A stretch of 64,000 nt of DNA. It comes from Escherichia phage vB_EcoM_G2540-3. Below are positions 1 through 64,000 of the stretch, in pieces. The notes beneath the pieces were generated by a model. That model did no database searches. It saw only the letters and a list, made by a program, of their open reading frames with translations, and was not told the DNA's origin. A program made the translations under genes and the position numbers. Within the stretch, counting starts at the first letter, position 1, and the number at the start of each line of letters is the position of its first letter. The stretch is taken from the sequence record MK327944.1; one strand, written 5' to 3'.

Positions 1-141
1 GCATTCTCTTTTTGCAGCTTCCAGTGCATTCAAATCAGAACTTTCTACGCGGCCCTTTGGAATATCCCAGCGATGTGCCATCATTCCAGGCTTACGAGAA
101 CCAGTAACCCGACCCATAAATAAATCTTTATCTTCTGTCAT
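1..141 (-). CDS. nudE: Nudix hydrolase-like protein, N-terminal part only (ORF runs off the window start)
   Basis: Minus-strand ATG at 139-141; translation MTEDKDLFMGRVTGSRKPGMMAHRWDIPKGRVESSDLNALEAAKREC has the start of a Nudix-box-like pattern; position matches T4 e.1. Confidence 0.5.
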   Translation of the reverse strand, partial: MTEDKDLFMGRVTGSRKPGMMAHRWDIPKGRVESSDLNALEAAKREC

Positions 142-167
142 AAAGATAATACCAGCTGATAGTGTTT

Positions 168-656
168 TCATTTTAATTTCCTGCATTCAGTGATAAAGTT
201 ATTTAAATTTTGAGTATATTTCTTTTCATCAAAAATCTTTTGTTGTCTGCGTAAACGCCATGGCATTTCAATGAACATACGCCATATTCCTGATAATACT
301 GCTGCTGTAAAAATATTAACAAGTATAGTTAAAAGAACCCAATCTCCTATTCTGTCCATTGGATTTTTTATAAAAAAGTAAAATACGAACGATGATATAG
401 GAAGACTAATGATATACCACAGAAGAACCTTCTTATCTGTGAACCAATCAGCATTCGTTAACTTAGCGCGACCGTTTTGAATACATACGAACTTATCATC
501 TGTTACAGTAAATGGCTTAGCTGCTTGATATCCCATTCTAAACTCCCTAATCAACAAATTTTTCATATCTTCGGAACAACCATTCCAGTCAACTCTATCA
601 ACTGAAATGCCATCATCCCCATCATCTAAATCATACCAGCGAGTTTTTAAAATCAT
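168..656 (-). CDS. hypothetical small membrane protein (e.x-like early ORF)
   Basis: 162-aa ORF with hydrophobic segment LLWYIISLPISSFVFYFF; AGGAAAA Shine-Dalgarno; overlaps neighbours by 4 bp. Confidence 0.6.
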   Translation of the reverse strand: MILKTRWYDLDDGDDGISVDRVDWNGCSEDMKNLLIREFRMGYQAAKPFTVTDDKFVCIQNGRAKLTNADWFTDKKVLLWYIISLPISSFVFYFFIKNPMDRIGDWVLLTILVNIFTAAVLSGIWRMFIEMPWRLRRQQKIFDEKKYTQNLNNFITECRKLK

Positions 657-1015
657 TTAATTTTCCTACAATCACTCACAAACTCTTTCATTGACTCATT
701 TTCAATATAAGACATGTAGCTATTATATTCTTTTAATTGTATTTTGTAATCCTTTTTTCTTTGCCAATTTATTTTAAAATTATCATAATGAAAATATAAC
801 ATGGTACCAAAGAATGAAAATAATGAAATCGCTATAGTAAAACGAAGTTCACTCCAAACCTCTGTTATAATTACTGTGCCGTCGATATTTAAAATAAAAC
901 AGTCAATTAACAATCCAATAAGACTACCCGCAAGAGCTGTAAATACTGATACAGCAAGAATTAATAGTGCCTCAGGAAACGAATATTTGACTTTATTTAG
1001 TTTTGGCTTTTGCAT
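653..1015 (-). CDS. hypothetical small membrane protein
   Basis: 120-aa ORF with two hydrophobic helices; TAAGGAA RBS upstream. Confidence 0.6.
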   Translation of the reverse strand: MQKPKLNKVKYSFPEALLILAVSVFTALAGSLIGLLIDCFILNIDGTVIITEVWSELRFTIAISLFSFFGTMLYFHYDNFKINWQRKKDYKIQLKEYNSYMSYIENESMKEFVSDCRKIK

Positions 1016-1389
1016 CGTGATTCCTTAACAAATTTCATAATTTCATCAAATTCATACATATCTAGCTTAAGCTGGTGTTCCTTTTTAATCTTTTTACACT
1101 GAGCTTTCCAATCACGTACACGTTTACGATAATGTCTTCCTTGATACCAGTATCCTACCCAATTTACGGGTACTAATAAAAGTGGAACTATTAATGGAAG
1201 AATTAGCATTAACACAAGTATTTCGCCAGAATCAATATCAGTCATAACATCTAAAACACCTCCAATAATCAATAGAATTACAAATGATATGAGTATAACA
1301 GGACCTATTAACACATCAGTAGAAATTATCTGACGCTTTGGTTCATACTTCACAGGTTTACTTGGAAGGTATAGTGATGGTTTTGACAT
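997..1389 (-). CDS. hypothetical small membrane protein
   Basis: Track ORF 997..1410 begins at TTG; first ATG with TAAGGAA RBS is at 1389; hydrophobic core ILISFVILLIIGGVL. Confidence 0.5.
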   Translation of the reverse strand: MSKPSLYLPSKPVKYEPKRQIISTDVLIGPVILISFVILLIIGGVLDVMTDIDSGEILVLMLILPLIVPLLLVPVNWVGYWYQGRHYRKRVRDWKAQCKKIKKEHQLKLDMYEFDEIMKFVKESRCKSQN

Positions 1390-1972
1390 ATTCTCTACAT
1401 TCCTTAACAAATTTTTCTAGTAATAAATCACTTTCAAAATTGGGATTTTCTACAAATTTATCAAAAAGATCATCAACAATAGTTAAGATATTCTTTTTAC
1501 TAAGAATACGTTTATTTTCATGCTTCGTTTCAGAATCAACTATAAGAGTAAAGAAATATTTCTTGCCCTGAAATTTTACAGTAGTATCAATATAAAATAA
1601 ATTTGACTTTTGTAAATTACGTTTAAACCATGCGTCACTTAAACTATAAACACCGAGATAATCAAAATCGTCGTTTAAATAACAAACCGTCCATTCAGGA
1701 GAAATGAAATCAGTAAATTCAACATCAAAATCACACGTCAATGAATGAATTGATTCAATACTGTTAATGAGTATTCCAGGACGTATTAAAGACTTTTTAC
1801 CTCTAGAAAATCTTCCGGAAAGGCTTTCATCAGTTTCATATGAAGACCCCCAATAGTAATTACGTCCTTCTGCCATGCGTTTAAGAGCATTTAGTAATTG
1901 GTCTGGAACATCAACCTGTCTTTGGAACTCTTCAAACATTGAATTGAAATCACTTTGCATTTTCATTTTCAT
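1358..1972 (-). CDS. hypothetical protein
   Basis: 204-aa ORF, GGAG RBS, in tandem early-gene array. Confidence 0.6.
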   Translation of the reverse strand: MKMKMQSDFNSMFEEFQRQVDVPDQLLNALKRMAEGRNYYWGSSYETDESLSGRFSRGKKSLIRPGILINSIESIHSLTCDFDVEFTDFISPEWTVCYLNDDFDYLGVYSLSDAWFKRNLQKSNLFYIDTTVKFQGKKYFFTLIVDSETKHENKRILSKKNILTIVDDLFDKFVENPNFESDLLLEKFVKECREYVKTITIPSK

Positions 1973-1990
1973 TCCTATTTACTCCAAGTA

Positions 1991-2010
1991 TAAGGGGCCG
2001 AAGCCCCTTA
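1991..2010 (-). other. intercistronic RNA hairpin (UUCG loop on the minus transcript)
   Basis: Plus taaggggccgaagcccctta; minus-strand GGGGCTTCGGCCCC between two minus-strand ORFs. Confidence 0.45.
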
Positions 2011-2013
2011 TCA

Positions 2014-2607
2014 TTATTTCAGAGAATTAATGTATTCCTGAACATCGGCAGAGGTAGTTTCAACCCCAGAAATATTACCGTTAAAGGTTTCAACTCGAGC
2101 AAGGGTATCTTCAATATCAACCTTAGTCAGTGCTGCAATTTCAACTACATCATCAGCAGTACTAATTCCAAGGGCATTTGCTGCACGAGTTTCACGGATA
2201 TATTCCAATTTAACCGCAAGTTCTTGACGAGCATCATCTAACTCAACTACTTTCTTGGCGATTTCAATTCGCATTTCAGCATAACCGTCAGCCTTAGTAG
2301 TCAACTGCTCAGCTGTTCGACGATATAGTAAACCGAGTTTAGCATGCATTGTTACATCTTGGCCTTCGGAAAGAAGTTTACGAATTTCACGCTCTTTTGA
2401 TTCGGCCTGTCGATTCTTTTCGATAACAAGTTCACGAATACGTTTTTCTTCGTTAATAGATTTAACAGAAGCAGTTTTTAGATCTTTAATTTTATCAAGT
2501 AGTTTTGCTGCTGCAGCAGTATACTGTTCTTCGACAGATAGATTTTTAGCCATAGCAGAACCAAGTTTAGTGCGAATAAACTCAACAATTTTCTTCAGTG
2601 TGTTCAT
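2014..2607 (-). CDS. coiled-coil protein, possibly PspA/IM30-like
   Basis: 197-aa ORF, highly charged with heptad periodicity; family assignment is pattern impression only. Confidence 0.5.
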
Positions 2608-2708
2608 AGTATTTCCTTAGGTTAATTGAGATTTAAAATCCGTAGGAGTATAATACTCTATCGTCAAATTATAGGCTCATAATATCTCAATCATGAGCCT
2701 ATGTAAAC

Positions 2709-2984
2709 TTATTTCATATTATTGAAATATTCTTCTGCGATTTCGTCGTTATCATGGTAAACTTTAGAAGACAGTTTAACATAACTTTCAGCAGTGAACA
2801 TGTTAATCACAACCTTTACAGTATACCACTGACCGTCTTCATTGCCCATTACCGCATAAGTTTCAAACATCGGATGATCAGGACCGATAACTTTAATATC
2901 ATTCACTGTACGACCGAAATCTTCTGAAACACATTTCATAAAGAAGTTGAACAGTTCGCCGTAATTATCCATTTCATTCTCCAA
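2709..2984 (-). CDS. hypothetical protein
   Basis: 91-aa ORF downstream of an early-promoter-like element. Confidence 0.55.
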   Translation of the reverse strand: MENEMDNYGELFNFFMKCVSEDFGRTVNDIKVIGPDHPMFETYAVMGNEDGQWYTVKVVINMFTAESYVKLSSKVYHDNDEIAEEYFNNMK

Positions 2985-3009
2985 GTTGTTTTCTGTATCA
3001 GTAGTTGAT

Positions 3010-3050
3010 AGTTGTATAGTACCATGGAAGAACGGGGATGTAAACCGTTT
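3010..3050 (-). promoter_or_regulatory. candidate sigma70-type early promoter (GTTTAC -35, A/T-rich UP element, TACTAT -10)
   Basis: Minus-strand GTTTAC at 3040-3045 with AAAAAATTTTTTCACAAAAC upstream; same family as IP-locus promoters. Confidence 0.4.
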
Positions 3051-3179
3051 TGTGAAAAAATTTTTTAAAAAGTTTTAGGGAATTCTAGGGCAGGGAGGGG
3101 CAATTAAAAGATAGGATAATATATTATAAAGGGTATAAACTAAATGATGTCTAGAGAGGCCCGGAAAGGCCTAGATACC

Positions 3180-3206
3180 AAAAAGCCCCAACCTTTCGGT
3201 CGGGGC
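3180..3206 (-). terminator. rho-independent terminator ending the tRNA/stable-RNA transcription unit
   Basis: Minus-strand hairpin GCCCCGACCGAAAGGTTGGGGC followed by UUUUU. Confidence 0.55.
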
Positions 3207-3522
3207 TAAGCCTTGCGGCAACCTTGTCGGGGTTCCACCTGCTAAGGCAAGTGTTTGTACGAAACGCCGGGATCGAACCCGGTTATTAAGTAGTTGACGC
3301 TACTCAATATTTTTAAAAGGCCATATCTCGACCATATCCGAACGTTCCGTCAAAAACGCTACTCGGCTTACGGCAAAGATATTTCCTCGAATCGATAATT
3401 CGGTGCGCCGTTTCTGCTGTGATATAAGGGGACATTAACAAAACATAAAGATTTATTAATGCCAGTCCTTAAACAGGGAACATCAGTCCGACGACTTACC
3501 GGTAGCGACCCGGTTTCTTGTC
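3207..3522 (-). ncRNA. candidate small stable RNAs (T4 species 1/2, rnaC/rnaD-like), including a tRNA-like element around 3259-3349
   Basis: No ORF; lies between tRNA-Arg and terminator as in T4; T-arm-like ACCGGGTTCGATCCCGG with acceptor-like pairing CGGAACG/CGTTTCG. Confidence 0.35.
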
Positions 3523-3598
3523 TGGTCGAGGCAGTAGGGATCGAACCTACGACCCAGGACTTAGAAGGTCCTTGCTCTTCCTTCTGAGCTATGCCCCG
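3523..3598 (-). tRNA. tRNA-Arg (anticodon UCU), CCA encoded
   Basis: Reverse complement folds as cloverleaf: acceptor CGGGGCA/TGCCTCG, anticodon loop CTTCTAA, T-arm GTAGGTTCGATCCCTAC. Confidence 0.8.
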
Positions 3599-3601
3599 TA
3601 A

Positions 3602-4267
3602 TTAAAATTTCATTTTTCGACCTTTAAACCATCCTTCTGGAATTGGGTCAGTTTTCTTAATACGTTTAGAAACTTTTTCATCTAATGAATGAATCCACAT
3701 CATACCAAATTGGGAATTCTTTTCGCCCTGTTGGTGTTTATTTCTGGCGTGAGATTCTTTCATTTTATTAATAGTTTCATCTGAATGGGACTTACCCAAG
3801 AAAGATTTAGTATTTGAAAATTTCTCTCTATACTTAGGATTATCCCAAAGCTGTTTAAACCTTTCTGAACCCATTTTACGATATTTTTCTTTAAGGTCTG
3901 GGTCGTTCTCAAATCTGGTTTTAAAAGCGGCAACTCCTTTTAAGGAAGCTTCTTTCTTTTTATCCAAATATTCTTTAGTGTTTAAATGGTCCCAACCACC
4001 TTCACCACCTAATTTCAAATTATAAACGTCAGGGCGCTTTAAAAACTCTTCAGTCACAATATTCTTTTCTGACTCAAACATAGAGGTTTTATCGTCAAAG
4101 AACTCTAATATTTCTTTAGAGAAATTTTCTATACCATACTTGTCTTGGGCTCTTTTTAATAATTTACCAGAACCCATATATCCATCATCTAAATTTTCGG
4201 TAGAATGAGCGCCTATATAGATTTTATTATTAATTTTATTTGTTATTTTATAAGTGTAATGGAACAT
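3602..4267 (-). CDS. segB: GIY-YIG homing endonuclease
   Basis: N-terminus YTYKITNKINNKIYIGAHS...GYMGSGK is a GIY-YIG motif; sits inside the tRNA cluster as T4 segB does. Confidence 0.8.
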   Translation of the reverse strand: MFHYTYKITNKINNKIYIGAHSTENLDDGYMGSGKLLKRAQDKYGIENFSKEILEFFDDKTSMFESEKNIVTEEFLKRPDVYNLKLGGEGGWDHLNTKEYLDKKKEASLKGVAAFKTRFENDPDLKEKYRKMGSERFKQLWDNPKYREKFSNTKSFLGKSHSDETINKMKESHARNKHQQGEKNSQFGMMWIHSLDEKVSKRIKKTDPIPEGWFKGRKMKF

Positions 4268-4308
4268 AAATATCTCCTATTTCTAAGAGTATTTATGTTC
4301 CCAAAATA

Positions 4309-4380
4309 TGGCCCTGGGTGGAATTGAACCACCATCTGGCGATTATGAGTCGCTTGCTTGAACCTTCCAGCTACAGGGCC
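4309..4380 (-). tRNA. tRNA-Ile (gene anticodon CAT, lysidine-type as in T4)
   Basis: Acceptor GGCCCTG/CAGGGCC, anticodon loop CTCATAA, T-arm GGTGGTTCAATTCCACC. Confidence 0.7.
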
Positions 4381-4386
4381 TTGATA

Positions 4387-4459
4387 TGCTGATTGACGGA
4401 ATCGAACCGCCGACGTCCTCATTACAAGTGAGGTGCTCTACCTACTGAGCTAAATCAGC
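4387..4459 (-). tRNA. tRNA-Thr (UGU)
   Basis: Acceptor GCTGATT/AATCAGC, D-arm AGCTCAGTAGGTAGAGC, anticodon loop CTTGTAA, T-loop TTCGATT. Confidence 0.8.
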
Positions 4460-4466
4460 GAAATTA

Positions 4467-4553
4467 CGGAGGCGATAGGATTTGAACCTATGAGTCGCCG
4501 GAGCGACTGCCGGTTTTCAAGACCGGTGCATTAAACCACTCTGCCACGCCTCC
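4467..4553 (-). tRNA. tRNA-Ser (UGA), long variable arm
   Basis: Acceptor GGAGGCG/CGCCTCC, anticodon stem CCGGT/ACCGG with loop CTTGAAA, T-loop TTCAAAT. Confidence 0.8.
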
Positions 4554-4555
4554 AG

Positions 4556-4629
4556 TCTCCATACAAGGATTTGAACCTTGGACCTCCTGATCCCAAATCA
4601 GGCGCTCTACCAAACTGAGCTACACGGAG
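4556..4629 (-). tRNA. tRNA-Pro (UGG)
   Basis: D-arm GCTCAGTTTGGTAGAGC, anticodon loop TTTGGGA, T-arm CAAGGTTCAAATCCTTG; 2-nt spacer to tRNA-Ser. Confidence 0.8.
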
Positions 4630-4641
4630 TAAATTAAATTT

Positions 4642-4713
<72 letters not shown>

Positions 4714-4719
4714 AAACTT

Positions 4720-4806
4720 TGGTACGAGAAGTGGGACTCGAACCCACAAGGAAATCATTCCGCAGCATTTTAAGTGCTGTGCCTTTACCAATTTGACCAT
4801 TCTCGC
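4720..4806 (-). tRNA. tRNA-Leu (UAA), long variable arm, CCA encoded
   Basis: Acceptor GCGAGAA/TTCTCGT, anticodon loop CTTAAAA, T-arm GTGGGTTCGAGTCCCAC. Confidence 0.8.
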
Positions 4807-4807
4807 G

Positions 4808-4880
4808 CTGGGAATAAAGGACTCGAACCTTTGCATCCTGGAATCAAAATCCAGTGCCTTACCAACTTGGCTAATTCCCA
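4808..4880 (-). tRNA. tRNA-Gln (UUG)
   Basis: Acceptor TGGGAAT/ATTCCCA, D-arm GCCAAGTTGGTAAGGC, anticodon loop TTTTGAT; 1-nt spacer to tRNA-Leu. Confidence 0.8.
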
Positions 4881-4977
4881 ATTATTAACAAAGGCTCTTA
4901 AGCAAGAACCCTTGATGATAGAGGGTATTAATCAGTGCGGTATGAGTTAATAATAACAAATAATTCTTAAAGCATAT

Positions 4978-5271
4978 TTACCATTTATGATAATACATAT
5001 TTACGATGCATTCAAGACCCAAAGGATTCTTGAAAATATCATATTCAAGAGGACCTTTTTCTGTTTCAATAAAGAAATCAAAATTTACTGTATTAAATTT
5101 ACGGTCTTCCTTTACTAATTTAACTTGAGAAGATGAACGGTCAATGTAAACCTTTTCAACTTCAAAACATGTTAAAATGCCATAATCATCAATCAAGGCT
5201 TTAGCTGCTTCTTGATCATATTTATATCCATTTTCAATGGATGATACTTTCGCATAAAGAATCATTATCAA
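4978..5271 (-). CDS. hypothetical protein
   Basis: 97-aa ORF in early-gene array. Confidence 0.55.
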   Translation of the reverse strand: MIMILYAKVSSIENGYKYDQEAAKALIDDYGILTCFEVEKVYIDRSSSQVKLVKEDRKFNTVNFDFFIETEKGPLEYDIFKNPLGLECIVNMYYHKW

Positions 5272-5684
5272 CCTTCATCAACAATAGTGTGCGTATTGGC
5301 ATTAACTATTTGCCACCAATCAAAGCGATTAAAACCATACATCGGTTTGTTTTCATTTTCTTTGATAATGTCACGGAGTTCATCTTCGGTAGCGGCTTTC
5401 GCTATTAAATCAGCATATCCACCACGAGGATAATAATTATCACCTGCAAAAAGTAAAAAGTTTGGTGTAATATTATTGAACTCTTCAAGAGTAATAACTG
5501 TTCCTGATGGTAGTTGAACAATCTCTACATATTTATATCCCAATTTTTGAGCAGCATCTACTGCTTCAAGCAAAGTATCATGAGCCCGTCCTATTTGGCA
5601 ATTTGGCTTTTTAGATGGATTAGCCTGATAATCCGCGTACACTTTATACATTCTATTCACCTTTAGAAATTTTATCCATAACAA
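5268..5684 (-). CDS. hypothetical protein (start uncertain)
   Basis: 138-aa ORF; internal Met at MYKVYADYQ may be the true start. Confidence 0.5.
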   Translation of the reverse strand: MLWIKFLKVNRMYKVYADYQANPSKKPNCQIGRAHDTLLEAVDAAQKLGYKYVEIVQLPSGTVITLEEFNNITPNFLLFAGDNYYPRGGYADLIAKAATEDELRDIIKENENKPMYGFNRFDWWQIVNANTHTIVDEG

Positions 5685-5838
5685 TAGCGATTAAACCAAT
5701 TAAAAATGCTACTACAAGTGAAAACACATTTTCTGCTGTAGTCAATAATCCGCATATAAATCCAACAAACATTGAAAAACTAAAAGCGGAAGCAGAAATT
5801 GCAATAGCAACATTTCGAATTAATTCACAACGTTTCAT
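5653..5838 (-). CDS. small two-helix membrane protein, first cassette of the IP-locus array
   Basis: 61-aa hydrophobic ORF preceded by the same promoter/hairpin module as the IP genes. Confidence 0.5.
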   Translation of the reverse strand: MKRCELIRNVAIAISASAFSFSMFVGFICGLLTTAENVFSLVVAFLIGLIAIVMDKISKGE

Positions 5839-5896
5839 TTTATTCTCCTCAGTAGTTGATAGGGTAATAATATCACCACCCTATCTAAAAGTAAAC

Positions 5897-6130
5897 TTAT
5901 TTTTTACGAAAAATTGATTTATATTTATCAGCCCATTTCTCGATGACTTTTTCTGGTCCATAGATAACAAAATAATCACCAAACTCTTCACCACCGAGCT
6001 GACCGAAATTATCTAATGCATCACGAAGAACTCCATGAGGCATTTCGCCCATTTTATCTTTCTTGCCAATGTAAATAAACTCAACTTTTACATCAGCAGC
6101 TTCAGCAATAAATTCTTGATAAGTTTTCAT
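5897..6130 (-). CDS. internal protein (IP-like) with N-terminal capsid-targeting sequence
   Basis: MKTYQEFIAE matches the T4 internal-protein targeting/prohead-protease signal; track ORF starts 6 codons earlier. Confidence 0.7.
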   Translation of the reverse strand: MKTYQEFIAEAADVKVEFIYIGKKDKMGEMPHGVLRDALDNFGQLGGEEFGDYFVIYGPEKVIEKWADKYKSIFRKK

Positions 6131-6190
6131 TTTATTCTCCAATTTCACATTTGTTTTGATAGGGTAATAGTATCACTACTAAAACCCCGT

Positions 6191-6220
6191 GTAAACAACT
6201 TTGTGAAATTATTTTAAATC
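6191..6220 (-). repeat. 30-nt junction repeat, copy 1 (stop codon, UP element and GTTTAC -35)
   Basis: Identical 30-mer gtaaacaactttgtgaaattattttaaatc also at 6522-6551. Confidence 0.9.
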
Positions 6221-6466
6221 TTCTAATCGTTTCTTCATCTTAGAACCGTTCTTAGCGATTTCTCCTGCATCAGAGCATAATGCTAAAAGTGCTTTAACTT
6301 TAGTTTGGTCTCCTTTAAAAGATGAAGGATCGACTGCAGCAGCAAGTTCTTTAATACGAGAAAAAAGACGCTCAGCTTCAGCTAAAGCCATTCCAAGCTT
6401 TACTTCCATACCATGAGAAGATTCAGTGATAATAGTTTCTGTAGCAAACTCTTTGAAAGTTTTCAT
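6209..6466 (-). CDS. internal protein (IP-like) with capsid-targeting sequence
   Basis: N-terminus MKTFKEFATE resembles the same targeting signal; C-terminus DLK-stop lies in the 30-nt junction repeat. Confidence 0.65.
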   Translation of the reverse strand: MKTFKEFATETIITESSHGMEVKLGMALAEAERLFSRIKELAAAVDPSSFKGDQTKVKALLALCSDAGEIAKNGSKMKKRLEDLK

Positions 6467-6521
6467 TTTTATTTTCCTAATTAATTTTGATGAGGTAATA
6501 GTATCACTACCTCATCAGTAT

Positions 6522-7236
<715 letters not shown>

Positions 7237-7237
<1 letters not shown>

Positions 7238-7962
7238 TATAGTACCTTTAGTGTATTTTTAATTTTAGAAAAAAGTTCTTCAAGAGAACCATCGTTTGTA
7301 ATTACTAAATCGCCATCACGAATTGGCAATCCAGCTTCTGTAATATGTGTATCATTGGATTTTTGACCAGGACGAACTACATGAATTACTGTAGCACCCA
7401 TCGCCCTAGCCGCATCCATTTCATGATCTTGACGAGTATCAGGAACGATATAATAATCATAACCTGGGTTAAATTTATCAAGATAATCTAAAGCAAATAA
7501 TTTTACCCAATACATGCGGTCGAAGTTATTAACAATCAAATCCGTACCTAGGGCTTGCATAAGACGACGGACTGACCATTGGTCTTCAATATTATTTATA
7601 ACGTCAATAATCTTGTTAAATGCTACGGAATTAACTGATTCTTTTCCTTCGTCATCAAAAACAAACACGCCTTTAATTGGGCTTTTACTATTAAGATAGC
7701 AAAATGCTTGTTCCATAATCGTAATTACTTCTAATTTAGTCAGATTTAAATTAGTCTCACGATCATAGTCAATTCCTTCAAACTCTTTACGAGTTAAGCA
7801 AGGATAGTCAGTGTTTGCTGCGAATACGCCCCATGCATAAGCCAATGCATCTTTAATAGGACCAGCAAGTTGATATTTAACTGCAGAATAATTATTCATG
7901 ATAAAATCTGCAGTAGTATCTTTTCCACTACGCTTTACACCACTCAAAAAGATTAGTTTCAT
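7237..7962 (-). CDS. 1: deoxynucleoside monophosphate kinase
   Basis: 241 aa, P-loop GVKRSGKDT; T4 gene 1 size and position. Confidence 0.85.
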
Positions 7963-8011
7963 ATGTTTCTCCTCAAATTTAGTTAAGATTATAACACATG
8001 AAACTGAAGCA

Positions 8012-8542
8012 TTAAACTTCTGCTATAATTTTACCATCTTTTTCTACTTGAAAATACGTATAAGGAATCGTTGCTGTACATACTAAAGCCGGGTCTGAAT
8101 CTTCCGTGTAGCTAAATTCTACTTCAGACAGGTCAGAAACCCAAGGCTTATAAAAGTTTATTGACATCACGATTTCAGTTTTACTATTATCTAAAATGTA
8201 AAGCGTAATGTATTCAGGACCTGTTTTTTGGGCAGTATTTTCGCCTGTAAGATAGTTACTAGTTCCTAGCATCCATTCATACATTCCTATCCACGACTTA
8301 AGTTCTTCATCAACTATAAATCTCACGATGAGTGGATCGTACTCAAATGTAACTCCTGGACGCTGTGCTCGGCCTAGTCCAAACGGCCCAGTCACGGTAT
8401 CAGTAACAGGTATCCTAATTCCCGGAATAGGAACTGACTGAGCATTTAAAGTAAAAGCAGATGTAGTATTACTATGCGGTATTGATACTACAAAGTTAGT
8501 TGTATTTGCTTGGTTAAAAATTTGTTGCAGAGCTTGCGACAT
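8012..8542 (-). CDS. 3: tail completion / sheath stabiliser
   Basis: Start at internal ATG (MSQALQQ) gives 176 aa, the T4 gp3 length; track ORF extends to 8623. Confidence 0.7.
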   Translation of the reverse strand: MSQALQQIFNQANTTNFVVSIPHSNTTSAFTLNAQSVPIPGIRIPVTDTVTGPFGLGRAQRPGVTFEYDPLIVRFIVDEELKSWIGMYEWMLGTSNYLTGENTAQKTGPEYITLYILDNSKTEIVMSINFYKPWVSDLSEVEFSYTEDSDPALVCTATIPYTYFQVEKDGKIIAEV

Positions 8543-8648
8543 ATATTCCTCATAATGCTTTATAAATGTTGGTGGTATAATGGGTCTAAGTCCCTTCCAT
8601 TCAATTCCAATTAGAACAAACAATAGAAAAGAATGGAAGATAATAGAA

Positions 8649-9473
8649 TTAGATATTTGACCAGACTTTGTTTGCAGAGAAACGTTTTCCTTTTGAAACG
8701 AACTGCTGAAGTGGCATTAACACAACGTTCGCCCAGTCTTTCGGGGCGATTTCAACTAGGCTACCCATAATATTACCGGGTATATATGCCTTAATCATTT
8801 GGTCTGCACCCCTAAATCCTTTCACTTGACTCCAATCAATTTTTAATTTCGTTTTATTAGTAATAGTAGGTGTATTCGAATATTGCTTTAAAAGCTCTTC
8901 TAGAAATTGCTGACGAGCTTTAGGTGGAATATAGTGCAAGTTCAATCCATACATTAAATTATGTTTACCTAAACCAAGATAAATTATCAAAGGAAATTTA
9001 TCCCAGTAAGGAAGAGTTTCTTTGTGTTTAGCATCATAAGCAAAAGCATATATTCGTCCCGGCTGAGGGCGAACAACTTTATGTCCTTTTACCTGCTTAA
9101 TAGTTTCAGCAAACCACTTTCTGGTTTTATTATTAATTGCTGCACCTTCATTACGAATTTTATCGCGCAATGTTTGCCTGAATGAATTTATCATAAGCAG
9201 TTGTCTTTCTTGCTTATTGAGTTTATTCATTGGTTTCGATTCAAGCTTTTGAATCTTTTCAGCTGTTTTAATTCCTGAAGCATATTTTGACATTGCCGAA
9301 GTAAACGTAGAATATTTAATTCCTCTTTCTTCAGCAAATTGCTTTCCTGTCATTCCTTTTGCTTTGGCCTTTTTGTATTCAAGACCTATCTGAATCCATT
9401 TCTTTTCGTTTAATGATTGCTTAACCTTTGGAACTTGGGGAGTGCTTTCATTAATTATTTGAAAAATAGCCAT
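8649..9473 (-). CDS. 2: DNA end-protector protein
   Basis: 274 aa, matching T4 gp2 size and the 3-2-4 gene order. Confidence 0.8.
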
Positions 9474-9925
9474 TATGCCCCCTTAAAGCCAAGAGCTCGT
9501 AATCCATCTTCTGTTAGAATTCTAAATTTTATTCCACGCTTTTCAGCTAAAGATTGTGCTGCTTTCCATTTGTCAGTATTAACGGAATATGTATAAATTT
9601 CATTCATAAATCTTTTCTTCGCTGCAGTTGTTAGATGCGCTGGTTTAACTGGTGGTTGTGTTTCTTTTTTAGGCTTTATTTCAATAAAAAATTCTTGTCC
9701 AGAAGAATCTTTCATCCAAATATCCATGAAGTATCTACGTTTTTTCCCTTCTGCATTACAAAAATAAGGAATTACTGCTGTTTCACTACCCCATGCAATA
9801 ATTTCTGGATTTTTATCTAACCATTCAAAAAAGAATTTTTCCCAATTTGATCTATACGTAATTTTTTTAGGGTCACCTCTATATTTTGATATATTTTTAG
9901 GAACCCATTTTCCAGAATATGCCAT
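9473..9925 (-). CDS. 4: head completion protein
   Basis: 150 aa, T4 gp4 size and position, divergent from gene 53. Confidence 0.8.
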
Positions 9926-9936
9926 TGGATTCTCCT

Positions 9937-9944
9937 TATAAATA
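9937..9944 (+). promoter_or_regulatory. late promoter TATAAATA for gene 53/5
   Basis: Exact TATAAATA about 29 bp upstream of gene 53 ATG. Confidence 0.65.
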
Positions 9945-9951
9945 GATAATA

Positions 9952-9959
9952 TATTTATA
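9952..9959 (-). promoter_or_regulatory. late promoter TATAAATA (minus strand) for gene 4
   Basis: Plus-strand tatttata about 27 bp upstream of gene 4 ATG; divergent with the gene 53 promoter. Confidence 0.55.
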
Positions 9960-9972
9960 AACAGGAGGGCCC

Positions 9973-10563
9973 ATGCTCTTTACATTTTTTGATCCGATTG
10001 AATATGCGGCCAAAACGGTGAATAAAAACGCGCCGACTATTCCTATGACAGATATTTTTAGAAACTATAAAGACTATTTCAAACGCGCTCTTGCGGGATA
10101 CCGTTTACGTACTTATTATATTAAAGGTTCACCACGCCCGGAAGAATTAGCAAATGCTATATATGGAAATCCACAGTTGTATTGGGTTTTATTGATGTGT
10201 AATGATAATTATGATCCGTATTATGGATGGATTACTTCGCAAGAAGCTGCTTATCAAGCATCTATACAAAAATACAAAAATGTAGGTGGAGACCAAATAG
10301 TATATCATGTGAATGAGAATGGTGAAAAATTTTATAATTTAATATCATACGATGATAATCCATATGTTTGGTATGACAAAGGCGATAAAGCTAGAAAATA
10401 TCCTCAATATGAAGGAGCACTTGCTGCGGTCGATACGTATGAAGCTGCTGTTCTTGAAAATGAAAAACTTCGTCAAATAAAAATAATAGCAAAATCAGAC
10501 ATTAATTCATTTATGAACGACCTTATACGTATAATGGAGAAATCTTATGGAAATGATAAGTAA
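9973..10563 (+). CDS. 53: baseplate wedge protein gp53
   Basis: 196 aa, T4 gp53 size; immediately upstream of gene 5. Confidence 0.8.
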   Translation: MLFTFFDPIEYAAKTVNKNAPTIPMTDIFRNYKDYFKRALAGYRLRTYYIKGSPRPEELANAIYGNPQLYWVLLMCNDNYDPYYGWITSQEAAYQASIQKYKNVGGDQIVYHVNENGEKFYNLISYDDNPYVWYDKGDKARKYPQYEGALAAVDTYEAAVLENEKLRQIKIIAKSDINSFMNDLIRIMEKSYGNDK

Positions 10564-12274
10564 TAACCTTAATTGGTTTGTTGGTGTTGTTGAAGATAGA
10601 ATGGACCCATTAAAATTAGGTCGTGTTCGTGTTCGTGTGGTTGGTCTGCATCCACCTCAAAGAGCACAAGGCGATGTAATGGGTATTCCAACTGAAAAAT
10701 TACCATGGATGTCAGTTATTCAACCTATAACTTCTGCAGCAATGTCTGGAATTGGAGGTTCTGTTACTGGACCGGTAGAAGGAACTAGAGTTTATGGTCA
10801 TTTTTTAGACAAATGGAAAACTAACGGAATTGTTCTTGGCACGTATGGTGGAATAGTTCGCGAAAAGCCTAATAGACTTGAAGGATTTTCTGACCCGACT
10901 GGACAGTATCCTAGACGTCTAGGAAATGATACTAACGTATTAAACCAAGGCGGAGAAGTAGGATATGATTCGTCTTCTAATATTATCCAAGATAGTAATT
11001 TAGATACTGCGATAAATCCCGATGATAGACCACTATCAGAGATTCCAACTGATGATAATCCAAATATGTCAATGGCTGAAATGCTTCGCCGTGATGAAGG
11101 ATTAAGACTAAAAGTTTATTGGGATACTGAAGGATATCCGACAATTGGTATTGGTCATCTTATCATGAAGCAGCCAGTTCGTGATATGGCCCAAATTAAT
11201 AAAGTTTTATCAAAACAAGTTGGTCGTGAAATTACCGGAAATCCAGGTTCTATTACAATGGAAGAAGCGGTAACTTTATTTGAACGTGATTTAGCTGATA
11301 TGCAACGTGACATTAAATCACATTCTAAAGTTGGCCCAGTTTGGAAAGCAGTTAATCGTTCTCGTCAAATGGCATTAGAAAATATGGCATTTCAGATGGG
11401 TGTTGGCGGTGTAGCTAAATTTAACACAATGTTAACAGCTATGTTAGCCGGAGATTGGGAAAAAGCATATAAAGCTGGTCGTGATTCATTGTGGTATCAA
11501 CAAACAAAAGGCCGTGCATCTCGTGTTACCATGATTATTCTTACAGGGAATTTGGAATCATACGGTATTGAAGTGAAAACACCAGCTAGGTCTTTGTCGG
11601 CAATGGCTGCTACTGTAGCTAAATCTTCTGATCCAGCTGACCCTCCTATTCCGAATGATTCGAGAATTTTATTTAAAGAACCTGTTTCTTCATATAAAGG
11701 TGAATATCCTTATGTGCATACAATGGAAACTGAAAGCGGTCATATTCAGGAATTTGATGATACCCCTGGGCAAGAACGATATAGATTAGTTCATCCGACT
11801 GGAACGTATGAGGAAGTGTCACCGTCAGGAAGAAGAACAAGAAAAACTGTTGATAATTTGTATGATATAACAAACGCTGACGGTAATTTTTTGGTAGCCG
11901 GCGATAAAAAGACTAACGTCGGTGGATCAGAAATTTATTACAACATGGATAATCGTCTTCACCAAATAGATGGAAGCAATACGATATTTGTGCGTGGCGA
12001 TGAAACTAAGACGGTTGAAGGTAATGGAACTATCCTAGTCAAAGGTAATGTTACTATTGTAGTTGAAGGTAATGCTGACATTACAGTTAAAGGGGATGCT
12101 ACTACTTTAGTTGAAGGAAATCAAACTAACACAGTAAATGGAAATCTTTCTTGGAAAGTTGCTGGGACAGTTGATTGGGACGTTGGTGGTGATTGGACAG
12201 AAAAAATGGCATCTATGAGTTCTATTTCATCTGGTCAATACACAATTGATGGATCGAGGATTGACATTGGCTAA
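10547..12274 (+). CDS. 5: baseplate hub / cell-puncturing protein with lysozyme domain
   Basis: 575 aa; N-terminus MEMISNNLNWFVGVVED; internal lysozyme-like MAEMLRRDEGLRLKVYWDTEGYPTIGIGHL; C-terminal VxGxxxxx beta-helix repeats. Confidence 0.9.
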   Translation: MEMISNNLNWFVGVVEDRMDPLKLGRVRVRVVGLHPPQRAQGDVMGIPTEKLPWMSVIQPITSAAMSGIGGSVTGPVEGTRVYGHFLDKWKTNGIVLGTYGGIVREKPNRLEGFSDPTGQYPRRLGNDTNVLNQGGEVGYDSSSNIIQDSNLDTAINPDDRPLSEIPTDDNPNMSMAEMLRRDEGLRLKVYWDTEGYPTIGIGHLIMKQPVRDMAQINKVLSKQVGREITGNPGSITMEEAVTLFERDLADMQRDIKSHSKVGPVWKAVNRSRQMALENMAFQMGVGGVAKFNTMLTAMLAGDWEKAYKAGRDSLWYQQTKGRASRVTMIILTGNLESYGIEVKTPARSLSAMAATVAKSSDPADPPIPNDSRILFKEPVSSYKGEYPYVHTMETESGHIQEFDDTPGQERYRLVHPTGTYEEVSPSGRRTRKTVDNLYDITNADGNFLVAGDKKTNVGGSEIYYNMDNRLHQIDGSNTIFVRGDETKTVEGNGTILVKGNVTIVVEGNADITVKGDATTLVEGNQTNTVNGNLSWKVAGTVDWDVGGDWTEKMASMSSISSGQYTIDGSRIDIG

Positions 12275-12803
12275 TATACTTCCAATGAGCGCTGATTTAG
12301 GAGAATCCATGGAAGGTTCTTCTATCGACGTCACCTTTACCGCTCAATTAGAAACAGGTGAAACGTTAGTATCTATAAATATAACTAGTTACGAAGAAAC
12401 TCCTGGGGTTTTAGTAGAAGAAAATCGCTTATACGGAACATATGAATCTGTGTTTGGATTTGGAAATGACGCGTTGAAATATCGTTTAGGCGATGAATTT
12501 AAAACTGCTGCTTCATGGGAAGAACTTCCTACTGATTCTGATACTCAGTTGTATTTATGGAAAGCTCCTCAAAACCTCCAGAAGACATTCACTTACGAAG
12601 TAACATTAATATATGACTACCAAGAACAAAGTGAATCTGGAGGTTCTGGCAGTAATTCTAGGTCATCTTCTGATACTACTGAACCGACAGATCCTCCTGC
12701 TCCAGTAAGAAAAACTCTCGTTAAAAATTATACTAAAACTATAGTTGGAAATTGGAGTCGTTGGGCTAATAAATTAAGAAGCTATGTGTATGAGAGGTCA
12801 TAG
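12246..12803 (+). CDS. 5.1: hypothetical protein, gp5.1-like (start uncertain)
   Basis: 185-aa ORF between genes 5 and 5.4. Confidence 0.6.
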
Positions 12804-13097
12804 ATGTCAGGATTAAGTTATGATAAATGTGTTACTGCTGGTCATGAAGCATGGCCTCCAACAGTTGTGAATGCTACACAAAGTAAAGTATTCACTGGAG
12901 GAATTGCTGTTCTCGTAGCAGGTGATCCAATTACAGAACATACAGAAATTAAAAAGCCATATGAAACACATGGCGGAGTGACACAACCCAGAACTTCTAA
13001 GGTATATGTCACTGGAAAGAAAGCTGTTCAAATGGCTGATCCAATATCATGCGGTGATACTGTGGCTCAGGCATCATCTAAAGTATTCATTAAATAG
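12804..13097 (+). CDS. 5.4: PAAR-type spike-tip protein gp5.4
   Basis: 97 aa, small beta-rich protein after gene 5; T4 gp5.4 size. Confidence 0.7.
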
Positions 13098-13105
13098 GAT
13101 TTAAA

Positions 13106-15088
13106 ATGGCAAATACCCCTGTAAATTATCAATTAACAAGAACAGCAAATGCTATTCCCGAGATATTCGTCGGGGGTACGTTTGCTGAAATAAAACAAAA
13201 CCTCATTGAATGGCTTAATGGCCAAAATGAATTTTTGGATTATGATTTTGAAGGCTCAAGATTAAACGTTCTGTGTGACCTTTTAGCTTATAATACATTG
13301 TACATTCAACAGTTTGGTAATGCTGCTGTGTATGAAAGCTTTATGCGTACTGCTAACTTACGAAGTTCAGTTGTTCAAGCTGCACAAGATAACGGATATT
13401 TACCTACTTCAAAATCCGCTGCGCAGACCGAAATTATGTTAACATGCACCGACGCATTGAATAGGAATTACATTACTATTCCTCGCGGAACTCGCTTTTT
13501 AGCATATGCAAAAGATACTTCTGTTAATCCATATAACTTCGTTTCTACCGAAGACGTTATTGCTATTCGTGATAAAAATAACCAATATTTTCCGCGTTTA
13601 AAATTGGCCCAGGGACGTATAGTAAGAACTGAAATCATTTATGATAAATTAACACCTATTATCATTTATGATAAAAATATTGATAGAAACCAGGTTAAAT
13701 TATACGTTGATGGAGCAGAATGGATTAACTGGACAAGAAAGTCAATGGTTCATGCTGGTTCTACATCGACAATTTACTACATGCGTGAAACTATTGATGG
13801 AAATACTGAATTCTATTTTGGTGAAGGTGAAATTTCTGTTAATGCTTCTGAAGGAGCTTTGACCGCTAATTATATCGGAGGTCTTAAACCTACTCAGAAC
13901 TCTACGATTGTTATTGAGTACATCAGTACTAATGGTGCTGACGCGAACGGAGCAGTCGGATTTTCATACGCAGATACATTAACAAATATAACTGTCATCA
14001 ATATTAATGAAAATCCAAACGATGACCCAGATTTTGTTGGGGCAGATGGCGGCGGTGATCCAGAAGATATTGAGCGTATCCGCGAATTGGGTACTATTAA
14101 ACGCGAAACCCAGCAACGCTGCGTAACTGCGACTGACTATGATACATTCGTTTCAGAGAGATTTGGTTCTATTATTCAAGCAGTTCAGACTTTCACTGAT
14201 TCTACTAAACCTGGTTATGCATTTATTGCTGCTAAACCTAAATCAGGTCTGTATTTAACTACTGTACAGCGTGAAGATATTAAAAATTATCTCAAAGACT
14301 ATAATTTAGCTCCTATTACGCCATCAATTATTTCTCCTAATTATCTTTTTATTAAGACTAATTTAAAAGTCACATATGCTTTAAATAAGCTGCAAGAATC
14401 CGAACAGTGGCTCGAAGGTCAAATAATTGATAAAATTGATCGTTATTATACCGAAGATGTAGAAATTTTTAACTCATCTTTCGCTAAATCTAAGATGCTG
14501 ACATACGTAGATGATGCAGATCATTCTATCATTGGCTCATCCGCGACAATTCAAATGGTACGTGAAGTACAAAACTTCTATAAAACGCCTGAAGCGGGTA
14601 TTAAATACAATAATCAAATAAAAGATCGTTCTATGGAATCTAATACGTTTTCATTTAATTCCGGACGAAAGGTTGTAAATCCTGATACTGGCTTAGAAGA
14701 AGATGTATTATATGACGTTCGTATAGTATCAACAGACCGAGATTCTAAAGGAATTGGTAAAGTTATTATTGGTCCATTTGCTTCGGGTGATGTTACAGAA
14801 AATGAAAACATTCAGCCATATACAGGCAACGATTTTAACAAATTAGCAAATTCTGATGGACGCGACAAATACTATGTTATCGGTGAAATAAATTATCCAG
14901 CTGATGTGATTTATTGGAATATCGCTAAAATTAATTTAACATCTGAAAAATTTGAAGTTCAGACCATCGAATTATATTCTGACCCAACCGATGATGTTAT
15001 CTTTACTCGCGACGGTTCACTGATTGTATTTGAAAATGACTTACGTCCACAATACTTAACTATCGATTTGGAGCCTATATCACAATGA
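13106..15088 (+). CDS. 6: baseplate wedge protein gp6
   Basis: 660 aa, T4 gp6 size and order. Confidence 0.85.
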   Translation: MANTPVNYQLTRTANAIPEIFVGGTFAEIKQNLIEWLNGQNEFLDYDFEGSRLNVLCDLLAYNTLYIQQFGNAAVYESFMRTANLRSSVVQAAQDNGYLPTSKSAAQTEIMLTCTDALNRNYITIPRGTRFLAYAKDTSVNPYNFVSTEDVIAIRDKNNQYFPRLKLAQGRIVRTEIIYDKLTPIIIYDKNIDRNQVKLYVDGAEWINWTRKSMVHAGSTSTIYYMRETIDGNTEFYFGEGEISVNASEGALTANYIGGLKPTQNSTIVIEYISTNGADANGAVGFSYADTLTNITVININENPNDDPDFVGADGGGDPEDIERIRELGTIKRETQQRCVTATDYDTFVSERFGSIIQAVQTFTDSTKPGYAFIAAKPKSGLYLTTVQREDIKNYLKDYNLAPITPSIISPNYLFIKTNLKVTYALNKLQESEQWLEGQIIDKIDRYYTEDVEIFNSSFAKSKMLTYVDDADHSIIGSSATIQMVREVQNFYKTPEAGIKYNNQIKDRSMESNTFSFNSGRKVVNPDTGLEEDVLYDVRIVSTDRDSKGIGKVIIGPFASGDVTENENIQPYTGNDFNKLANSDGRDKYYVIGEINYPADVIYWNIAKINLTSEKFEVQTIELYSDPTDDVIFTRDGSLIVFENDLRPQYLTIDLEPISQ

Positions 15089-18000
15089 CAGTAAAAGCAC
15101 CTTCAGTCACTAGTCTCAGAATTTCCAAGTTATCCGCAAATCAGGTGCAAGTACGCTGGGATGACGTTGGTGCTAATTTCTACTATTTTGTAGAAATCGC
15201 TGAGACAAAAACGAACTCGGGGGAAAATCTCCCGAGTAATCAATACAGATGGATTAACTTAGGATATACTGCAAATAACAGCTTCTTTTTTGATGATGCT
15301 GACCCATTGACATCATACATTATCAGAGTAGCTACAGCTGCGCAAGATTTTGAGCAGTCTGATTGGATTTATACCGAAGAGTTTGAAACTTTTGCTACAA
15401 ATGCTTATACATTTCAAAACATGATTGAAATGCAATTAGCCAATAAATTCATTCAGGAAAAATTTACTCTTAATAATTCTGATTATGTTAATTTTAACAA
15501 TGACACTATAATGGCTGCATTGATGAATGAATCATTTCAATTCAGCCCATCGTATGTTGATGTTTCATCAATAAGTAATTTTATTATTGGTGAAAATGAG
15601 TATCATGAAATACAAGGTTCTATTCAGCAAGTATGTAAGGATATTAACCGAGTTTATTTGATGGAATCAGAAGGAATTCTATATCTTTTTGAGCGCTATC
15701 AACCTGTAGTTAAAGTATCCAATGATAAAGGACAAACCTGGAAAGCCGTAAAGCTCTTCAATGACCGTGTAGGATATCCTTTATCTAAGACAGTATATTA
15801 CCAATCTGCGAACACAACATACGTTCTAGGATACGACAAGATTTTCTATGGCCGTAAATCGACTGACGTTAGATGGTCAGCAGATGATGTCAGATTCAGT
15901 TCGCAGGATATAACATTTGCTAAACTTGGCGACCAGTTACATTTAGGATTTGATGTAGAAATCTTTGGTACTTATGCGACTTTACCAGCGAATGTATATC
16001 GTATAGCTGAAGCCATTACTTGTACGGATGATTATATCTATGTTGTTGCCAGAGATAAAGTTAGATATATAAAAACGAGCAATGCACCTATAGATTCTGA
16101 TCCATTATCTCCAACATATTCGGAAAGGCTATTTGAATCTGATACAATGACTATAACTGGAAATCCTAAAGCAGTATGCTATAAAATGGATTCTATTGGT
16201 GATAAAGTTTTTGCTCTTATTATCGGTGAAGTTGAAACATTAAATGCTAATCCTAGAACGTCAAAAATAATTGATTCTACTGATAAAGGAATATATGTTT
16301 TAAATCATGACACAAAAACGTGGAAAAGAGTTTTTGGCAACACTGAAGAAGAAAGAAGACGTATTCAACCTGGGTATGCGAATATGTCAACTGATGGTAA
16401 ATTAGTTTCTCTATCTTCGAGTAATTTTAAATTTTTAAATGATAACGTTGTTAATGACCCTGAAACTGTAGCAAAATATCAGTTAATCGGTGCCGTTAAA
16501 TATGAATTTCCTCGTGAATGGTTAGCTGATAAGCATTATCATATGATGGCATTTATAGCAGATGAAAAGTCTGATTGGGAAACTTTTACGCCTCAGCCAA
16601 TGAAATACTACGCAGAACCGTTCTTTAATTGGTCTAAAAAATCTAACACACGCTGTTGGATAAACAACTCTAATAGAGCTGTAGTAGTTTATGCTGATTT
16701 AAAATACACTAAAGTTATAGAAAATATTCCGGAAACATCACCAGATAGATTAGTTCATGAATACTGGGATGATGGTGATTGTACGATAGTAATGCCAAAT
16801 GTTAAATTCACGGGATTTAAAAAATATGCGTCTGGGATGCTTTTTTATAAATCTTCTGGTGAAATAATTTCTTATTATGATTTTAACTATCGTGTGAGAG
16901 ATACAGTAGAAATTATTTGGAAGCCGACTGGAGTATTTTTAAAAGCATTTTTACAAAACCAAGAGCATGAGACTCCTTGGTCGCCAGAAGAAGAGCATGG
17001 ATTAGCTGACCCTGATTTAAGACCATTAATTGGCACAATGATGCCTGATTCTTATTTGTTGCAGGATTCGAATTTTGAGGCATTTTGCGAAGCATATATT
17101 CAGTATCTTTCTGATGGATATGGAACTCAGTATAACAATTTACGAAATTTAATTCGTAATCAGTATCCACGAGAAGAGCATGCGTGGGAATATTTGTGGT
17201 CAGAGATATATAAAAGAAACATTTATTTAAATGCTGACAAACGTGATGCTGTTGCAAGATTTTTTGAATCACGTAGTTATGATTTTTATTCTACTAAAGG
17301 AATTGAAGCATCATACAAGTTTCTTTTTAAAGTTCTTTATAATGAAGAAGTTGAAATTGAAATTGAATCTGGGGCCGGTACTGAATATGACATAATCGTT
17401 CAATCTGATTCTTTGACTGAAGATTTAGTAGGACAAACGATTTATACGGCAACAGGAAGATGTAATGTTACTTATATAGAAAGAAGTTATTCTAATGGTA
17501 AATTGCAATGGACCGTAACTATTCATAATCTTTTGGGAAGATTAATTGCTGGTCAAGAAGTTAAAGCAGAAAGACTCCCTAGTTTTGAAGGCGAAATTAT
17601 TCGTGGAGTTAAAGGAAAGGATTTGCTTCAAAACAATATAGACTATATTAATAGAAGTAGATCATACTATGTAATGAAAATTAAATCCAATTTACCTTCT
17701 TCCCGCTGGAAATCTGACGTTATTCGTTTTGTTCATCCAGTAGGATTTGGATTTATAGCAATTACCCTTTTAACGATGTTTATTAATGTTGGTTTAACTC
17801 TTAAACACACAGAGACAATAATTAATAAATATAAAAACTATAAATGGGATTCTGGATTGCCTACTGAATATGCTGATAGAGTAGCTAAATTAACTCCAAC
17901 CGGTGAAATTGAGCATGATTCAGTAACAGGCGAAGCAATTTATGAGCCTGGCCCAATGGCTGGTGTAGAATATCCTCTTCCTGATGACTATAATGCTGAA

Positions 18001-18183
18001 AATAATAATTCAATATTTCAAGGTCAATTGCCGTCTGAACGACGTAAATTAATGAGTCCCCTATTTGATGCTTCTGGAACAACATTTGCGCAATTTAGGG
18101 ATTTAGTTAATAAACGTCTAAAAGATAATATAGGAAATCCAAGAGACCCTGAAAATCCAACACAGGTTAAAATAGATGAATGA
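15085..18183 (+). CDS. 7: baseplate wedge protein gp7
   Basis: 1032 aa, T4 gp7 size; ATGA overlap with gene 6. Confidence 0.85.
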   Translation: MTVKAPSVTSLRISKLSANQVQVRWDDVGANFYYFVEIAETKTNSGENLPSNQYRWINLGYTANNSFFFDDADPLTSYIIRVATAAQDFEQSDWIYTEEFETFATNAYTFQNMIEMQLANKFIQEKFTLNNSDYVNFNNDTIMAALMNESFQFSPSYVDVSSISNFIIGENEYHEIQGSIQQVCKDINRVYLMESEGILYLFERYQPVVKVSNDKGQTWKAVKLFNDRVGYPLSKTVYYQSANTTYVLGYDKIFYGRKSTDVRWSADDVRFSSQDITFAKLGDQLHLGFDVEIFGTYATLPANVYRIAEAITCTDDYIYVVARDKVRYIKTSNAPIDSDPLSPTYSERLFESDTMTITGNPKAVCYKMDSIGDKVFALIIGEVETLNANPRTSKIIDSTDKGIYVLNHDTKTWKRVFGNTEEERRRIQPGYANMSTDGKLVSLSSSNFKFLNDNVVNDPETVAKYQLIGAVKYEFPREWLADKHYHMMAFIADEKSDWETFTPQPMKYYAEPFFNWSKKSNTRCWINNSNRAVVVYADLKYTKVIENIPETSPDRLVHEYWDDGDCTIVMPNVKFTGFKKYASGMLFYKSSGEIISYYDFNYRVRDTVEIIWKPTGVFLKAFLQNQEHETPWSPEEEHGLADPDLRPLIGTMMPDSYLLQDSNFEAFCEAYIQYLSDGYGTQYNNLRNLIRNQYPREEHAWEYLWSEIYKRNIYLNADKRDAVARFFESRSYDFYSTKGIEASYKFLFKVLYNEEVEIEIESGAGTEYDIIVQSDSLTEDLVGQTIYTATGRCNVTYIERSYSNGKLQWTVTIHNLLGRLIAGQEVKAERLPSFEGEIIRGVKGKDLLQNNIDYINRSRSYYVMKIKSNLPSSRWKSDVIRFVHPVGFGFIAITLLTMFINVGLTLKHTETIINKYKNYKWDSGLPTEYADRVAKLTPTGEIEHDSVTGEAIYEPGPMAGVEYPLPDDYNAENNNSIFQGQLPSERRKLMSPLFDASGTTFAQFRDLVNKRLKDNIGNPRDPENPTQVKIDE

Positions 18184-19180
18184 TTCAAGTGTTATCTATC
18201 GTGCGATAGTTACTTCAAAATTTAGAACAGAAAAAATGTTGAATTTTTATAATTCAATTGGAAGTGGTCCGGATAAAAACACTATCTTTATCACATTTGG
18301 AAGATCAGAACCGTGGTCATCAAATGAAAATGAGGTGGGCTTTGCCCCACCTTATCCAACCGATTCTGTATTAGGCGTAACTGACATGTGGACGCATATG
18401 ATGGGAACAGTAAAGGTTCTTCCATCAATGCTTGACGCAGTTATTCCTCGTCGAGATTGGGGAGATACTAGATATCCGGATCCATACACATTTAGAATTA
18501 ACGATATTGTAGTGTGTAACTCAGCTCCTTACAACGCTACTGAATCAGGCGCAGGCTGGTTAGTATATCGTTGTTTAGATGTTCCTGATACTGGAATGTG
18601 TTCAATTGCATCTTTAACTGATAAGGATGAATGCCTTAAATTAGGCGGAAAATGGACTCCTTCTGTTAGGTCAATGACTCCTCCTGAAGGTCGAGGAGAT
18701 GCGGAAGGAACAATCGAACCTGGAGACGGATATGTTTGGGAATATCTTTTTGAGATTCCGCCTGATGTATCTATAAATAGATGCACAAATGAATATATCG
18801 TAGTTCCTTGGCCTGAGGAATTAAAAGAAGATCCAACTAGATGGGGGTATGAAGATAATCTCACTTGGCAGCAAGATGATTTTGGATTAATTTACCGGGT
18901 TAAGGCAAATACTATCCGTTTTAAAGCATATTTAGATTCAGTTTATTTTCCTGATGCTGCATTGCCAGGAAATAAAGGATTTAGACAAATATCAATAATC
19001 ACGAATCCTCTTGAAGCTAAAGCTCATCCAAATGACCCAAACGTTAAAGCTGAAAAGGATTATTATGACCCAGAAGATTTAATGAGGCATTCGGGCGAAA
19101 TGATTTATATGGAAAATAGGCCACCTATTATCATGGCAATGGATCAGACAGAAGAAATCAATATTCTGTTTACATTTTAA
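18176..19180 (+). CDS. 8: baseplate wedge protein gp8
   Basis: 334 aa, T4 gp8 size. Confidence 0.85.
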   Translation: MNDSSVIYRAIVTSKFRTEKMLNFYNSIGSGPDKNTIFITFGRSEPWSSNENEVGFAPPYPTDSVLGVTDMWTHMMGTVKVLPSMLDAVIPRRDWGDTRYPDPYTFRINDIVVCNSAPYNATESGAGWLVYRCLDVPDTGMCSIASLTDKDECLKLGGKWTPSVRSMTPPEGRGDAEGTIEPGDGYVWEYLFEIPPDVSINRCTNEYIVVPWPEELKEDPTRWGYEDNLTWQQDDFGLIYRVKANTIRFKAYLDSVYFPDAALPGNKGFRQISIITNPLEAKAHPNDPNVKAEKDYYDPEDLMRHSGEMIYMENRPPIIMAMDQTEEINILFTF

Positions 19181-19184
19181 ATTA

Positions 19185-19210
19185 AGGGAGCCCATGGGCT
19201 CCCTTTTTCT
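19185..19210 (+). terminator. rho-independent terminator after gene 8
   Basis: Palindrome AGGGAGCCCATGGGCTCCCT followed by TTTTT. Confidence 0.7.
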
Positions 19211-19211
19211 T

Positions 19212-19219
19212 TATAAATA
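19212..19219 (+). promoter_or_regulatory. late promoter TATAAATA for gene 9
   Basis: Exact motif 25 bp upstream of gene 9 ATG. Confidence 0.65.
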
Positions 19220-19243
19220 CTATAAACTCATAAGGAAACCGCT

Positions 19244-20110
19244 ATGTTCATTCAAGAACCAAAGAAATTGATTGATACCGGCGAAATTGGTAACGCTTCT
19301 ACTGGTGATATCTTATTCGACGGTGGTAATAAAATTAATAGTGATTTTAACGCAATTTATAATGCGTTTGGCGATCAGCGTAAAATGGCAGTAGCAAATG
19401 GCACTGGAGCAGATGGTCAAATTATCCATGCTACTGGGTATTATCAAAAACACTCTATTACAGAGTACGCAACTCCAGTGAAAGTTGGCACTAGACATGA
19501 TATTGATACCTCTACTGTAGGTGTTAAAGTTATTATTGAAAGAGGCGAACTCGGCGATTGTGTTGAATTCATTAACTCTAATGGATCAATATCAGTTACT
19601 AATCCTTTAACGATTCAAGCTATTGATTCAATTAAAGGTGTTTCAGGTAATTTAGTAGTAACTAGCCCATATAGTAAAGTAACTTTACGCTGTATTTCAT
19701 CTGATAATTCTACATCGGTTTGGAATTATTCTATTGAAAGTATGTTTGGACAAAAGGAATCACCAGCTGAAGGTACATGGAATATTTCTACATCCGGATC
19801 AGTTGATATTCCACTATTTCATCGCACTGAATACAATATGGCTAAATTGCTAGTTACGTGCCAATCAGTAGATGGAAGAAAAATTAAAACAGCAGAAATA
19901 AATATTCTTGTGGATACTGTTAATTCAGAAGTTATTTCTTCTGAGTATGCTGTCATGAGAGTTGGAAATGAAACAGAAGAAGACGAGATTGCTAATATTG
20001 CATTTAGTATTAAAACCAACTATGTAACGGCGACTATAAGTTCTTCTACCGTTGGCATGAGAGCAGCAGTTAAAGTTATCGCTACGCAGAAAATCGGGGT
20101 GGCTCAATAA
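19244..20110 (+). CDS. 9: baseplate protein gp9 (long tail fibre socket)
   Basis: 288 aa, T4 gp9 size. Confidence 0.85.
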   Translation: MFIQEPKKLIDTGEIGNASTGDILFDGGNKINSDFNAIYNAFGDQRKMAVANGTGADGQIIHATGYYQKHSITEYATPVKVGTRHDIDTSTVGVKVIIERGELGDCVEFINSNGSISVTNPLTIQAIDSIKGVSGNLVVTSPYSKVTLRCISSDNSTSVWNYSIESMFGQKESPAEGTWNISTSGSVDIPLFHRTEYNMAKLLVTCQSVDGRKIKTAEINILVDTVNSEVISSEYAVMRVGNETEEDEIANIAFSIKTNYVTATISSSTVGMRAAVKVIATQKIGVAQ

Positions 20111-21915
20111 TGAAACAAAATATTAATATCGGTAATGTTGTTGATGATGGTACCGGTGACTACCTGCGTAAAGGTGGTATAAAAATAAATGAAAACTTTG
20201 ATGAACTTTATTATGAACTTGGCGATGGAGATGTTCCATATTCAGCCGGTGCCTGGAAAACTTATAATGCTTCATCCGGTCAAACATTAAAAGCTAAGTG
20301 GGGAAAATCATACGCTATTAATACCTCTTCTGGAAGAGTAACTTTACAACTTCCTAAAGGAACTGTTAATGATTATAATAAAGTAATTAGAGCTAGGGAT
20401 GTATTTGCAACATGGAACATTAATCCAGTTACTTTAGTAGCTGCTTCTGGGGATACAATTAAAGGGTCGTCATCGTCAGTTGAAATTAATATTCAATTTA
20501 GTGATTTAGAGCTCGTTTATTGCGCTCCAGGACGTTGGGAATATGTCAAAAACAAACAAATTGACAAAATTATTAGTTCAGATATTAGTAATGTAGCACG
20601 TAAAGAATTTTTAGTCGAAGTTCAAGGACAAACAGACTTTTTAGATGTTTTCCGCGGAACTAGCTATAATGTTAATAACATCCGAGTAAAACACCGTGGT
20701 AATGAATTATATTACGGCGATGTATTTAGTGAAAACAGTGACTTTGGCTCTCCCGGAGAAAATGAAGGAGAATTGATTCCTCTTGATGGATTTAATATTA
20801 GGTTAAGACAGCCTTGTAATATTGGTGACACTGTTCAAATTGAAACATTTATGGATGGTGTATCACAATGGAGAAGTTCATATACAAGACGCCAAATAAA
20901 AGTACTGGATTCAAAACTAACGTCAAAAACGTCTTTAGAAGGAAGTATTTACGTTACTGATTTATCAACAATGAAATCAATTCCATTTTCTGCATTTGGA
21001 TTAATTCCTGGAGAACCTATTAATCCTAATTCTCTTGAAGTTCGTTTTAATGGAATTTTACAACAACAAGCTGGAACAGCAGGATATCCTCTGTTTTTGT
21101 GTGAAGGTGCTAACTCAGATACGCAAGCAGGATGTATATCTCTTGGTGGTGAATGGAAAGAATCGAACACAGATTATTCTATAGAATATGAAGATGGAAA
21201 ACCTGTCAGTCTTTTATTTGATAGAAAATTTGAATCAGGTGATATAATCGTTATAACATGGTTTAATAATGATTTAGGAACTCTTTTAGAAAAAGATGAC
21301 ATTATTGAATTAACTGATGACCGTTATGTTAGTAAAGGATCATCTACTGAAGTTACTGGGGATGTAGCCTTAACAGATTTTGATAAAATCGGTTGGCCAA
21401 ATGTTGAAAAAGTTGATTCTTATACTAGAACGTATAATTCAATATCATCTATTTTCGACAGCATTTATCCTGTTGGTTCAATTTATGAAAATGCTATAAA
21501 CCCAAATAATCCGGTGACTTATATGGGATTTGGTTCATGGAAATTATTTGGTAAAGGACAAGTTTTAGTAGGATGGAATGATGATGTTACGGATCCAAAC
21601 TTTGCTTTAAACAATAATGATTTAGATTCTAGCGGAAATCCTTCACATACTGCCGGTGGAACAGTTGGTACAACATCAGTAACGCTTGAAAACGCAAATC
21701 TTCCTGCGACTAAAACTGATGAAAGAGTTTTAATTGAAGACGAAAATGGATCAGTTATTATTGGAGGATGTCAATATGACCCAGACGAAACTGGTCCTAT
21801 ATATACAAAATATCGTGAAGACTACGCAACAACAAACTCTTCACATACTCCTCCTACTAATATTAGTAATATTCAACCGTCTATTACTGTATACCGTTGG
21901 ATAAGGATTGCATAA
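20110..21915 (+). CDS. 10: baseplate wedge protein gp10
   Basis: 601 aa (T4 gp10 about 602). Confidence 0.85.
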
Positions 21916-22574
21916 TGAGTTTACTTAATAATAAAGCGGGAGTTATTTCCCGCTTAGCAGATTTTCTTGGTTTTAGAACTAAGAAAAATGATATTTCGGT
22001 TATGAATAATCAGCCAGTAGGCGCTGTAACAATTTCACAAATATCAAAAGGTTTTTATGATTCAAATGTAGAATCTGCTATCAATGACGTTAGAAATATG
22101 GCAGAGCAACCAGTTGGAGCTGTATTAGTTAATATAAGCGGCGTATCTCCTACTGGCGTGCAACAGACCGACTATTGGTCATTTGAAGGAACTGTTACTG
22201 ATACTTCAGTCAAATCAGGTGACCCAGTTATTGTTAACATGTTTGGTATTCCAGTTAAAGCTACTAATGGAATGACTTCAATTGAATTTACTAGTGCCGT
22301 TAGAATAGCTCTACAGGAAATGGTTGTAAAATTTATTGCAATTGATTCATTTGAAGACCATCCTACCATAGGAAATAAAATACAAGTTAAGTATTTAGAT
22401 AACCAAGAACATATCTTAGAACAATACTCTGATAAAGGAATTACTTTCAAACAGGAAATAATTTCTCCTTCTAAACCTGGGTATGGAACTTGGCAATTAT
22501 TAGGTGCGCAAACTGTTACGCTAGATAGTCACACACAACCTACAGTATTTTATTATTTTGAGAGAGTAGCATGA
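21915..22574 (+). CDS. 11: baseplate wedge protein gp11
   Basis: ATG overlapping gene 10 stop gives 219 aa, T4 gp11 size; track ORF starts at upstream in-frame ATG. Confidence 0.8.
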
Positions 22575-24121
22575 GTAACAATACATATCAGCACGTATCA
22601 AATGAATCAAAATATGTTAAATTCGATCCTACTGGATCGAATTTTCCTGGCACTGTTACGACAGTACAGTCTGCATTATCAAAAATAAGTAATATCGGCG
22701 TAAATGGTATTCCTGATGCAACTATGGAAGTTAAAGGAATAGCAATGATTGCGTCAGAACAAGAGGTTTTAGATGGAACTAATAATTCTAAAATCGTTAC
22801 ACCAGCTACATTAGCAACAAGATTATTATATCCAAATGCTACTGAAACTAAATATGGTTTAACGCGTTATTCAACAAATGAAGAAACATTAAAAGGCTCA
22901 GATAATAATTCATCAATAACACCACAAAAACTGAAATACCACACTGACGATGTGTTCCAAAATAGATATTCGTCTGAGTCATCAAACGGGGTTATTAAAA
23001 TATCATCTACACCTGCAGCTTTAGCTGGAGTTGATGATACTACGGCGATGACTCCATTAAAAACGCAAAAACTTGCAATAAAATTAATTTCACAAATAGC
23101 TCCTTCCGAAGATACTGCATCAGAATCTGTGAGAGGTGTAGTTCAATTATCTACTGTTGCGCAAACTCGTCAAGGAACTCTCCGCGAAGGATATGCAATT
23201 TCTCCGTATACCTTTATGAATTCTGTTGCAACACAAGAATATAAGGGTGTTATACGTTTAGGAACACAATCGGAAATTAACAGTAATTTAGGAGATGTTG
23301 CAGTAACAGGTGAAACACTAAATGGTCGAGGAGCTACTGGTTCTATGCGTGGGGTGGTAAAATTAACGACGCAAGCCGGTATTGCCCCTGAAGGTGATAG
23401 CTCTGGTGCATTAGCATGGAACGCAGATGTAATTAATACTCGTGGTGGACAAACTATTAATGGTTCTTTAAATTTAGACCATCTTACAGCAAATGGAATT
23501 TGGTCACGCGGTGGAATGTGGAAAAATGGCGATCAACCTGTTGCCACTGAAAGATATGCGTCCGAACGAGTTCCGGTTGGAACTATTATGATGTTTGCGG
23601 GTGATTCAGCACCTCCAGGTTGGATTATGTGTCATGGTGGAACCGTGTCAGGTGACCAATTTCCTGATTATAGAAACGTAGTTGGAACAAGATTTGGTGG
23701 CGATTGGAATAATCCTGGCGTTCCTGATATGCGAGGTCTTTTCGTCAGAGGAGCCGGCACAGGCGGTCATATTTTAAATCAACGAGGACAAGATGGTTAT
23801 GGAAAGGATAGACTTGGCGTAGGATGTGACGGAATGCATGTTGGTGGTGTTCAAGCACAACAAATGTCATACCATAAACACGCCGGTGGTTGGGGGGAAT
23901 ATAACAGAAGTGAAGGCCCATTTGGCGCGTCTGTTTATCAAGGATATCTTGGAACTAGAAAATATTCCGACTGGGATAATGCTTCATACTTCACTAATGA
24001 TGGATTTGAATTAGGCGGACCGAGAGATGCCCTTGGTACACTTAATCGTGAAGGATTAATTGGTTATGAAACTAGACCATGGAATATATCATTAAACTAT
24101 ATTATTAAAGTTCATTACTAA
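22571..24121 (+). CDS. 12: short tail fibre protein gp12
   Basis: 516 aa; N-terminus [13 protein letters not shown]; position after gene 11. Confidence 0.85.
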
Positions 24122-25588
<1,467 letters not shown>

Positions 25589-25591
25589 CAT

Positions 25592-25607
25592 GGGGCCGCA
25601 AGGCCCC
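25592..25607 (+). other. RNA hairpin with GCAA tetraloop after wac
   Basis: GGGGCCGCAAGGCCCC; no T-run, so called a hairpin rather than a terminator. Confidence 0.4.
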
Positions 25608-25619
25608 AAAGGATTTTAA

Positions 25620-28130
<2,511 letters not shown>

Positions 28131-28171
28131 TAAATATTATAAACTAATTAAAGCCCAGATTAGGAGAAATC

Positions 28172-31312
<3,141 letters not shown>

Positions 31313-31340
31313 TATTAAAGCATATTAAAGAGGATTAAAA

Positions 31341-33320
31341 ATGACTTTATTATCTCCGGGCATTGAGCTCAAAGAAACTACGGTTCAAAGCACCGTGGTT
31401 AATAACTCTACTGGTACAGCAGCTTTGGCCGGTAAATTCCAGTGGGGTCCTGCTTTTCAGATCAAACAGGTTACAAATGAAGTAGATTTAGTTAATACTT
31501 TTGGTCAACCTACAGCTGAAACTGCTGACTATTTTATGTCTGCAATGAATTTCTTACAATATGGAAATGATTTGCGAGTTGTGCGTGCTGTCGATAGAGA
31601 TACCGCTAAAAACTCATCTCCGATTGCTGGTAATATTGAATACACTATTTCTACCCCAGGTAGTAACTACGCGGTTGGAGATAAAATCACAGTTAAGTAT
31701 GTTTCAGAAGACATTGAAACGGAAGGTAAAATTACCGAAGTAGATGCTGATGGAAAAATTAAGAAAATTAATATTCCTACCGCAAAAATTATCGCTAAAG
31801 CGAAAGAAGTCGGTGAATATCCAGCATTAGGTTCTAACTGGACCGCGGAAATTTCTTCGTCTTCCTCTGGTTTAGCTGCAGTAATAACTCTTGGAAAAAT
31901 TATTACTGATTCTGGTATTTTATTAGCTGAAATTGAAAATGCCGAAGCTGCTATGACAGCGGTTGAATTTCAAACAAATCTCGAAAAATATGGAATTCCA
32001 GGAGTAGTAGCTCTTTATCCAGGCGAGTTGGGCGATAAAATCGAAATCGAAATCGTATCTAAAGCTGACTACGCAAAAGGAGCTTCTGCATTACTCCCAA
32101 TTTATCCAGGTGGCGGAACACGCGCATCTACTGCCAAAGCAGTGTTTGGATATGGACCACAAACTGATTCGCAATACGCTATTATAGTTCGTCGTAATGA
32201 TGCTATTGTTCAAAGCGTTGTTCTTTCAACAAAGCGTGGTGAAAAAGATATTTACGATAGTAACATCTACATTGATGACTTTTTCGCAAAAGGCGGTTCA
32301 GAATATATTTTCGCAACTGCACAAAACTGGCCAGAAGGATTCTCTGGAATTTTAACTCTGTCTGGTGGATTATCATCAAATGCTGAAGTAACAGCAGGAG
32401 ATTTGATGGAAGCTTGGGACTTCTTTGCTGACCGTGAATCTGTTGACGTTCAGTTGTTTATTGCGGGTTCTTGTGCCGGTGAATCTTTAGAAACAGCATC
32501 TACTGTCCAAAAACACGTCGTTTCAATTGGGGATGCTCGCCAGGATTGCTTAGTATTGTGCTCACCACCGCGCGAAACTATAGTTGGAATTCCTGTAACT
32601 CGCGCTGTTGATAACTTAGTCAATTGGAGAACCGCAACAGGTTCATACACTGATAATAACTTTAATATCAGTTCAACCTACGCAGCAATTGATGGTAACT
32701 ACAAATATCAGTATGACAAATATAATGATGTCAATCGCTGGGTTCCATTAGCAGCTGATATTGCCGGTTTATGTGCAAGAACCGATAACGTTTCTCAGAC
32801 TTGGATGTCTCCAGCTGGTTATAATCGCGGCCAGATTCTTAACGTTATTAAACTTGCTATTGAAACTCGCCAAGCTCAGCGCGACCGTTTATATCAAGAA
32901 GCTATCAACCCAGTAACTGGTACAGGTGGTGATGGTTACGTATTATATGGTGATAAAACAGCTACTTCTGTTCCTTCTCCATTTGATCGTATTAACGTTC
33001 GTCGTCTGTTTAATATGTTGAAAACGAATATCGGACGTAGTTCAAAATATCGTTTGTTCGAATTAAACAACGCGTTTACTCGTTCATCATTCCGCACAGA
33101 AACTGCCCAATACTTACAGGGAATTAAAGCTCTCGGTGGAATTTATGAATATCGTGTAGTTTGCGATACAACAAATAACACTCCGTCAGTAATTGATAGA
33201 AATGAGTTTGTTGCAACATTCTACATCCAACCGGCGCGCAGTATAAATTATATTACTTTGAATTTCGTCGCAACTGCTACTGGTGCAGACTTCGATGAGT
33301 TAACTGGTCTTGCAGGTTAA
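31341..33320 (+). CDS. 18: tail sheath protein gp18
   Basis: 659 aa, T4 gp18 size. Confidence 0.9.
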   Translation: MTLLSPGIELKETTVQSTVVNNSTGTAALAGKFQWGPAFQIKQVTNEVDLVNTFGQPTAETADYFMSAMNFLQYGNDLRVVRAVDRDTAKNSSPIAGNIEYTISTPGSNYAVGDKITVKYVSEDIETEGKITEVDADGKIKKINIPTAKIIAKAKEVGEYPALGSNWTAEISSSSSGLAAVITLGKIITDSGILLAEIENAEAAMTAVEFQTNLEKYGIPGVVALYPGELGDKIEIEIVSKADYAKGASALLPIYPGGGTRASTAKAVFGYGPQTDSQYAIIVRRNDAIVQSVVLSTKRGEKDIYDSNIYIDDFFAKGGSEYIFATAQNWPEGFSGILTLSGGLSSNAEVTAGDLMEAWDFFADRESVDVQLFIAGSCAGESLETASTVQKHVVSIGDARQDCLVLCSPPRETIVGIPVTRAVDNLVNWRTATGSYTDNNFNISSTYAAIDGNYKYQYDKYNDVNRWVPLAADIAGLCARTDNVSQTWMSPAGYNRGQILNVIKLAIETRQAQRDRLYQEAINPVTGTGGDGYVLYGDKTATSVPSPFDRINVRRLFNMLKTNIGRSSKYRLFELNNAFTRSSFRTETAQYLQGIKALGGIYEYRVVCDTTNNTPSVIDRNEFVATFYIQPARSINYITLNFVATATGADFDELTGLAG

Positions 33321-33328
33321 TTGATTAT

Positions 33329-33342
33329 GGGGCTTCGGCCCC
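33329..33342 (+). other. RNA hairpin with UUCG tetraloop after gene 18
   Basis: GGGGCTTCGGCCCC immediately after gene 18 stop. Confidence 0.5.
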
Positions 33343-33359
33343 TATTCTCGAGGAAACAA

Positions 33360-33977
33360 GTGATTATTTCTAAGTTTGTTAAAGTGAAAATTGTACCATC
33401 AAATTTTAAACATTATCAATCAAAGGGTTATAAATTAACACCTCTTGGAGCGGTTAAACATGGATTTAGGTATTATGAAATTGATGTTAAAGTTGAAGAC
33501 ATTAAAGGTAGTACCGCGTATGTAAAATGTCGTTGCGATAAATGTGGAATTGAATATAACCAACGCATTGGAAGAAACACTGATATTTGTCGTGATTGCT
33601 GTCATAAAGATAAAATGCGCAATAATTCATATGGTTCCGCGAATAAAGGAAAAACAGTAGAATGTATGCATGGCGTAAATCATCCAAGATGGAACCCAAA
33701 TAAATCTGAAATGCGTGAATATATTTCATTGGTATATAAAGAAACTCGTAAGCATAAGAAAATTTGGTCAAAATGGCCAAATGCTGATAAAATAGGAGTG
33801 TGTGGTACAAAAGGTGCTTACCAACTTGATCATAAGGTATCTATCAAATACGGTTTTGATAATTTAATTCCTGCTAAAATAATTGGCGGTATTAATAATT
33901 TAGAAATAATCACTTGGGAATCTAACCGAGAAAAATCAAAAAGAAATAGTGTAGATCTTTGGGATTTACTAGAATGA
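33360..33977 (+). CDS. HNH-family endonuclease-like protein inserted between genes 18 and 19
   Basis: Cys-rich region CRCDKCG...CRDCCH; HNH-like QLDHKVSIKYGF...NLEIITWESNREK; likely GTG start at 33360 with GAGGAAA RBS (track ORF starts 33321). Confidence 0.6.
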   Translation: MIISKFVKVKIVPSNFKHYQSKGYKLTPLGAVKHGFRYYEIDVKVEDIKGSTAYVKCRCDKCGIEYNQRIGRNTDICRDCCHKDKMRNNSYGSANKGKTVECMHGVNHPRWNPNKSEMREYISLVYKETRKHKKIWSKWPNADKIGVCGTKGAYQLDHKVSIKYGFDNLIPAKIIGGINNLEIITWESNREKSKRNSVDLWDLLE

Positions 33978-33984
33978 TTCTAAA

Positions 33985-34002
33985 GGCCTGTTTCGGCAGG
34001 CC
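33985..34002 (+). other. hairpin after the 18/19 endonuclease gene
   Basis: GGCCTG-tttcgg-CAGGCC. Confidence 0.35.
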
Positions 34003-34003
34003 A

Positions 34004-34011
34004 TATAAATA
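34004..34011 (+). promoter_or_regulatory. late promoter TATAAATA (distal) for gene 19
   Basis: Exact motif. Confidence 0.5.
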
Positions 34012-34062
34012 CACTATATCCTTAATTCTTTAATTCTATATGCCCTAGGTTAAACATAGGGA

Positions 34063-34070
34063 TATAAATA
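34063..34070 (+). promoter_or_regulatory. late promoter TATAAATA (proximal) for gene 19
   Basis: Exact motif 15 bp upstream of gene 19 ATG. Confidence 0.6.
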
Positions 34071-34084
34071 CTACAGAGGCTAAT

Positions 34085-34576
34085 ATGTTTGTAGATGATG
34101 TAACACGAGCGTTTGAATCTGGTGATTTTGCTCGACCTAACTTATTCCAAGTAGAAATTTCTTATCTTGGACAAAATTTTACGTTTCAATGTAAAGCCAC
34201 TGCTTTACCAGCTGGTATTGTAGAAAAAATTCCAGTCGGATTTATGAACCGTAAAATTAACGTAGCAGGCGATCGTACATTCGATGACTGGACTATTACA
34301 GTAATGAATGATGAGGCGCATGATGCACGCCAGAAGTTTGTTGACTGGCAAAGCATTGCTGCTGGGCAAGGAAACGAAATTACTGGTGGAAAACCAGCAG
34401 AGTATAAAAAGAGTGCTATTGTACGCCAATATGCTCGTGACGCTAAAACTGTAACAAAAGAAGTCGAAATTAAAGGCCTGTGGCCTACTAACGTGGGTGA
34501 ACTTCAGTTAGATTGGGATTCAAACAATGAAATCCAAACCTTTGAAGTAACTCTCGCTCTCGATTATTGGGAATAA
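34085..34576 (+). CDS. 19: tail tube protein gp19
   Basis: 163 aa, T4 gp19 size. Confidence 0.9.
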   Translation: MFVDDVTRAFESGDFARPNLFQVEISYLGQNFTFQCKATALPAGIVEKIPVGFMNRKINVAGDRTFDDWTITVMNDEAHDARQKFVDWQSIAAGQGNEITGGKPAEYKKSAIVRQYARDAKTVTKEVEIKGLWPTNVGELQLDWDSNNEIQTFEVTLALDYWE

Positions 34577-34582
34577 AATGAA

Positions 34583-34598
34583 TGGGGAGAAATCCCCA
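34583..34598 (+). other. RNA hairpin with GAAA tetraloop after gene 19
   Basis: TGGGGAGAAATCCCCA. Confidence 0.45.
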
Positions 34599-34608
34599 TC
34601 CTGCTTAA

Positions 34609-36233
<1,625 letters not shown>

Positions 36234-36234
<1 letters not shown>

Positions 36235-36476
36235 TGGAAGGTTTAATTGAAGCTATTAAATCAAACGACCTCGTAGCCGCTCGTAAATTATTTGCTGAAG
36301 CCATGGCTGCAAGAACGATTGATTTAATTAAAGAAGAAAAAATCGCTATCGCTCGTAATTTCTTAATCGAAGGTGAAGAACCTGAAGACGAGAATGATGA
36401 CGAAGATGGTGATGATAAAGACGACAAAAAAGACAAAGACTCTGACGAAGATGACGAAGACGAGGATGATGAATAA
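36234..36476 (+). CDS. 67: prohead core protein gp67
   Basis: 80 aa with poly-acidic tail ([33 protein letters not shown]). Confidence 0.8.
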
Positions 36477-36901
36477 TGCTTCTGATCCCTGAAACTCATG
36501 AATTAGTTCTCGAGAATGTCGAAGCACTTATTCCTGAAGCACAGGGTCGCTTTGACGAATTGTCTTCTGCTTTAAATAAAGACGATATAAATACAATTGT
36601 CGAGAATATGCTTGATGATGAAACTGATTTAGCAGTTGCATTAGCTTCTATTAATGAAAATATGCCGTTAAATGAATTCATTGTTAAGCACGTTTCAGCT
36701 CGTGGTGAAATTACACGTACTAAAGATCGCAAAACACGCGAACGTAATGCATTTCAAACCACTGGGCTGTCTAAAGCAAAACGTAGACAAATTGCTCGCA
36801 AAGCTACCAAAACGAAGATTGCCAATCCAGCAGGTCAATCTCGTGCTCAGCGTAAGCGTAAAAAAGCTCTTAAACGCCGTAAAGCATTAGGATTAAGCTA
36901 A
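36476..36901 (+). CDS. 68: prohead core protein gp68
   Basis: 141 aa with basic C-terminus; between 67 and 21. Confidence 0.8.
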
Positions 36902-37539
36902 TGAATGAACCCCAATTACTAATTGAAACTTGGGGTCAACCTGGCGAAATTATTGATGGTGTGCCAATGCTCGAATCCCACGATGGAAAAGACTTAGGTT
37001 TAAAACCTGGTTTATACATCGAAGGAATATTCATGCAAGCGGAAGTCGTCAATAGAAATAAACGTCTTTATCCAAAACGCATATTAGAAAAAGCGGTAAA
37101 AGACTATATTAATGAGCAAGTTTTAACTAAACAAGCTCTCGGAGAATTAAATCATCCTCCACGCGCTAATGTTGACCCAATGCAAGCTGCTATCATTATA
37201 GAAGATATGTGGTGGAAAGGAAATGACGTATACGGACGAGCTCGTGTTATTGAAGGCGACCACGGTCCTGGAGATAAATTAGCAGCTAATATTCGTGCCG
37301 GATGGATTCCAGGAGTTTCTTCTCGTGGATTAGGTTCATTGACTGACACAAATAAAGGTTATCGTATCGTAAACGAAGGATTCAAATTAACTGTAGGTGT
37401 TGATGCAGTATGGGGTCCAAGTGCTCCAGATGCATGGGTAACTCCTAAGGAAATTACCGAATCACAGACGGCGGAAGCCGATACAAGTGCCGATGACGCC
37501 TATATGGCTCTCGCAGAGGCCATGAAAAAAGCGTTATAA
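36901..37539 (+). CDS. 21: prohead core protease gp21
   Basis: 212 aa, T4 gp21 size and position. Confidence 0.85.
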   Translation: MNEPQLLIETWGQPGEIIDGVPMLESHDGKDLGLKPGLYIEGIFMQAEVVNRNKRLYPKRILEKAVKDYINEQVLTKQALGELNHPPRANVDPMQAAIIIEDMWWKGNDVYGRARVIEGDHGPGDKLAANIRAGWIPGVSSRGLGSLTDTNKGYRIVNEGFKLTVGVDAVWGPSAPDAWVTPKEITESQTAEADTSADDAYMALAEAMKKAL

Positions 37540-37542
37540 ATA
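37535..37542 (+). promoter_or_regulatory. late promoter TATAAATA for gene 22
   Basis: Exact motif 28 bp upstream of gene 22 ATG. Confidence 0.65.
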
Positions 37543-37569
37543 TTATTATCTAAACAACAGGACTACAAA

Positions 37570-38379
37570 ATGCTTAAAGAACAACTGATTGCTGAAGCGC
37601 AAAAAATTGATGCTTCCGTTGCTCTTGATAGTATTTTCGAATCAGTTAATATTTCTCCGGAAGCAAAAGAAACTTTCGGCACTGTATTCGAAGCTACCGT
37701 CAAGCAGCACGCCGTTAAATTAGCTGAATCTCATATCGCTAAAATTGCTGAAAAAGCAGAAGAAGAAGTAGAAAAAAATAAAGAAGAAGCCGAAGAAAAA
37801 GCTGAGAAGAAAATCGCTGAGCAAGCTTCTAAATTCATCGACCATCTTGCGAAAGAATGGCTCGCTGAAAATAAATTAGCAGTTGATAAAGGCATCAAAG
37901 CCGAATTGTTTGAATCCATGCTTGGTGGATTAAAAGAGCTCTTTGTTGAACACAACGTTGTTGTTCCAGAAGAATCAGTTGATGTTGTGGCTGAAATGGA
38001 AGAAGAGCTGCAAGAACATAAAGAAGAATCAGCTCGTCTGTTCGAAGAACTCAATATGCGCGACGCATATATCAATTATGTGCAGCGTGAAGTGGCATTG
38101 AGCGAAAGTACTAAAGATCTGACTGAGTCTCAAAAAGAAAAAGTCTCTGCTCTGGTCGAAGGTATGGATTATTCAGATGAATTCTCAAATAAATTGAGTG
38201 CCATCGTAGAAATGGTGAAGAAGTCTAATAAAGATGAAAGCACTATTACTGAGGGTATAAATACTCCTGATACTGAAGCAGCCGGACTGAATTTCGTCAC
38301 TGAAGCTGTAGAAGATAAAGCTGCACCTGGTGCAGAAGATATTGTAAGTGTATATGCGAAAGTCGCATCTCGTTTCTAA
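37570..38379 (+). CDS. 22: prohead core scaffold protein gp22
   Basis: 269 aa, acidic coiled coil. Confidence 0.85.
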   Translation: MLKEQLIAEAQKIDASVALDSIFESVNISPEAKETFGTVFEATVKQHAVKLAESHIAKIAEKAEEEVEKNKEEAEEKAEKKIAEQASKFIDHLAKEWLAENKLAVDKGIKAELFESMLGGLKELFVEHNVVVPEESVDVVAEMEEELQEHKEESARLFEELNMRDAYINYVQREVALSESTKDLTESQKEKVSALVEGMDYSDEFSNKLSAIVEMVKKSNKDESTITEGINTPDTEAAGLNFVTEAVEDKAAPGAEDIVSVYAKVASRF

Positions 38380-38397
38380 TTTTAAAGGTTAACACAA

Positions 38398-39963
38398 ATG
38401 ACTATCAAAACTAAAGCTGAACTTTTGAACAAATGGAAGCCATTACTGGAAGGTGAAGGTTTACCGGAAATTGCTAATAGCAAACAAGCGATTATCGCTA
38501 AAATCTTTGAAAACCAGGAAAAAGATTTCCAGACAGCTCCAGAGTACAAAGACGAAAAAATTGCTCAGGCATTCGGTTCTTTCTTAACAGAAGCTGAAAT
38601 CGGTGGTGACCACGGTTACAACGCTACTAACATCGCTGCAGGTCAGACTTCTGGCGCAGTAACTCAGATTGGCCCAGCTGTTATGGGTATGGTACGTCGT
38701 GCTATTCCTAACCTGATTGCTTTCGATATTTGCGGTGTTCAGCCGATGAACAGCCCAACTGGTCAGGTATTCGCACTGCGCGCAGTATATGGTAAAGACC
38801 CAATCGCTTCCGGTGCTAAAGAAGCATTCCACCCAATGTATGGTCCAGATGCAATGTTCTCTGGTCAGGGTGCTGCTAAGAAATTCACAGCTCTGGCTGC
38901 TAGCACACAAACCACAGAAGGTGATATCTATACTCACTTCTTCCAGGACACTGGTACTGTGTATCTGCAGGCTTCTGCTGTAGTAACAATCGATGCTGGC
39001 GCAACTGATGCAGCTAAATTAGATGCTGAAATTAAGAAACAAATGGAAGCTGGTGCACTGGTAGAAATCGCTGAAGGTATGGCTACTTCTATCGCTGAAC
39101 TTCAGGAAAGTTTCAACGGTTCCACCGATAACCCATGGAATGAAATGGGCTTCCGTATCGATAAACAAGTTATCGAAGCTAAATCTCGTCAGCTGAAAGC
39201 TGCTTACTCTATCGAATTAGCACAAGACCTCCGCGCTGTTCACGGTATGGATGCTGATGCTGAACTGTCTGGTATTCTGGCTACCGAAATCATGCTGGAA
39301 ATCAACCGTGAAGTTGTTGATTGGATTAACTACTCAGCTCAGGTTGGTAAATCTGGTATGACCCTGACTCCGGGTTCTAAAGCTGGTGTATTTGACTTCC
39401 AGGATCCGATTGATATTCGTGGTGCTCGCTGGGCGGGTGAATCCTTTAAAGCTCTGTTGTTCCAGATTGACAAAGAAGCAGTTGAAATTGCTCGTCAGAC
39501 CGGTCGTGGTGAAGGTAACTTCATCATCGCTTCCCGTAACGTAGTTAACGTTCTGGCTTCAGTTGATACTGGCATTTCTTATGCTGCACAGGGTCTGGCT
39601 ACCGGCTTTAACACTGATACTACCAAGTCAGTATTTGCTGGTGTTCTGGGTGGTAAATACCGTGTATATATCGACCAGTATGCTAAACAGGATTATTTCA
39701 CTGTAGGTTATAAAGGTCCGAACGAAATGGATGCTGGTATTTACTATGCTCCATATGTAGCTCTGACTCCGCTGCGTGGTTCCGATCCGAAGAACTTCCA
39801 ACCAGTAATGGGATTCAAAACTCGTTACGGTATCGGTATCAACCCATTTGCAGAATCCGCTGCTCAGGCTCCGGCTTCTCGCATCCAGAGCGGTATGCCT
39901 TCTATTCTGAATAGCCTTGGTAAAAACGCTTACTTCCGCCGTGTATATGTTAAAGGTATCTAA
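38398..39963 (+). CDS. 23: major capsid protein gp23
   Basis: 521 aa; N-terminus MTIKTKAELLNKWKPLLEGEGLPEIANSKQAIIAKIFENQEKDFQ matches T4 gp23 as I remember it. Confidence 0.95.
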   Translation: MTIKTKAELLNKWKPLLEGEGLPEIANSKQAIIAKIFENQEKDFQTAPEYKDEKIAQAFGSFLTEAEIGGDHGYNATNIAAGQTSGAVTQIGPAVMGMVRRAIPNLIAFDICGVQPMNSPTGQVFALRAVYGKDPIASGAKEAFHPMYGPDAMFSGQGAAKKFTALAASTQTTEGDIYTHFFQDTGTVYLQASAVVTIDAGATDAAKLDAEIKKQMEAGALVEIAEGMATSIAELQESFNGSTDNPWNEMGFRIDKQVIEAKSRQLKAAYSIELAQDLRAVHGMDADAELSGILATEIMLEINREVVDWINYSAQVGKSGMTLTPGSKAGVFDFQDPIDIRGARWAGESFKALLFQIDKEAVEIARQTGRGEGNFIIASRNVVNVLASVDTGISYAAQGLATGFNTDTTKSVFAGVLGGKYRVYIDQYAKQDYFTVGYKGPNEMDAGIYYAPYVALTPLRGSDPKNFQPVMGFKTRYGIGINPFAESAAQAPASRIQSGMPSILNSLGKNAYFRRVYVKGI

Positions 39964-39977
39964 TCTTTGACGATTTA

Positions 39978-40008
39978 AGGGACCTTCGGGTCCCTTTAGT
40001 TGTTTTTA
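39978..40008 (+). terminator. terminator hairpin after gene 23
   Basis: AGGGACC-TTCG-GGTCCCT followed by a T-rich run. Confidence 0.65.
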
Positions 40009-40011
40009 TGG

Positions 40012-40019
40012 TATAAATA
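40012..40019 (+). promoter_or_regulatory. late promoter TATAAATA for gene 24
   Basis: Exact motif 27 bp upstream of gene 24 ATG. Confidence 0.65.
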
Positions 40020-40046
40020 AATCATATAAACCAAAAGGAAAGCGCA

Positions 40047-41330
40047 ATGGCTAAAATCAACGAACTTCTGCGCGAATCAACCACAACGAATAGCAACTCA
40101 ATCGGTCGCCCAAATCTCGTTGCTTTGACTCGCGCTACCACTAAATTAATATATTCTGACATTGTAGCAACGCAAAGAACTAATCAACCTGTTGCTGCTT
40201 TTTATGGTATCAAATACCTTAATCCAGATAACGAATTTACTTTTAAAACTGGTGCTACTTACGCTGGCGAAGCTGGGTACGTAGACAGAGAACAAATCAC
40301 AGAATTAACAGAAGAGTCTAAATTAACTCTCAATAAAGGCGATTTATTCAAATATAATAATATCGTTTATAAAGTATTAGAAGATACACCATTTGCTACT
40401 ATTGAAGAAAGCGATTTAGAATTAGCTCTTCAGATTGCAATTGTTCTTTTAAAGGTTCGTCTATTTTCTGACGCAGCGTCAACGAGCAAATTTGAAAGCT
40501 CTGATAGCGAAATTGCGGATGCTAGATTCCAGATTAATAAATGGCAAACTGCAGTTAAATCTCGTAAACTTAAAACTGGCATCACAGTTGAATTGGCACA
40601 AGATTTAGAAGCAAATGGATTCGATGCTCCTAATTTCTTGGAAGATTTGCTTGCAACTGAAATGGCAGATGAAATTAATAAAGATATTCTACAGTCTTTG
40701 ATTACAGTATCAAAACGCTATAAAGTTACAGGAATTACTGATACCGGATTCATTGATTTGAGTTATGCATCTGCACCTGAAGCTGGTCGTTCATTATACC
40801 GAATGGTGTGTGAAATGGTTTCACATATCCAGAAAGAATCAACTTACACAGCAACGTTCTGTGTTGCTTCAGCTCGTGCCGCCGCGATTCTTGCTGCATC
40901 AGGTTGGTTAAAACATAAACCAGAAGATGACAAATATCTTTCACAAAATGCCTACGGGTTCTTAGCTAATGGTTTACCGCTTTATTGTGATACTAACAGC
41001 CCATTAGATTATGTAATCGTTGGTGTGGTAGAAAATATTGGCGAAAAAGAAATTGTTGGATCAATTTTCTATGCTCCGTATACAGAAGGTCTTGACTTAG
41101 ATGACCCTGAACATGTAGGTGCATTTAAAGTTGTAGTTGATCCAGAAAGTTTGCAGCCATCTATCGGTTTATTAGTTAGATATGCTTTATCTGCAAATCC
41201 TTACACTGTAGCAAAAGATGAAAAAGAAGCAAGAATAATTGATGGTGGAGACATGGATAAAATGGCGGGTCGTTCAGATTTGTCTGTTTTATTAGGTGTT
41301 AAGCTACCAAAAATTATCGTTGATGAATAA
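40047..41330 (+). CDS. 24: capsid vertex protein gp24
   Basis: 427 aa, gp23 paralog position. Confidence 0.9.
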   Translation: MAKINELLRESTTTNSNSIGRPNLVALTRATTKLIYSDIVATQRTNQPVAAFYGIKYLNPDNEFTFKTGATYAGEAGYVDREQITELTEESKLTLNKGDLFKYNNIVYKVLEDTPFATIEESDLELALQIAIVLLKVRLFSDAASTSKFESSDSEIADARFQINKWQTAVKSRKLKTGITVELAQDLEANGFDAPNFLEDLLATEMADEINKDILQSLITVSKRYKVTGITDTGFIDLSYASAPEAGRSLYRMVCEMVSHIQKESTYTATFCVASARAAAILAASGWLKHKPEDDKYLSQNAYGFLANGLPLYCDTNSPLDYVIVGVVENIGEKEIVGSIFYAPYTEGLDLDDPEHVGAFKVVVDPESLQPSIGLLVRYALSANPYTVAKDEKEARIIDGGDMDKMAGRSDLSVLLGVKLPKIIVDE

Positions 41331-41333
41331 AAC

Positions 41334-41360
41334 AAAGGGACCTTTCGGTCCCTTTTTATT
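41334..41360. terminator. bidirectional terminator between convergent genes 24 and rnlB
   Basis: AAAGGGACC-TTTC-GGTCCCTTT with T-runs. Confidence 0.7.
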
Positions 41361-42364
41361 TAACTTACCAATTCAATCCAAGCCGGACGAAGTACATCTT
41401 GTACCATTTTAACTAATTCCTTTTTAACCAAAGAAGGATTATCTGCTTGAGTTAGAGTAATACCTTCACGAGAAGTTTCTTCCAAAATATCTTGAACAGT
41501 TAGTCCCATCACCTTTCCAAAATCCTTTGGACCAATTTCGCCAATTTTAGAAATAACGTTATTTACTCGGTTCAGTGTAACGTAACAAGCTAAAATTCCC
41601 ACCAATTTGTTATCAGCTTCTGACAGTTCAACTTTAGCTTTAATAGGTTTATCAGACTTTTTCTTTTCGCTAAATTTAGAGTTCTTGCATTTAATCGCTA
41701 CGCGATTGCCATTAGGCATCCAAGAAGGATAACAAGGTTTCAATACATATCCTTCAGCAGTAAATACTTCGCCTTTTGCTTCGGCATTCCAGACGCATTT
41801 ATTTGCATCAACTAATCCAGCATGGTCTACTGTAAAATTATAATCTTGGACGACAGAATCTAAATCATTTGGCAATTTAATAAGCTCTTCAAATTTACCG
41901 CGACCCAAAAGTGGAGCCATTTTAAATTTAAATGTATTACAGAATGATTCCATCATATAATCATCGACATAAGTCACATCACCACTTTCGGTAGTAACAA
42001 TAATGTCAAATACATAAAAATCTTTATCACCATAATCGACATTCTTCTGAATGCCAGGTCCAGCGAATTCGCCAAAGACTTGATAAAATACAACTGCCGA
42101 AGTTTCCATAATATCTTGTACTGCTTTAATGGAATCAGCGTAATTCTTTAGAATAATTTCATACCCAAAGAAATCTTCAGCAGGAAGAATCGGTCCAGTA
42201 CGTTTAGCACAAGTTGCTTTATCACGCTCAATAATCAATGAAAAGTTTGTACCGTGAATCTTTTCACGAGCTACCCATTCGCCACCAGTCAATCCTAAAC
42301 TGTAAAGTTTTTCAATGAATTTAGAATTGTAATGATTTTCAAGACTGCTATACTTTTTAAACAT
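41360..42364 (-). CDS. rnlB: RNA ligase 2
   Basis: 334 aa; nucleotidyltransferase motif I KIHGTN. Confidence 0.85.
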
Positions 42365-42373
42365 AATTAATCC

Positions 42374-42652
42374 TCAGAATGTAATTTCTAACCAATCACC
42401 ATCACGCTGATCACTATTGACTTTAAAGCTAAATCCTTCTTTTCTCAGCCAATTACCAATTTCTTCAGTAATCAATTTATCACGAGCAGTACAATAATAA
42501 CTAAAATATGTTTTACCTTGTTCAGCTGCTTTATTAGCAAGTTCCGAAAAATCTTTAATAAAACACTCTAGCTTAAACTGTTTGCTTTTAAGTGCTTTTT
42601 CGCGTAATTGATTAGCAAAAGATTCATTTTCATAAAGATCATACTGTTCCAT
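42374..42652 (-). CDS. hypothetical protein (24.2-like)
   Basis: 92-aa ORF adjacent to rnlB. Confidence 0.6.
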   Translation of the reverse strand: MEQYDLYENESFANQLREKALKSKQFKLECFIKDFSELANKAAEQGKTYFSYYCTARDKLITEEIGNWLRKEGFSFKVNSDQRDGDWLEITF

Positions 42653-42854
42653 TTTTCACCTTTTTATTAATATGTCTTTTTCTATAGACAACTTTTTCTC
42701 GAGTCTCAAATTTATTCTTAGCAGTCATAGCTCGAGCCCATAATACAGCCACTTCTTTCGCCTGTAAGTTCAATTCACGAGCAATTTCAATGAATGACTT
42801 TCCAGACTCATGGAGTGTAAACACCACAACCTCAGTTCTCATAATCAATCTCAT
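42639..42854 (-). CDS. small putative helix-turn-helix protein (24.3-like)
   Basis: 71 aa; SFIEIARELNLQAKEVAVLWARA resembles an HTH. Confidence 0.55.
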   Translation of the reverse strand: MRLIMRTEVVVFTLHESGKSFIEIARELNLQAKEVAVLWARAMTAKNKFETREKVVYRKRHINKKVKNGTV

Positions 42855-42921
42855 GTTATCGAGTTGATGCCATTATATACATCGTTTTCTGATTGTGTTT
42901 TGTGTGCTTTCAAAATGAAGA

Positions 42922-42940
42922 AAGGGGCCGAAGCCCCTGA
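42922..42940 (-). terminator. hairpin (UUCG loop on the minus transcript) after hoc
   Basis: Minus-strand GGGGCTTCGGCCCC followed by a T-rich tract. Confidence 0.5.
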
Positions 42941-42942
42941 GA

Positions 42943-44361
42943 TTATGGATAGGTATAAATGATACCAGTTTCTAAAGCAGTTTTATGAATGATGTATCCA
43001 TTGCGCGATTCTTGAACATCAACTTCTGGATAGTCTTTCATCATCTTCTGAAGAGTGTAACGATGCAGGTAGTATTTACTATCTGGATCTTCAGTTTTCC
43101 AATCTTTACCTTCTTCAGTCATTTTTTGGATTTCATCCATAACCCACCAACCGCACCAGATATAAGCTGAGCTACGATGTGGAAGAGGATGAACATAAGG
43201 TAATTCACCTTCTGGTTCCGGAGCAACTTTATCAGTCACTTGAACTTGACCTGTGGCTTTAACTGTTTTACTATCATAGTCAGTTGCTGTAACGACAGCA
43301 GTAACTTCAATAGTTTGACTTCCAATAGATGAGGTATCAACAGTATATACGTTAGTTGACCCTTCCACAGGAGAAGAATCTTTCTTCCATGAGTAAGTAA
43401 TTTGTGCTGCTTCAGGTGCGCCATTAACATTAGCAGTAAATGTAGCCGAAGCATCTTGCTGAACATTAATAGAAGGAGGAGTCAATGTAACCTGTGGATT
43501 CATTGTCTTCTTATTAACTGTCAATGATACTTCATTGGAAGTAACTTCCTTTTCATTATAATTTTCTGCAGTTACTTGGGCTACGCATTTAATTCTTTTT
43601 ACTCCACTTGTAGTTGGAGTATAGTTAAATGTAGAGTTAGTTTCTCCACCAACTTGTGAATCATCTACATACCACTGATACGTAGCAGACGCTCCGTCAG
43701 GTTGAGAAGCTAATGCAGCAGTAAATTGAACCGGGGTTCCAATTACTCCAGCAGCAGGACTAGCAGGAGTTACTGCCAAGGTAGTTGTCTGTGTCTTTTT
43801 ATTAACTGTCAATGATACTTCATTGGAAGTAACGCTCAGTGCATCATAATCTGTCGCAGTTACTTGAGCTACACACTTAATTTTTTTAACTCCGCTTGTA
43901 GTAGGAGTATAATTGAATGTAGCAGAAGTTGCTTCGCTCACAGGAGAACCGTCAACGTACCATTGATACGTAGCAGATGCGCCCGATGGCTGTGAAGCTA
44001 AGGCAGCAGTAAATTCAACGGCTGTTCCGATTACTCCTTCTGGAGGACTATTAGGAGTTACAGCTAAAGTAGTTGTCTGTGTTTTATTTTGAACTGTAAT
44101 AGTTGTACTAATTTCAGCTGTTTCAGCTTCAGAATCAGGAATAGTATTTGTTGCAACTACCTTAATAGTCTTTTGACCAGCAGGTCCTTTTAATACATAA
44201 TCAAAAGTTGCTGCTGATCCTTCTTGGGGAGCATTATCTACGCTCCAAGCATAGGTAATAGTTCCACCTCCAGTTTCACCACTGGGTGTAGCAGTAAACT
44301 GCTTGGTTTCATCAATAACCCCTGTTGGTGTTTTAGGAGTTATATCAACTGTAAAAGCCAT
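42943..44361 (-). CDS. hoc: highly immunogenic outer capsid protein Hoc with four Ig-like domains (one duplicated)
   Basis: 472 aa; N-terminus MAFTVDITPKTPTGVIDETKQF; two consecutive 96-aa Ig-like units about 88% identical; conserved C-terminal capsid-binding region. Confidence 0.85.
   Translation of the reverse strand: MAFTVDITPKTPTGVIDETKQFTATPSGETGGGTITYAWSVDNAPQEGSAATFDYVLKGPAGQKTIKVVATNTIPDSEAETAEISTTITVQNKTQTTTLAVTPNSPPEGVIGTAVEFTAALASQPSGASATYQWYVDGSPVSEATSATFNYTPTTSGVKKIKCVAQVTATDYDALSVTSNEVSLTVNKKTQTTTLAVTPASPAAGVIGTPVQFTAALASQPDGASATYQWYVDDSQVGGETNSTFNYTPTTSGVKRIKCVAQVTAENYNEKEVTSNEVSLTVNKKTMNPQVTLTPPSINVQQDASATFTANVNGAPEAAQITYSWKKDSSPVEGSTNVYTVDTSSIGSQTIEVTAVVTATDYDSKTVKATGQVQVTDKVAPEPEGELPYVHPLPHRSSAYIWCGWWVMDEIQKMTEEGKDWKTEDPDSKYYLHRYTLQKMMKDYPEVDVQESRNGYIIHKTALETGIIYTYP
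43501..43788 (-). repeat. hoc Ig-like domain unit, copy B (288 bp)
   Basis: DNA period of 288 bp (e.g. ttattaactgtcaatgatacttcattggaagtaac at 43511 and 43799); in-frame. Confidence 0.8.
43789..44076 (-). repeat. hoc Ig-like domain unit, copy A (288 bp)
   Basis: Tandem partner of 43501-43788. Confidence 0.8.
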
Positions 44362-44370
44362 AAGTTATCC

Positions 44371-45051
44371 TTATTTTAATGTTACGAAAGAAGAATTGCG
44401 TGTTTCACGAATTAGAACTGATCCGTCACGATTAATGTAGTAAATTAAGCTAAATAAGGTTTGGTGTGCCGACGCGTGTTCAAAACTAGTTGGGTGAGAT
44501 TTCCAATCCGGAGTTTCAGCAATCCACTGGTAAATCCACCAAGGAACCGTGCAAAATCCTGGATTTTTTCCAATCAACTGAAGATTCGGGCTAAAGTTTT
44601 CTGGAAGAGTGAATACAGACGGCTTTTCAGATTCAATAATCTCAGCTACAGCCTGTTCGAATTTTTCTTCAACAAAAGGAGTATCTTCAATCAAAACATC
44701 GATATTTTCAGGAATTTTATCCGTTTCTACTACTTCAATTTTAATGTCAGATTTAACCGGAGAATCAATCAGAAGTGCTGCTTCTGGATTGACTTCTTCA
44801 TCGTCATATTTTAACCCCTCTGCGGCATCAGCAGCATTTATTAAGTCTTTAATAGATAACCCATCAGTCTCTGGCATAGGTTCACTAGCGAGCTTCTGGA
44901 GGGCTTCTTCAATATCAATAACGATATTATCAAAAGATTTATTCTTTTTGACCTTTATACCAAACTGTTCAGCATATTCAGCTAATTTAGCCTTAGCTTC
45001 TTTATTATCATCAAGAGCCTTCAGCTCTGCAATATAATCTTTATCTATCAT
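44371..45051 (-). CDS. inh: inhibitor of prohead protease
   Basis: 226-aa acidic protein between hoc and segE. Confidence 0.7.
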   Translation of the reverse strand: MIDKDYIAELKALDDNKEAKAKLAEYAEQFGIKVKKNKSFDNIVIDIEEALQKLASEPMPETDGLSIKDLINAADAAEGLKYDDEEVNPEAALLIDSPVKSDIKIEVVETDKIPENIDVLIEDTPFVEEKFEQAVAEIIESEKPSVFTLPENFSPNLQLIGKNPGFCTVPWWIYQWIAETPDWKSHPTSFEHASAHQTLFSLIYYINRDGSVLIRETRNSSFVTLK

Positions 45052-45064
45052 AATATTTCCTCAG

Positions 45065-45072
45065 TATAAATA
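45065..45072 (+). promoter_or_regulatory. late promoter TATAAATA upstream of segE
   Basis: Exact motif 29 bp before segE ATG. Confidence 0.5.
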
Positions 45073-45100
45073 TAGATATATTTATTACTCGGAAAATAGT

Positions 45101-45718
45101 ATGTACCACTTTGTATATGAAACAACAAATCTAATAAATGGTAAAAAGTATATAGGAAAACACTCTACTGATGACTTGAATGATGGTTACCTTGGTTCCG
45201 GTAAGGCAATTCAGCAGGCTATAAAGAAATATGGTGAAAACAATTTCTCTAGAACAATACTAAAAGAGTTTAAAACTTCCGAAGAAGCGTACATGTATGA
45301 AGAAGAAATTATAACTCCTGAAATAATAAAAAGCAAAAATTATTATAATATGAAACCTGGCGGAATTGGTGGAATTGTTATGACTACAGAGGTTATAGCA
45401 AAGATGAAAGAATCTTCCGCTAAGAGATTTGAAAACTCACCGGGCACGGTATTAGGTACAACTTGTTACACTAATGGAACTAAAAATATTTTTATTAAGC
45501 CTGGAGAACTTGTTCCAGAAGGATTTGTAAAAGGGATGGTTCATCCTAATAGAAAGTCCAGAAAAGGATGTAAAGTCAAACCGACTACCACAGGAACTTT
45601 TTGGGTCAATAATGGTGCAATAAATAAATTAATACAACCAGACGGTATTATTCCCGACGGATTTATTAAAGGTCGTCTCATGAAAAGAGATTCTAAAGGC
45701 AAATTTAGTAAGGCATAA
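45101..45718 (+). CDS. segE: GIY-YIG homing endonuclease
   Basis: MYHFVYETTNLINGKKYIGKHS...GYLGSGK is a GIY-YIG motif; 205 aa, upstream of uvsW as T4 segE. Confidence 0.8.
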   Translation: MYHFVYETTNLINGKKYIGKHSTDDLNDGYLGSGKAIQQAIKKYGENNFSRTILKEFKTSEEAYMYEEEIITPEIIKSKNYYNMKPGGIGGIVMTTEVIAKMKESSAKRFENSPGTVLGTTCYTNGTKNIFIKPGELVPEGFVKGMVHPNRKSRKGCKVKPTTTGTFWVNNGAINKLIQPDGIIPDGFIKGRLMKRDSKGKFSKA

Positions 45719-45720
45719 TT

Positions 45721-47229
45721 ATGGATATTAAAGTACATTTTCACGACTTCAGTCATGTACGCATCGATTGTGAAGAGAGCACGTTCCACGAATTAAGAGA
45801 TTTCTTTTCGTTTGAGGCCGATGGATATAGATTTAACCCTCGCTTCAGATATGGCAACTGGGATGGACGAATCCGTCTTTTAGATTATAATCGTCTTCTT
45901 CCGTTTGGCTTAGTCGGGCAAATTAAAAAGTTCTGTGATAACTTTGGCTATAAAGCCTGGATTGACCCGCAAATTAACGAAAAAGAAGAATTATCAAGAA
46001 AAGATTTTGATGAATGGCTTTCTAAATTAGAAATCTATTCAGGAAATAAAAGAATTGAACCGCACTGGTATCAAAAAGATGCAGTGTTCGAAGGATTAGT
46101 TAATCGTCGTAGAATTCTTAATCTTCCAACATCCGCAGGTAAATCTTTAATTCAAGCTTTGCTTGCACGTTATTATTTGGAAAATTATGAAGGTAAAATT
46201 CTTATCATTGTTCCAACAACTGCTCTGACAACTCAGATGGCTGATGACTTCGTCGACTATCGTTTATTCAGTCATGCAATGATAAAGAAAATTGGTGGCG
46301 GAGCATCAAAAGATGATAAATATAAAAATGATGCACCAGTCGTTGTTGGTACATGGCAAACTGTAGTTAAACAACCGAAAGAATGGTTCTCACAGTTTGG
46401 AATGATGATGAATGATGAATGTCATCTTGCTACAGGAAAAAGTATTTCATCTATCATATCAGGTTTAAATAACTGCATGTTCAAATTCGGTTTGTCTGGT
46501 TCATTACGTGATGGCAAAGCCAATATCATGCAGTATGTTGGAATGTTTGGTGAAATATTTAAGCCAGTAACGACTTCTAAATTAATGGAAGATGGACAAG
46601 TAACTGAGCTAAAAATTAATAGTATTTTTCTTCGCTATCCAGATGAGTTCACTACTAAATTAAAGGGAAAAACTTATCAAGAAGAAATAAAAATTATTAC
46701 TGGGCTCAGTAAAAGAAATAAATGGATCGCTAAATTAGCTATTAAGCTTGCGCAAAAAGATGAAAACGCTTTTGTCATGTTTAAACATGTATCACATGGT
46801 AAAGCTATTTTCGATTTAATTAAAAACGAATACGATAAAGTTTATTACGTATCAGGGGAAGTTGATACAGAAACCCGCAATATAATGAAAACCTTAGCTG
46901 AAAACGGTAAAGGAATAATTATAGTAGCTAGTTATGGTGTATTTTCTACTGGTATTTCAGTTAAAAATCTGCATCACGTTGTTTTAGCACACGGTGTTAA
47001 ATCAAAAATCATTGTATTACAAACAATCGGTCGTGTATTACGTAAGCATGGTTCTAAAACAATCGCAACAGTCTGGGACCTCATAGATGACGCGGGTGTA
47101 GTTTCTAAATCAAAAACATCTTCTAAAAAATACTCGCATTTAAACTATCTTTTAAAACATGGACTTGATCGTATTCAGCGTTATGCTGATGAAAAGTTTA
47201 ATTATGTGATGAAAGAGGTTAAACTTTGA
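45721..47229 (+). CDS. uvsW: DNA/RNA helicase UvsW
   Basis: 502 aa; Walker A-like PTSAGKSL and DExH-like MMNDECH. Confidence 0.85.
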   Translation: MDIKVHFHDFSHVRIDCEESTFHELRDFFSFEADGYRFNPRFRYGNWDGRIRLLDYNRLLPFGLVGQIKKFCDNFGYKAWIDPQINEKEELSRKDFDEWLSKLEIYSGNKRIEPHWYQKDAVFEGLVNRRRILNLPTSAGKSLIQALLARYYLENYEGKILIIVPTTALTTQMADDFVDYRLFSHAMIKKIGGGASKDDKYKNDAPVVVGTWQTVVKQPKEWFSQFGMMMNDECHLATGKSISSIISGLNNCMFKFGLSGSLRDGKANIMQYVGMFGEIFKPVTTSKLMEDGQVTELKINSIFLRYPDEFTTKLKGKTYQEEIKIITGLSKRNKWIAKLAIKLAQKDENAFVMFKHVSHGKAIFDLIKNEYDKVYYVSGEVDTETRNIMKTLAENGKGIIIVASYGVFSTGISVKNLHHVVLAHGVKSKIIVLQTIGRVLRKHGSKTIATVWDLIDDAGVVSKSKTSSKKYSHLNYLLKHGLDRIQRYADEKFNYVMKEVKL

Positions 47230-47918
47230 ATTATAAATTAATATATGATAATTTAATTAATAGAGCCCAAAATCGGGCTCGCCTTAATGGATACACTGAA
47301 ACACATCATATAATTCCTAGATGTATGGGTGGTACAAATGATAAGTGTAATTTAGTAGAACTAACGGCTGAAGAACATTTTATAGCCCATAAACTTTTAG
47401 CTAAAATTCATCCAAACCATTACGGTATAATTAAAGCTGTTATATGTATGGGGATGAATTCAAATACTCATGAAAGACACGTTAATAAATCTTACGCATG
47501 GGAACGTCGTAAAATGGCAGAACTTCAATCCGGCGAAGGTAATCCATTTTACGGAAAACACCATACGGAAGAACATAAACAATATATGTCAAAACTCATG
47601 AAAAGTCGTCCAATTACATGGGGAAATAAAATTAGTAAAACTAAAAGAATGAACCCAACGAAATGGACTGAAGAAGCTAAAAGATTACATTCAATCAATC
47701 AATCGGGTAAAAATAACGGCATGTATGGAAGGAAACATTCCGCTAAATCTATTCAGAAAATTAAAGATAACATGCCAGATAATTCAGGAGCTAATAACCC
47801 AGCTGCTAAACCTATAGAAGTAAATGGTGTTAAGTATAAATGTATGAAAGATGCTTCTAAAGCTACTGGATTATCAATGTACAAACTAAGAATACTTAGA
47901 AAAACAGTTAATTTATAA
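47226..47918 (+). CDS. free-standing HNH homing endonuclease (paralog of the gene 13/14 insert)
   Basis: HHIIPRCMGG...NLVELTAEEHFIAH; N-terminus MNYKLIY parallels MNYTKIY of 26546..27358; TTG start overlaps uvsW stop. Confidence 0.7.
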   Translation: MNYKLIYDNLINRAQNRARLNGYTETHHIIPRCMGGTNDKCNLVELTAEEHFIAHKLLAKIHPNHYGIIKAVICMGMNSNTHERHVNKSYAWERRKMAELQSGEGNPFYGKHHTEEHKQYMSKLMKSRPITWGNKISKTKRMNPTKWTEEAKRLHSINQSGKNNGMYGRKHSAKSIQKIKDNMPDNSGANNPAAKPIEVNGVKYKCMKDASKATGLSMYKLRILRKTVNL

Positions 47919-47931
47919 GGGCTTCGGCCCT
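47918..47931 (+). other. RNA hairpin (UUCG loop) at the 3-prime end of the HNH gene
   Basis: AGGGCTTCGGCCCT spanning the stop codon, just before the next ATG. Confidence 0.45.
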
Positions 47932-48174
47932 TTGGAGAAAAAGATGTTACTAAAATTTAAACAATTTCTTTATGAAGCTTCTATTGATGAATTTATGGGT
48001 AAAATTGCCTCTTGTCAAACATTAGAAGGTTTAGAAGAACTTGAAGCTTATTATAAGAAAAGAGTCAAAGAAACTGAATTAAAAGATACTGATGACATCT
48101 CTGTGAGAGATGCTTTGGCAGGAAAAAGAGCTGAATTAGAAGATTCAGACGATGAAGTAGAAGAAAGCTTTTAA
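47932..48174 (+). CDS. small acidic protein, UvsW.1-like
   Basis: 80-aa ORF after the uvsW region. Confidence 0.55.
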   Translation: MEKKMLLKFKQFLYEASIDEFMGKIASCQTLEGLEELEAYYKKRVKETELKDTDDISVRDALAGKRAELEDSDDEVEESF

Positions 48175-48229
48175 ATTAAAAAAGGCCCAACCAAAAAGGA
48201 AGGGCCAAAACTATAGACTAAAGGTCACA

Positions 48230-48397
48230 CTATAGCAAAAGTTGTGTTTCATTTAATTGTTCTTCCGAACTTTCTGAAACTGGTAGTTCTTTAATGTAAT
48301 TATAGCAAGGCCCAGGATGTACAGGACCTTTGTCTGTTTCAACAACCAATGCAGAATCAATTGGAGTTTTACAGACAACACAAATCTTATCTGACAT
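48230..48397 (-). CDS. small Cys-containing protein (55 aa), uvsY.-2-like position
   Basis: Not in the ORF track; AGGAG RBS; MSDKICVVCKTPIDSALVVETDKGPVHPGPCYNY; TATAAATA upstream. Confidence 0.4.
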   Translation of the reverse strand: MSDKICVVCKTPIDSALVVETDKGPVHPGPCYNYIKELPVSESSEEQLNETQLLL

Positions 48398-48422
48398 GAT
48401 TGTCTCCTCTGAATTATATATC

Positions 48423-48430
48423 TATTTATA
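48423..48430 (-). promoter_or_regulatory. late promoter TATAAATA (minus strand)
   Basis: Plus-strand tatttata 26 bp upstream of the 48397 start. Confidence 0.5.
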
Positions 48431-48520
48431 ACCCCATCTTAAAACGCATTTCTTGTACACGCTTTAAACATGCTTCCATTTTTGCTAAAAGTCTAAATAC
48501 TTCTTTATAATTTGTCATAT

Positions 48521-48748
48521 TTACCCCATATCTCTCATATGCATATTAATGCCCATATCTTTAGAATAAAAATATTCATCAAGATATCCGGCAAATTTTC
48601 CTTTAATATAAAGGACATCTTCACCACACGGGTGGTCGGCCAGGATACGAATATCCTGACGCTTGAGATTATACTTTTTCATTAAGAATTGAATTTCCGT
48701 TTCAAATTCTTCTTCATAATTAAAAGCATCATCAATGCTATATCTCAC
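48521..48748 (-). CDS. hypothetical protein (uvsY.-1-like)
   Basis: 75-aa ORF directly downstream of uvsY. Confidence 0.6.
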   Translation of the reverse strand: MRYSIDDAFNYEEEFETEIQFLMKKYNLKRQDIRILADHPCGEDVLYIKGKFAGYLDEYFYSKDMGINMHMRDMG

Positions 48749-49161
48749 TATTTTCCAGCCTCAAATGCCCGCATGTCTTGAATATGCTTAATAGCAAATC
48801 CGCGTGATTTAATAGCATCAAGAGCTCCGCTACAGAAATCTAATAAAATCCCCCAATACTGTAACGAGGTATCAACCTTTAAAACATCCTTATCAGCTGA
48901 TAGAACTGTCTTCATTTCTGATTTCTCGTAACGATCCATACTAAATTCATCACCATCTCCTCGTCCCGAGTAGTAGTCTAATTTAGCTTTAAGAGCAACT
49001 TTTTTCTGTGCTTCAATTCTAAGCATTTCCTTTTTAATACTTGAATGCTTATTAAGCCATTTACTATATAACATCACATTATTAGCTGCTTCATATTGTA
49101 ATTTAGTCGAATCTATAAACACATCTTTCTTCAATTCTTCTTGAAGATCTTCTAATTTCAT
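48748..49161 (-). CDS. uvsY: recombination mediator UvsY
   Basis: 137 aa, T4 UvsY size; N-terminus MKLEDLQEELKKD. Confidence 0.85.
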   Translation of the reverse strand: MKLEDLQEELKKDVFIDSTKLQYEAANNVMLYSKWLNKHSSIKKEMLRIEAQKKVALKAKLDYYSGRGDGDEFSMDRYEKSEMKTVLSADKDVLKVDTSLQYWGILLDFCSGALDAIKSRGFAIKHIQDMRAFEAGK

Positions 49162-49196
49162 ACTGTTCTCTATTCAATTGTTATTGGATGGACTTA

Positions 49197-49227
49197 GATT
49201 CATTATACCACGTTTATACGTGAAGCA
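49197..49227 (-). promoter_or_regulatory. candidate MotA-dependent middle promoter for uvsY
   Basis: Minus-strand TGCTTCA (plus 49221-49227) 13 bp upstream of TATAAT (plus 49202-49207). Confidence 0.4.
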
Positions 49228-49626
49228 TTATACTCTATTACTGGAAGCCAGTTGCAGTTTTATCTGCTCAATATCATCAGGGTTATCAATGACCGAAAAG
49301 CGTATTTCTACTATCAGAGTATAATCATCATAAACCGGTATTACATTAACTGCTAATTTATCAATACGTGGCTCATAGTTTCTTACTGCGCTTTCGATGT
49401 TACGCTCAACCGTATCAGCAGTAAGAGGAGTCATATTTTCAAAAAGCTGATCTGATAAATCACATCCAAATTCAGGGTCAAACGGTCTTGAACCTTTTCT
49501 GGTTGTAATAATTCCTAAAAGGCTATTTTTAATTGACCTTAATCCAAGAGATCTGGAAACGTCTTTGTCCCAGTCCATTTTCATTTCTGGGTCGATGTCA
49601 GAATAAAGCTTATTAATATTTGCCAT
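49228..49626 (-). CDS. 25: baseplate wedge protein gp25
   Basis: 132 aa, T4 gp25 size. Confidence 0.85.
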   Translation of the reverse strand: MANINKLYSDIDPEMKMDWDKDVSRSLGLRSIKNSLLGIITTRKGSRPFDPEFGCDLSDQLFENMTPLTADTVERNIESAVRNYEPRIDKLAVNVIPVYDDYTLIVEIRFSVIDNPDDIEQIKLQLASSNRV

Positions 49627-50252
49627 TATAGTAACTCAAAGAATTCTTTGAGTCCTCTTATTACATGAGCGTGAGTTTTTCCACACTCTGGACACTTAAT
49701 TGGAACAGCCAAATAAACAGTAGGCTTTAAAAGCATATCTTTTATAGCTACAATATCTGACTCTGTGATGATAGAGTATAAATCTTCCAGTTCTTTTTCA
49801 TTTAAGTCTTCAACTGGAATGCTTTCCCCGTTAGCATGAATCGTTTCTATGCATGATACTATCATGTGGGCTATATTTTTATCATCAAAAATTTTAGGGT
49901 ATCGGAATTTAATTTTAATGTCACCTAGTGTATACCAGAGGTCTTCTGGTGCATCTATTTGTGTATGTAATAGATTTATATGGGTTGGTATTTCAGTTCC
50001 ACAGGTGCACTTCCAGGAGTTTTCGTGATTAACTTCTCCAAGAGAATGCGCCCATAAATGAATCAGTAATAGTTCTGATTCTTGGCGGTTTAAATCTTTT
50101 GCATTTGTACAGTCTTTGATTAGCTTTTTAACAATCTCTTCTACTGAACCATTCTTTTTAGCAGTAATAAGTTCTAGATATTCTTTAAGCGTGAATGCGC
50201 GACAATTGATTATTTTAGAACCAACTCTCACATCAAATTTGTATTCATACAT
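49626..50252 (-). CDS. 26: baseplate hub protein gp26
   Basis: 208 aa, T4 gp26 size. Confidence 0.8.
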
Positions 50253-50274
50253 ATTTTAGCTCCTTTATTTATCA

Positions 50275-50282
50275 TATTTATA
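50275..50282 (-). promoter_or_regulatory. late promoter TATAAATA for gene 26/25
   Basis: Plus-strand tatttata; overlaps the plus-strand gene 51 promoter. Confidence 0.55.
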
Positions 50283-50286
50283 AATA
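50279..50286 (+). promoter_or_regulatory. late promoter TATAAATA for gene 51
   Basis: Exact motif followed by AAGGAG RBS. Confidence 0.6.
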
Positions 50287-50303
50287 GAATAAAAGGAGCA
50301 TCT

Positions 50304-51056
50304 ATGGCAAACATTATTCGTTGTAAATTACCAGATGGTGTTCATCGTTTTAAACCATTTACGGTAGAAGATTATCGAGATTTTTTGTTAGTTCGAAACG
50401 ATATAGAGCATCGGTCACCACAAGAACAAAAAGAAATAATTACTGATTTAATTGATGATTATTTTGGAGACTATCCGAAGACTTGGCAACCATTTATATT
50501 TTTGCAGGTATTTGTAGGGTCAATAGGTAAAACTAAAGTACCAGTCACATTTGTATGTCCAAAATGTAAAAAAGAAAAGACAGTTCCATTTGAAATATAT
50601 CAAAAAGAATTAAAGGAACCTATTTTTGATGTAGCTAATGTTAAAATTAAATTAAAGTTTCCTTCTGAGTTTTATGAAAATAAAGCAAAGATGATTACTG
50701 AAAATATTCATTCTGTTCAAGTAGATGAAATGTGGTATGATTGGAAGGAAATTAGTGAATCGAGTCAAATAGAACTTGTTGACGCCATCGAGATAGAAAC
50801 ATTAGAAAAAATTCTCGATGCAATGAATCCTATTAATTTAACATTGCACATGTCGTGTTGTGATAAGTACATTAAAAAATACACTGATATAGTAGATGTG
50901 TTTAAGCTATTAGTTAATCCAGATGAGATATTTACTTTTTATCAAATTAATCACACGCTTGTAAAAAGTAATTATAGCTTAAATTCAATAATGAAAATGA
51001 TTCCTGCCGAGCGCGGATTCGTATTAAAACTGATTGAGAAGGATAAACATCAATGA
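50304..51056 (+). CDS. 51: baseplate hub assembly protein gp51
   Basis: 250 aa, T4 gp51 size. Confidence 0.8.
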
Positions 51057-52225
51057 GTATGTTACAACGTCCTGGATATCCAAATCTCAGCGTTAAATTA
51101 TTTGAGAGTTATGACGCTTGGAGTAATAATAGATTTGTTGAATTAGCTGCTACTATTACCACATTAACTATGCGTGACTCTCTTTATGGTCGAAATGAAG
51201 GAATGCTGCAGTTTTATGATTCTAAAAATATCCACACAAAAATGGATGGAAATGAAATAATTCAAATTTCTGTAGCTAATGCAAACGATATTAATAATGT
51301 TAAAACACGAATTTATGGATGCAAGCATTTTTCCGTGTCAGTAGATTCAAAAGGCGATAACATCATTGCTATTGAATTGGGAACTATTCATTCTATAGAA
51401 AATCTTAAATTTGGTAGACCATTTTTCCCTGATGCAGGTGAATCTATAAAAGAAATGCTTGGTGTCATTTATCAAGACCGCACATTATTAACTCCAGCAA
51501 TAAATGCTATAAATGCTTATGTTCCTGATATTCCATGGACTAGCACATTTGAAAACTATTTGTCATATGTAAGAGAAGTTGCTCTAGCGGTAGGAAGCGA
51601 TAAGTTCGTATTTGTATGGCAAGACATCATGGGAGTTAACATGATGGACTATGATATGATGATAAATCAAGAACCATATCCAATGATTGTAGGTGAGCCA
51701 ACTTTAATAGGTCAATTCGTCCAAGAATTGAAATATCCATTAGCATATGATTTTGTTTGGTTGACTAAATCAAACCCGCATAAACGTGATCCAATGAAAA
51801 ATGCTACTATCTATGCTCATTCATTTTTAGATTCTTCACTGCCAATGATTACTACAGGAAAGGGTGAAAACTCTATTGTGGTGTCAAGGTCAGGTGCTTA
51901 TTCTGAAATGACTTATAGGAATGGATATGAAGAAGCTATTCGTCTTCAAACTATGGCACAATATGACGGCTATGCTAAATGTTCTACTGTCGGTAATTTT
52001 AACTTGACTCCTGGTGTTAAAATTATTTTTAATGATAGTAAAAACCAATTTAAAACAGAATTTTACGTTGATGAAGTTATCCATGAATTATCCAATAATA
52101 ATTCAGTAACTCATCTATATATGTTCACTAATGCAACGAAACTGGAAACAATAGACCCAGTTAAGGTTAAAAATGAATTTAAATCTGATACTACCACTGA
52201 AGAAAGTAGTTCTTCCAATAAGTAA
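51053..52225 (+). CDS. 27: baseplate hub protein gp27
   Basis: 390 aa, T4 gp27 size. Confidence 0.85.
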
Positions 52226-52706
52226 TAAAGAAGTTTCTATTCCTAAAATGGGTCTTAAACATTATAACATTTTAAAGGATGTTAAAGGTCCTGATGAAAA
52301 TTTAAAACTTCTTATTGATTCTATTTGTCCGAATTTATCACCGGCAGAAGTTGATTTCGTTTCTATTCATTTATTGGAATTTAATGGAAAGATTAAATCT
52401 CGTAAAGAAATAGATGGTTATACTTATGACATTAATGATGTTTATGTGTGCCAAAGATTAGAATTTCAATACCAAGGAAATACATTTTATTTTAGACCTC
52501 CTGGAAAATTTGAACAATTTTTAACGGTGAGCGATATGTTATCCAAATGCTTGCTTAAGGTCAATGATGAAGTTAAAGAAATTAATTTTCTTGAGATGCC
52601 AGCATTCGTTTTAAAATGGGCAAATGATATTTTTACAACTTTAGCAATTCCTGGCCCTAATGGTCCAATAACCGGAATTGGCAATATTATTGGATTATTT
52701 GAATGA
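52173..52706 (+). CDS. 28: baseplate hub distal protein gp28
   Basis: 177 aa, T4 gp28 size. Confidence 0.8.
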
Positions 52707-54475
52707 AAAAGCCACAAGAAATGCAAACGATGCGTAGAAAAGTTATTTCAGATAATAAACCAACACAGGAAGCGGCTAAATCCGCTTCTAACACTTTATC
52801 TGGACTTAACGATATATCTACGAAATTGGATGATGCTCAAGCTGCTTCTGAATTAATTGCTCAAACTGTTGAAGAAAAATCGAATGAAATAATTGGAGCA
52901 ATTGACAATGTAGAAAGCGCAGTGAGTGATACTACTGCTGGTTCTGAGTTAATTGCTGAAACTGTCGAAATTGGCAATAATATTAATAAAGAAATCGGTG
53001 AATCGCTCGGAAGTAAATTAGATAAATTAACGAGTTTACTCGAGCAAAAAATCCAGACAGCCGGAATTCAACAAACAGGAACTAGTTTAGCTACGGTTGA
53101 AAGCGCTATTCCTGTTAAAGTTGTTGAGGACGATACAGCTGAATCCGTGGGTCCTTTATTACCAGCTCCTGAAGCAGTTAATAATGATCCTGATGCTGAT
53201 TTTTTCCCTACCCCTCAGCCAGTTGAACCTAAACAAGAATCGCCAGAAGAAAAACAGAAAAAAGAAGCATTTAACTTAAAATTATCTCAAGCTTTAGATA
53301 AATTAACAAAGACTGTTGATTTTGGATTTAAGAAATCTATTTCAATTAGTGATAAAATATCAAGCATGTTATTTAAGTATACCGTTAGTGCTGCTATTGA
53401 AGCTGCTAAAATGACTGCAATGATATTGGCTGTTGTTGTTGGAATAGATCTGTTGATGGTTCACTTCAAATATTGGTCAGATAAATTTTCGCAGGCATGG
53501 GATTTGTTTAGTACAAACTTTACCAAATTCTCTAGCGAAACCGGAACGTGGGGTCCTTTATTACAGAGCATCTTTGATTCTATTGATAAAATTAAACAAC
53601 TTTGGGAAGCGGGAGATTGGGGTGGATTGACAGCAGCTATTGTTGAAGGACTCGGAAGTGTTCTTTTTAATTTAGGTGAACTTATTCAATTAGGTATGGC
53701 TAAATTATCTGCTGCAATTCTTCGAGTCATTCCTGGTATGAAGGATACTGCTGATGAAGTAGAAGGAAGAGCATTAGAAAATTTCCAAAATTCTACTGGA
53801 GCATCTCTCAATAAAGAAGACCAGGAAAAAGTTGCAAATTATCAAGATAAACGAATGAATGGAGACCTTGGTCCGATAGCAAAAGGATTAGATAAAATTG
53901 CTAATTGGAAAACTCGTGCATCTAATTGGATTCGTGGAGTTGATAATAAAGAAGCACTAACTACTGACGAAGAGCGTGCGGCAGAAGAAGAAAAATTAAA
54001 GCAACTTTCACCTGAAGAAAGAAAAAATGCTTTAATGAAGGCTAATGAAGCCCGTGCCGCAATGATTCGCTTTGAAAAATATGCTGATTCAGCTGATATG
54101 AGTAAAGACTCAACGGTTAAATCAGTTGAAGCTGCCTATGAAGACCTTAAAAAACGGATGGATGACCCGGATTTAAATAATTCACCGGCAGTTAAAAAAG
54201 AACTTGCTGCTAGATTTTCTAAAATTGATGCTACTTATCAAGAGCTCAAGAAAAATCAGCCTAATGCCAAACCTGAAACTTCTGCTAAATCACCAGAAGC
54301 GAAACAAGTCCAGGTGATTGAAAAGAACAAAGCACAGCAAGCTCCTGTTCAACAAGCATCTCCTTCAATCAATAATACTAATAATGTTATTAAGAAAAAT
54401 ACTGTCGTTCATAATATGACACCCGTAACGAGCACGACTGCTCCTGGTGTATTTGATGCGACTGGAGTTAATTAA
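52703..54475 (+). CDS. 29: tail length tape-measure / baseplate hub protein gp29
   Basis: 590 aa with hydrophobic central segment. Confidence 0.85.
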   Translation: MKKPQEMQTMRRKVISDNKPTQEAAKSASNTLSGLNDISTKLDDAQAASELIAQTVEEKSNEIIGAIDNVESAVSDTTAGSELIAETVEIGNNINKEIGESLGSKLDKLTSLLEQKIQTAGIQQTGTSLATVESAIPVKVVEDDTAESVGPLLPAPEAVNNDPDADFFPTPQPVEPKQESPEEKQKKEAFNLKLSQALDKLTKTVDFGFKKSISISDKISSMLFKYTVSAAIEAAKMTAMILAVVVGIDLLMVHFKYWSDKFSQAWDLFSTNFTKFSSETGTWGPLLQSIFDSIDKIKQLWEAGDWGGLTAAIVEGLGSVLFNLGELIQLGMAKLSAAILRVIPGMKDTADEVEGRALENFQNSTGASLNKEDQEKVANYQDKRMNGDLGPIAKGLDKIANWKTRASNWIRGVDNKEALTTDEERAAEEEKLKQLSPEERKNALMKANEARAAMIRFEKYADSADMSKDSTVKSVEAAYEDLKKRMDDPDLNNSPAVKKELAARFSKIDATYQELKKNQPNAKPETSAKSPEAKQVQVIEKNKAQQAPVQQASPSINNTNNVIKKNTVVHNMTPVTSTTAPGVFDATGVN

Positions 54476-54483
54476 GGAATAAT

Positions 54484-55578
54484 ATGGCAATTGTTAAAGA
54501 AATAACTGCTGATTTAATTAAAAAGTCTGGTGAGAAAATTTCAGCCGGACAGAGTACTAAATCAGAAGTAGGAACTAAAACATACACTGCCCAGTTTCCA
54601 ACTGGGCGTGCTAGTGGTAATGACACTACAGGGGACTTCCAGGTAACAGATCTATATAAGAATGGATTATTATTTACTGCATACAATATGTCATCTAGGG
54701 ATTCTGGAAGTCTTAGATCGATGAGATCTAACTACTCTTCTTCATCTTCGAGTATTTTACGTACAGCTAGAAACACTATTAGTAGTACAGTATCAAAACT
54801 ATCAAATGGATTAATATCAAATAATAATTCAGGAACAATAAGTAAAGCTCTTGTCGCAAACATTCTTTTACCGAGATCTAAATCTGATGTTGACACATCA
54901 TCACATAGATTTAATGATGTTCAAGAAAGCCTTATCAGTAGAGGCGGAGGTACTGCTACTGGTGTGCTAAGTAATGTTGCTTCAACCGCAGTATTTGGGG
55001 CACTGGAAAGTATAACACAAGGTATAATGGCTGATAATAATGAACAGATTTATACGACAGCCAGAAGTATGTATGGTGGTGCTGAAAATAGAACTAAAGT
55101 GTTTACATGGGATTTGACTCCACGTTCAACAGAAGATTTAATGGCTATTATTAATATCTATCAATATTTTAACTATTTTTCTTATGGTGAAACAGGTAAA
55201 TCTCAATACGCTGCTGAAATAAAGGGGTATTTAGATGATTGGTATCGTTCTACGTTAATTGAACCTTTATCTCCGGAAGACGCAGCTAAAAATAAAACAC
55301 TATTTGAGAAAATGACAGCAAGTTTAACGAACGTTCTAGTAGTTTCAAACCCGACAGTTTGGATGGTGAAAAACTTTGGCGCAACATCTAAGTTTGATGG
55401 AAAAACGGAAATATTTGGTCCATGCCAAATACAGAGCATTAGATTTGATAAAACCCCTAATGGTAACTTTAACGGATTAGCTATTGCTCCAAACCTCCCT
55501 AGTACATTTACTCTCGAGATTACTATGAGAGAAATTATCACGTTAAACCGTGCTTCTTTATATGCGGGGACTTTTTAA
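54484..55578 (+). CDS. 48: baseplate-tail tube junction protein gp48
   Basis: 364 aa, T4 gp48 size. Confidence 0.85.
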   Translation: MAIVKEITADLIKKSGEKISAGQSTKSEVGTKTYTAQFPTGRASGNDTTGDFQVTDLYKNGLLFTAYNMSSRDSGSLRSMRSNYSSSSSSILRTARNTISSTVSKLSNGLISNNNSGTISKALVANILLPRSKSDVDTSSHRFNDVQESLISRGGGTATGVLSNVASTAVFGALESITQGIMADNNEQIYTTARSMYGGAENRTKVFTWDLTPRSTEDLMAIINIYQYFNYFSYGETGKSQYAAEIKGYLDDWYRSTLIEPLSPEDAAKNKTLFEKMTASLTNVLVVSNPTVWMVKNFGATSKFDGKTEIFGPCQIQSIRFDKTPNGNFNGLAIAPNLPSTFTLEITMREIITLNRASLYAGTF

Positions 55579-56543
55579 TGTATTCTTTAGAGGAATTTAA
55601 TAATCAAGCAATAAACGCAGATTTCCAACGTAATAATATGTTTAGCTGCGTTTTTGCAACAACTCCATCAACTAAAAGCTCTTCGTTGATAAGTTCAATT
55701 AGCAACTTTTCTTATAATAACTTGGGCCTAAATTCAAATTGGTTAGGATTAACTCAAGGTGATATTAATCAGGGAATTACCACGCTAATTACCGCTGGCA
55801 CACAAAAACTAATAAGAAAATCAGGAGTCAGTAAATATCTTATTGGTGCCATGAGTCAACGTACTGTCCAGAGTTTATTAGGCTCATTTACAGTCGGTAC
55901 ATATTTAATCGATTTCTTTAATATGGCGTATAATTCATCTGGATTGATGATATATTCTGTAAAAATGCCAGAGAATAGATTATCCTATGAAACTGACTGG
56001 AACTATAATTCTCCTAATATTCGTATAACTGGGAGAGAATTAGACCCTTTGGTTATTTCATTTAGAATGGATTCAGAAGCTTGTAACTATCGTGCAATGC
56101 AAGACTGGGTTAACTCCGTTCAAGACCCAGTAACTGGACTACGTGCTTTGCCGCAAGATGTCGAGGCAGATATTCAGGTTAATCTTCATTCTCGTAATGG
56201 ATTGCCTCATACTGCGGTGATGTTCACCGGATGCATTCCAATATCAGTGAGCGCTCCTGAGTTATCGTATGATGGAGATAACCAAATAACTACATTTGAT
56301 GTTACTTTTGCGTATAGAGTGATGCAGGCTGGAGCAGTTGATAGGCAAGCTGCGCTTGAATGGCTTGAATCTGCTGCTATAAATGGTATTCAAAGCGTTC
56401 TCGGAAATAGTGGAGGTGTTACTGGACTATCTAATTCGCTTTCACGACTCAGTAGATTAGGTGGAACTGCAGGAAGCATTTCAAACATTAATACTATGAC
56501 AGGAATTGTCAATTCGCAAAGTAAAATATTAGGAGCAATATAA
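55578..56543 (+). CDS. 54: baseplate-tail tube initiator gp54
   Basis: 321 aa, T4 gp54 size. Confidence 0.85.
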   Translation: MYSLEEFNNQAINADFQRNNMFSCVFATTPSTKSSSLISSISNFSYNNLGLNSNWLGLTQGDINQGITTLITAGTQKLIRKSGVSKYLIGAMSQRTVQSLLGSFTVGTYLIDFFNMAYNSSGLMIYSVKMPENRLSYETDWNYNSPNIRITGRELDPLVISFRMDSEACNYRAMQDWVNSVQDPVTGLRALPQDVEADIQVNLHSRNGLPHTAVMFTGCIPISVSAPELSYDGDNQITTFDVTFAYRVMQAGAVDRQAALEWLESAAINGIQSVLGNSGGVTGLSNSLSRLSRLGGTAGSISNINTMTGIVNSQSKILGAI

Positions 56544-56545
56544 CA

Positions 56546-56577
56546 ATGGGGACCGAAAGGTCCCCATATTTTTATTT
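56546..56577. terminator. bidirectional terminator between gene 54 and the alt region
   Basis: ATGGGGACC-GAAA-GGTCCCCAT followed by ATTTTTATTT. Confidence 0.7.
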
Positions 56578-56862
56578 ACGGAATGAAATGAAAGCAGCAA
56601 CTGAAGCAACTAAACTGTCTTCAATATAAACTTCAATTTTTACCGGAGCTTCTGACTCAAATTTACCTGTTACTACACCCTGAAAAATACTTTCAGTCTG
56701 TTCTGGCTTTGAAAAATTTTCAGAAGGAAAAATTCCAAACTTTTTATCTGTTCCGAAAATTTTGATAAATTCATCATAAACTGCTTCATTAAAAGCATTA
56801 TCAGCAGGAATAACGCCTTCAACTACAAGTTCTTGACCTAAAAAGCGTAAAGAAGATTTCAT
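56572..56862 (-). CDS. hypothetical protein (alt.-3-like)
   Basis: 96-aa ORF. Confidence 0.55.
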   Translation of the reverse strand: MKSSLRFLGQELVVEGVIPADNAFNEAVYDEFIKIFGTDKKFGIFPSENFSKPEQTESIFQGVVTGKFESEAPVKIEVYIEDSLVASVAAFISFRK

Positions 56863-56894
56863 TTTGTGTTCCTCATGTTATGTCAGTAAGACTA

Positions 56895-57280
56895 CTATAA
56901 CACAACACGAGGGACTTGTAAACTACATTTTGAACTTTTTAGTACGCGTAATAGGCATGCGTCGATTTTATACTGTTTCATTGTTTGAAGAGCAGTATCA
57001 AAAACAGCATTAATGACACCAATTGGATTTCCACCCAAGTTTTTAAGCTTAACTAATGATAGTTTCTCATTAACACCTATCATTACGATATGCATCATTT
57101 TATCGCCCGGCTTAACGTTTTATTCGTATCACCGCCAGAGGTGTATGTACAAAATCTAAATCCAGGAAGCACGCTTTCTTCGCCGGCTTGAATAGCAAAA
57201 ATTTGTGGTATTTTATGCTTAGGATTTAAGTTAACAACCGGCGCCGAAGCGCCGTCAAATAATTCTGTAATAAGTTCCAT
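56895..57280 (-). pseudogene. decayed paralog of the alt N-terminal region, interrupted by a frameshift
   Basis: ORFs 57095..57280 and 56895..57098 in different frames together align to alt residues 1 to about 125; 1-nt indel relative to alt. Confidence 0.6.
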
Positions 57281-57283
57281 GAT

Positions 57284-57610
57284 TTATCCTTGAACGAACT
57301 TGTAAGGCATGTTTGCAATATCTATGCAAGACGCAATAATTCCAAGAGATGATTCTACTTTCTGTTTAACATTTGATGAAACAAATGATGCAAAGTCAAC
57401 TCTATCTTCTATATCACCTGTCATTGTAACCAATTCACCAGTTTCCATTAAACGGTCACCGTCATAGATTACCGATTCGGTGAGTTCTTCTGTGGTCATA
57501 ACTTCAGCTTGAATAAGCTTGTTGTTAGTTCTAACTGTTCCATCGTTGTAAGATGCATCGGTTATTTTATTAACTTTGACCATTAATCCACGTGGCAAAA
57601 TGACTTCCAT
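57284..57610 (-). CDS. alt C-terminal fragment (108 aa) detached by the 55-bp duplication; starts within the E-M-E motif
   Basis: Frame is continuous with alt if one repeat copy is removed; weak RBS, so probably not expressed on its own. Confidence 0.6.
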   Translation of the reverse strand: MEVILPRGLMVKVNKITDASYNDGTVRTNNKLIQAEVMTTEELTESVIYDGDRLMETGELVTMTGDIEDRVDFASFVSSNVKQKVESSLGIIASCIDIANMPYKFVQG

Positions 57611-57623
57611 TTCATTTGAAGGC

Positions 57624-57678
57624 GCTAAACTTCCACCGGGTAAAACAACATTGACCTTATCAGCCCCAGTAATAACCC
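57624..57678. repeat. 55-bp perfect tandem duplication, copy 1 (contains the premature alt stop)
   Basis: gctaaacttccaccgggtaaaacaacattgaccttatcagccccagtaataaccc, identical to 57679-57733. Confidence 0.95.
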
Positions 57679-59393
57679 GCTAAACTTCCACCGGGTAAAA
57701 CAACATTGACCTTATCAGCCCCAGTAATAACCCATCCAATTCCAACTAAATTATCGCTAGAATTTACTAGTCCTTCATCAGTTTTATCAATAGAAACACT
57801 TAGACGCTTTTCGTCTGGTAAAACACCTATAGATGAATCAGTCATCCAAGTACCAAAAATATTTGGATATAATGATGTTGACACAAAGTTTCTAAAATAA
57901 AAAACTCGATTTTTTACCATTGCTTCATATATTGAAGGTAACATTCGTTGTGAACGATACAAAGTAATACCTTTTGGTAATCGTTCACCATTTTTAAAGG
58001 CTGAATCTAAATTATCAATGGCTTGTTCTATTTCAGGTGCTGTTAAAATACTTGTACGCTCATCTGGATTATATAATCCCAAAAGAGCATTATTTATGTC
58101 TACATATCCTGAACCTACATATTCACGAATTCCGCGTTTTTGCGCTGGTGTGTATTTAGATGAATCTTTATTTTCGACTATAGGATGTAATGACCATCCA
58201 GCGGTAAGAGCATATCCACGTAATTCTCTTCGAATAATCTTTGTTTTTATTGCATTCCAAGAATTTTGCACTAACTCATTATTCGCAGCGTCTTGATTTA
58301 AATGCGAATGTCTGTTAATATTTCTTTCAAACCAGGCACCTTTATATTTTTCTAAAGTATCATCGACGATAGAAGCAATAGTTTCTAAAGTTTTTATTGA
58401 AGTAATAGATTCTTTTCGTAATTTTTCTAAAGCTTTATTTTTTATTTCTGCATTAATAATGGATTCTTTATCTTCAGGAATTATAGAAGCTTCTCTGAAT
58501 GCCATCCCAGCTGTAACACTGCTAAGAGCATTCTCTAGTGCAAATCCTGAAGTAGAAATTACCGTTAATTCATTAGAATCAGAAATTAAAGGCGCGTCCG
58601 CTGGTTTATTTAATTCTGCCGCTGAAGCCTCAAATTTTTGAAACATCGGTGTTTCAAATCTAGAAGATTCCAATGACTGACTTTGTGCAATTGCTCTACG
58701 GGAAATTTTAACTTTAACGATTACAGCTTGGTCAGAACGTTTATCATTTTCTTGTGCAATAGATGCTGCAATTGCCTCATTTTTAGTTACTTGAGCTCCA
58801 GTATCTTTATTGATATAAACATCACCGACCTTCGATTCAACTTTAGTAAAGAGCTCGGTACTAATTTCCGGAACCCCTGGAATGTCTTCTAGTGATACAT
58901 TTTTGCGATGTATAAGAATATATGCATACTTTTTATCATAATCCCAGAGTTCCTTAAGAAGGACGTATCTGCCACCTGAACGACTACGGATAAGTCTATC
59001 AGCAATAACTTGAATTTGTCGAGCTTGGCCAGCAGTTTTAGACTTAAGAATACGAAGCATACAAGCATCAATTTTATACTGACGCATTGTTTGCATTGCA
59101 ACAGTAAAAACCGAATTGATATAATTAATTGGGCTTGGACCAAGACCTTTCAATTTAGCAATTGAACCTTTAGCGGTTAATGTAAAAGGAACAATATGCA
59201 TCATTTTATCGCCCATCTTTAAATCACGATTAGTATCACCTCCAGATGTATAGGTACATAAACGAAAGCCTGGTTGTTCAATTGCGTCATCAACATGAAC
59301 TGAAAAAATTTGCGGTATTTTCTTCTTTGGATTTAAGTTTGTAATCGGAAGAGTAGTATCTTCGTCAAATAATTCTGTAATTAGTTCCATCAT
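57660..59393 (-). CDS. alt: ADP-ribosyltransferase Alt, truncated (577 aa; about 684 aa expected if uninterrupted)
   Basis: Late promoter and RBS upstream; C-terminal region has TLYRSQ and FVSTSL (R and STS motifs); ends in frameshifted tail GYYWG-stop inside repeat copy 1. Confidence 0.75.
   Translation of the reverse strand: MMELITELFDEDTTLPITNLNPKKKIPQIFSVHVDDAIEQPGFRLCTYTSGGDTNRDLKMGDKMMHIVPFTLTAKGSIAKLKGLGPSPINYINSVFTVAMQTMRQYKIDACMLRILKSKTAGQARQIQVIADRLIRSRSGGRYVLLKELWDYDKKYAYILIHRKNVSLEDIPGVPEISTELFTKVESKVGDVYINKDTGAQVTKNEAIAASIAQENDKRSDQAVIVKVKISRRAIAQSQSLESSRFETPMFQKFEASAAELNKPADAPLISDSNELTVISTSGFALENALSSVTAGMAFREASIIPEDKESIINAEIKNKALEKLRKESITSIKTLETIASIVDDTLEKYKGAWFERNINRHSHLNQDAANNELVQNSWNAIKTKIIRRELRGYALTAGWSLHPIVENKDSSKYTPAQKRGIREYVGSGYVDINNALLGLYNPDERTSILTAPEIEQAIDNLDSAFKNGERLPKGITLYRSQRMLPSIYEAMVKNRVFYFRNFVSTSLYPNIFGTWMTDSSIGVLPDEKRLSVSIDKTDEGLVNSSDNLVGIGWVITGADKVNVVLPGGSLAGYYWG
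57679..57733. repeat. 55-bp perfect tandem duplication, copy 2
   Basis: Identical to copy 1. Confidence 0.95.
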
Positions 59394-59413
59394 ATCCTCT
59401 CTAGTGTTTATTC

Positions 59414-59421
59414 TATTTATA
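59414..59421 (-). promoter_or_regulatory. late promoter TATAAATA for alt
   Basis: Minus-strand TATAAATA, then GAGAGGA RBS and ATG. Confidence 0.6.
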
Positions 59422-59426
59422 AAATT

Positions 59427-59444
59427 AAAGGCCCGAAGGCCTTT
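59427..59444 (-). other. RNA hairpin (UUCG loop on the minus transcript)
   Basis: Minus-strand AAAGGCCTTCGGGCCTTT after the 59443..59631 ORF. Confidence 0.45.
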
Positions 59445-59631
59445 AGTAATCTAGTGGTAAGAGAGTACGATATATTTCAAACTTTGGTCCTTTTTCATAG
59501 GCATCAAATGTTTCTGTGAATTTATTATAAGCGTATGCATCTACAAATTCGAGAATGACTTGTGATACAGAAGTAGAAACATCTCCACCTTCTTTTTGAG
59601 CAATGACAATTGTTTCTAAGTAAGCTTTCAT
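59443..59631 (-). CDS. hypothetical small protein
   Basis: 62-aa ORF overlapping ligase stop by 4 bp. Confidence 0.5.
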   Translation of the reverse strand: MKAYLETIVIAQKEGGDVSTSVSQVILEFVDAYAYNKFTETFDAYEKGPKFEIYRTLLPLDY

Positions 59632-61091
59632 AGACCAGTTACCTCATGAAAATCACCAAATACATCTTCGAACGTATTAGCTTTAGTTTTATCTTCGCGT
59701 AAACGAATCGCAATCGGAAGAAATAATTTAACGTAATCAGTGCGGCCATCAGATTTTAACCAACCGTTGCATTCGCACTCTAGAATTTTTCCAATATAAT
59801 AATTTTGGTTTTCCATAATGCGAGTACGGTCAAGTTCATGCGATTTTACACCGGCTTTATCTTTTAAGCCTGAACCAGCATTTACCTTAATTTTTCCACA
59901 CTCTGACTCAAGAATAAATCCACCTGCTTTAGTAGGGTCTTTACGGTGAGGATAAATTCCTACAATTTTTAAATCAACATCAATTACTTCTTTAAATTTA
60001 TAGAGATTTTTTGAACGAGCATTTTCCCATAATCCATCGATATTTTTGAGAATAATACCTTCAAGACCTTGGTCAATATACTTTTTATAAATTACCTTAG
60101 CTTCATCTAGGTTATTTACTACCTGGTTTTCAATTAAAATTACTTTATCATAGCCTGATGTCATTTGTTCTAGTTTAGAAAAACGTACATCATATTTCAA
60201 ACGAAATGCAGGAAGACCGTATATTTCTACCAACGGAACATAATCCCAGACCTGAAACTTCATGCATTGAGCTTCTTTTTCAGAAATGGTTCCCTTTAAA
60301 GATTTATTGGCGATGCCATTAGATGCAGTACGTGATTCAGCTACTTCTGTGAAGTCTTTAACTTTACTGTTTTCAGGATGAGCATCAAAAAGAAAATCTA
60401 GGCCTTCTGGCTCCTTTTTAACTTGCTCATGGTATACCAATTCGCCATCAATTAACACGCCTTCTGGATGAATCTGGCGGGCTTCAGCGGTCATTTTGAT
60501 TAATTCTTCCTTAAGAAGATCTAATCCTAGATATTCATTACCGGCTCGTGATAAAAGACGAACATCATCTAATTCATCACCTCTGACTTCGGCAAAGCAC
60601 CGAGCCCCATCAGCTTTTAACTGGGCAAAGGCTGGAAATTTGATATTCTTATTAATGCCTTTTTCATCATAAGAACTTGCAAGCATTTGAGGTTGTTCAG
60701 GAATTAAACCTGGCCAAACTTTGTTTGCAATAGATACTGAAGCACCACATTCAAGGTCTCGCATCATCACTCGACGCAAAACTTCAACATCATCTTTTTT
60801 ACCATCGGTGATATATCCAGATAATTCCTCAATTGCCGCATTTCCGGTCAATTTCCGAGTAGCTAACGTGAATTCAATGAAGTCAAGCATATCGGTAAGA
60901 GTCAACATTCCAAAACTCTGGGTAGCAATACCAGGTTTAGGCCATTTCTTAATATAATACTGCAACCCACGAGAATAAGTCAGACGATATACTCGTTTAA
61001 GCAATTCATTATCTTTATTCTTTTCAAGAATTGCTTGCTTCTGCTTAGTTGAACCAATAGATGCTATTTCGTTCAGAATTTTAAGAATCAT
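59628..61091 (-). CDS. 30: ATP-dependent DNA ligase
   Basis: 487 aa (T4 ligase size); adenylation motif KADG in FAQLKADGARCF. Confidence 0.9.
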   Translation of the reverse strand: MILKILNEIASIGSTKQKQAILEKNKDNELLKRVYRLTYSRGLQYYIKKWPKPGIATQSFGMLTLTDMLDFIEFTLATRKLTGNAAIEELSGYITDGKKDDVEVLRRVMMRDLECGASVSIANKVWPGLIPEQPQMLASSYDEKGINKNIKFPAFAQLKADGARCFAEVRGDELDDVRLLSRAGNEYLGLDLLKEELIKMTAEARQIHPEGVLIDGELVYHEQVKKEPEGLDFLFDAHPENSKVKDFTEVAESRTASNGIANKSLKGTISEKEAQCMKFQVWDYVPLVEIYGLPAFRLKYDVRFSKLEQMTSGYDKVILIENQVVNNLDEAKVIYKKYIDQGLEGIILKNIDGLWENARSKNLYKFKEVIDVDLKIVGIYPHRKDPTKAGGFILESECGKIKVNAGSGLKDKAGVKSHELDRTRIMENQNYYIGKILECECNGWLKSDGRTDYVKLFLPIAIRLREDKTKANTFEDVFGDFHEVTGL

Positions 61092-61357
61092 TATTTATCC
61101 TTCAGAGTTTGATTTACAGTTCTATTATAAATCAATTCATCATTAAGCTCAGGCAAAGACTTATGATATGTAGTTCTAACTTTATTTCCTTGCATCCAGT
61201 GCTTGACGTAAATGAAACCTTGCTCTACACATTTTTTAAAAATTCGTTCGTCTTTTTGAGCTCGGAATTCTGGATTGCATCTAAAAAATTGATTTACGTG
61301 ACCGTAATCACGTGTAGTATTACCTTCATTTTCATAAATAGTGTGAACAACAAACAT
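61091..61357 (-). CDS. hypothetical protein (30.1-like)
   Basis: 88-aa ORF. Confidence 0.55.
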   Translation of the reverse strand: MFVVHTIYENEGNTTRDYGHVNQFFRCNPEFRAQKDERIFKKCVEQGFIYVKHWMQGNKVRTTYHKSLPELNDELIYNRTVNQTLKDK

Positions 61358-62196
61358 TAGAATGCTCCTTGGAAAATATTATCACCACAAGTAGGTCTAT
61401 TATACAAATACTCTATACCGCCGGGTTTAATATAGTTCCATGTCTGAAACGGATGCGTCTGATATGGATGATATAGATGATTATAAGGATTAAATCCAGG
61501 AGTTCTCCAGGTAGTGTTCCAAGGAAAAGAATCGTTTTTAATCATCTTTTCAATTACATCTTTTATAGCTTTTTCACTATCAAAACTTTCTTTATTTTCC
61601 TTTGGTGAAAAAAGCTTATTCTCTACATCGTTCCATGTATAAACTCGCTGAGCAGTTTTTGGAATACTGTCACGTTCCCCTCGAGCCATCCAATAAACAG
61701 GAACACTTAATATTTCACTCGCGTGGTCGCAGTGGTGAGCGAGATCGTCAATATAACAAATTACGTTATATTTCTCTTTTGCCTTTTTGAACAACTCTTC
61801 TTTTGAAGAATCATGACCACACATCAGTACTTCTGAGAAGGCACCAGGAAAAAGAGCATTCAAATTAAATTGACGATTCAGCAGAGCGTCAATAGAATCA
61901 CCCAGTGCTGTAACAGCTACAAAATTATAATCTTCTTTTAATTTGTTAATTACACACAGGGCATCTTTATATGGCGACAAGTAACGAATAAAATCTGAAC
62001 GATTGTATTTTTCAATTAGCTTAACGCCAAGTTCTTCATCACAATTAAAAAGTTTACCAGGAGAAATAAATTTCTCATCTTGGATCATTTTTAAAATATG
62101 TTCTAACGGAAGATTATATTTCTGAGCAAAATAAGGAAGGCCTGATTGCCAGCTTAAACATACTCCATCAATATCAGTTAAAATAGTAGGCTTCAT
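61357..62196 (-). CDS. HAD-superfamily hydrolase-like protein (30.2-like)
   Basis: 279 aa; N-terminal TDIDGV resembles HAD motif I. Confidence 0.6.
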   Translation of the reverse strand: MKPTILTDIDGVCLSWQSGLPYFAQKYNLPLEHILKMIQDEKFISPGKLFNCDEELGVKLIEKYNRSDFIRYLSPYKDALCVINKLKEDYNFVAVTALGDSIDALLNRQFNLNALFPGAFSEVLMCGHDSSKEELFKKAKEKYNVICYIDDLAHHCDHASEILSVPVYWMARGERDSIPKTAQRVYTWNDVENKLFSPKENKESFDSEKAIKDVIEKMIKNDSFPWNTTWRTPGFNPYNHLYHPYQTHPFQTWNYIKPGGIEYLYNRPTCGDNIFQGAF

Positions 62197-62657
62197 AGAG
62201 AGTCTCTTAATAGGTTTAACACATCAATAAATTCAGCTTCGGTTAGTATTGTATCATCTTTTGTTAGACCACTAGCCATGCTGTGCTTCAAAACTTTTCC
62301 TTTCGAGGCTAGTAATGCATCACGAAAGCCCTTGTTTTGAATCGCTGCTTCAAAATATGCATTTGTGTATAATTCTTTCCACGCCGGGGAGTATCTTGAA
62401 AACGGAACTCCGAGCCAGAAGAGGGTCCCACGGTCCTGAGCTCTTGCATAAGACCTTCCAGCTTGCTGTGCGGCAAGCCCGGATAACCCAAATATACGAC
62501 GTTGTTGTTCAACATTTTTCACCTTACACCCTTGGAGGAATCCTTCGAGACCTCCAAATTGAATACCATCCATGACGAAAGGCCATTGGGCGAAATTACT
62601 TAATGCACATGATGGCCACCTAAAATTGCTTCTAATCTCTAACTCAGACATTTTCAA
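62193..62657 (-). CDS. NADAR/YbiA-like domain protein (30.3-like)
   Basis: 154 aa; family assignment is recollection-based. Confidence 0.55.
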   Translation of the reverse strand: MKMSELEIRSNFRWPSCALSNFAQWPFVMDGIQFGGLEGFLQGCKVKNVEQQRRIFGLSGLAAQQAGRSYARAQDRGTLFWLGVPFSRYSPAWKELYTNAYFEAAIQNKGFRDALLASKGKVLKHSMASGLTKDDTILTEAEFIDVLNLLRDSL

Positions 62658-62850
62658 TGCTTATAATTTCAACATCAGCCCAATGACCATAGCAAGGAAG
62701 ACGAAATTCAACTGGCCAGTTAGGGTCCTTTTCTAATATAATAGACTCAACTCGTGGTTCTTCACGTTCATCAGTATATGGATTTTTATCTGTTACTTTA
62801 TATGTGACCTTAATGTACTGAATTCCAAAAATCTTATTAATTATATTCAT
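62644..62850 (-). CDS. hypothetical small protein
   Basis: 68-aa ORF in overlapping tandem array. Confidence 0.5.
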   Translation of the reverse strand: MNIINKIFGIQYIKVTYKVTDKNPYTDEREEPRVESIILEKDPNWPVEFRLPCYGHWADVEIISIENV

Positions 62851-63044
62851 ACTAATTCCTTTAATCCGTAGATAGGAGATAATTCATCACCCATACGAAG
62901 GTCTTCATTTCCATCTACCCAGGAAACAATATAAGCCTCTTTTATTTGAATACCACTCCATTTAAATGGAGGTAGAACCTTAGAAATTAATCCAGGTATA
63001 CCAACTCCCTTTAATTCAACAGTTTGACCTAAAAAGAATTTCAT
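62847..63044 (-). CDS. hypothetical small protein
   Basis: 65-aa ORF. Confidence 0.5.
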   Translation of the reverse strand: MKFFLGQTVELKGVGIPGLISKVLPPFKWSGIQIKEAYIVSWVDGNEDLRMGDELSPIYGLKELV

Positions 63045-63331
63045 TAGAACCTCATCTGAAAACCGTGCGATTTAACATTACCGCCGCCAATATCAGAAAT
63101 GTTAATTTCACGCGCAATTGAAGGGTCAATGTCAATTTCGCGATTGAGTTTAGTGATAGCTAAAGTATCACGCCCATTTACAGTACGGAACTCTAGAGGA
63201 CAAACCACATTAACGTAGTTTTTAATCGATTCACTGGTAGGTTGCAAATGAGCAGGAAGGTCTTTAGGCGCCTTAGAAAAAACCACTTCACAGAAGTTTT
63301 TACGAGTATCAAAATAAGTAGTCATAAACAT
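63044..63331 (-). CDS. hypothetical protein
   Basis: 95-aa ORF with GAGGAAAA RBS. Confidence 0.55.
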   Translation of the reverse strand: MFMTTYFDTRKNFCEVVFSKAPKDLPAHLQPTSESIKNYVNVVCPLEFRTVNGRDTLAITKLNREIDIDPSIAREINISDIGGGNVKSHGFQMRF

Positions 63332-63347
63332 AGTATTTTCCTCAGCA

Positions 63348-63363
63348 AGGGGCCGAAGCCCCT
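63348..63363 (-). other. intercistronic RNA hairpin (UUCG loop on the minus transcript)
   Basis: Minus-strand GGGGCTTCGGCCCC between two minus-strand ORFs. Confidence 0.45.
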
Positions 63364-63372
63364 CATTTTATT

Positions 63373-63750
63373 TTAAATATCAAATTCGTTAAGAACTACA
63401 TCAAAGATTGCTTCAAGATGCTCAGGTTTAGCTCTATTACTCAGAATATGACGAATCCAAGTTTTAACCAGAAGCTTGCGATTAACGCCATTCCAGCAAG
63501 GATGAGTCCCTAAATCGCGTTGACGAAAATCATCATCCAAAGCAATTTTGAAGTTGGAACCTTCCATTGTGATTGAAACCGTGATGCCATTTTCAAATCG
63601 CATATAAACGTAGTTAGGAGTCATATACTGTTCAATTTCGCATACTGATCCATTTTGATGTTTCCAAAGGCAGATAGTATCAATAGAACCTGCAATACCA
63701 TTAGAAACATATTTACGTTCAAAGTTGATGTAGTTCATTTTATTCTCCAA
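63373..63750 (-). CDS. hypothetical protein
   Basis: 125-aa ORF. Confidence 0.55.
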   Translation of the reverse strand: MENKMNYINFERKYVSNGIAGSIDTICLWKHQNGSVCEIEQYMTPNYVYMRFENGITVSITMEGSNFKIALDDDFRQRDLGTHPCWNGVNRKLLVKTWIRHILSNRAKPEHLEAIFDVVLNEFDI

Positions 63751-64000
63751 GATGTTTAATTGCGGTACAGGTATATAATATCATATCCTGTACCAAAGTA
63801 AACAATTATTTTACTACTTTCCAATGCTGCATGTCAAGTTTACCAACTTTTTTCATCTTCTCAATTAAGCGTTCGGCACGTTGGCGAGCTGTAACATAAT
63901 ACCATTCACCTAATTCATTTTGTTCAATTTTTCCAACGATTACTGTATTCAATTCATAAATCCAACCAGTAAAGAAATTATGAACTTGAATTGTAAAGGT

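Follow-up and report, generated by a model that had tools for sequence, protein, structure and literature searches.

A probable free-standing homing endonuclease gene of HNH type between the tail sheath and tail tube genes of T4-like phages

Our analysis of a 64,000-nucleotide stretch of Escherichia phage vB_EcoM_G2540-3 (MK327944.1; hereafter the window) indicates that the open-reading frame at positions 33321-33977 (+ strand) is probably a free-standing homing endonuclease gene, and that it belongs to a family which has so far gone unannotated. The gene is real, its product very probably belongs to the HNH nucleases and probably acts as a homing endonuclease, and the homing gene is probably active; the nuclease activity, target position, homing and mode of expression are all predictions. 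The frame was confirmed in the ORF list, flanked by gene 18 (31341-33320, + strand) and gene 19 (34085-34576), the order being gene 17 (29477-31309), gene 18, the ORF, gene 19 and then gene 20. Gene 18, identified as the tail sheath gene from the ORF list and from how the identical regions of RB3, ADUt and T4 are annotated, is presumed to carry the target region of the endonuclease. The window is a Tequatrovirus (T4-like) segment, which in the 1.8-kb region tested shared 99.3% identity with Escherichia phage 132 and ~98% with RB3.

A three-way alignment of the window, T4 and Ptacy1496 delimited the inserted segment relative to T4 (~655 bp, 33322..33976, + strand). At the junction T4 reads …GGTTAA-TACGGTGCA-TTCTAAAGGCCTGTTTCGGCAGGCC-ATATAAATA…, the window reads …GGTTAA followed by about 655 bp and then TTCTAAAGGCC…, and from there it is identical to T4 through gene 19. 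The insert replaces 7–9 nt (TACGGTGCA) of the T4 18/19 spacer and leaves the remainder intact, so that the gene is a presence/absence polymorphism at one locus with exact boundaries. The spacer measures 764 nt in the window vs. 116 nt in T4, and 116–117 nt in the empty phages T4, T2 and RB14, in agreement with the original prediction that the ORF sits in an otherwise short spacer; the empty sites do not differ from one another, look pristine and carry no scars. That prediction also gave the ORF a downstream hairpin of its own and two TATAAATA motifs feeding gene 19. All of these exist, the hairpin at 33985..34002 (+ strand; −15.9 kcal/mol for the fragment) and the boxes, two native T4-type late promoters for gene 19, at 34004-34011 and 34063-34070 (+ strand), but the hairpin lies outside the insert and cannot be called the ORF's own, since it is the native post-gene-18 hairpin of the T4-type spacer. 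As the hairpin and both boxes are identical in T4, they belong to the ancestral 18/19 spacer and not to the element, whose own contribution is limited to the ORF, its Shine-Dalgarno sequence and a UUCG hairpin on the 5′ side.

The longest frame runs through this UUCG hairpin, and a GTG start at 33360 with a GAGGAAA ribosome-binding site had been judged more plausible. The GTG start was borne out: the RB3 annotators use the same start, all 30 aligned homologues start MII(S/T)K or MIT…, and no conservation extends further upstream. The stretch that leads from the gene 18 stop to the GTG (33321-33359, 39 nt) is 1 nt shorter in RB3 and 4 nt longer in Ptacy1496, length differences which show that the upstream frame is not conserved; on account of these indels in close relatives, we rejected a longer frame beginning at TTG 33321 or ATG 33327. 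The coding sequence is placed at 33360..33977 (+ strand; 205 aa, GTG start, TGA stop) from the RB3 annotation and the homologue alignments, with the Shine-Dalgarno GAGG at 33350..33353 (+ strand), 6 nt 5′ of the start codon. Across 12 loci of different genera the start is GTG or ATG, with a purine-rich, Shine-Dalgarno-like stretch before most of them. The UUCG hairpin itself is present where it had been described, inside the longest frame and right behind the gene 18 stop: RNA folding gives an element-borne GC stem with a UUCG tetraloop at 33329..33342 (+ strand; stem 33329-33333/33338-33342, −10.8 kcal/mol, z = −2.3). Of 11 homologous loci examined, 8 have a stem-loop 5′ of the start, with a GC stem in the three Tequatrovirus loci, Thanatos-2 (GGGGCUUCGGCCCC), S16 (GGGCCUUCGGGCCC), VR7 and Bp7 and one rich in AT in Roth21. 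Folding did not convincingly sequester the Shine-Dalgarno sequence or the GTG, the terminator/promoter scan returned no intrinsic terminator, and in the promoter scan sigma-70-like sites were no more frequent than in shuffled sequences. As the gene has no exact TATAAATA box of its own and the UUCG hairpin has no U-tract, read-through from gene 18, whose promoter is at 31305, is likely. In VR7 (L008, ~2465-2500) the hairpin in front of the endonuclease gene has a TATAAATA box in its loop, and CHI14 (L009) and Bp7 (L010) each have their own TATAAATA directly 5′ of the ATG, just upstream of position 2501, which indicates that some family members, unlike the window copy, have their own late promoter.

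A profile search of 1.84 billion representatives recovered 6,383 family proteins at E ≤ 1e-3 and 1,528 at E ≤ 1e-10, and tblastn located the family in 236 phage records, almost all as one full-length alignment, which indicates intact genes and not relics. Conservation in all relatives as part of the core genome, which had been named as the finding that would speak against an inserted endonuclease, was not what we observed: the ORF is optional, being present in ~111 of roughly 493 Tequatrovirus records (~22%) and missing from ~382. Here a phage record was counted as empty if it covered at least 80% of a 150-nt query made up of the T4 gene 18 end and the empty spacer, and as occupied if it covered at least 80% of the matching query with the insert start. 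T4, T2 and RB14 are empty and RB3 and T6 occupied, both states are present in the VR7 group (Gaprivervirus), and empty sites are found in close relatives of S16. Every full-length homologue examined lies directly behind the sheath gene and, where this is visible, before the tube gene. Such sheath-adjacent copies are found in the isolates Ptacy1496, T6, RB3, Klebsiella Roth21 and RCIP0032, Salmonella S16, Shewanella Thanatos-2, VR7 (where the gene is annotated ‘gp19.1, similar to T6 gp19.1’), VR26-like, CHI14, Bp7 and Sinorhizobium phiM7, and the distribution spans at least eight genera as well as several metagenomic phages. The most distant members that were looked up (P0036, P0034, P0028, P0065 and P0094) are likewise behind a sheath gene. 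In metagenomes and IMG/VR, 4 of 160 sheath-gene loci, mostly from aquatic T4-like phages, carry the gene. One protein with a DUF7487 N-terminus (P0184) is encoded in an unrelated context, away from recognisable sheath genes.

Divergence of the endonuclease does not follow that of its neighbours. For example, VR7 and the VR26-like phage share 99% identity in gp19 and 99% in the last 200 aa of gp18, with 34% in the endonuclease; the window and Ptacy1496 share 99%, 100% and 55% in the same three comparisons, whilst the window and S16/Roth21/Thanatos-2 share 67–76% in gp19, 73–88% in gp18 (last 200 aa) and 62–64% in the endonuclease. Over 45 pairs, endonuclease identity and gp18/gp19 identity gave a Spearman rho of −0.15, which is not significant, and the history of the endonuclease thus appears uncoupled from that of the flanking genes, as horizontal spread would predict. 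At least three divergent classes are distributed across T4-like genera (window/S16/Roth21, T6/VR7 and CHI14/Bp7/VR26), two of which are found within Tequatrovirus: class A (window and RB3; 47 records at ≥95% amino-acid identity) and class B (T6, PST and ECML-134). These two are mosaics of one another, in which the first ~7 and last ~75 residues are near-identical, at the nucleotide level too and with the whole HNH core included, and residues ~10-125, the zinc-finger module, share only ~30% identity. The same swap of the zinc-finger module was found in another lineage, in the pair P0012/P0024.

It is possible, though we consider it unlikely, that the ORF is an old accessory gene which has stood at the sheath-tube junction since early T4-like evolution, kept for a benefit to the phage (the exclusion of competing phages, attack on host or parasite DNA and DNA processing being the candidates) and repeatedly lost, with no spread by homing. 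The position of the gene does not vary between the lineages examined, among them Sinorhizobium phiM7 and deep metagenomic T4-like phages with no more than ~54–70% identity in the sheath C-terminus, its copies are nearly always intact, and some empty sites have the flanking haplotype of occupied ones, as expected after deletion. However, the endonuclease diverges independently of its flanks, and vertical descent with loss offers no explanation for three classes which are common to several genera and also co-occur within one genus; absence from T4, T2 and ~78% of Tequatrovirus records means that the gene is dispensable, and the pristine, mutually identical and unscarred state of the empty sites likewise tells against repeated deletion.

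The sequence next to the insertion is also polymorphic between occupied and empty phages. Of the 17 differences between window and T4 in the final 300 nt of gene 18, 11 fall within 33236-33269, and all 11 are synonymous. This patch of silent differences between window and T4 (33236..33272, + strand; codons R-S-I-N-Y-I-T-L-N-F-V, 50–85 nt before the gene 18 stop) spans 34–37 nt, with mismatches packed more densely than anywhere else in the 2.9 kb upstream, and it contains TATAAATT at 33242-33249 (+ strand), which fits the late-promoter consensus at 7 of 8 positions. The occupied VR26-like phage diverges from an empty congener at the same place, the upstream part of the compared 150 nt being identical. 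Among 172 loci, the ATA-AAT codons (Ile-Asn of …PARSINYITLNF…) are present in 12 of 15 occupied vs. 5 of 157 empty loci, the three occupied loci that have other codons (L009, L010 and L112) belonging to the CHI14/Bp7 class. By sampled rankings, the T4-type patch accompanies ~63% of empty vs. 3–4 of 111 occupied Tequatrovirus sites. Occupied phages which nonetheless have the T4-type patch are sb1 (where the gene is intact), sb3 and Ec_YwIITB1, whilst ~37% of empty sites have an occupied-type patch, among them T2, EC121 and fPS-2 (patch A) and RB14 (patch B). After de-duplication the patch contrast was 12/13 vs. 9/18, in a sample deliberately enriched for exceptions. The patch is strongly, not absolutely, linked to occupancy, with exceptions in both directions. 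It is consistent with a candidate recognition or immunity site, with a co-converted flank or, in the window only, with a late-promoter-like box (TATAAATT). As an obligatory immunity site it was rejected in absolute form, because there are occupied phages with the T4-type patch and many empty ones with the occupied type. The idea that the ATAAAT patch in gene 18 serves as the late promoter of the endonuclease gene was downgraded, as S16, VR7 and RCIP0032 read GATAAATT and sb1 lacks the patch.

The two Tequatrovirus classes are tied to their own gene 18 silent-site haplotypes, patch A occurring with ITLN and patch B with IQLN. We have considered whether the sheath-tube junction might host a long-lived multi-allele gene-drive system, in which at least three classes would compete for one site, each enzyme cutting, besides the empty T4-type allele, those of the other classes, and the gene 18 patch would act as the determinant of specificity and immunity; we hold this elaborate form of the idea to be doubtful.

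The reading that we favour, a homing endonuclease, is also drawn from the protein itself, for which a Cys-rich segment and an HNH-like core (QLDH…NLEIITWESNREK) had been proposed; both are present and conserved. Of the two adjacent Cys in the proposed CRDCCH motif, the C80 column is conserved and C81 is not (it is R in RB3 and sb1). Residues 1-88 (33360..33623, + strand) form an N-terminal β-strand and treble-clef-like zinc-finger domain, presumed to be a DNA-binding module, which was delimited from its conserved CxxC…CxxC, weak DUF4379 matches, a profile match to the zinc-finger repeats of mS66 and a pLDDT of about 90; its Cys ligands, C59, C62, C77 and C80 (33534-33599, + strand), are spaced C59-x2-C62…C77-x2-C80. 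Residues 104-205 (33669..33974, + strand) form a C-terminal helical and ββα-metal nuclease domain of the HNH (H-N-N) type, with D157-H158 at 33828-33833, N180 at 33897-33899, N189 at 33924-33926 and K192 at 33933-33935 (all + strand). In an alignment of 30 homologues, D157, H158, N180, N189 and K192 are invariant and C59, C62 and C77 nearly so, and the C80 column holds Cys in every member but the P0030-32 subgroup and the truncated P0037. Across 148 relatives, D157, H158, N180, L181, N189 and K192 are at least 90% conserved, and in a 36-sequence C-terminal alignment the D-H, the N-L and the N are invariant. With roles assigned by position, the general-base His, the conserved Asn and the metal-ligand Asn/His of an HNH site all appear to be in place, and the predicted fold is the ββα-metal fold of the HNH/His-Me finger superfamily. 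The AlphaFold model of the whole protein (pLDDT 86.6) has two well-defined halves joined by a poorly defined linker (residues 85-110), and residues 104-205 modelled alone reached a pLDDT of 90.5 and a pTM of 0.77.

Profile libraries recognised little of this. Searched with the window protein, Pfam and NCBIfam returned no family even at E ≤ 10, so that no curated HNH profile threshold was reached, and PHROGs assigned the protein to phrog_5104, of ‘unknown function’, with a marginal match (0.016) of residues 1-83 to a homing endonuclease family. A Pfam scan of the 148 relatives gave sub-threshold matches to HNH_4 (9.5e-4) and HNH (2.4e-3), in two members each, and to HNH_5 in a few, together with NUMOD3 in three, DUF7487 in four, several helix-turn-helix domains and weak matches to DUF4379, a ‘treble clef zinc finger’, in 8–10 (best 7e-6); this mixture of domains looks like the modular architecture typical of homing endonucleases. 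Three longer proteins (P0184, encoded at L201 3001-4356, P0131 and P0133) have the same C-terminal nuclease domain fused to DUF7487, which may be another DNA-binding module of homing endonucleases. Against PDB sequences, the family profile matched the zinc-finger repeats of mS66 (E = 6.5e-4); the searches with family profiles returned zinc-finger matches only (mS66 and C2H2), and never the nuclease part. Foldseek against the PDB gave no meaningful match. The nearest structures to the nuclease domain are nicking enzymes, and lower-ranked structure matches included T5 SciA, Vibrio endonuclease I, several Cas9 HNH domains, Cap5, BrxU, an Rhs endonuclease toxin, DraIII and PtuB. An HNH/His-Me domain, which the original prediction had made the touchstone of its claim, was therefore detected through the invariant motif residues and the sub-threshold Pfam matches of relatives, the profile search of the protein itself being blank, and with all lines combined we regard the H-N-N-type HNH assignment as sound with a good degree of confidence.

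These residues also bear on whether the protein could be a DNA- or RNA-binding regulator with a non-catalytic HNH-like fold, which might control its own gene or modulate the late expression of genes 18 and 19. It is the zinc finger that the libraries recognise best, the linked gene 18 patch resembles a late promoter (TATAAATT), and I-TevI is known to double as a repressor. But 148 divergent relatives keep the catalytic Asp-His, the two Asn and the Lys with little or no variation and the zinc-finger region is variable, the opposite of what is expected of a protein that only binds, and we judge a regulator to be highly improbable. Most improbable of all is a packaging-associated HNH protein of the HK97 gp74 or GVE2 type, helping the terminase encoded 2 kb upstream, as T4, T2, RB14 and the majority of relatives lack the gene, the sheath gene separates it from the terminase genes to which such a protein would be expected to be adjacent and conserved, it encodes an extra, sequence-variable zinc-finger domain typical of site-specific enzymes, and packaging in T4-type phages proceeds by a headful mechanism with gp16/gp17 alone.

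For a homing endonuclease, the findings suggest the following course of events. The protein would consist of two modules, the N-terminal β/zinc-finger module presumably binding DNA and the C-terminal HNH (H-N-N, His-Me finger) module acting as the nuclease, joined by a flexible linker. Expression would be late and weak, given the GTG start, no clear promoter of its own and no exact TATAAATA box, and the TATAAATT box inside gene 18 may offer an alternative source of transcripts. The site bound by the zinc-finger module would be in the empty spacer or else within or close to the conserved 3′ end of gene 18, and in a mixed infection with an empty-spacer relative the HNH domain would nick or cut the genome of that relative in or near the site. 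T4-type recombination-dependent repair, with the occupied genome as template, would then carry the gene and a short flanking tract into the empty site.

The gene resembles the T-even MobA-E genes in being small and optional, in its place in the spacer between conserved essential genes, in its patchy occurrence among close relatives, in its predicted HNH-type chemistry, and in its weak start codon, nearby hairpin and likely late expression. The T4 mob genes stand at several different loci, the characterised MobE, for example, lying between nrdA and nrdB, whereas the 18/19 family is faithful to one locus. The window protein also has no detectable similarity to the mob-type PHROG and Pfam models, its domain order is reversed (zinc finger N-terminal and HNH C-terminal), and its nuclease domain is without a CxxC zinc site, so that neither sequence nor domain order places it in the mob family. 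A second likeness is to SegF and SegG, the T4 GIY-YIG enzymes of ‘intronless homing’: the predicted cut is within the neighbouring conserved gene of an endonuclease-free phage, off the insertion point, and flanking markers, silent polymorphisms between donor and recipient, are co-converted, the counterpart here being the gene 18 patch 50–85 nt upstream. The window protein differs in being HNH and not GIY-YIG, the association with its patch is imperfect, and cleavage and marker exclusion are here predicted only. Among small HNH nicking endonucleases of solved structure, the Geobacter Gme HNH protein (4h9d), the HNH protein of phage GVE2 (5h0o) and T5 SciA share only 3–16% sequence identity with the window protein and are without an N-terminal zinc-finger module; the GVE2 protein works with terminase and SciA makes site-specific nicks in T5 DNA, and neither is a homing enzyme. 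The weak likeness of the relatives' N-terminal CxxC…CxxC to Pfam DUF4379 and the kinetoplastid mitoribosomal mS66 covers, for DUF4379, only ~55 residues, with the window protein below threshold, and informs on zinc binding alone.

In public records the same gene is annotated in most cases as a hypothetical protein, and otherwise as a ‘homing endonuclease’ (ADUt), an ‘HNH endonuclease’ (Ptacy1496), a ‘type II restriction endonuclease’ (Klebsiella Roth phages), a ‘holin’ (ZCEC14) or a ‘putative head morphogenesis protein’ (SF2-1). No published description of an endonuclease gene at 18/19 was found in the literature, and in the tabulation of homing endonuclease genes per T4-related genome by Petrov et al. 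2010 (PMC2993671) none is placed at this junction. The family is large yet invisible to Pfam, NCBIfam and the function labels of PHROGs, and its recognition would correct these annotations. Homing endonuclease genes shape recombination and marker exclusion in T4-like phages, those in therapy cocktails included, and are a source of site-specific nucleases. The 18/19 junction of RB3 or T6 vs. that of T4 or T2 would make a simple, testable system, from which one might learn what keeps a homing gene bound to a single essential gene across deep evolutionary time.

Further endonuclease genes were recognised in the window. The ORF had been counted as its third HNH-like endonuclease, a tally which the profile libraries do not bear out, as besides the ORF they recognise two GIY-YIG/seg-like genes (3605-4267, − strand, and 45101-45715, + strand) and one NUMOD3/HNH-like gene (47226-47915, + strand; PHROG 655/12434, homing/HNH endonuclease). 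The last two flank an ORF (45721-47229) which we take to be uvsW, the 45101-45715 gene lying just before it, presumably the segD position, and the 47226-47915 gene just after it. With the 18/19 gene included, the window holds four candidate homing endonuclease genes. Elsewhere, the annotation of Bp7 places an HNH endonuclease between its genes 19 and 20 and gives the portal gene in two pieces (L010 3769-4350, 4408-5630), and the portal gene of Ptacy1496 is likewise split into two CDS (L003 3789-5353); the 19/20 junction may be another endonuclease-prone site. A metagenomic T4-like contig (L202) encodes a portal gene with an intein (2105-4324; Pfam Intein_splicing between the parts of Portal_T4), just downstream of a 385-aa member of the endonuclease family. 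Finally, a 32-kb GenBank record, MG010123.1, labelled ‘Staphylococcus phage SAJK-IND’, shares 98.2% identity with the coliphage region, the 18/19 insert included, and is probably mislabelled or contaminated.

Follow-up and report, generated by a model that had tools for sequence, protein, structure and literature searches.

The hoc gene of Escherichia phage vB_EcoM_G2540-3 (MK327944.1) encodes a Hoc protein with four Ig-like domains rather than the three found in T4 Hoc, and the additional domain is one of two in-frame, head-to-tail copies of domain 2 which we refer to as units A and B (Table 1; positions are those of the window, by which we mean the whole stretch of 64,000 nucleotides that was analysed). 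The window gene is very probably an example of the common two-unit A–B allele, produced by an old in-frame duplication of domain 2 whose units have since been shuffled by unequal recombination. In T4, each gp23* hexamer carries a single central Hoc monomer, with 155 per capsid, and the protein is dispensable for growth; it has become a model for phage mucus adherence, is a major phage antigen, and is widely used as a display scaffold.

Table 1. The hoc gene of the window, the parts of the protein it encodes, and the adjoining terminator-like sequence.
Feature	Position	Strand	Basis and comments
hoc	42943..44361	-	472 aa / 1419 bp; from the ORF list; phmmer match to PDB T4 Hoc 5vf3_Z with E = 9e-218
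Ig-like domain 1 (D1), aa 1–95	44077..44361	-	Alignment with T4 Hoc residues 1–103; AF2 beta-sandwich 1–91
Domain-2 unit A, aa 96–191, extra compared with T4	43789..44076	-	Repeat detection; AF2 domain 99–187 with pLDDT >90
Domain-2 unit B, aa 192–287, counterpart of T4 domain 2	43501..43788	-	Aligns with T4 Hoc 93–191 with 5 substitutions
Ig-like domain 3 (D3, T4 numbering), aa 288–380	43222..43500	-	Pfam, phmmer and AF2
Linker and C-terminal capsid-binding domain (aa 381–472) plus stop codon	42943..43221	-	Near-identity to T4 Hoc 285–376
NEVSLT motif copy 1, aa 180–185, unit A	43807..43824	-	Sequence
NEVSLT motif copy 2, aa 276–281, unit B	43519..43536	-	Sequence
Terminator-like hairpin (AGGGGCTTCGGCCCCT and then a run of Ts), 4 nt past the hoc stop	42923..42938	-	Intrinsic-terminator-like

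The identity of the gene is clear from its sequence and position. The protein begins with a series of Ig-like (PKD / I-set) domains and ends in a capsid-binding domain homologous to T4 residues ~281–376, and the gene has inh on one side and 24.3/24.2/rnlB on the other, as in the late region of T4, with the order rnlB–24.2–24.3–hoc–inh–segE–uvsW being that of T4 (the annotation of phage G2133 was also used for this comparison). T4 Hoc (376 aa; PDB 5vf3, 8t1x) is the product of the same gene at the same locus. The initial annotation had set the 472 aa of the window protein against about 376 aa for T4 Hoc, and this difference was borne out as the T4 sequence (5vf3_Z; NC_000866 hoc, 1131 bp) aligns with the window protein from end to end minus one unit: residues 1–103 and 189–472 of the query are aligned, leaving one additional 96-aa unit, and in the phmmer alignment residues 189–472 match T4 residues 93–376 with the C-terminal 90 residues nearly identical. 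At the nucleotide level, domains 1 and 3 are ~86–87% and the capsid-binding domain 96% identical to those of T4, and T4 domain 2 shares 91% identity with unit B but 80% with unit A, so that the extra domain of the window protein is unit A, located between D1 and the T4-like D2.

A terminator is annotated at the same place after hoc in G2133, fPS-90 and ATK47 as the terminator-like hairpin we found in the window. The T4 late-promoter sequence (TATAAATA) was absent from the minus-strand DNA immediately before hoc and before inh, and the number of sigma-70-like promoter matches was at chance level. We also note an ORF for a GIY-YIG homing endonuclease of 205 aa (45101..45718, plus strand) between inh and uvsW, which is the segE position of T4 and T6; T2 has no segE between these two genes.

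The duplication proposed in the initial annotation, a 288-bp in-frame tandem repeat at 43501–44076 adding a fourth Ig-like domain to Hoc, was recovered by repeat finders, Pfam, AlphaFold2 (AF2) and Foldseek alike, and its coordinates are exact, being the sum of the two units in Table 1. Tandem Repeats Finder reported a period-288 array at 43504–44097 (2.1 copies, 79% matches, score 743), and a second repeat search returned two 288-nt copies with a spacing of 288 nt and 79% identity, which is far above chance expectation. The period of 288 bp corresponds to 96 aa, or one Ig domain. The units were however less similar in protein sequence than the ~88% originally given, with 75/96 residues (78%) and 225/288 nucleotides (78%) identical, and their longest exact in-register run is 35 nt and contains the NEVSLT motif. 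The 63/288 nucleotide differences are distributed 14/14/35 over codon positions 1/2/3 and leave the reading frame intact.

As any tandem repeat may be misassembled, an expanded repeat created by assembly or sequencing has to be weighed here, but we found nothing in its favour and its probability is close to nil. A collapsed or expanded repeat is excluded by the 63 differing sites, with their third-position bias and intact frame, by the presence of this architecture in hundreds of other, independent genomes, and by the recurrence of the 1419-bp gene in many independent isolates (G2133 at 99.5% identity, and PP01, NBG2, ECO4 and fPS-90 in RefSeq).

Both units are matched by PKD/Ig models, and Pfam matches in the protein include PKD, Ig_2, Ig_3 and I-set. 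An AF2 model built with a 40-sequence alignment (mean pLDDT 84.5) has four beta-sandwich domains at residues 1–91, 99–187, 194–283 and 290–376 with pLDDT values mostly of 85–96, and the best PDB matches found by Foldseek were also four-Ig strings, from Dscam1, Sidekick and ICAM-5 (E ~1e-13). The C-terminal domain was poorly modelled (pLDDT 40–69), and because of this low confidence we relied instead on its identity to the solved T4 domain; it is invariant in the 40 aligned homologues.

A comparison of units A and B gave dN/dS values of 0.10–0.22 with dS at 0.7–1.3, which indicates purifying selection on both units. The amino acid differences between them cluster in two loops (unit residues 41–53 and 73–82), and in the second of these, which is TATDYDALSV in unit A (43831–43860) and TAENYNEKEV in unit B (43543–43572), dN exceeds dS (0.61 and 0.21, respectively) over ten codons only. 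On the basis of this short stretch of codons, the 73–82 loop may be under diversifying selection. It should be noted that this loop behaves as a cassette which is exchanged separately from the remainder of the unit, with T4 having an A-type loop in a B-type unit.

The four-Ig form is widely distributed amongst the relatives of the phage. The hoc DNA matches 678 phage records, of which vB_EcoM_G2133 was the closest among the matches listed (99.5%), and the window allele is identical to none of those listed. Estimating the shares of the different forms from an evenly spaced sample of the GenBank match ranking and from the lengths of protein clusters, we found that 19 of the 49 sampled full-length GenBank matches (~39%) were of ~1419 bp with four Ig domains and the remaining 30 were of ~1131 bp with three. 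The best 120 protein clusters were mainly of 376 aa (79 clusters), 472 aa (29) and 568 aa (7), with a few others off by 1–5 residues, and these three lengths are those of proteins with one, two and three domain-2 units. Four-Ig genes occur in several ICTV species (pp01, ec04, sf21, fps90, NBG2 and G28), and the four-Ig Hoc proteins of vB_EcoM_G2133, NBG2, PP01, ECO4, fPS-90, PYps47T and others share the 1419-bp architecture of the window gene at 88.9–99.5% nucleotide identity, differ from it by point differences only, and are labelled 'Hoc-like head decoration' in RefSeq. The four-Ig allele is already present in both GenBank and RefSeq. The initial annotation had allowed that this length might simply be normal for the lineage, and in this it was partly right: it is a common allele, but one which not all relatives carry. 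With about one third of the sequenced relatives having the same version, we regard it as an ordinary copy-number polymorphism.

Clustering of 160 individual units gave three types, although these unit-level clusters are blurred by mosaicism, with A nearly always first, B in a central position or as the sole unit, and C last. The arrays observed included A–B, which is the commonest two-unit form and that of the window, as well as A–C, B–C and A–B–C. The five-Ig Hoc proteins (568–570 aa; P0001–P0008 in our set, including those of Escherichia phages UGKSEcP1 and UGKSEcP2) have three units, typically in the order A–B–C. Many Hoc sequences (P0022, P0026, P0058 and others) are filed in the databases with assemblies of Escherichia coli or Shigella sonnei, with one named 'endonuclease'; these are probably from lytic-phage contigs within the bacterial assemblies, and the name is probably a mis-annotation.

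The relationship between units in different phages suggests that the A–B arrangement has been retained for some time. Of the two units in each of seven four-Ig genes, the first was without exception nearer to window unit A (84–100% nucleotide identity) and the second nearer to window unit B (91–100%). Within these genes dS between the two units was 0.67–1.19, whereas allele-to-allele comparisons gave medians of 0.32 in D1, 0.29 in D3 and 0.17 in the C-terminal domain. The duplication is therefore old, as the first and second units are orthologous by position in seven diverse phages and the inter-unit dS is high. The initial annotation had already argued from the divergence of the units that the duplication was not recent, and this conclusion stands on positional orthology and on the inter-unit dS of 0.7–1.3 relative to the flanks, but not on divergence alone; the latter gives no date for the array since units of both types occur as single-copy alleles too and undergo recombination. 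Pervasive mosaicism also makes unit trees unreliable and places a single origin of the A/B split beyond proof.

These single-copy alleles raise the alternative that A and B were old alleles of different phages which were joined by one unequal crossover during a mixed infection, in which case the 22% divergence between them would predate the two-unit gene and be uninformative about its age. T-even phages recombine very actively, and nearly pure single-copy A units (P0089, P0069, P0112, ATK47 and the IMG/VR locus L006) and B units (T4, RB3 and SF2-1) do exist. We nonetheless consider this unlikely, given that positional orthology is maintained in seven diverged four-Ig genes in which the flanks have diverged too (D1 to 83% nucleotide identity), that single-copy A units are always found with a B-type last codon (M, adjoining D3), and that many of them are one-switch A-to-B chimeras of the sort expected from deletion within an array. 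Such a joining would also still require a common origin for A and B, and with positional orthology and diverged flanks the A–B arrangement is old either way.

Evidence that hoc copy number is still changing comes from genes with a single unit. The three-Ig hoc of Shigella phage SF2-1 corresponds to the window gene without its unit A, the two differing at 7/1131 nucleotides, and its single D2 is 100% identical in nucleotide sequence to unit B; either loss of unit A by SF2-1 or its gain in the lineage of the window gene could explain this pair. Phage P922, whose D1 is 99.3% identical to that of the window, has a single unit which is A-type at the first ~45 informative sites and B-type at the remaining 17 with one switch between them, and a chimera of this kind is what unequal crossing-over of unit A with unit B would be expected to produce. 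The single unit of T6 similarly has an A-type N-terminal end and a B-type C-terminal end, the B-type domain 2 of T4 contains an A-type patch of 11 sites at the 73–82 loop, and the protein site patterns of the 79 single-unit clusters range from pure A or pure B to chimeras with one switch and more finely divided mosaics.

In T6 (MH550421, ~106708–107839; positions 2209..3340 of our extracted locus L001, minus strand) hoc is unannotated and frameshifted into ORFs of 161 aa and 241 aa with a span of 1132 bp, and in T2 (AP018813, 105597–106580; L002, 5598..6581, minus strand) it is annotated as three short 'head outer capsid protein' fragments. T2 hoc appears to be disrupted, and T2 heads reportedly lack Hoc, with which the fragments agree. 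The Mosigvirus ATK47 (NC_055708; L035, 301..1431) has a Tequatrovirus-type hoc with a single A-type unit and 86.6% nucleotide identity to the window gene, and another Mosigvirus, RB69, matches the window hoc in the C-terminal domain only; the comparison of ATK47 with RB69 suggests that hoc has been transferred between genera.

The SF2-1 gene, which differs from the window gene in the absence of unit A plus a handful of substitutions, the chimeric units of P922 and T6, the A-type patch in T4 domain 2, and the existence of five-Ig A–B–C genes could also be read as signs that a multi-unit array is the ancestral state of Tequatrovirus hoc and that the 376-aa form seen in T4 is a derived deletion. 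We regard this as a possibility of some weight, though one that we would not favour. More distant Hoc proteins bear on it directly: a scan of IMG/VR provided 21 loci, mostly distant, which we used as outgroups and kept out of the census described above, and the outgroup Hoc proteins are ~50% identical overall (~55% in D1, ~57% in D3 and ~84% in the C-terminal domain) with one middle domain or none, the middle domain being ~30% identical to A, B and C alike. As this domain is single or absent and equidistant from the three types, units A, B and C arose within the lineage of Tequatrovirus-type hoc genes, and this was not a recent event. A single middle domain may therefore be the ancestral condition, to the extent that such very divergent outgroup domains can be relied upon, and a duplication on the way to the Tequatrovirus-type hoc is required even if the array was ancestral within the genus. 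An ancestral array would change only which of the present forms is called derived, and is compatible with our main explanation of an old duplication followed by shuffling.

Two of the IMG/VR loci, from a more distant lineage of the Tevenvirinae, carry Hoc proteins (~50% identical to the window protein) which also have four Ig domains and 471–472 aa (L007, 1001–2410, and L008, 1001–2407), but in these the duplicate is an orthologue of domain 3 and not of domain 2. Their D3 and D4 are 58% and 78% identical, respectively, and their relatives in the set have 282 aa (two Ig domains) or 373–377 aa (three). This independent duplication of domain 3 indicates that Ig-domain duplication in Hoc is recurrent.

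The explanation we prefer for the window gene can be set out as a series of steps. The middle Ig-like domain (domain 2) would have been tandemly duplicated in frame within the Tequatrovirus-type hoc lineage, with the duplication junction in a short linker. The junction sequences support an origin in this linker, as unit A ends ...AAGACACAG|ACAACTAC, D1 ends ...AAAACACAG|ACAACTAC, and unit B ends ...AAGACAATG|AATCCA where it runs into D3, with the D1 and D2 ends sharing ...ACAGTT.AA.AA.A.ACA. Divergence of the units would then have given rise to types A, B and C, and unequal homologous recombination between units together with exchange among co-infecting phages would keep on adding, deleting and shuffling them, so that genes today hold from one to three units (376, 472 and 568 aa). 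Domain-sized in-frame copies, copy-number variants and single-switch chimeras, all of which we observed, are features of a recombination-maintained tandem domain duplication. In the virion, the unchanged C-terminal domain would be expected from its near-identity to that of T4 Hoc to bind the gp23 hexamer centre in the same manner, and the fibre would be longer by about one Ig module (~4–5 nm) than the 18 nm of T4 (180 Å is given in PMC10385173), shifting domain 1 outward and presenting the domain-2 surface, including NEVSLT, twice.

Variation in the number of Hoc domains has been noted before. Fokine et al. 2023 (PMC10385173) and Fu et al. 2024 (PMC11853027) give Ig-like domain counts of 1 to 10 for Hoc homologues and describe a variant without domain 3. 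Our literature search returned general statements on varying domain number, and the Tequatrovirus domain-2 A/B/C array and the deletion chimeras were not described in what it covered, although an earlier account is possible.

According to PMC11853027, residues S183/L184/T185 in domain 2 of the phage PNJ-9 Hoc, a variant with three domains, are required for binding MUC2-fucose, and another site is dominant in the four-domain Hoc of PNJ-6. These residues correspond by number to the last three of the NEVSLT motif (N180-E181-V182-S183-L184-T185 in unit A), which is found in both units of the window protein. The extra unit may alter the length of the fibre or its binding to mucin, the first of which, along with binding in general, had been suggested in the initial annotation. 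A doubled binding site or higher avidity is speculative, however, because PNJ-9 Hoc has three domains and NEVSLT is not key in PNJ-6.

As genome biology, our findings are an unsurprising case of domain copy-number variation through recombination, and a variable number of Ig domains in Hoc homologues has already been published. A bolder reading, which we think doubtful, is that the domain-2 array is a recombination-driven contingency locus in which copy number is adaptive rather than subject to neutral drift. If this were true, gain, loss and shuffling of the one to three A/B/C cassettes, whose differences lie mostly in two loops at the surface, one of them with dN greater than dS, would be rapid enough to adjust the length of the fibre, its avidity or specificity for glycans, or its escape from anti-Hoc antibodies among different gut or mucosal niches. 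About one third of the sampled hoc-matching records have four Ig domains and at least two named phages have five, with the extra modules being copies of domain 2, and this bears on the choice of therapeutic phages, on the reading of T4-based adhesion and immunogenicity data, and on the engineering of display constructs.

Follow-up and report, generated by a model that had tools for sequence, protein, structure and literature searches.

The Alt protein of bacteriophage T4 (gpAlt, 682 aa) is a packaged and injected mono-ADP-ribosyltransferase that modifies the alpha subunit of RNA polymerase and other host proteins. Six residues are cleaved off Alt according to the annotation of record X15811, and two reviews of the T4 head offered nothing specific about the Alt N-terminus as a capsid-targeting sequence. 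Two small T4 genes, alt.-1 and alt.-2, were listed by Nolan et al. (2006; PMC1524935) among the paralogous duplications of adjacent genes, together with a full-length duplicate of alt in phage 44RR; ORF187c/188c of 44RR and ORF183c of RB49 are the alt duplicates of more distant T4-like phages (PMC1524935). GenBank describes the T4 pair in two ways: the note in the T4T record (HM137666.1) explains alt.-1 and alt.-2 by a deletion and a further frame shift in a second copy of alt, and that in the T4 reference (NC_000866.4) by a duplicated first part of alt into which a stop codon was introduced. In the time-resolved omics study of T4 by Wolfram-Schauerte et al., the alt.-1 and alt.-2 transcripts are classed as 'middle', the two proteins are classed as 'NA' and went undetected in the time course, which weighs little for proteins of 6-7 kDa, and alt.-3 is early both as RNA and as protein (PMC9697503 Table S2).

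We considered this locus in Escherichia phage vB_EcoM_G2540-3, a Tequatrovirus (T4-type), using a stretch of 64,000 nucleotides of record MK327944.1, hereafter the window. Positions 56500-59700 of the window are 99.2% identical to Escherichia phage vB_EcoM_112 (e11/2) and 97.6% identical to T4, and the 641 nt spanning the region studied here have 100% DNA identity with e11/2 and 98.1% with T4. On the minus strand the order of genes is DNA ligase (gene 30), alt.1, alt, two short ORFs and a DUF5498 ORF that corresponds to alt.-3, while genes 54 and 48 lie on the plus strand, convergent with the alt.-3 side. The two short ORFs are thus found on the strand of alt, between alt and alt.-3/gene 54, a layout shared by T4T and e11/2. 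Judged by sequence, they are the T4 genes alt.-1 and alt.-2, already annotated and published, and to recognise them here is correct but ordinary. The two together are very probably a pseudogene, transcribed but without function, a remnant of a second alt gene in tandem with the first that has the form known from T4; its features are collected in Table 1. Between the convergent gene 54 and alt.-3, positions 56546-56567 form a perfect GC-rich hairpin with a 9-bp stem and T-runs on both strands, which resembles a bidirectional terminator; e11/2 has a terminator annotated there.

Table 1. Features of the alt.-1/alt.-2 remnant and of the neighbouring alt gene (window positions)
Feature	Position	Strand	Description
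alt (first copy; comparison paralogue)	57284..59393	-	split into ORFs of 577 aa and 108 aa by a 55-bp tandem duplication
AAGGA Shine-Dalgarno-like motif	57287..57291	-	putative, from sequence inspection; 6 nt before the ATG of alt.-1; overlaps the end of alt
alt.-1 ORF	57095..57280	-	61 aa; begins with codons 1-54 of the second alt copy; 7 codons out of frame (TLSRAIK) and a TGA follow
Frameshift site	57118..57121	-	A4 run, against A5 in intact copies and deletion-only relatives; AATAAAAAC/T becomes AATAAAAC (alignments)
ATGA overlap	TGA 57097..57095; ATG 57098..57096		stop of alt.-1 and start of alt.-2
alt.-2 ORF	56895..57098	-	67 aa; begins with codons 62-116 of the second alt copy (MMHIV...RVLKS); a tail of 12 codons follows
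Deletion junction	56934..56942	-	one remaining copy of the 9-bp direct repeat CTAAAAAGT
Former TAG stop of the second alt copy	56923..56925	-	out of frame, read through by alt.-2; the Jbel 3' end is ...AAGTTCAAGATGTAGTTTACAAG
Promoter-like site (G)TTTACA-17-TG-TATAGT	56894..56922	-	upstream of alt.-3, inside the alt.-2 tail

In BLASTP, alt.-1 matches residues 2-58 of the alt ORF of the window with 36 identities in 57 (63%, E 5e-24) and alt.-2 matches residues 64-118 with 34 in 55 (62%, E 9e-22), the two matches being collinear and far better than chance. As DNA, the remnant and the 5' end of alt are 68.6% identical over 334 nt (E 2e-26). The first-pass annotation, which had described two ORFs collinear with the Alt N-terminus and had proposed their alignment with the 5' region of alt and their comparison with alt.-1 and alt.-2 of T4, is borne out on each of these points, similarity to alt being above chance and the T4 pair being the same genetic element (98.1% DNA identity). 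It also rightly placed the copy directly downstream of alt; the 4-bp gap that it reported is in fact 3 nt, from the alt TAA (57286..57284) to the alt.-1 ATG at 57280, and the same gap separates the intact alt copies of phage Jbel. Among protein families, the Alt-like phrog_802 is matched by alt.-1 at profile positions 2-59 and by alt.-2 at 64-120, and each ORF also has a PHROG of its own over its full length, phrog_23015 for alt.-1 (E 1.7e-46) and phrog_15247 for alt.-2 (E 8.8e-50). The remnant therefore carries an Alt-type N-terminal region of about 120 aa with a MELITE start, these six residues being the same as those cleaved off Alt; peptides predicted from the ORFs would include LFDGASAPVVNLNPK for Alt.-1 once MELITE is removed and LSLVK/NLGGNPIGVINAVFDTALQTMK for Alt.-2. 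The 12-codon tail of alt.-2, SKCSLQVPRVVL, is without Alt homology. No Pfam match to the ART catalytic domain (R, S-T-S, E-x-E) was obtained for either ORF or for a joined 128-aa form, and as Pfam gave nothing on all three it offers no domain-level clue to the function of the N-terminal region; the region of the PF03496 domain falls inside a deleted segment of 1699 bp.

The gene in its complete form is present in many relatives. In Salmonella phage Jbel, 3 nt separate two complete alt genes, which encode 682 and 685 aa and the products of which are 41% identical overall and about 65-70% identical over their first ~235 residues; the PF03496 (ADPrib_exo_Tox) ADP-ribosyltransferase domain is found in both copies, and the R, S-T-S and E-x-E motifs are kept in the second. 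Megablast with the Jbel second copy retrieved 497 phage records from the GenBank phage collection on which this survey is based (IMG/VR, searched with the N-terminal 120 aa, gave only 8 loci). At least 80% of the query is covered in 402 of them, including T2, T6, RB10, RB14, RB27 and RB51, and the full-length matches are all of 2058 nt among the matches listed; the remaining records match only nt 1-348. When the remnant with its downstream flank was used as the query, the deleted form was found in 90 of 501 records, and the remnant is, on these counts, a minority and derived state among the relatives. Annotation of the intact second copy varies, the name being 'alt.-2' in RB14, RB51 and ime09, or 'Alt-like RNA polymerase ADP-ribosyltransferase'. 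The remnant has about 95-98% DNA identity with the 5' end of the gene for the 685-aa paralogue but only ~68% with alt, and its immediate parent is this diverged full-length paralogue and not alt. The comparison with intact copies supports the account of HM137666.1 over that of NC_000866.4 and settles the matter: the deletion took place in a full-length second copy, and it was not just the first part of alt that was duplicated.

Two lesions distinguish the remnant from the intact gene. By BLAST, the minus strand of the window is continuous with Jbel through alt and the first 348 nt of the second copy and resumes in the last ~20 nt of the latter, the two aligned segments overlapping by 9 nt. The intact gene contains the direct repeat CTAAAAAGT twice, first at nt 340-348 and then at nt 2039-2047, and only one of the two is retained in the window, with a loss of 1699 bp, as measured against Jbel and the loci L004 and L005. 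This length is not a multiple of three, so that translation passes the old TAG in another frame and ends at 56895-56897, within the -10 hexamer of the promoter-like site of alt.-3. That site is a strong one, with 10 of 12 matches plus the TG extension, the identical promoter-like sequence follows the stop codon of the intact second copy in Jbel, and the site may be a reason for the conservation of the last part of the remnant. In an alignment of the window with the remnants of ten further phages and with the intact Jbel copy (5' end), the junction CTAAAAAGT is common to 11 of 11 remnants, F25 having one nucleotide less in the A-run of the junction. The second lesion is at codon 54/55, where an A5 run has become A4 through the loss of a single A. 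The 1-nt indel that had been held to break the frame is thus real, and it lies in the A-run at 57118-57121, seven codons upstream of the ORF overlap and not at the overlap itself.

Relatives carry these lesions in different combinations (Tequatroviruses AV121 and FL44, T4, e11/2, F25 and others), from which their order can be read. Both AV121 and FL44 have the deletion, with the same junction and tail, in an uninterrupted ORF of 128 aa that shows neither the frameshift nor a stop at codon 6; because these two phages carry the deletion alone, the deletion came before the frameshift. The A-run frameshift is present in the window, e11/2, T4 and F25. A GAA-to-TAA stop at codon 6 is found in 7 of 13 remnants (loci L012-L015 and L017-L019), in fPS-90, SG1, EC128 and PTE-Eco15 without the A-run frameshift and in CE1, PD112 and HY03 together with it, and this occurrence with or without the frameshift implies that remnant haplotypes have recombined or that the mutation has recurred. 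A further nucleotide is missing from a T-run in CE1 and PD112, and HY03 has a 7-bp duplication. Among the best 60 of the 90 remnant records, 47 agree with the window in length (641 nt), 8 are longer by 1 nt and 5 are shorter by 1 nt. Fifteen polymorphic sites are common to remnant haplotypes and intact copies, a pattern that could result from recombination or from a deletion that arose more than once between the 9-bp repeats. Taken from the intact gene through the deletion-only form and the forms with frameshift or nonsense mutation to those with more indels, the series is a tidy case of stepwise gene decay in T-even phages. AV121 (L020 311-697) and FL44 (L029 362-748), which represent the earliest decay stage, are both pig-associated Tequatroviruses from Denmark. 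The succession of tandem duplication, deletion and frameshift put forward in the first-pass annotation agrees with AV121 and FL44, with the GenBank notes and with Nolan et al. (2006); it is refined here in that the immediate parent is the 685-aa paralogue.

Selection was compared over codons 1-116 in 10 intact copies and 13 remnants. The intact copies have a single K/R polymorphism despite a pS of 0.17 (pN/pS 0.01), and all 22 of their 22 private alleles are synonymous, whereas the remnants have several changes, including the codon-6 stop (pN/pS 0.085), and 8 of their 12 private alleles change the protein (1 nonsense, 7 missense). This difference in private alleles is significant (Fisher p = 2.7e-5), with the proviso that the sequences are few and related, that these phages recombine and that alleles were counted and not events. 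Under neutrality, a fraction of 0.78 would be expected to change the protein, and the remnants are compatible with this value (p = 0.31). The remnant pN/pS of 0.085 is itself well below 1. Most of the remnant divergence is inherited shared polymorphism, so that the test rests on the 12 private alleles. The intact second copy is, by this measure, under strong purifying selection, and the substitution pattern of the remnant fits neutral decay. Of the statement that the copy still encodes the head-targeting region, the sequence similarity stands; a coding capacity maintained by selection does not, given the substitution patterns and the independent disabling mutations.

The history of the locus may be sketched as follows. 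A T-even ancestor very probably had two full-length alt-type ADP-ribosyltransferase genes side by side, 3 nt apart, an arrangement kept by most Tequatroviruses of today. In the line to which T4, e11/2 and the window belong, a deletion of 1699 bp between the CTAAAAAGT repeats, probably by replication slippage or by recombination at these 9-bp repeats, removed codons 117-682 of the second copy and with them the whole ART domain. The shift of frame led to read-through of the old stop into the alt.-3 promoter, giving an ORF of 128 codons, which the later loss of an A in the A5 run at codon 54/55 split into the 61-codon alt.-1 and the 67-codon alt.-2. The ATGA overlap of the two arose by chance, because the original Met62-Met63 codons come after the new stop. 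The remnant DNA may persist because it is young, has a 3'-terminal place in the alt transcription unit and carries the alt.-3 promoter in its last ~30 bp. Compared with the intact orthologue, it has two disabling lesions, the 1699-bp deletion and the 1-nt frameshift, to which relaxed constraint and independent lesions are added in a small and non-independent sample.

In this phage the first alt copy is also broken. A perfect tandem duplication of 55 bp at 57623..57733 (2.0 copies, 100% match), absent from e11/2, shifts the frame of alt and divides the PF03496 domain, so that the 577-aa ORF contains profile positions 1-153 and the 108-aa ORF positions 161-195; the 577-aa ORF stops just before NEMEVILPRG, the motif with the predicted catalytic E-x-E. 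No exact match to the junction of this duplication was found in IMG/VR or in the JGI metagenomes, and none in the best 10 phage records. The duplication may be genuine or may stem from the assembly; should it be genuine, this phage would have no intact alt-type gene at the locus, the second copy being a pseudogene. Elsewhere in alt, an insertion of 3 nt relative to e11/2 at 58282-58284 adds an Asn (AANNELVQ against AANELVQ), with an adjacent substitution at 58281 in the alignment.

Of the alternatives to a pseudogene, the first is that Alt.-1 and Alt.-2 are functional small proteins translated from the mRNA of alt, that translation of Alt.-2 is coupled by way of the ATGA overlap, and that the N-terminal region is of use, for example in prohead targeting or in competition with Alt for packaging; we regard this as unlikely. 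Transcripts of both genes were detected in T4, but neither protein was found in the time-course proteome (PMC9697503). Neither ORF is interrupted in the window, e11/2 or T4, and the window length recurs in 47 of the best 60 remnant records, yet the codon-6 stop interrupts 7 of 13 remnants, and extra frameshifts or the 7-bp duplication occur in others. The AAGGA before alt.-1 and the ATGA overlap would permit translational coupling, and small peptides may well be made; the tail of alt.-2 is nevertheless an accidental read-through of a promoter. The MELITE of alt.-1 is identical to the 6 residues cleaved from Alt in maturation (X15811 annotation), and the N-terminal 116 residues are near-invariant in intact copies, where this domain must matter, whereas the private substitutions of the remnants are mostly protein-changing and compatible with neutrality.

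A narrower proposal, which we hold to be very unlikely, is that an Alt-type N-terminal fragment is made (the 61-aa Alt.-1 here and in T4, a 128-aa product in AV121 and FL44) and enters proheads by its MELITE end, as an injected protein or as a competitor that tunes the packaging of Alt. If true, it would be of special interest in this phage, in which the first alt copy is itself broken by the 55-bp duplication.

That the ORFs are rejoined into a 128-aa Alt N-terminal protein, whether by programmed -1 ribosomal frameshifting or by slippage of transcription at the A-run, has almost no chance of being the explanation. Seen from alt.-1, alt.-2 occupies the -1 frame; a shift by -1 directly behind the AAA of codon 54 would bring back the ancestral ...DTNKNVKPGDKMMHIV, and the joined product would carry the junction-spanning peptide ...GGDTNKNVKPGDK...; the only possible site, however, is AAU AAA ACG, which does not have the form X XXY YYZ and at which the slipped Lys tRNA lands on UAA, and upstream of it the -1 frame is closed by UAA. 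An A-run of 4 nt is below the known requirement for transcriptional slippage, and the arrangement is unconserved, relatives being without the frameshift or having extra disabling mutations. The first-pass annotation had named such a programmed joining of the ORFs into a functional protein as the case against its own reading, and no signal for it was found, there being no slippery heptamer and the downstream RNA folding no better than shuffles (z = -0.96); heptamer, A-run length, fold and conservation together largely refute frameshift and slippage alike. That the A-run frameshift is a sequencing or assembly error, the true product being an uninterrupted 128-aa ORF, is almost certainly wrong and was rejected, for although a changed homopolymer length is a common type of error, A4 is shared by e11/2 and by many T4 genomes and relatives that were sequenced independently (47 of the best 60 records at 641 nt), with a check at sequence level in T4 and F25.

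A pseudogene derived from a second alt copy is the reading that we retain, and the practical consequence for annotation is that both ORFs should be labelled as one pseudogene and not as two hypothetical proteins; otherwise the element is of minor importance. Its closest counterparts are alt.-1 (NP_049810, P39495) and alt.-2 (NP_049809, P39494) of T4, which have the same position, lengths of 61 and 67 aa, junction, A-run frameshift and ATGA overlap; at ~98% DNA identity they differ from the window by point differences only (N17T in T4 and a few silent changes) and are the same element. T4 Alt shares with the remnant a paralogous N-terminal region and the identical start MELITELFD, but the remnant is without the catalytic domain. 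With the second alt copy of T2, T6, RB14, RB51, Shfl2 and Jbel, the first 348 nt are orthologous, the start lies at the same place 3 nt after alt and the alt.-3 promoter is the same; these phages keep codons 117-685 with PF03496, whereas the window is short of 1699 bp and one base. T4 accordingly has no second Alt-type ADP-ribosyltransferase, an enzyme that ~80% of its close relatives have. More distantly, the alt duplicates of 44RR and RB49, as described by Nolan et al. (2006; PMC1524935), on whose account this comparison draws, suggest that tandem duplication of alt followed by truncation recurs in the family.

Follow-up and report, generated by a model that had tools for sequence, protein, structure and literature searches.

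A perfect 55-bp tandem duplication interrupting the alt gene of Escherichia phage vB_EcoM_G2540-3 and its probable origin as an assembly artefact

Genomic context and organization of the alt locus

The window, i.e., the whole stretch of 64,000 nucleotides analysed from the sequence record of Escherichia phage vB_EcoM_G2540-3 (MK327944.1), is a Tequatrovirus (T4-type) segment; from nudE to gene 30.8, it is collinear with the T4 record and runs in the same orientation. According to a 24-kb megablast against the phage collection, the closest genomes are approximately 96–97% identical over 24 kb. The 577- and 576-aa Alt fragments, the 108-aa ORF, and the DNA ligase of the window gave no exact protein match among the records searched, and 60-mers private to the window were absent from IMG/VR (two 60-mers) and the JGI metagenome contigs (one 60-mer). 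The gene addressed here, on the minus strand, is flanked by gene 30/alt.1 on one side and alt.-1/-2/-3/gene 54 on the other, which is the orthologous position of alt, and its DNA exhibited 97.9–99.3% identity to the annotated Alt genes of T4-type phages. Synteny and DNA identity thus confirmed its initial annotation as alt. As written in the record, the gene comprises the following features:

57660..59393, minus strand: alt 5′ open reading frame (ORF) as written, 577 aa from the first ATG
57678..57732, minus strand: 55-nt copy that comes first in gene direction, in frame, encoding ...W-VITGADKVNVVLPGGSLA
57623..57677, minus strand: second, identical 55-nt copy in gene direction, supernumerary, read +1-shifted as GYYWG-stop
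57605..57613, minus strand: E-M-E codons, EXE catalytic motif, by alignment to the CdtA EXE stretch
57284..57679, minus strand: detached alt 3′ part, an open frame of 131 codons

The 577-aa ORF consists of 572 native residues followed by 5 aberrant ones and a TGA at 57662-57660, giving the C-terminus ...GGSLAGYYWG-stop. It retains the N-terminal MELITE-type propeptide, as well as R480 (57954-57956) and S505-T506-S507 (57873-57881). The first ATG of the detached 3′ part is found at 57610 and opens a 108-aa ORF (57284..57610) that starts with MEVILPRG; no Shine–Dalgarno sequence was found before this ATG. When one 55-nt copy was deleted in silico, a gene of 2055 nt (684 codons) was obtained, which reads ...GGSLAPSNEMEVILPRG... 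Since 55 = 54 + 1, the extra copy shifts the alt frame. The ORF list and the translation bore out the arithmetic of the initial annotation, namely a frame shift in alt followed by a stop after GYYWG, a 108-aa ORF lying in the frame that alt would have once one copy is removed, and a restored protein of 684 aa.

The alt gene opens with ATGATG (59388-59393). A GAGG Shine–Dalgarno sequence lies only 2–3 nt from the first ATG and 5–6 nt from the second (59390). Owing to this spacing and to the T4 annotation, which places the start at the second ATG, position 59390 is a likelier alt start than the first ATG (59393). The previously given lengths of 577 and 684 aa are therefore valid when counted from the first ATG, and the real lengths are 576 and 683 aa if translation starts at 59390.

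The N-terminal region of Alt (MELITELFD..., ...KQYKIDAC...) is repeated in two small minus-strand ORFs, one of 61 aa (57095..57280) and one of 67 aa (56895..57098). These are the counterparts of T4 alt.-1/alt.-2, which the T4 annotation describes as an old, partial duplicate of alt with an internal stop; this known feature has no relation to the 55-bp repeat. The alt locus is also variable among relatives. For example, phiC600P9 (MZ681930; L009, 7346-11455) bears two full-length tandem Alt paralogs of 685 and 682 aa, and several contigs (L004, L011, and L012; 7707-9801) encode a 697-aa Alt whose gene aligns to the alt of the window solely over its first 742 nt and its last ~330 nt, indicating that the central region is mosaic or replaced.

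Sequence features of the 55-bp repeat

Tandem Repeats Finder revealed one array inside alt (57623..57733) with a period of 55, 2.0 copies, 100% matches, and zero indels. By exact-pattern search, the 55-mer was present exactly two times in the window (57623-57677 and 57678-57732), with an expected number of occurrences of 0 according to 100 shuffles of the window. The copies show 100% identity and follow each other with no intervening spacer, so that the junction joins ...GGAAGTTTAGCG directly to GGTTATTACTGG... The self-identity at offset 55 extends over 56 nt, which makes the unit boundary ambiguous by one base (a shared G) and accounts for the coordinates 57624-57678 and 57679-57733 reported initially. 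Alignment with phage e11/2, T4, and two metagenome contigs displayed the repeat as a clean 55-nt insertion in otherwise identical sequence. The perfect adjacent duplication claimed in the initial annotation is thus real in the sequence, as both Tandem Repeats Finder and the exact-pattern search demonstrated, and the 55-bp doubling that breaks alt is truly in the sequence as given. The labelling of the copies required correction, since the one previously called copy 1 is the second copy in the reading direction of the gene.

An endpoint microhomology search showed that the duplication endpoints have only 1 nt in common, with neither flanking direct repeats nor a repeat family, and a search for hairpins at the repeat boundaries, as a sign of real slippage, found none of note. 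Given that flanking direct repeats are absent, there is nothing to template a slippage event. These results bear on one explanation for the repeat, namely a genuine, very recent spontaneous 55-bp tandem duplication that produced a loss-of-function alt allele private to this isolate, which we regard as unlikely. The sequence as given encodes exactly the truncated allele that this explanation calls for, and a decayed partial duplicate of alt (alt.-1/alt.-2) is already present in the T4 lineage, suggesting that the locus tolerates rearrangement. However, microhomology or flanking repeats at the endpoints are typical, albeit not obligatory, for real duplications, and among T4 mutations, duplications of tens of bp that arise spontaneously with no homology at their endpoints constitute a small fraction. 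The classical T4 frameshift and duplication mutations (e.g., those in rII) likewise involve a duplicated insertion that is not a multiple of 3 and breaks the frame, but endpoint repeats of the type expected for slippage do not occur at the 55-bp repeat. Similarly, alt.-1/alt.-2 represents a duplication in the alt region, but an old and diverged one (~60% protein identity to alt) that is common to many phages, in contrast to the 55-bp repeat, which is perfect and private.

ADP-ribosyltransferase motifs of the interrupted and restored proteins

The restored 684-aa protein matched the Pfam family ADPrib_exo_Tox (PF03496) with 120.3 bits (cutoff 23.4), the match spanning residues 376-616 and profile positions 1-195 of 196. 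In contrast, the 577-aa ORF as written scored 90.7 bits and covered profile positions 1-153 of 196 only, while the 108-aa ORF carried profile positions 161-195. The coverage of the profile by both ORFs agrees with the earlier proposal that the gene is split between its R/STS motifs and its E-x-E motif. Specifically, the frame break occurs 4 residues before E-M-E, i.e., between the R/STS motifs and EXE; as written, E-M-E follows the TGA at 57662-57660 in a different frame and is therefore not on the R/STS polypeptide. Only after removal of one 55-nt copy are R, STS, and EXE found on one polypeptide.

Regarding the individual motifs, comparison with solved structures paired LYRS of Alt (LYR480S) with VYRR, the catalytic Arg (beta-1) stretch of CdtA, a toxin of C. 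difficile, and SNEMEVIL of Alt with GEYEVLL, the CdtA EXE stretch. The FVS505-T-S507L segment is located inside the PF03496 match, and the assignment of this putative Ser-Thr-Ser (beta-2) motif in Alt rests on position and sequence. Arginine-specific ADP-ribosyltransferases are defined by the R-S-EXE motif, and the T-phage Alt/Mod enzymes are among them (PMC3102197). In T4, the E577A substitution abolishes the catalytic activity of Alt in vivo, and phage carrying it are viable (PMC11404850). Position 577 of T4 Alt is occupied by Glu only when numbering begins at the first ATG (683 codons), and therefore E577 corresponds to the second Glu of E-M-E; the two Glu residues are E575/E577 in T4 under this numbering and E576/E578 in the restored protein. 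The reading of these motifs as an R-S-EXE catalytic triad, put forward in the initial annotation, was thus supported by the PF03496 match, the CdtA alignment, and the T4 Alt E577A mutant. Since E577A is dead and the EXE motif is detached here, the 577-aa product would be an inactive enzyme if the sequence were taken at face value.

T4 Alt, a packaged arginine-specific mono-ADP-ribosyltransferase of the R-S-EXE class, occupies the same locus (30 - alt.1 - alt - alt.-1/-2/-3 - 54) and shares its R, STS, and E-M-E motifs with the restored protein. The restored Alt was identical to T4 Alt at 674 of 684 positions (97.9% identity at the DNA level) and to the Alt of phage e11/2 at 681 of 684. Unlike in T4, the gene in the window is interrupted by an extra 55-nt copy 4 codons upstream of EXE, and the restored protein has one extra Asn at position 371, as in some relatives with a 684-aa Alt. 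Once restored, the gene is unremarkable within the T4 Alt family.

Comparison with other T4-type phages

The copy–copy junction was absent from 50,697 phage records searched with a 44-nt query centred on the junction, a query that is unable to seed on single-copy genomes. Likewise, the exact 30-nt junction was absent from IMG/VR and from the JGI metagenome contigs. In total, 174 phage records covered at least 80% of the repeat-region query, and among the matches listed all gave 186 nt versus 241 nt in the window. Ten independent contigs with an identical gp54 were also considered, and all of them (10/10) carried an intact alt of 682–697 aa with no junction. All inspected relatives were therefore single-copy at the repeat site. 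The initial annotation had proposed an alignment to reference alt genes of T-even phages as a check; those inspected have a single copy, and the two-copy form was not found among the matches listed. A naturally split alt in ESh36, apparent from two CDS under the match, was discarded, as alt is intact in that phage and the second CDS is a small overlapping call.

The detached part of the gene showed no trace of decay. Its 113 codons differed from those of e11/2 by 0 nonsynonymous changes and 1 synonymous change, the encoded protein being identical, and neither half of alt was decayed. Of the 72 T4 ORFs with a length of ≥90 aa and a match in the window, only alt was frame-broken, and on this basis poor base-level quality (homopolymer frameshifts) was rejected as the cause. 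With respect to a genuine duplication, perfect copies and an undecayed 3′ part are what would be expected of a very young mutation too. On the other hand, its allele was not found in any of the other genomes or metagenome contigs searched, and all other compared genes in the window were intact.

The comparison also bears on a functional switch, in which gain or loss of one 55-bp copy would toggle between an active full-length Alt and an inactive packaged form. Such a mechanism appears extremely improbable. The repeat has the only formal property needed, since a perfect 55-bp tandem repeat can be removed by homologous recombination and the frame restored. However, no T4-type genome searched contained two copies or a repeat polymorphism at this site, neither a recombinase nor a conserved repeat architecture accompanies it, and a single private occurrence is insufficient for a selected mechanism.

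Origin of the duplication

When a circular or circularly permuted genome is processed by a de Bruijn assembler, the contig ends overlap by exactly k, and the largest default k of SPAdes with short reads and of metaSPAdes is 55. The period of the repeat in alt is exactly 55, i.e., the k value of a common assembler. In its length, in the identity and adjacency of its copies, and in its uniqueness, the repeat has the properties of an untrimmed assembler overlap. Such an overlap could have entered the record as follows. The T4-type genome being circularly permuted, a de Bruijn assembler would return a “circular” contig with identical first and last k bases. If this contig were rotated to the conventional T4 start without trimming one of the overlapping ends, the old contig ends would be joined, and a perfect, spacer-less 55-bp tandem repeat would appear at an arbitrary internal position, in this case in alt. 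The true gene would then be an ordinary, intact alt of 683/684 codons.

The position of alt in the window is of interest in this regard. Its coordinate is 63.8–64.15 kb lower than that of alt in the T4-convention records of the nearest relatives (e11/2, ACG-C40, and fPS-90), and the window shares the orientation of the T4 record, which suggests that the window corresponds to bases 64,001–128,000 of a record beginning at the T4 (rIIA) start, i.e., of a rotated contig. We infer that this record derives from a SPAdes-type assembly followed by rotation without trimming. Comparable cases have been described: 55-bp overlapping ends of SPAdes contigs were documented for the T4-like phage 132 (PMC8483715), an equivalent end overlap of 127 bp was called an artefact (PMC5923482), and internal repeats of ~79 bp in Shovill/SPAdes phage assemblies were identified as artefacts by Sanger sequencing (PMC10438801). 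Like an untrimmed SPAdes-type overlap, the repeat in alt is perfect, directly adjacent, and of length k, here at an arbitrary site in a circularly permuted genome. In the published overlap workflows, the overlap is recognised and trimmed, whereas here it would have been retained and shifted to an internal position.

The supernumerary 55-nt copy is thus probably an assembly or finishing artefact (an untrimmed assembly overlap) that is absent from the phage genome. This interpretation is favored because the length equals a k of 55, the copies are perfect and abutting, no other genome has the duplication, endpoint homology is lacking, the 3′ part is undecayed, a single gene is frame-broken, and the record has apparently been re-opened. 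The choice between a genuine mutation and an assembly artefact, left open in the initial annotation, consequently leans towards the artefact, given the k length, the uniqueness, and the lack of endpoint homology, and the biological significance of the repeat is most likely nil.

For a genuine duplication, the length of 55 could be a coincidence, although its exact match to an assembler default k weighs against this. Alt activity is dispensable for plaque formation, as the T4 alt E577A mutant was recovered (PMC11404850), and given this dispensability an authentic duplication that inactivates the gene could reach fixation when the phage is plaque-purified. In that case, the 576/577-aa product would retain the N-terminal capsid-targeting region together with the NAD-binding R and STS motifs, and its packaging would probably continue. 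It would be devoid of the EXE loop and of the 112 C-terminal residues, predicting no ADP-ribosylation of the RNA polymerase alpha subunit, and the 108-aa ORF would not be efficiently translated owing to the lack of a Shine–Dalgarno sequence. Moreover, recombination or slippage between the copies would restore the wild type at appreciable frequency. The most far-reaching form of this scenario is a physically real but unstable duplication, i.e., a self-reverting alt-null allele that packages a dead, C-terminally truncated Alt and acts, at the extreme, as an on/off switch. If true, it would provide a natural experiment on the fitness role of the injected ADP-ribosyltransferase, but we consider it doubtful.

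Implications for sequence curation

The main value of the artefact interpretation concerns curation. If the extra copy is an artefact, the record wrongly shows alt as two fragments, and inferring the loss of the injected ADP-ribosyltransferase in this phage would be false. If it is real, it would be a null allele confined to this phage, in a gene whose dispensability is already established, and would matter only for work on this isolate. A general screen can be formulated for re-opened circular phage or plasmid assemblies, in which any perfect tandem repeat with a period equal to an assembler k should be regarded as an untrimmed overlap unless reads indicate the contrary. The k values relevant for such a screen are 21, 33, 55, 77, 99, and 127 for SPAdes, 79 for Shovill, and 141 for MEGAHIT.

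Other repeats and insertions in the window

Besides the array in alt, the window contains a 230-aa ORF (47226-47918, plus strand) with an HNH-type motif (...ETHHIIPRCMGG...EEHFIAH...). This ORF is situated between uvsW (45721..47229, 502 aa) and a uvsW.1-like ORF (47932..48174), a position at which it does not occur in T4, and relatives are annotated with “DNA helicase (x2)” at the uvsW/HNH ORF site. It is probably a freestanding homing-endonuclease insertion. Additionally, a 288-bp tandem repeat (2.1 copies, 79% matches, 43504-44097) was found inside the hoc homologue (42946-44076), whose product is only 78% identical to T4 Hoc, and presumably reflects the repeated Ig-like domains of Hoc. Finally, the 3′ end of the gene 5 homologue (10547-12271) contains repeats with periods of 24 and 48 bp (71–81% matches, 12014-12143), which fits the octapeptide repeats known from the C-terminal beta-helix of gp5.
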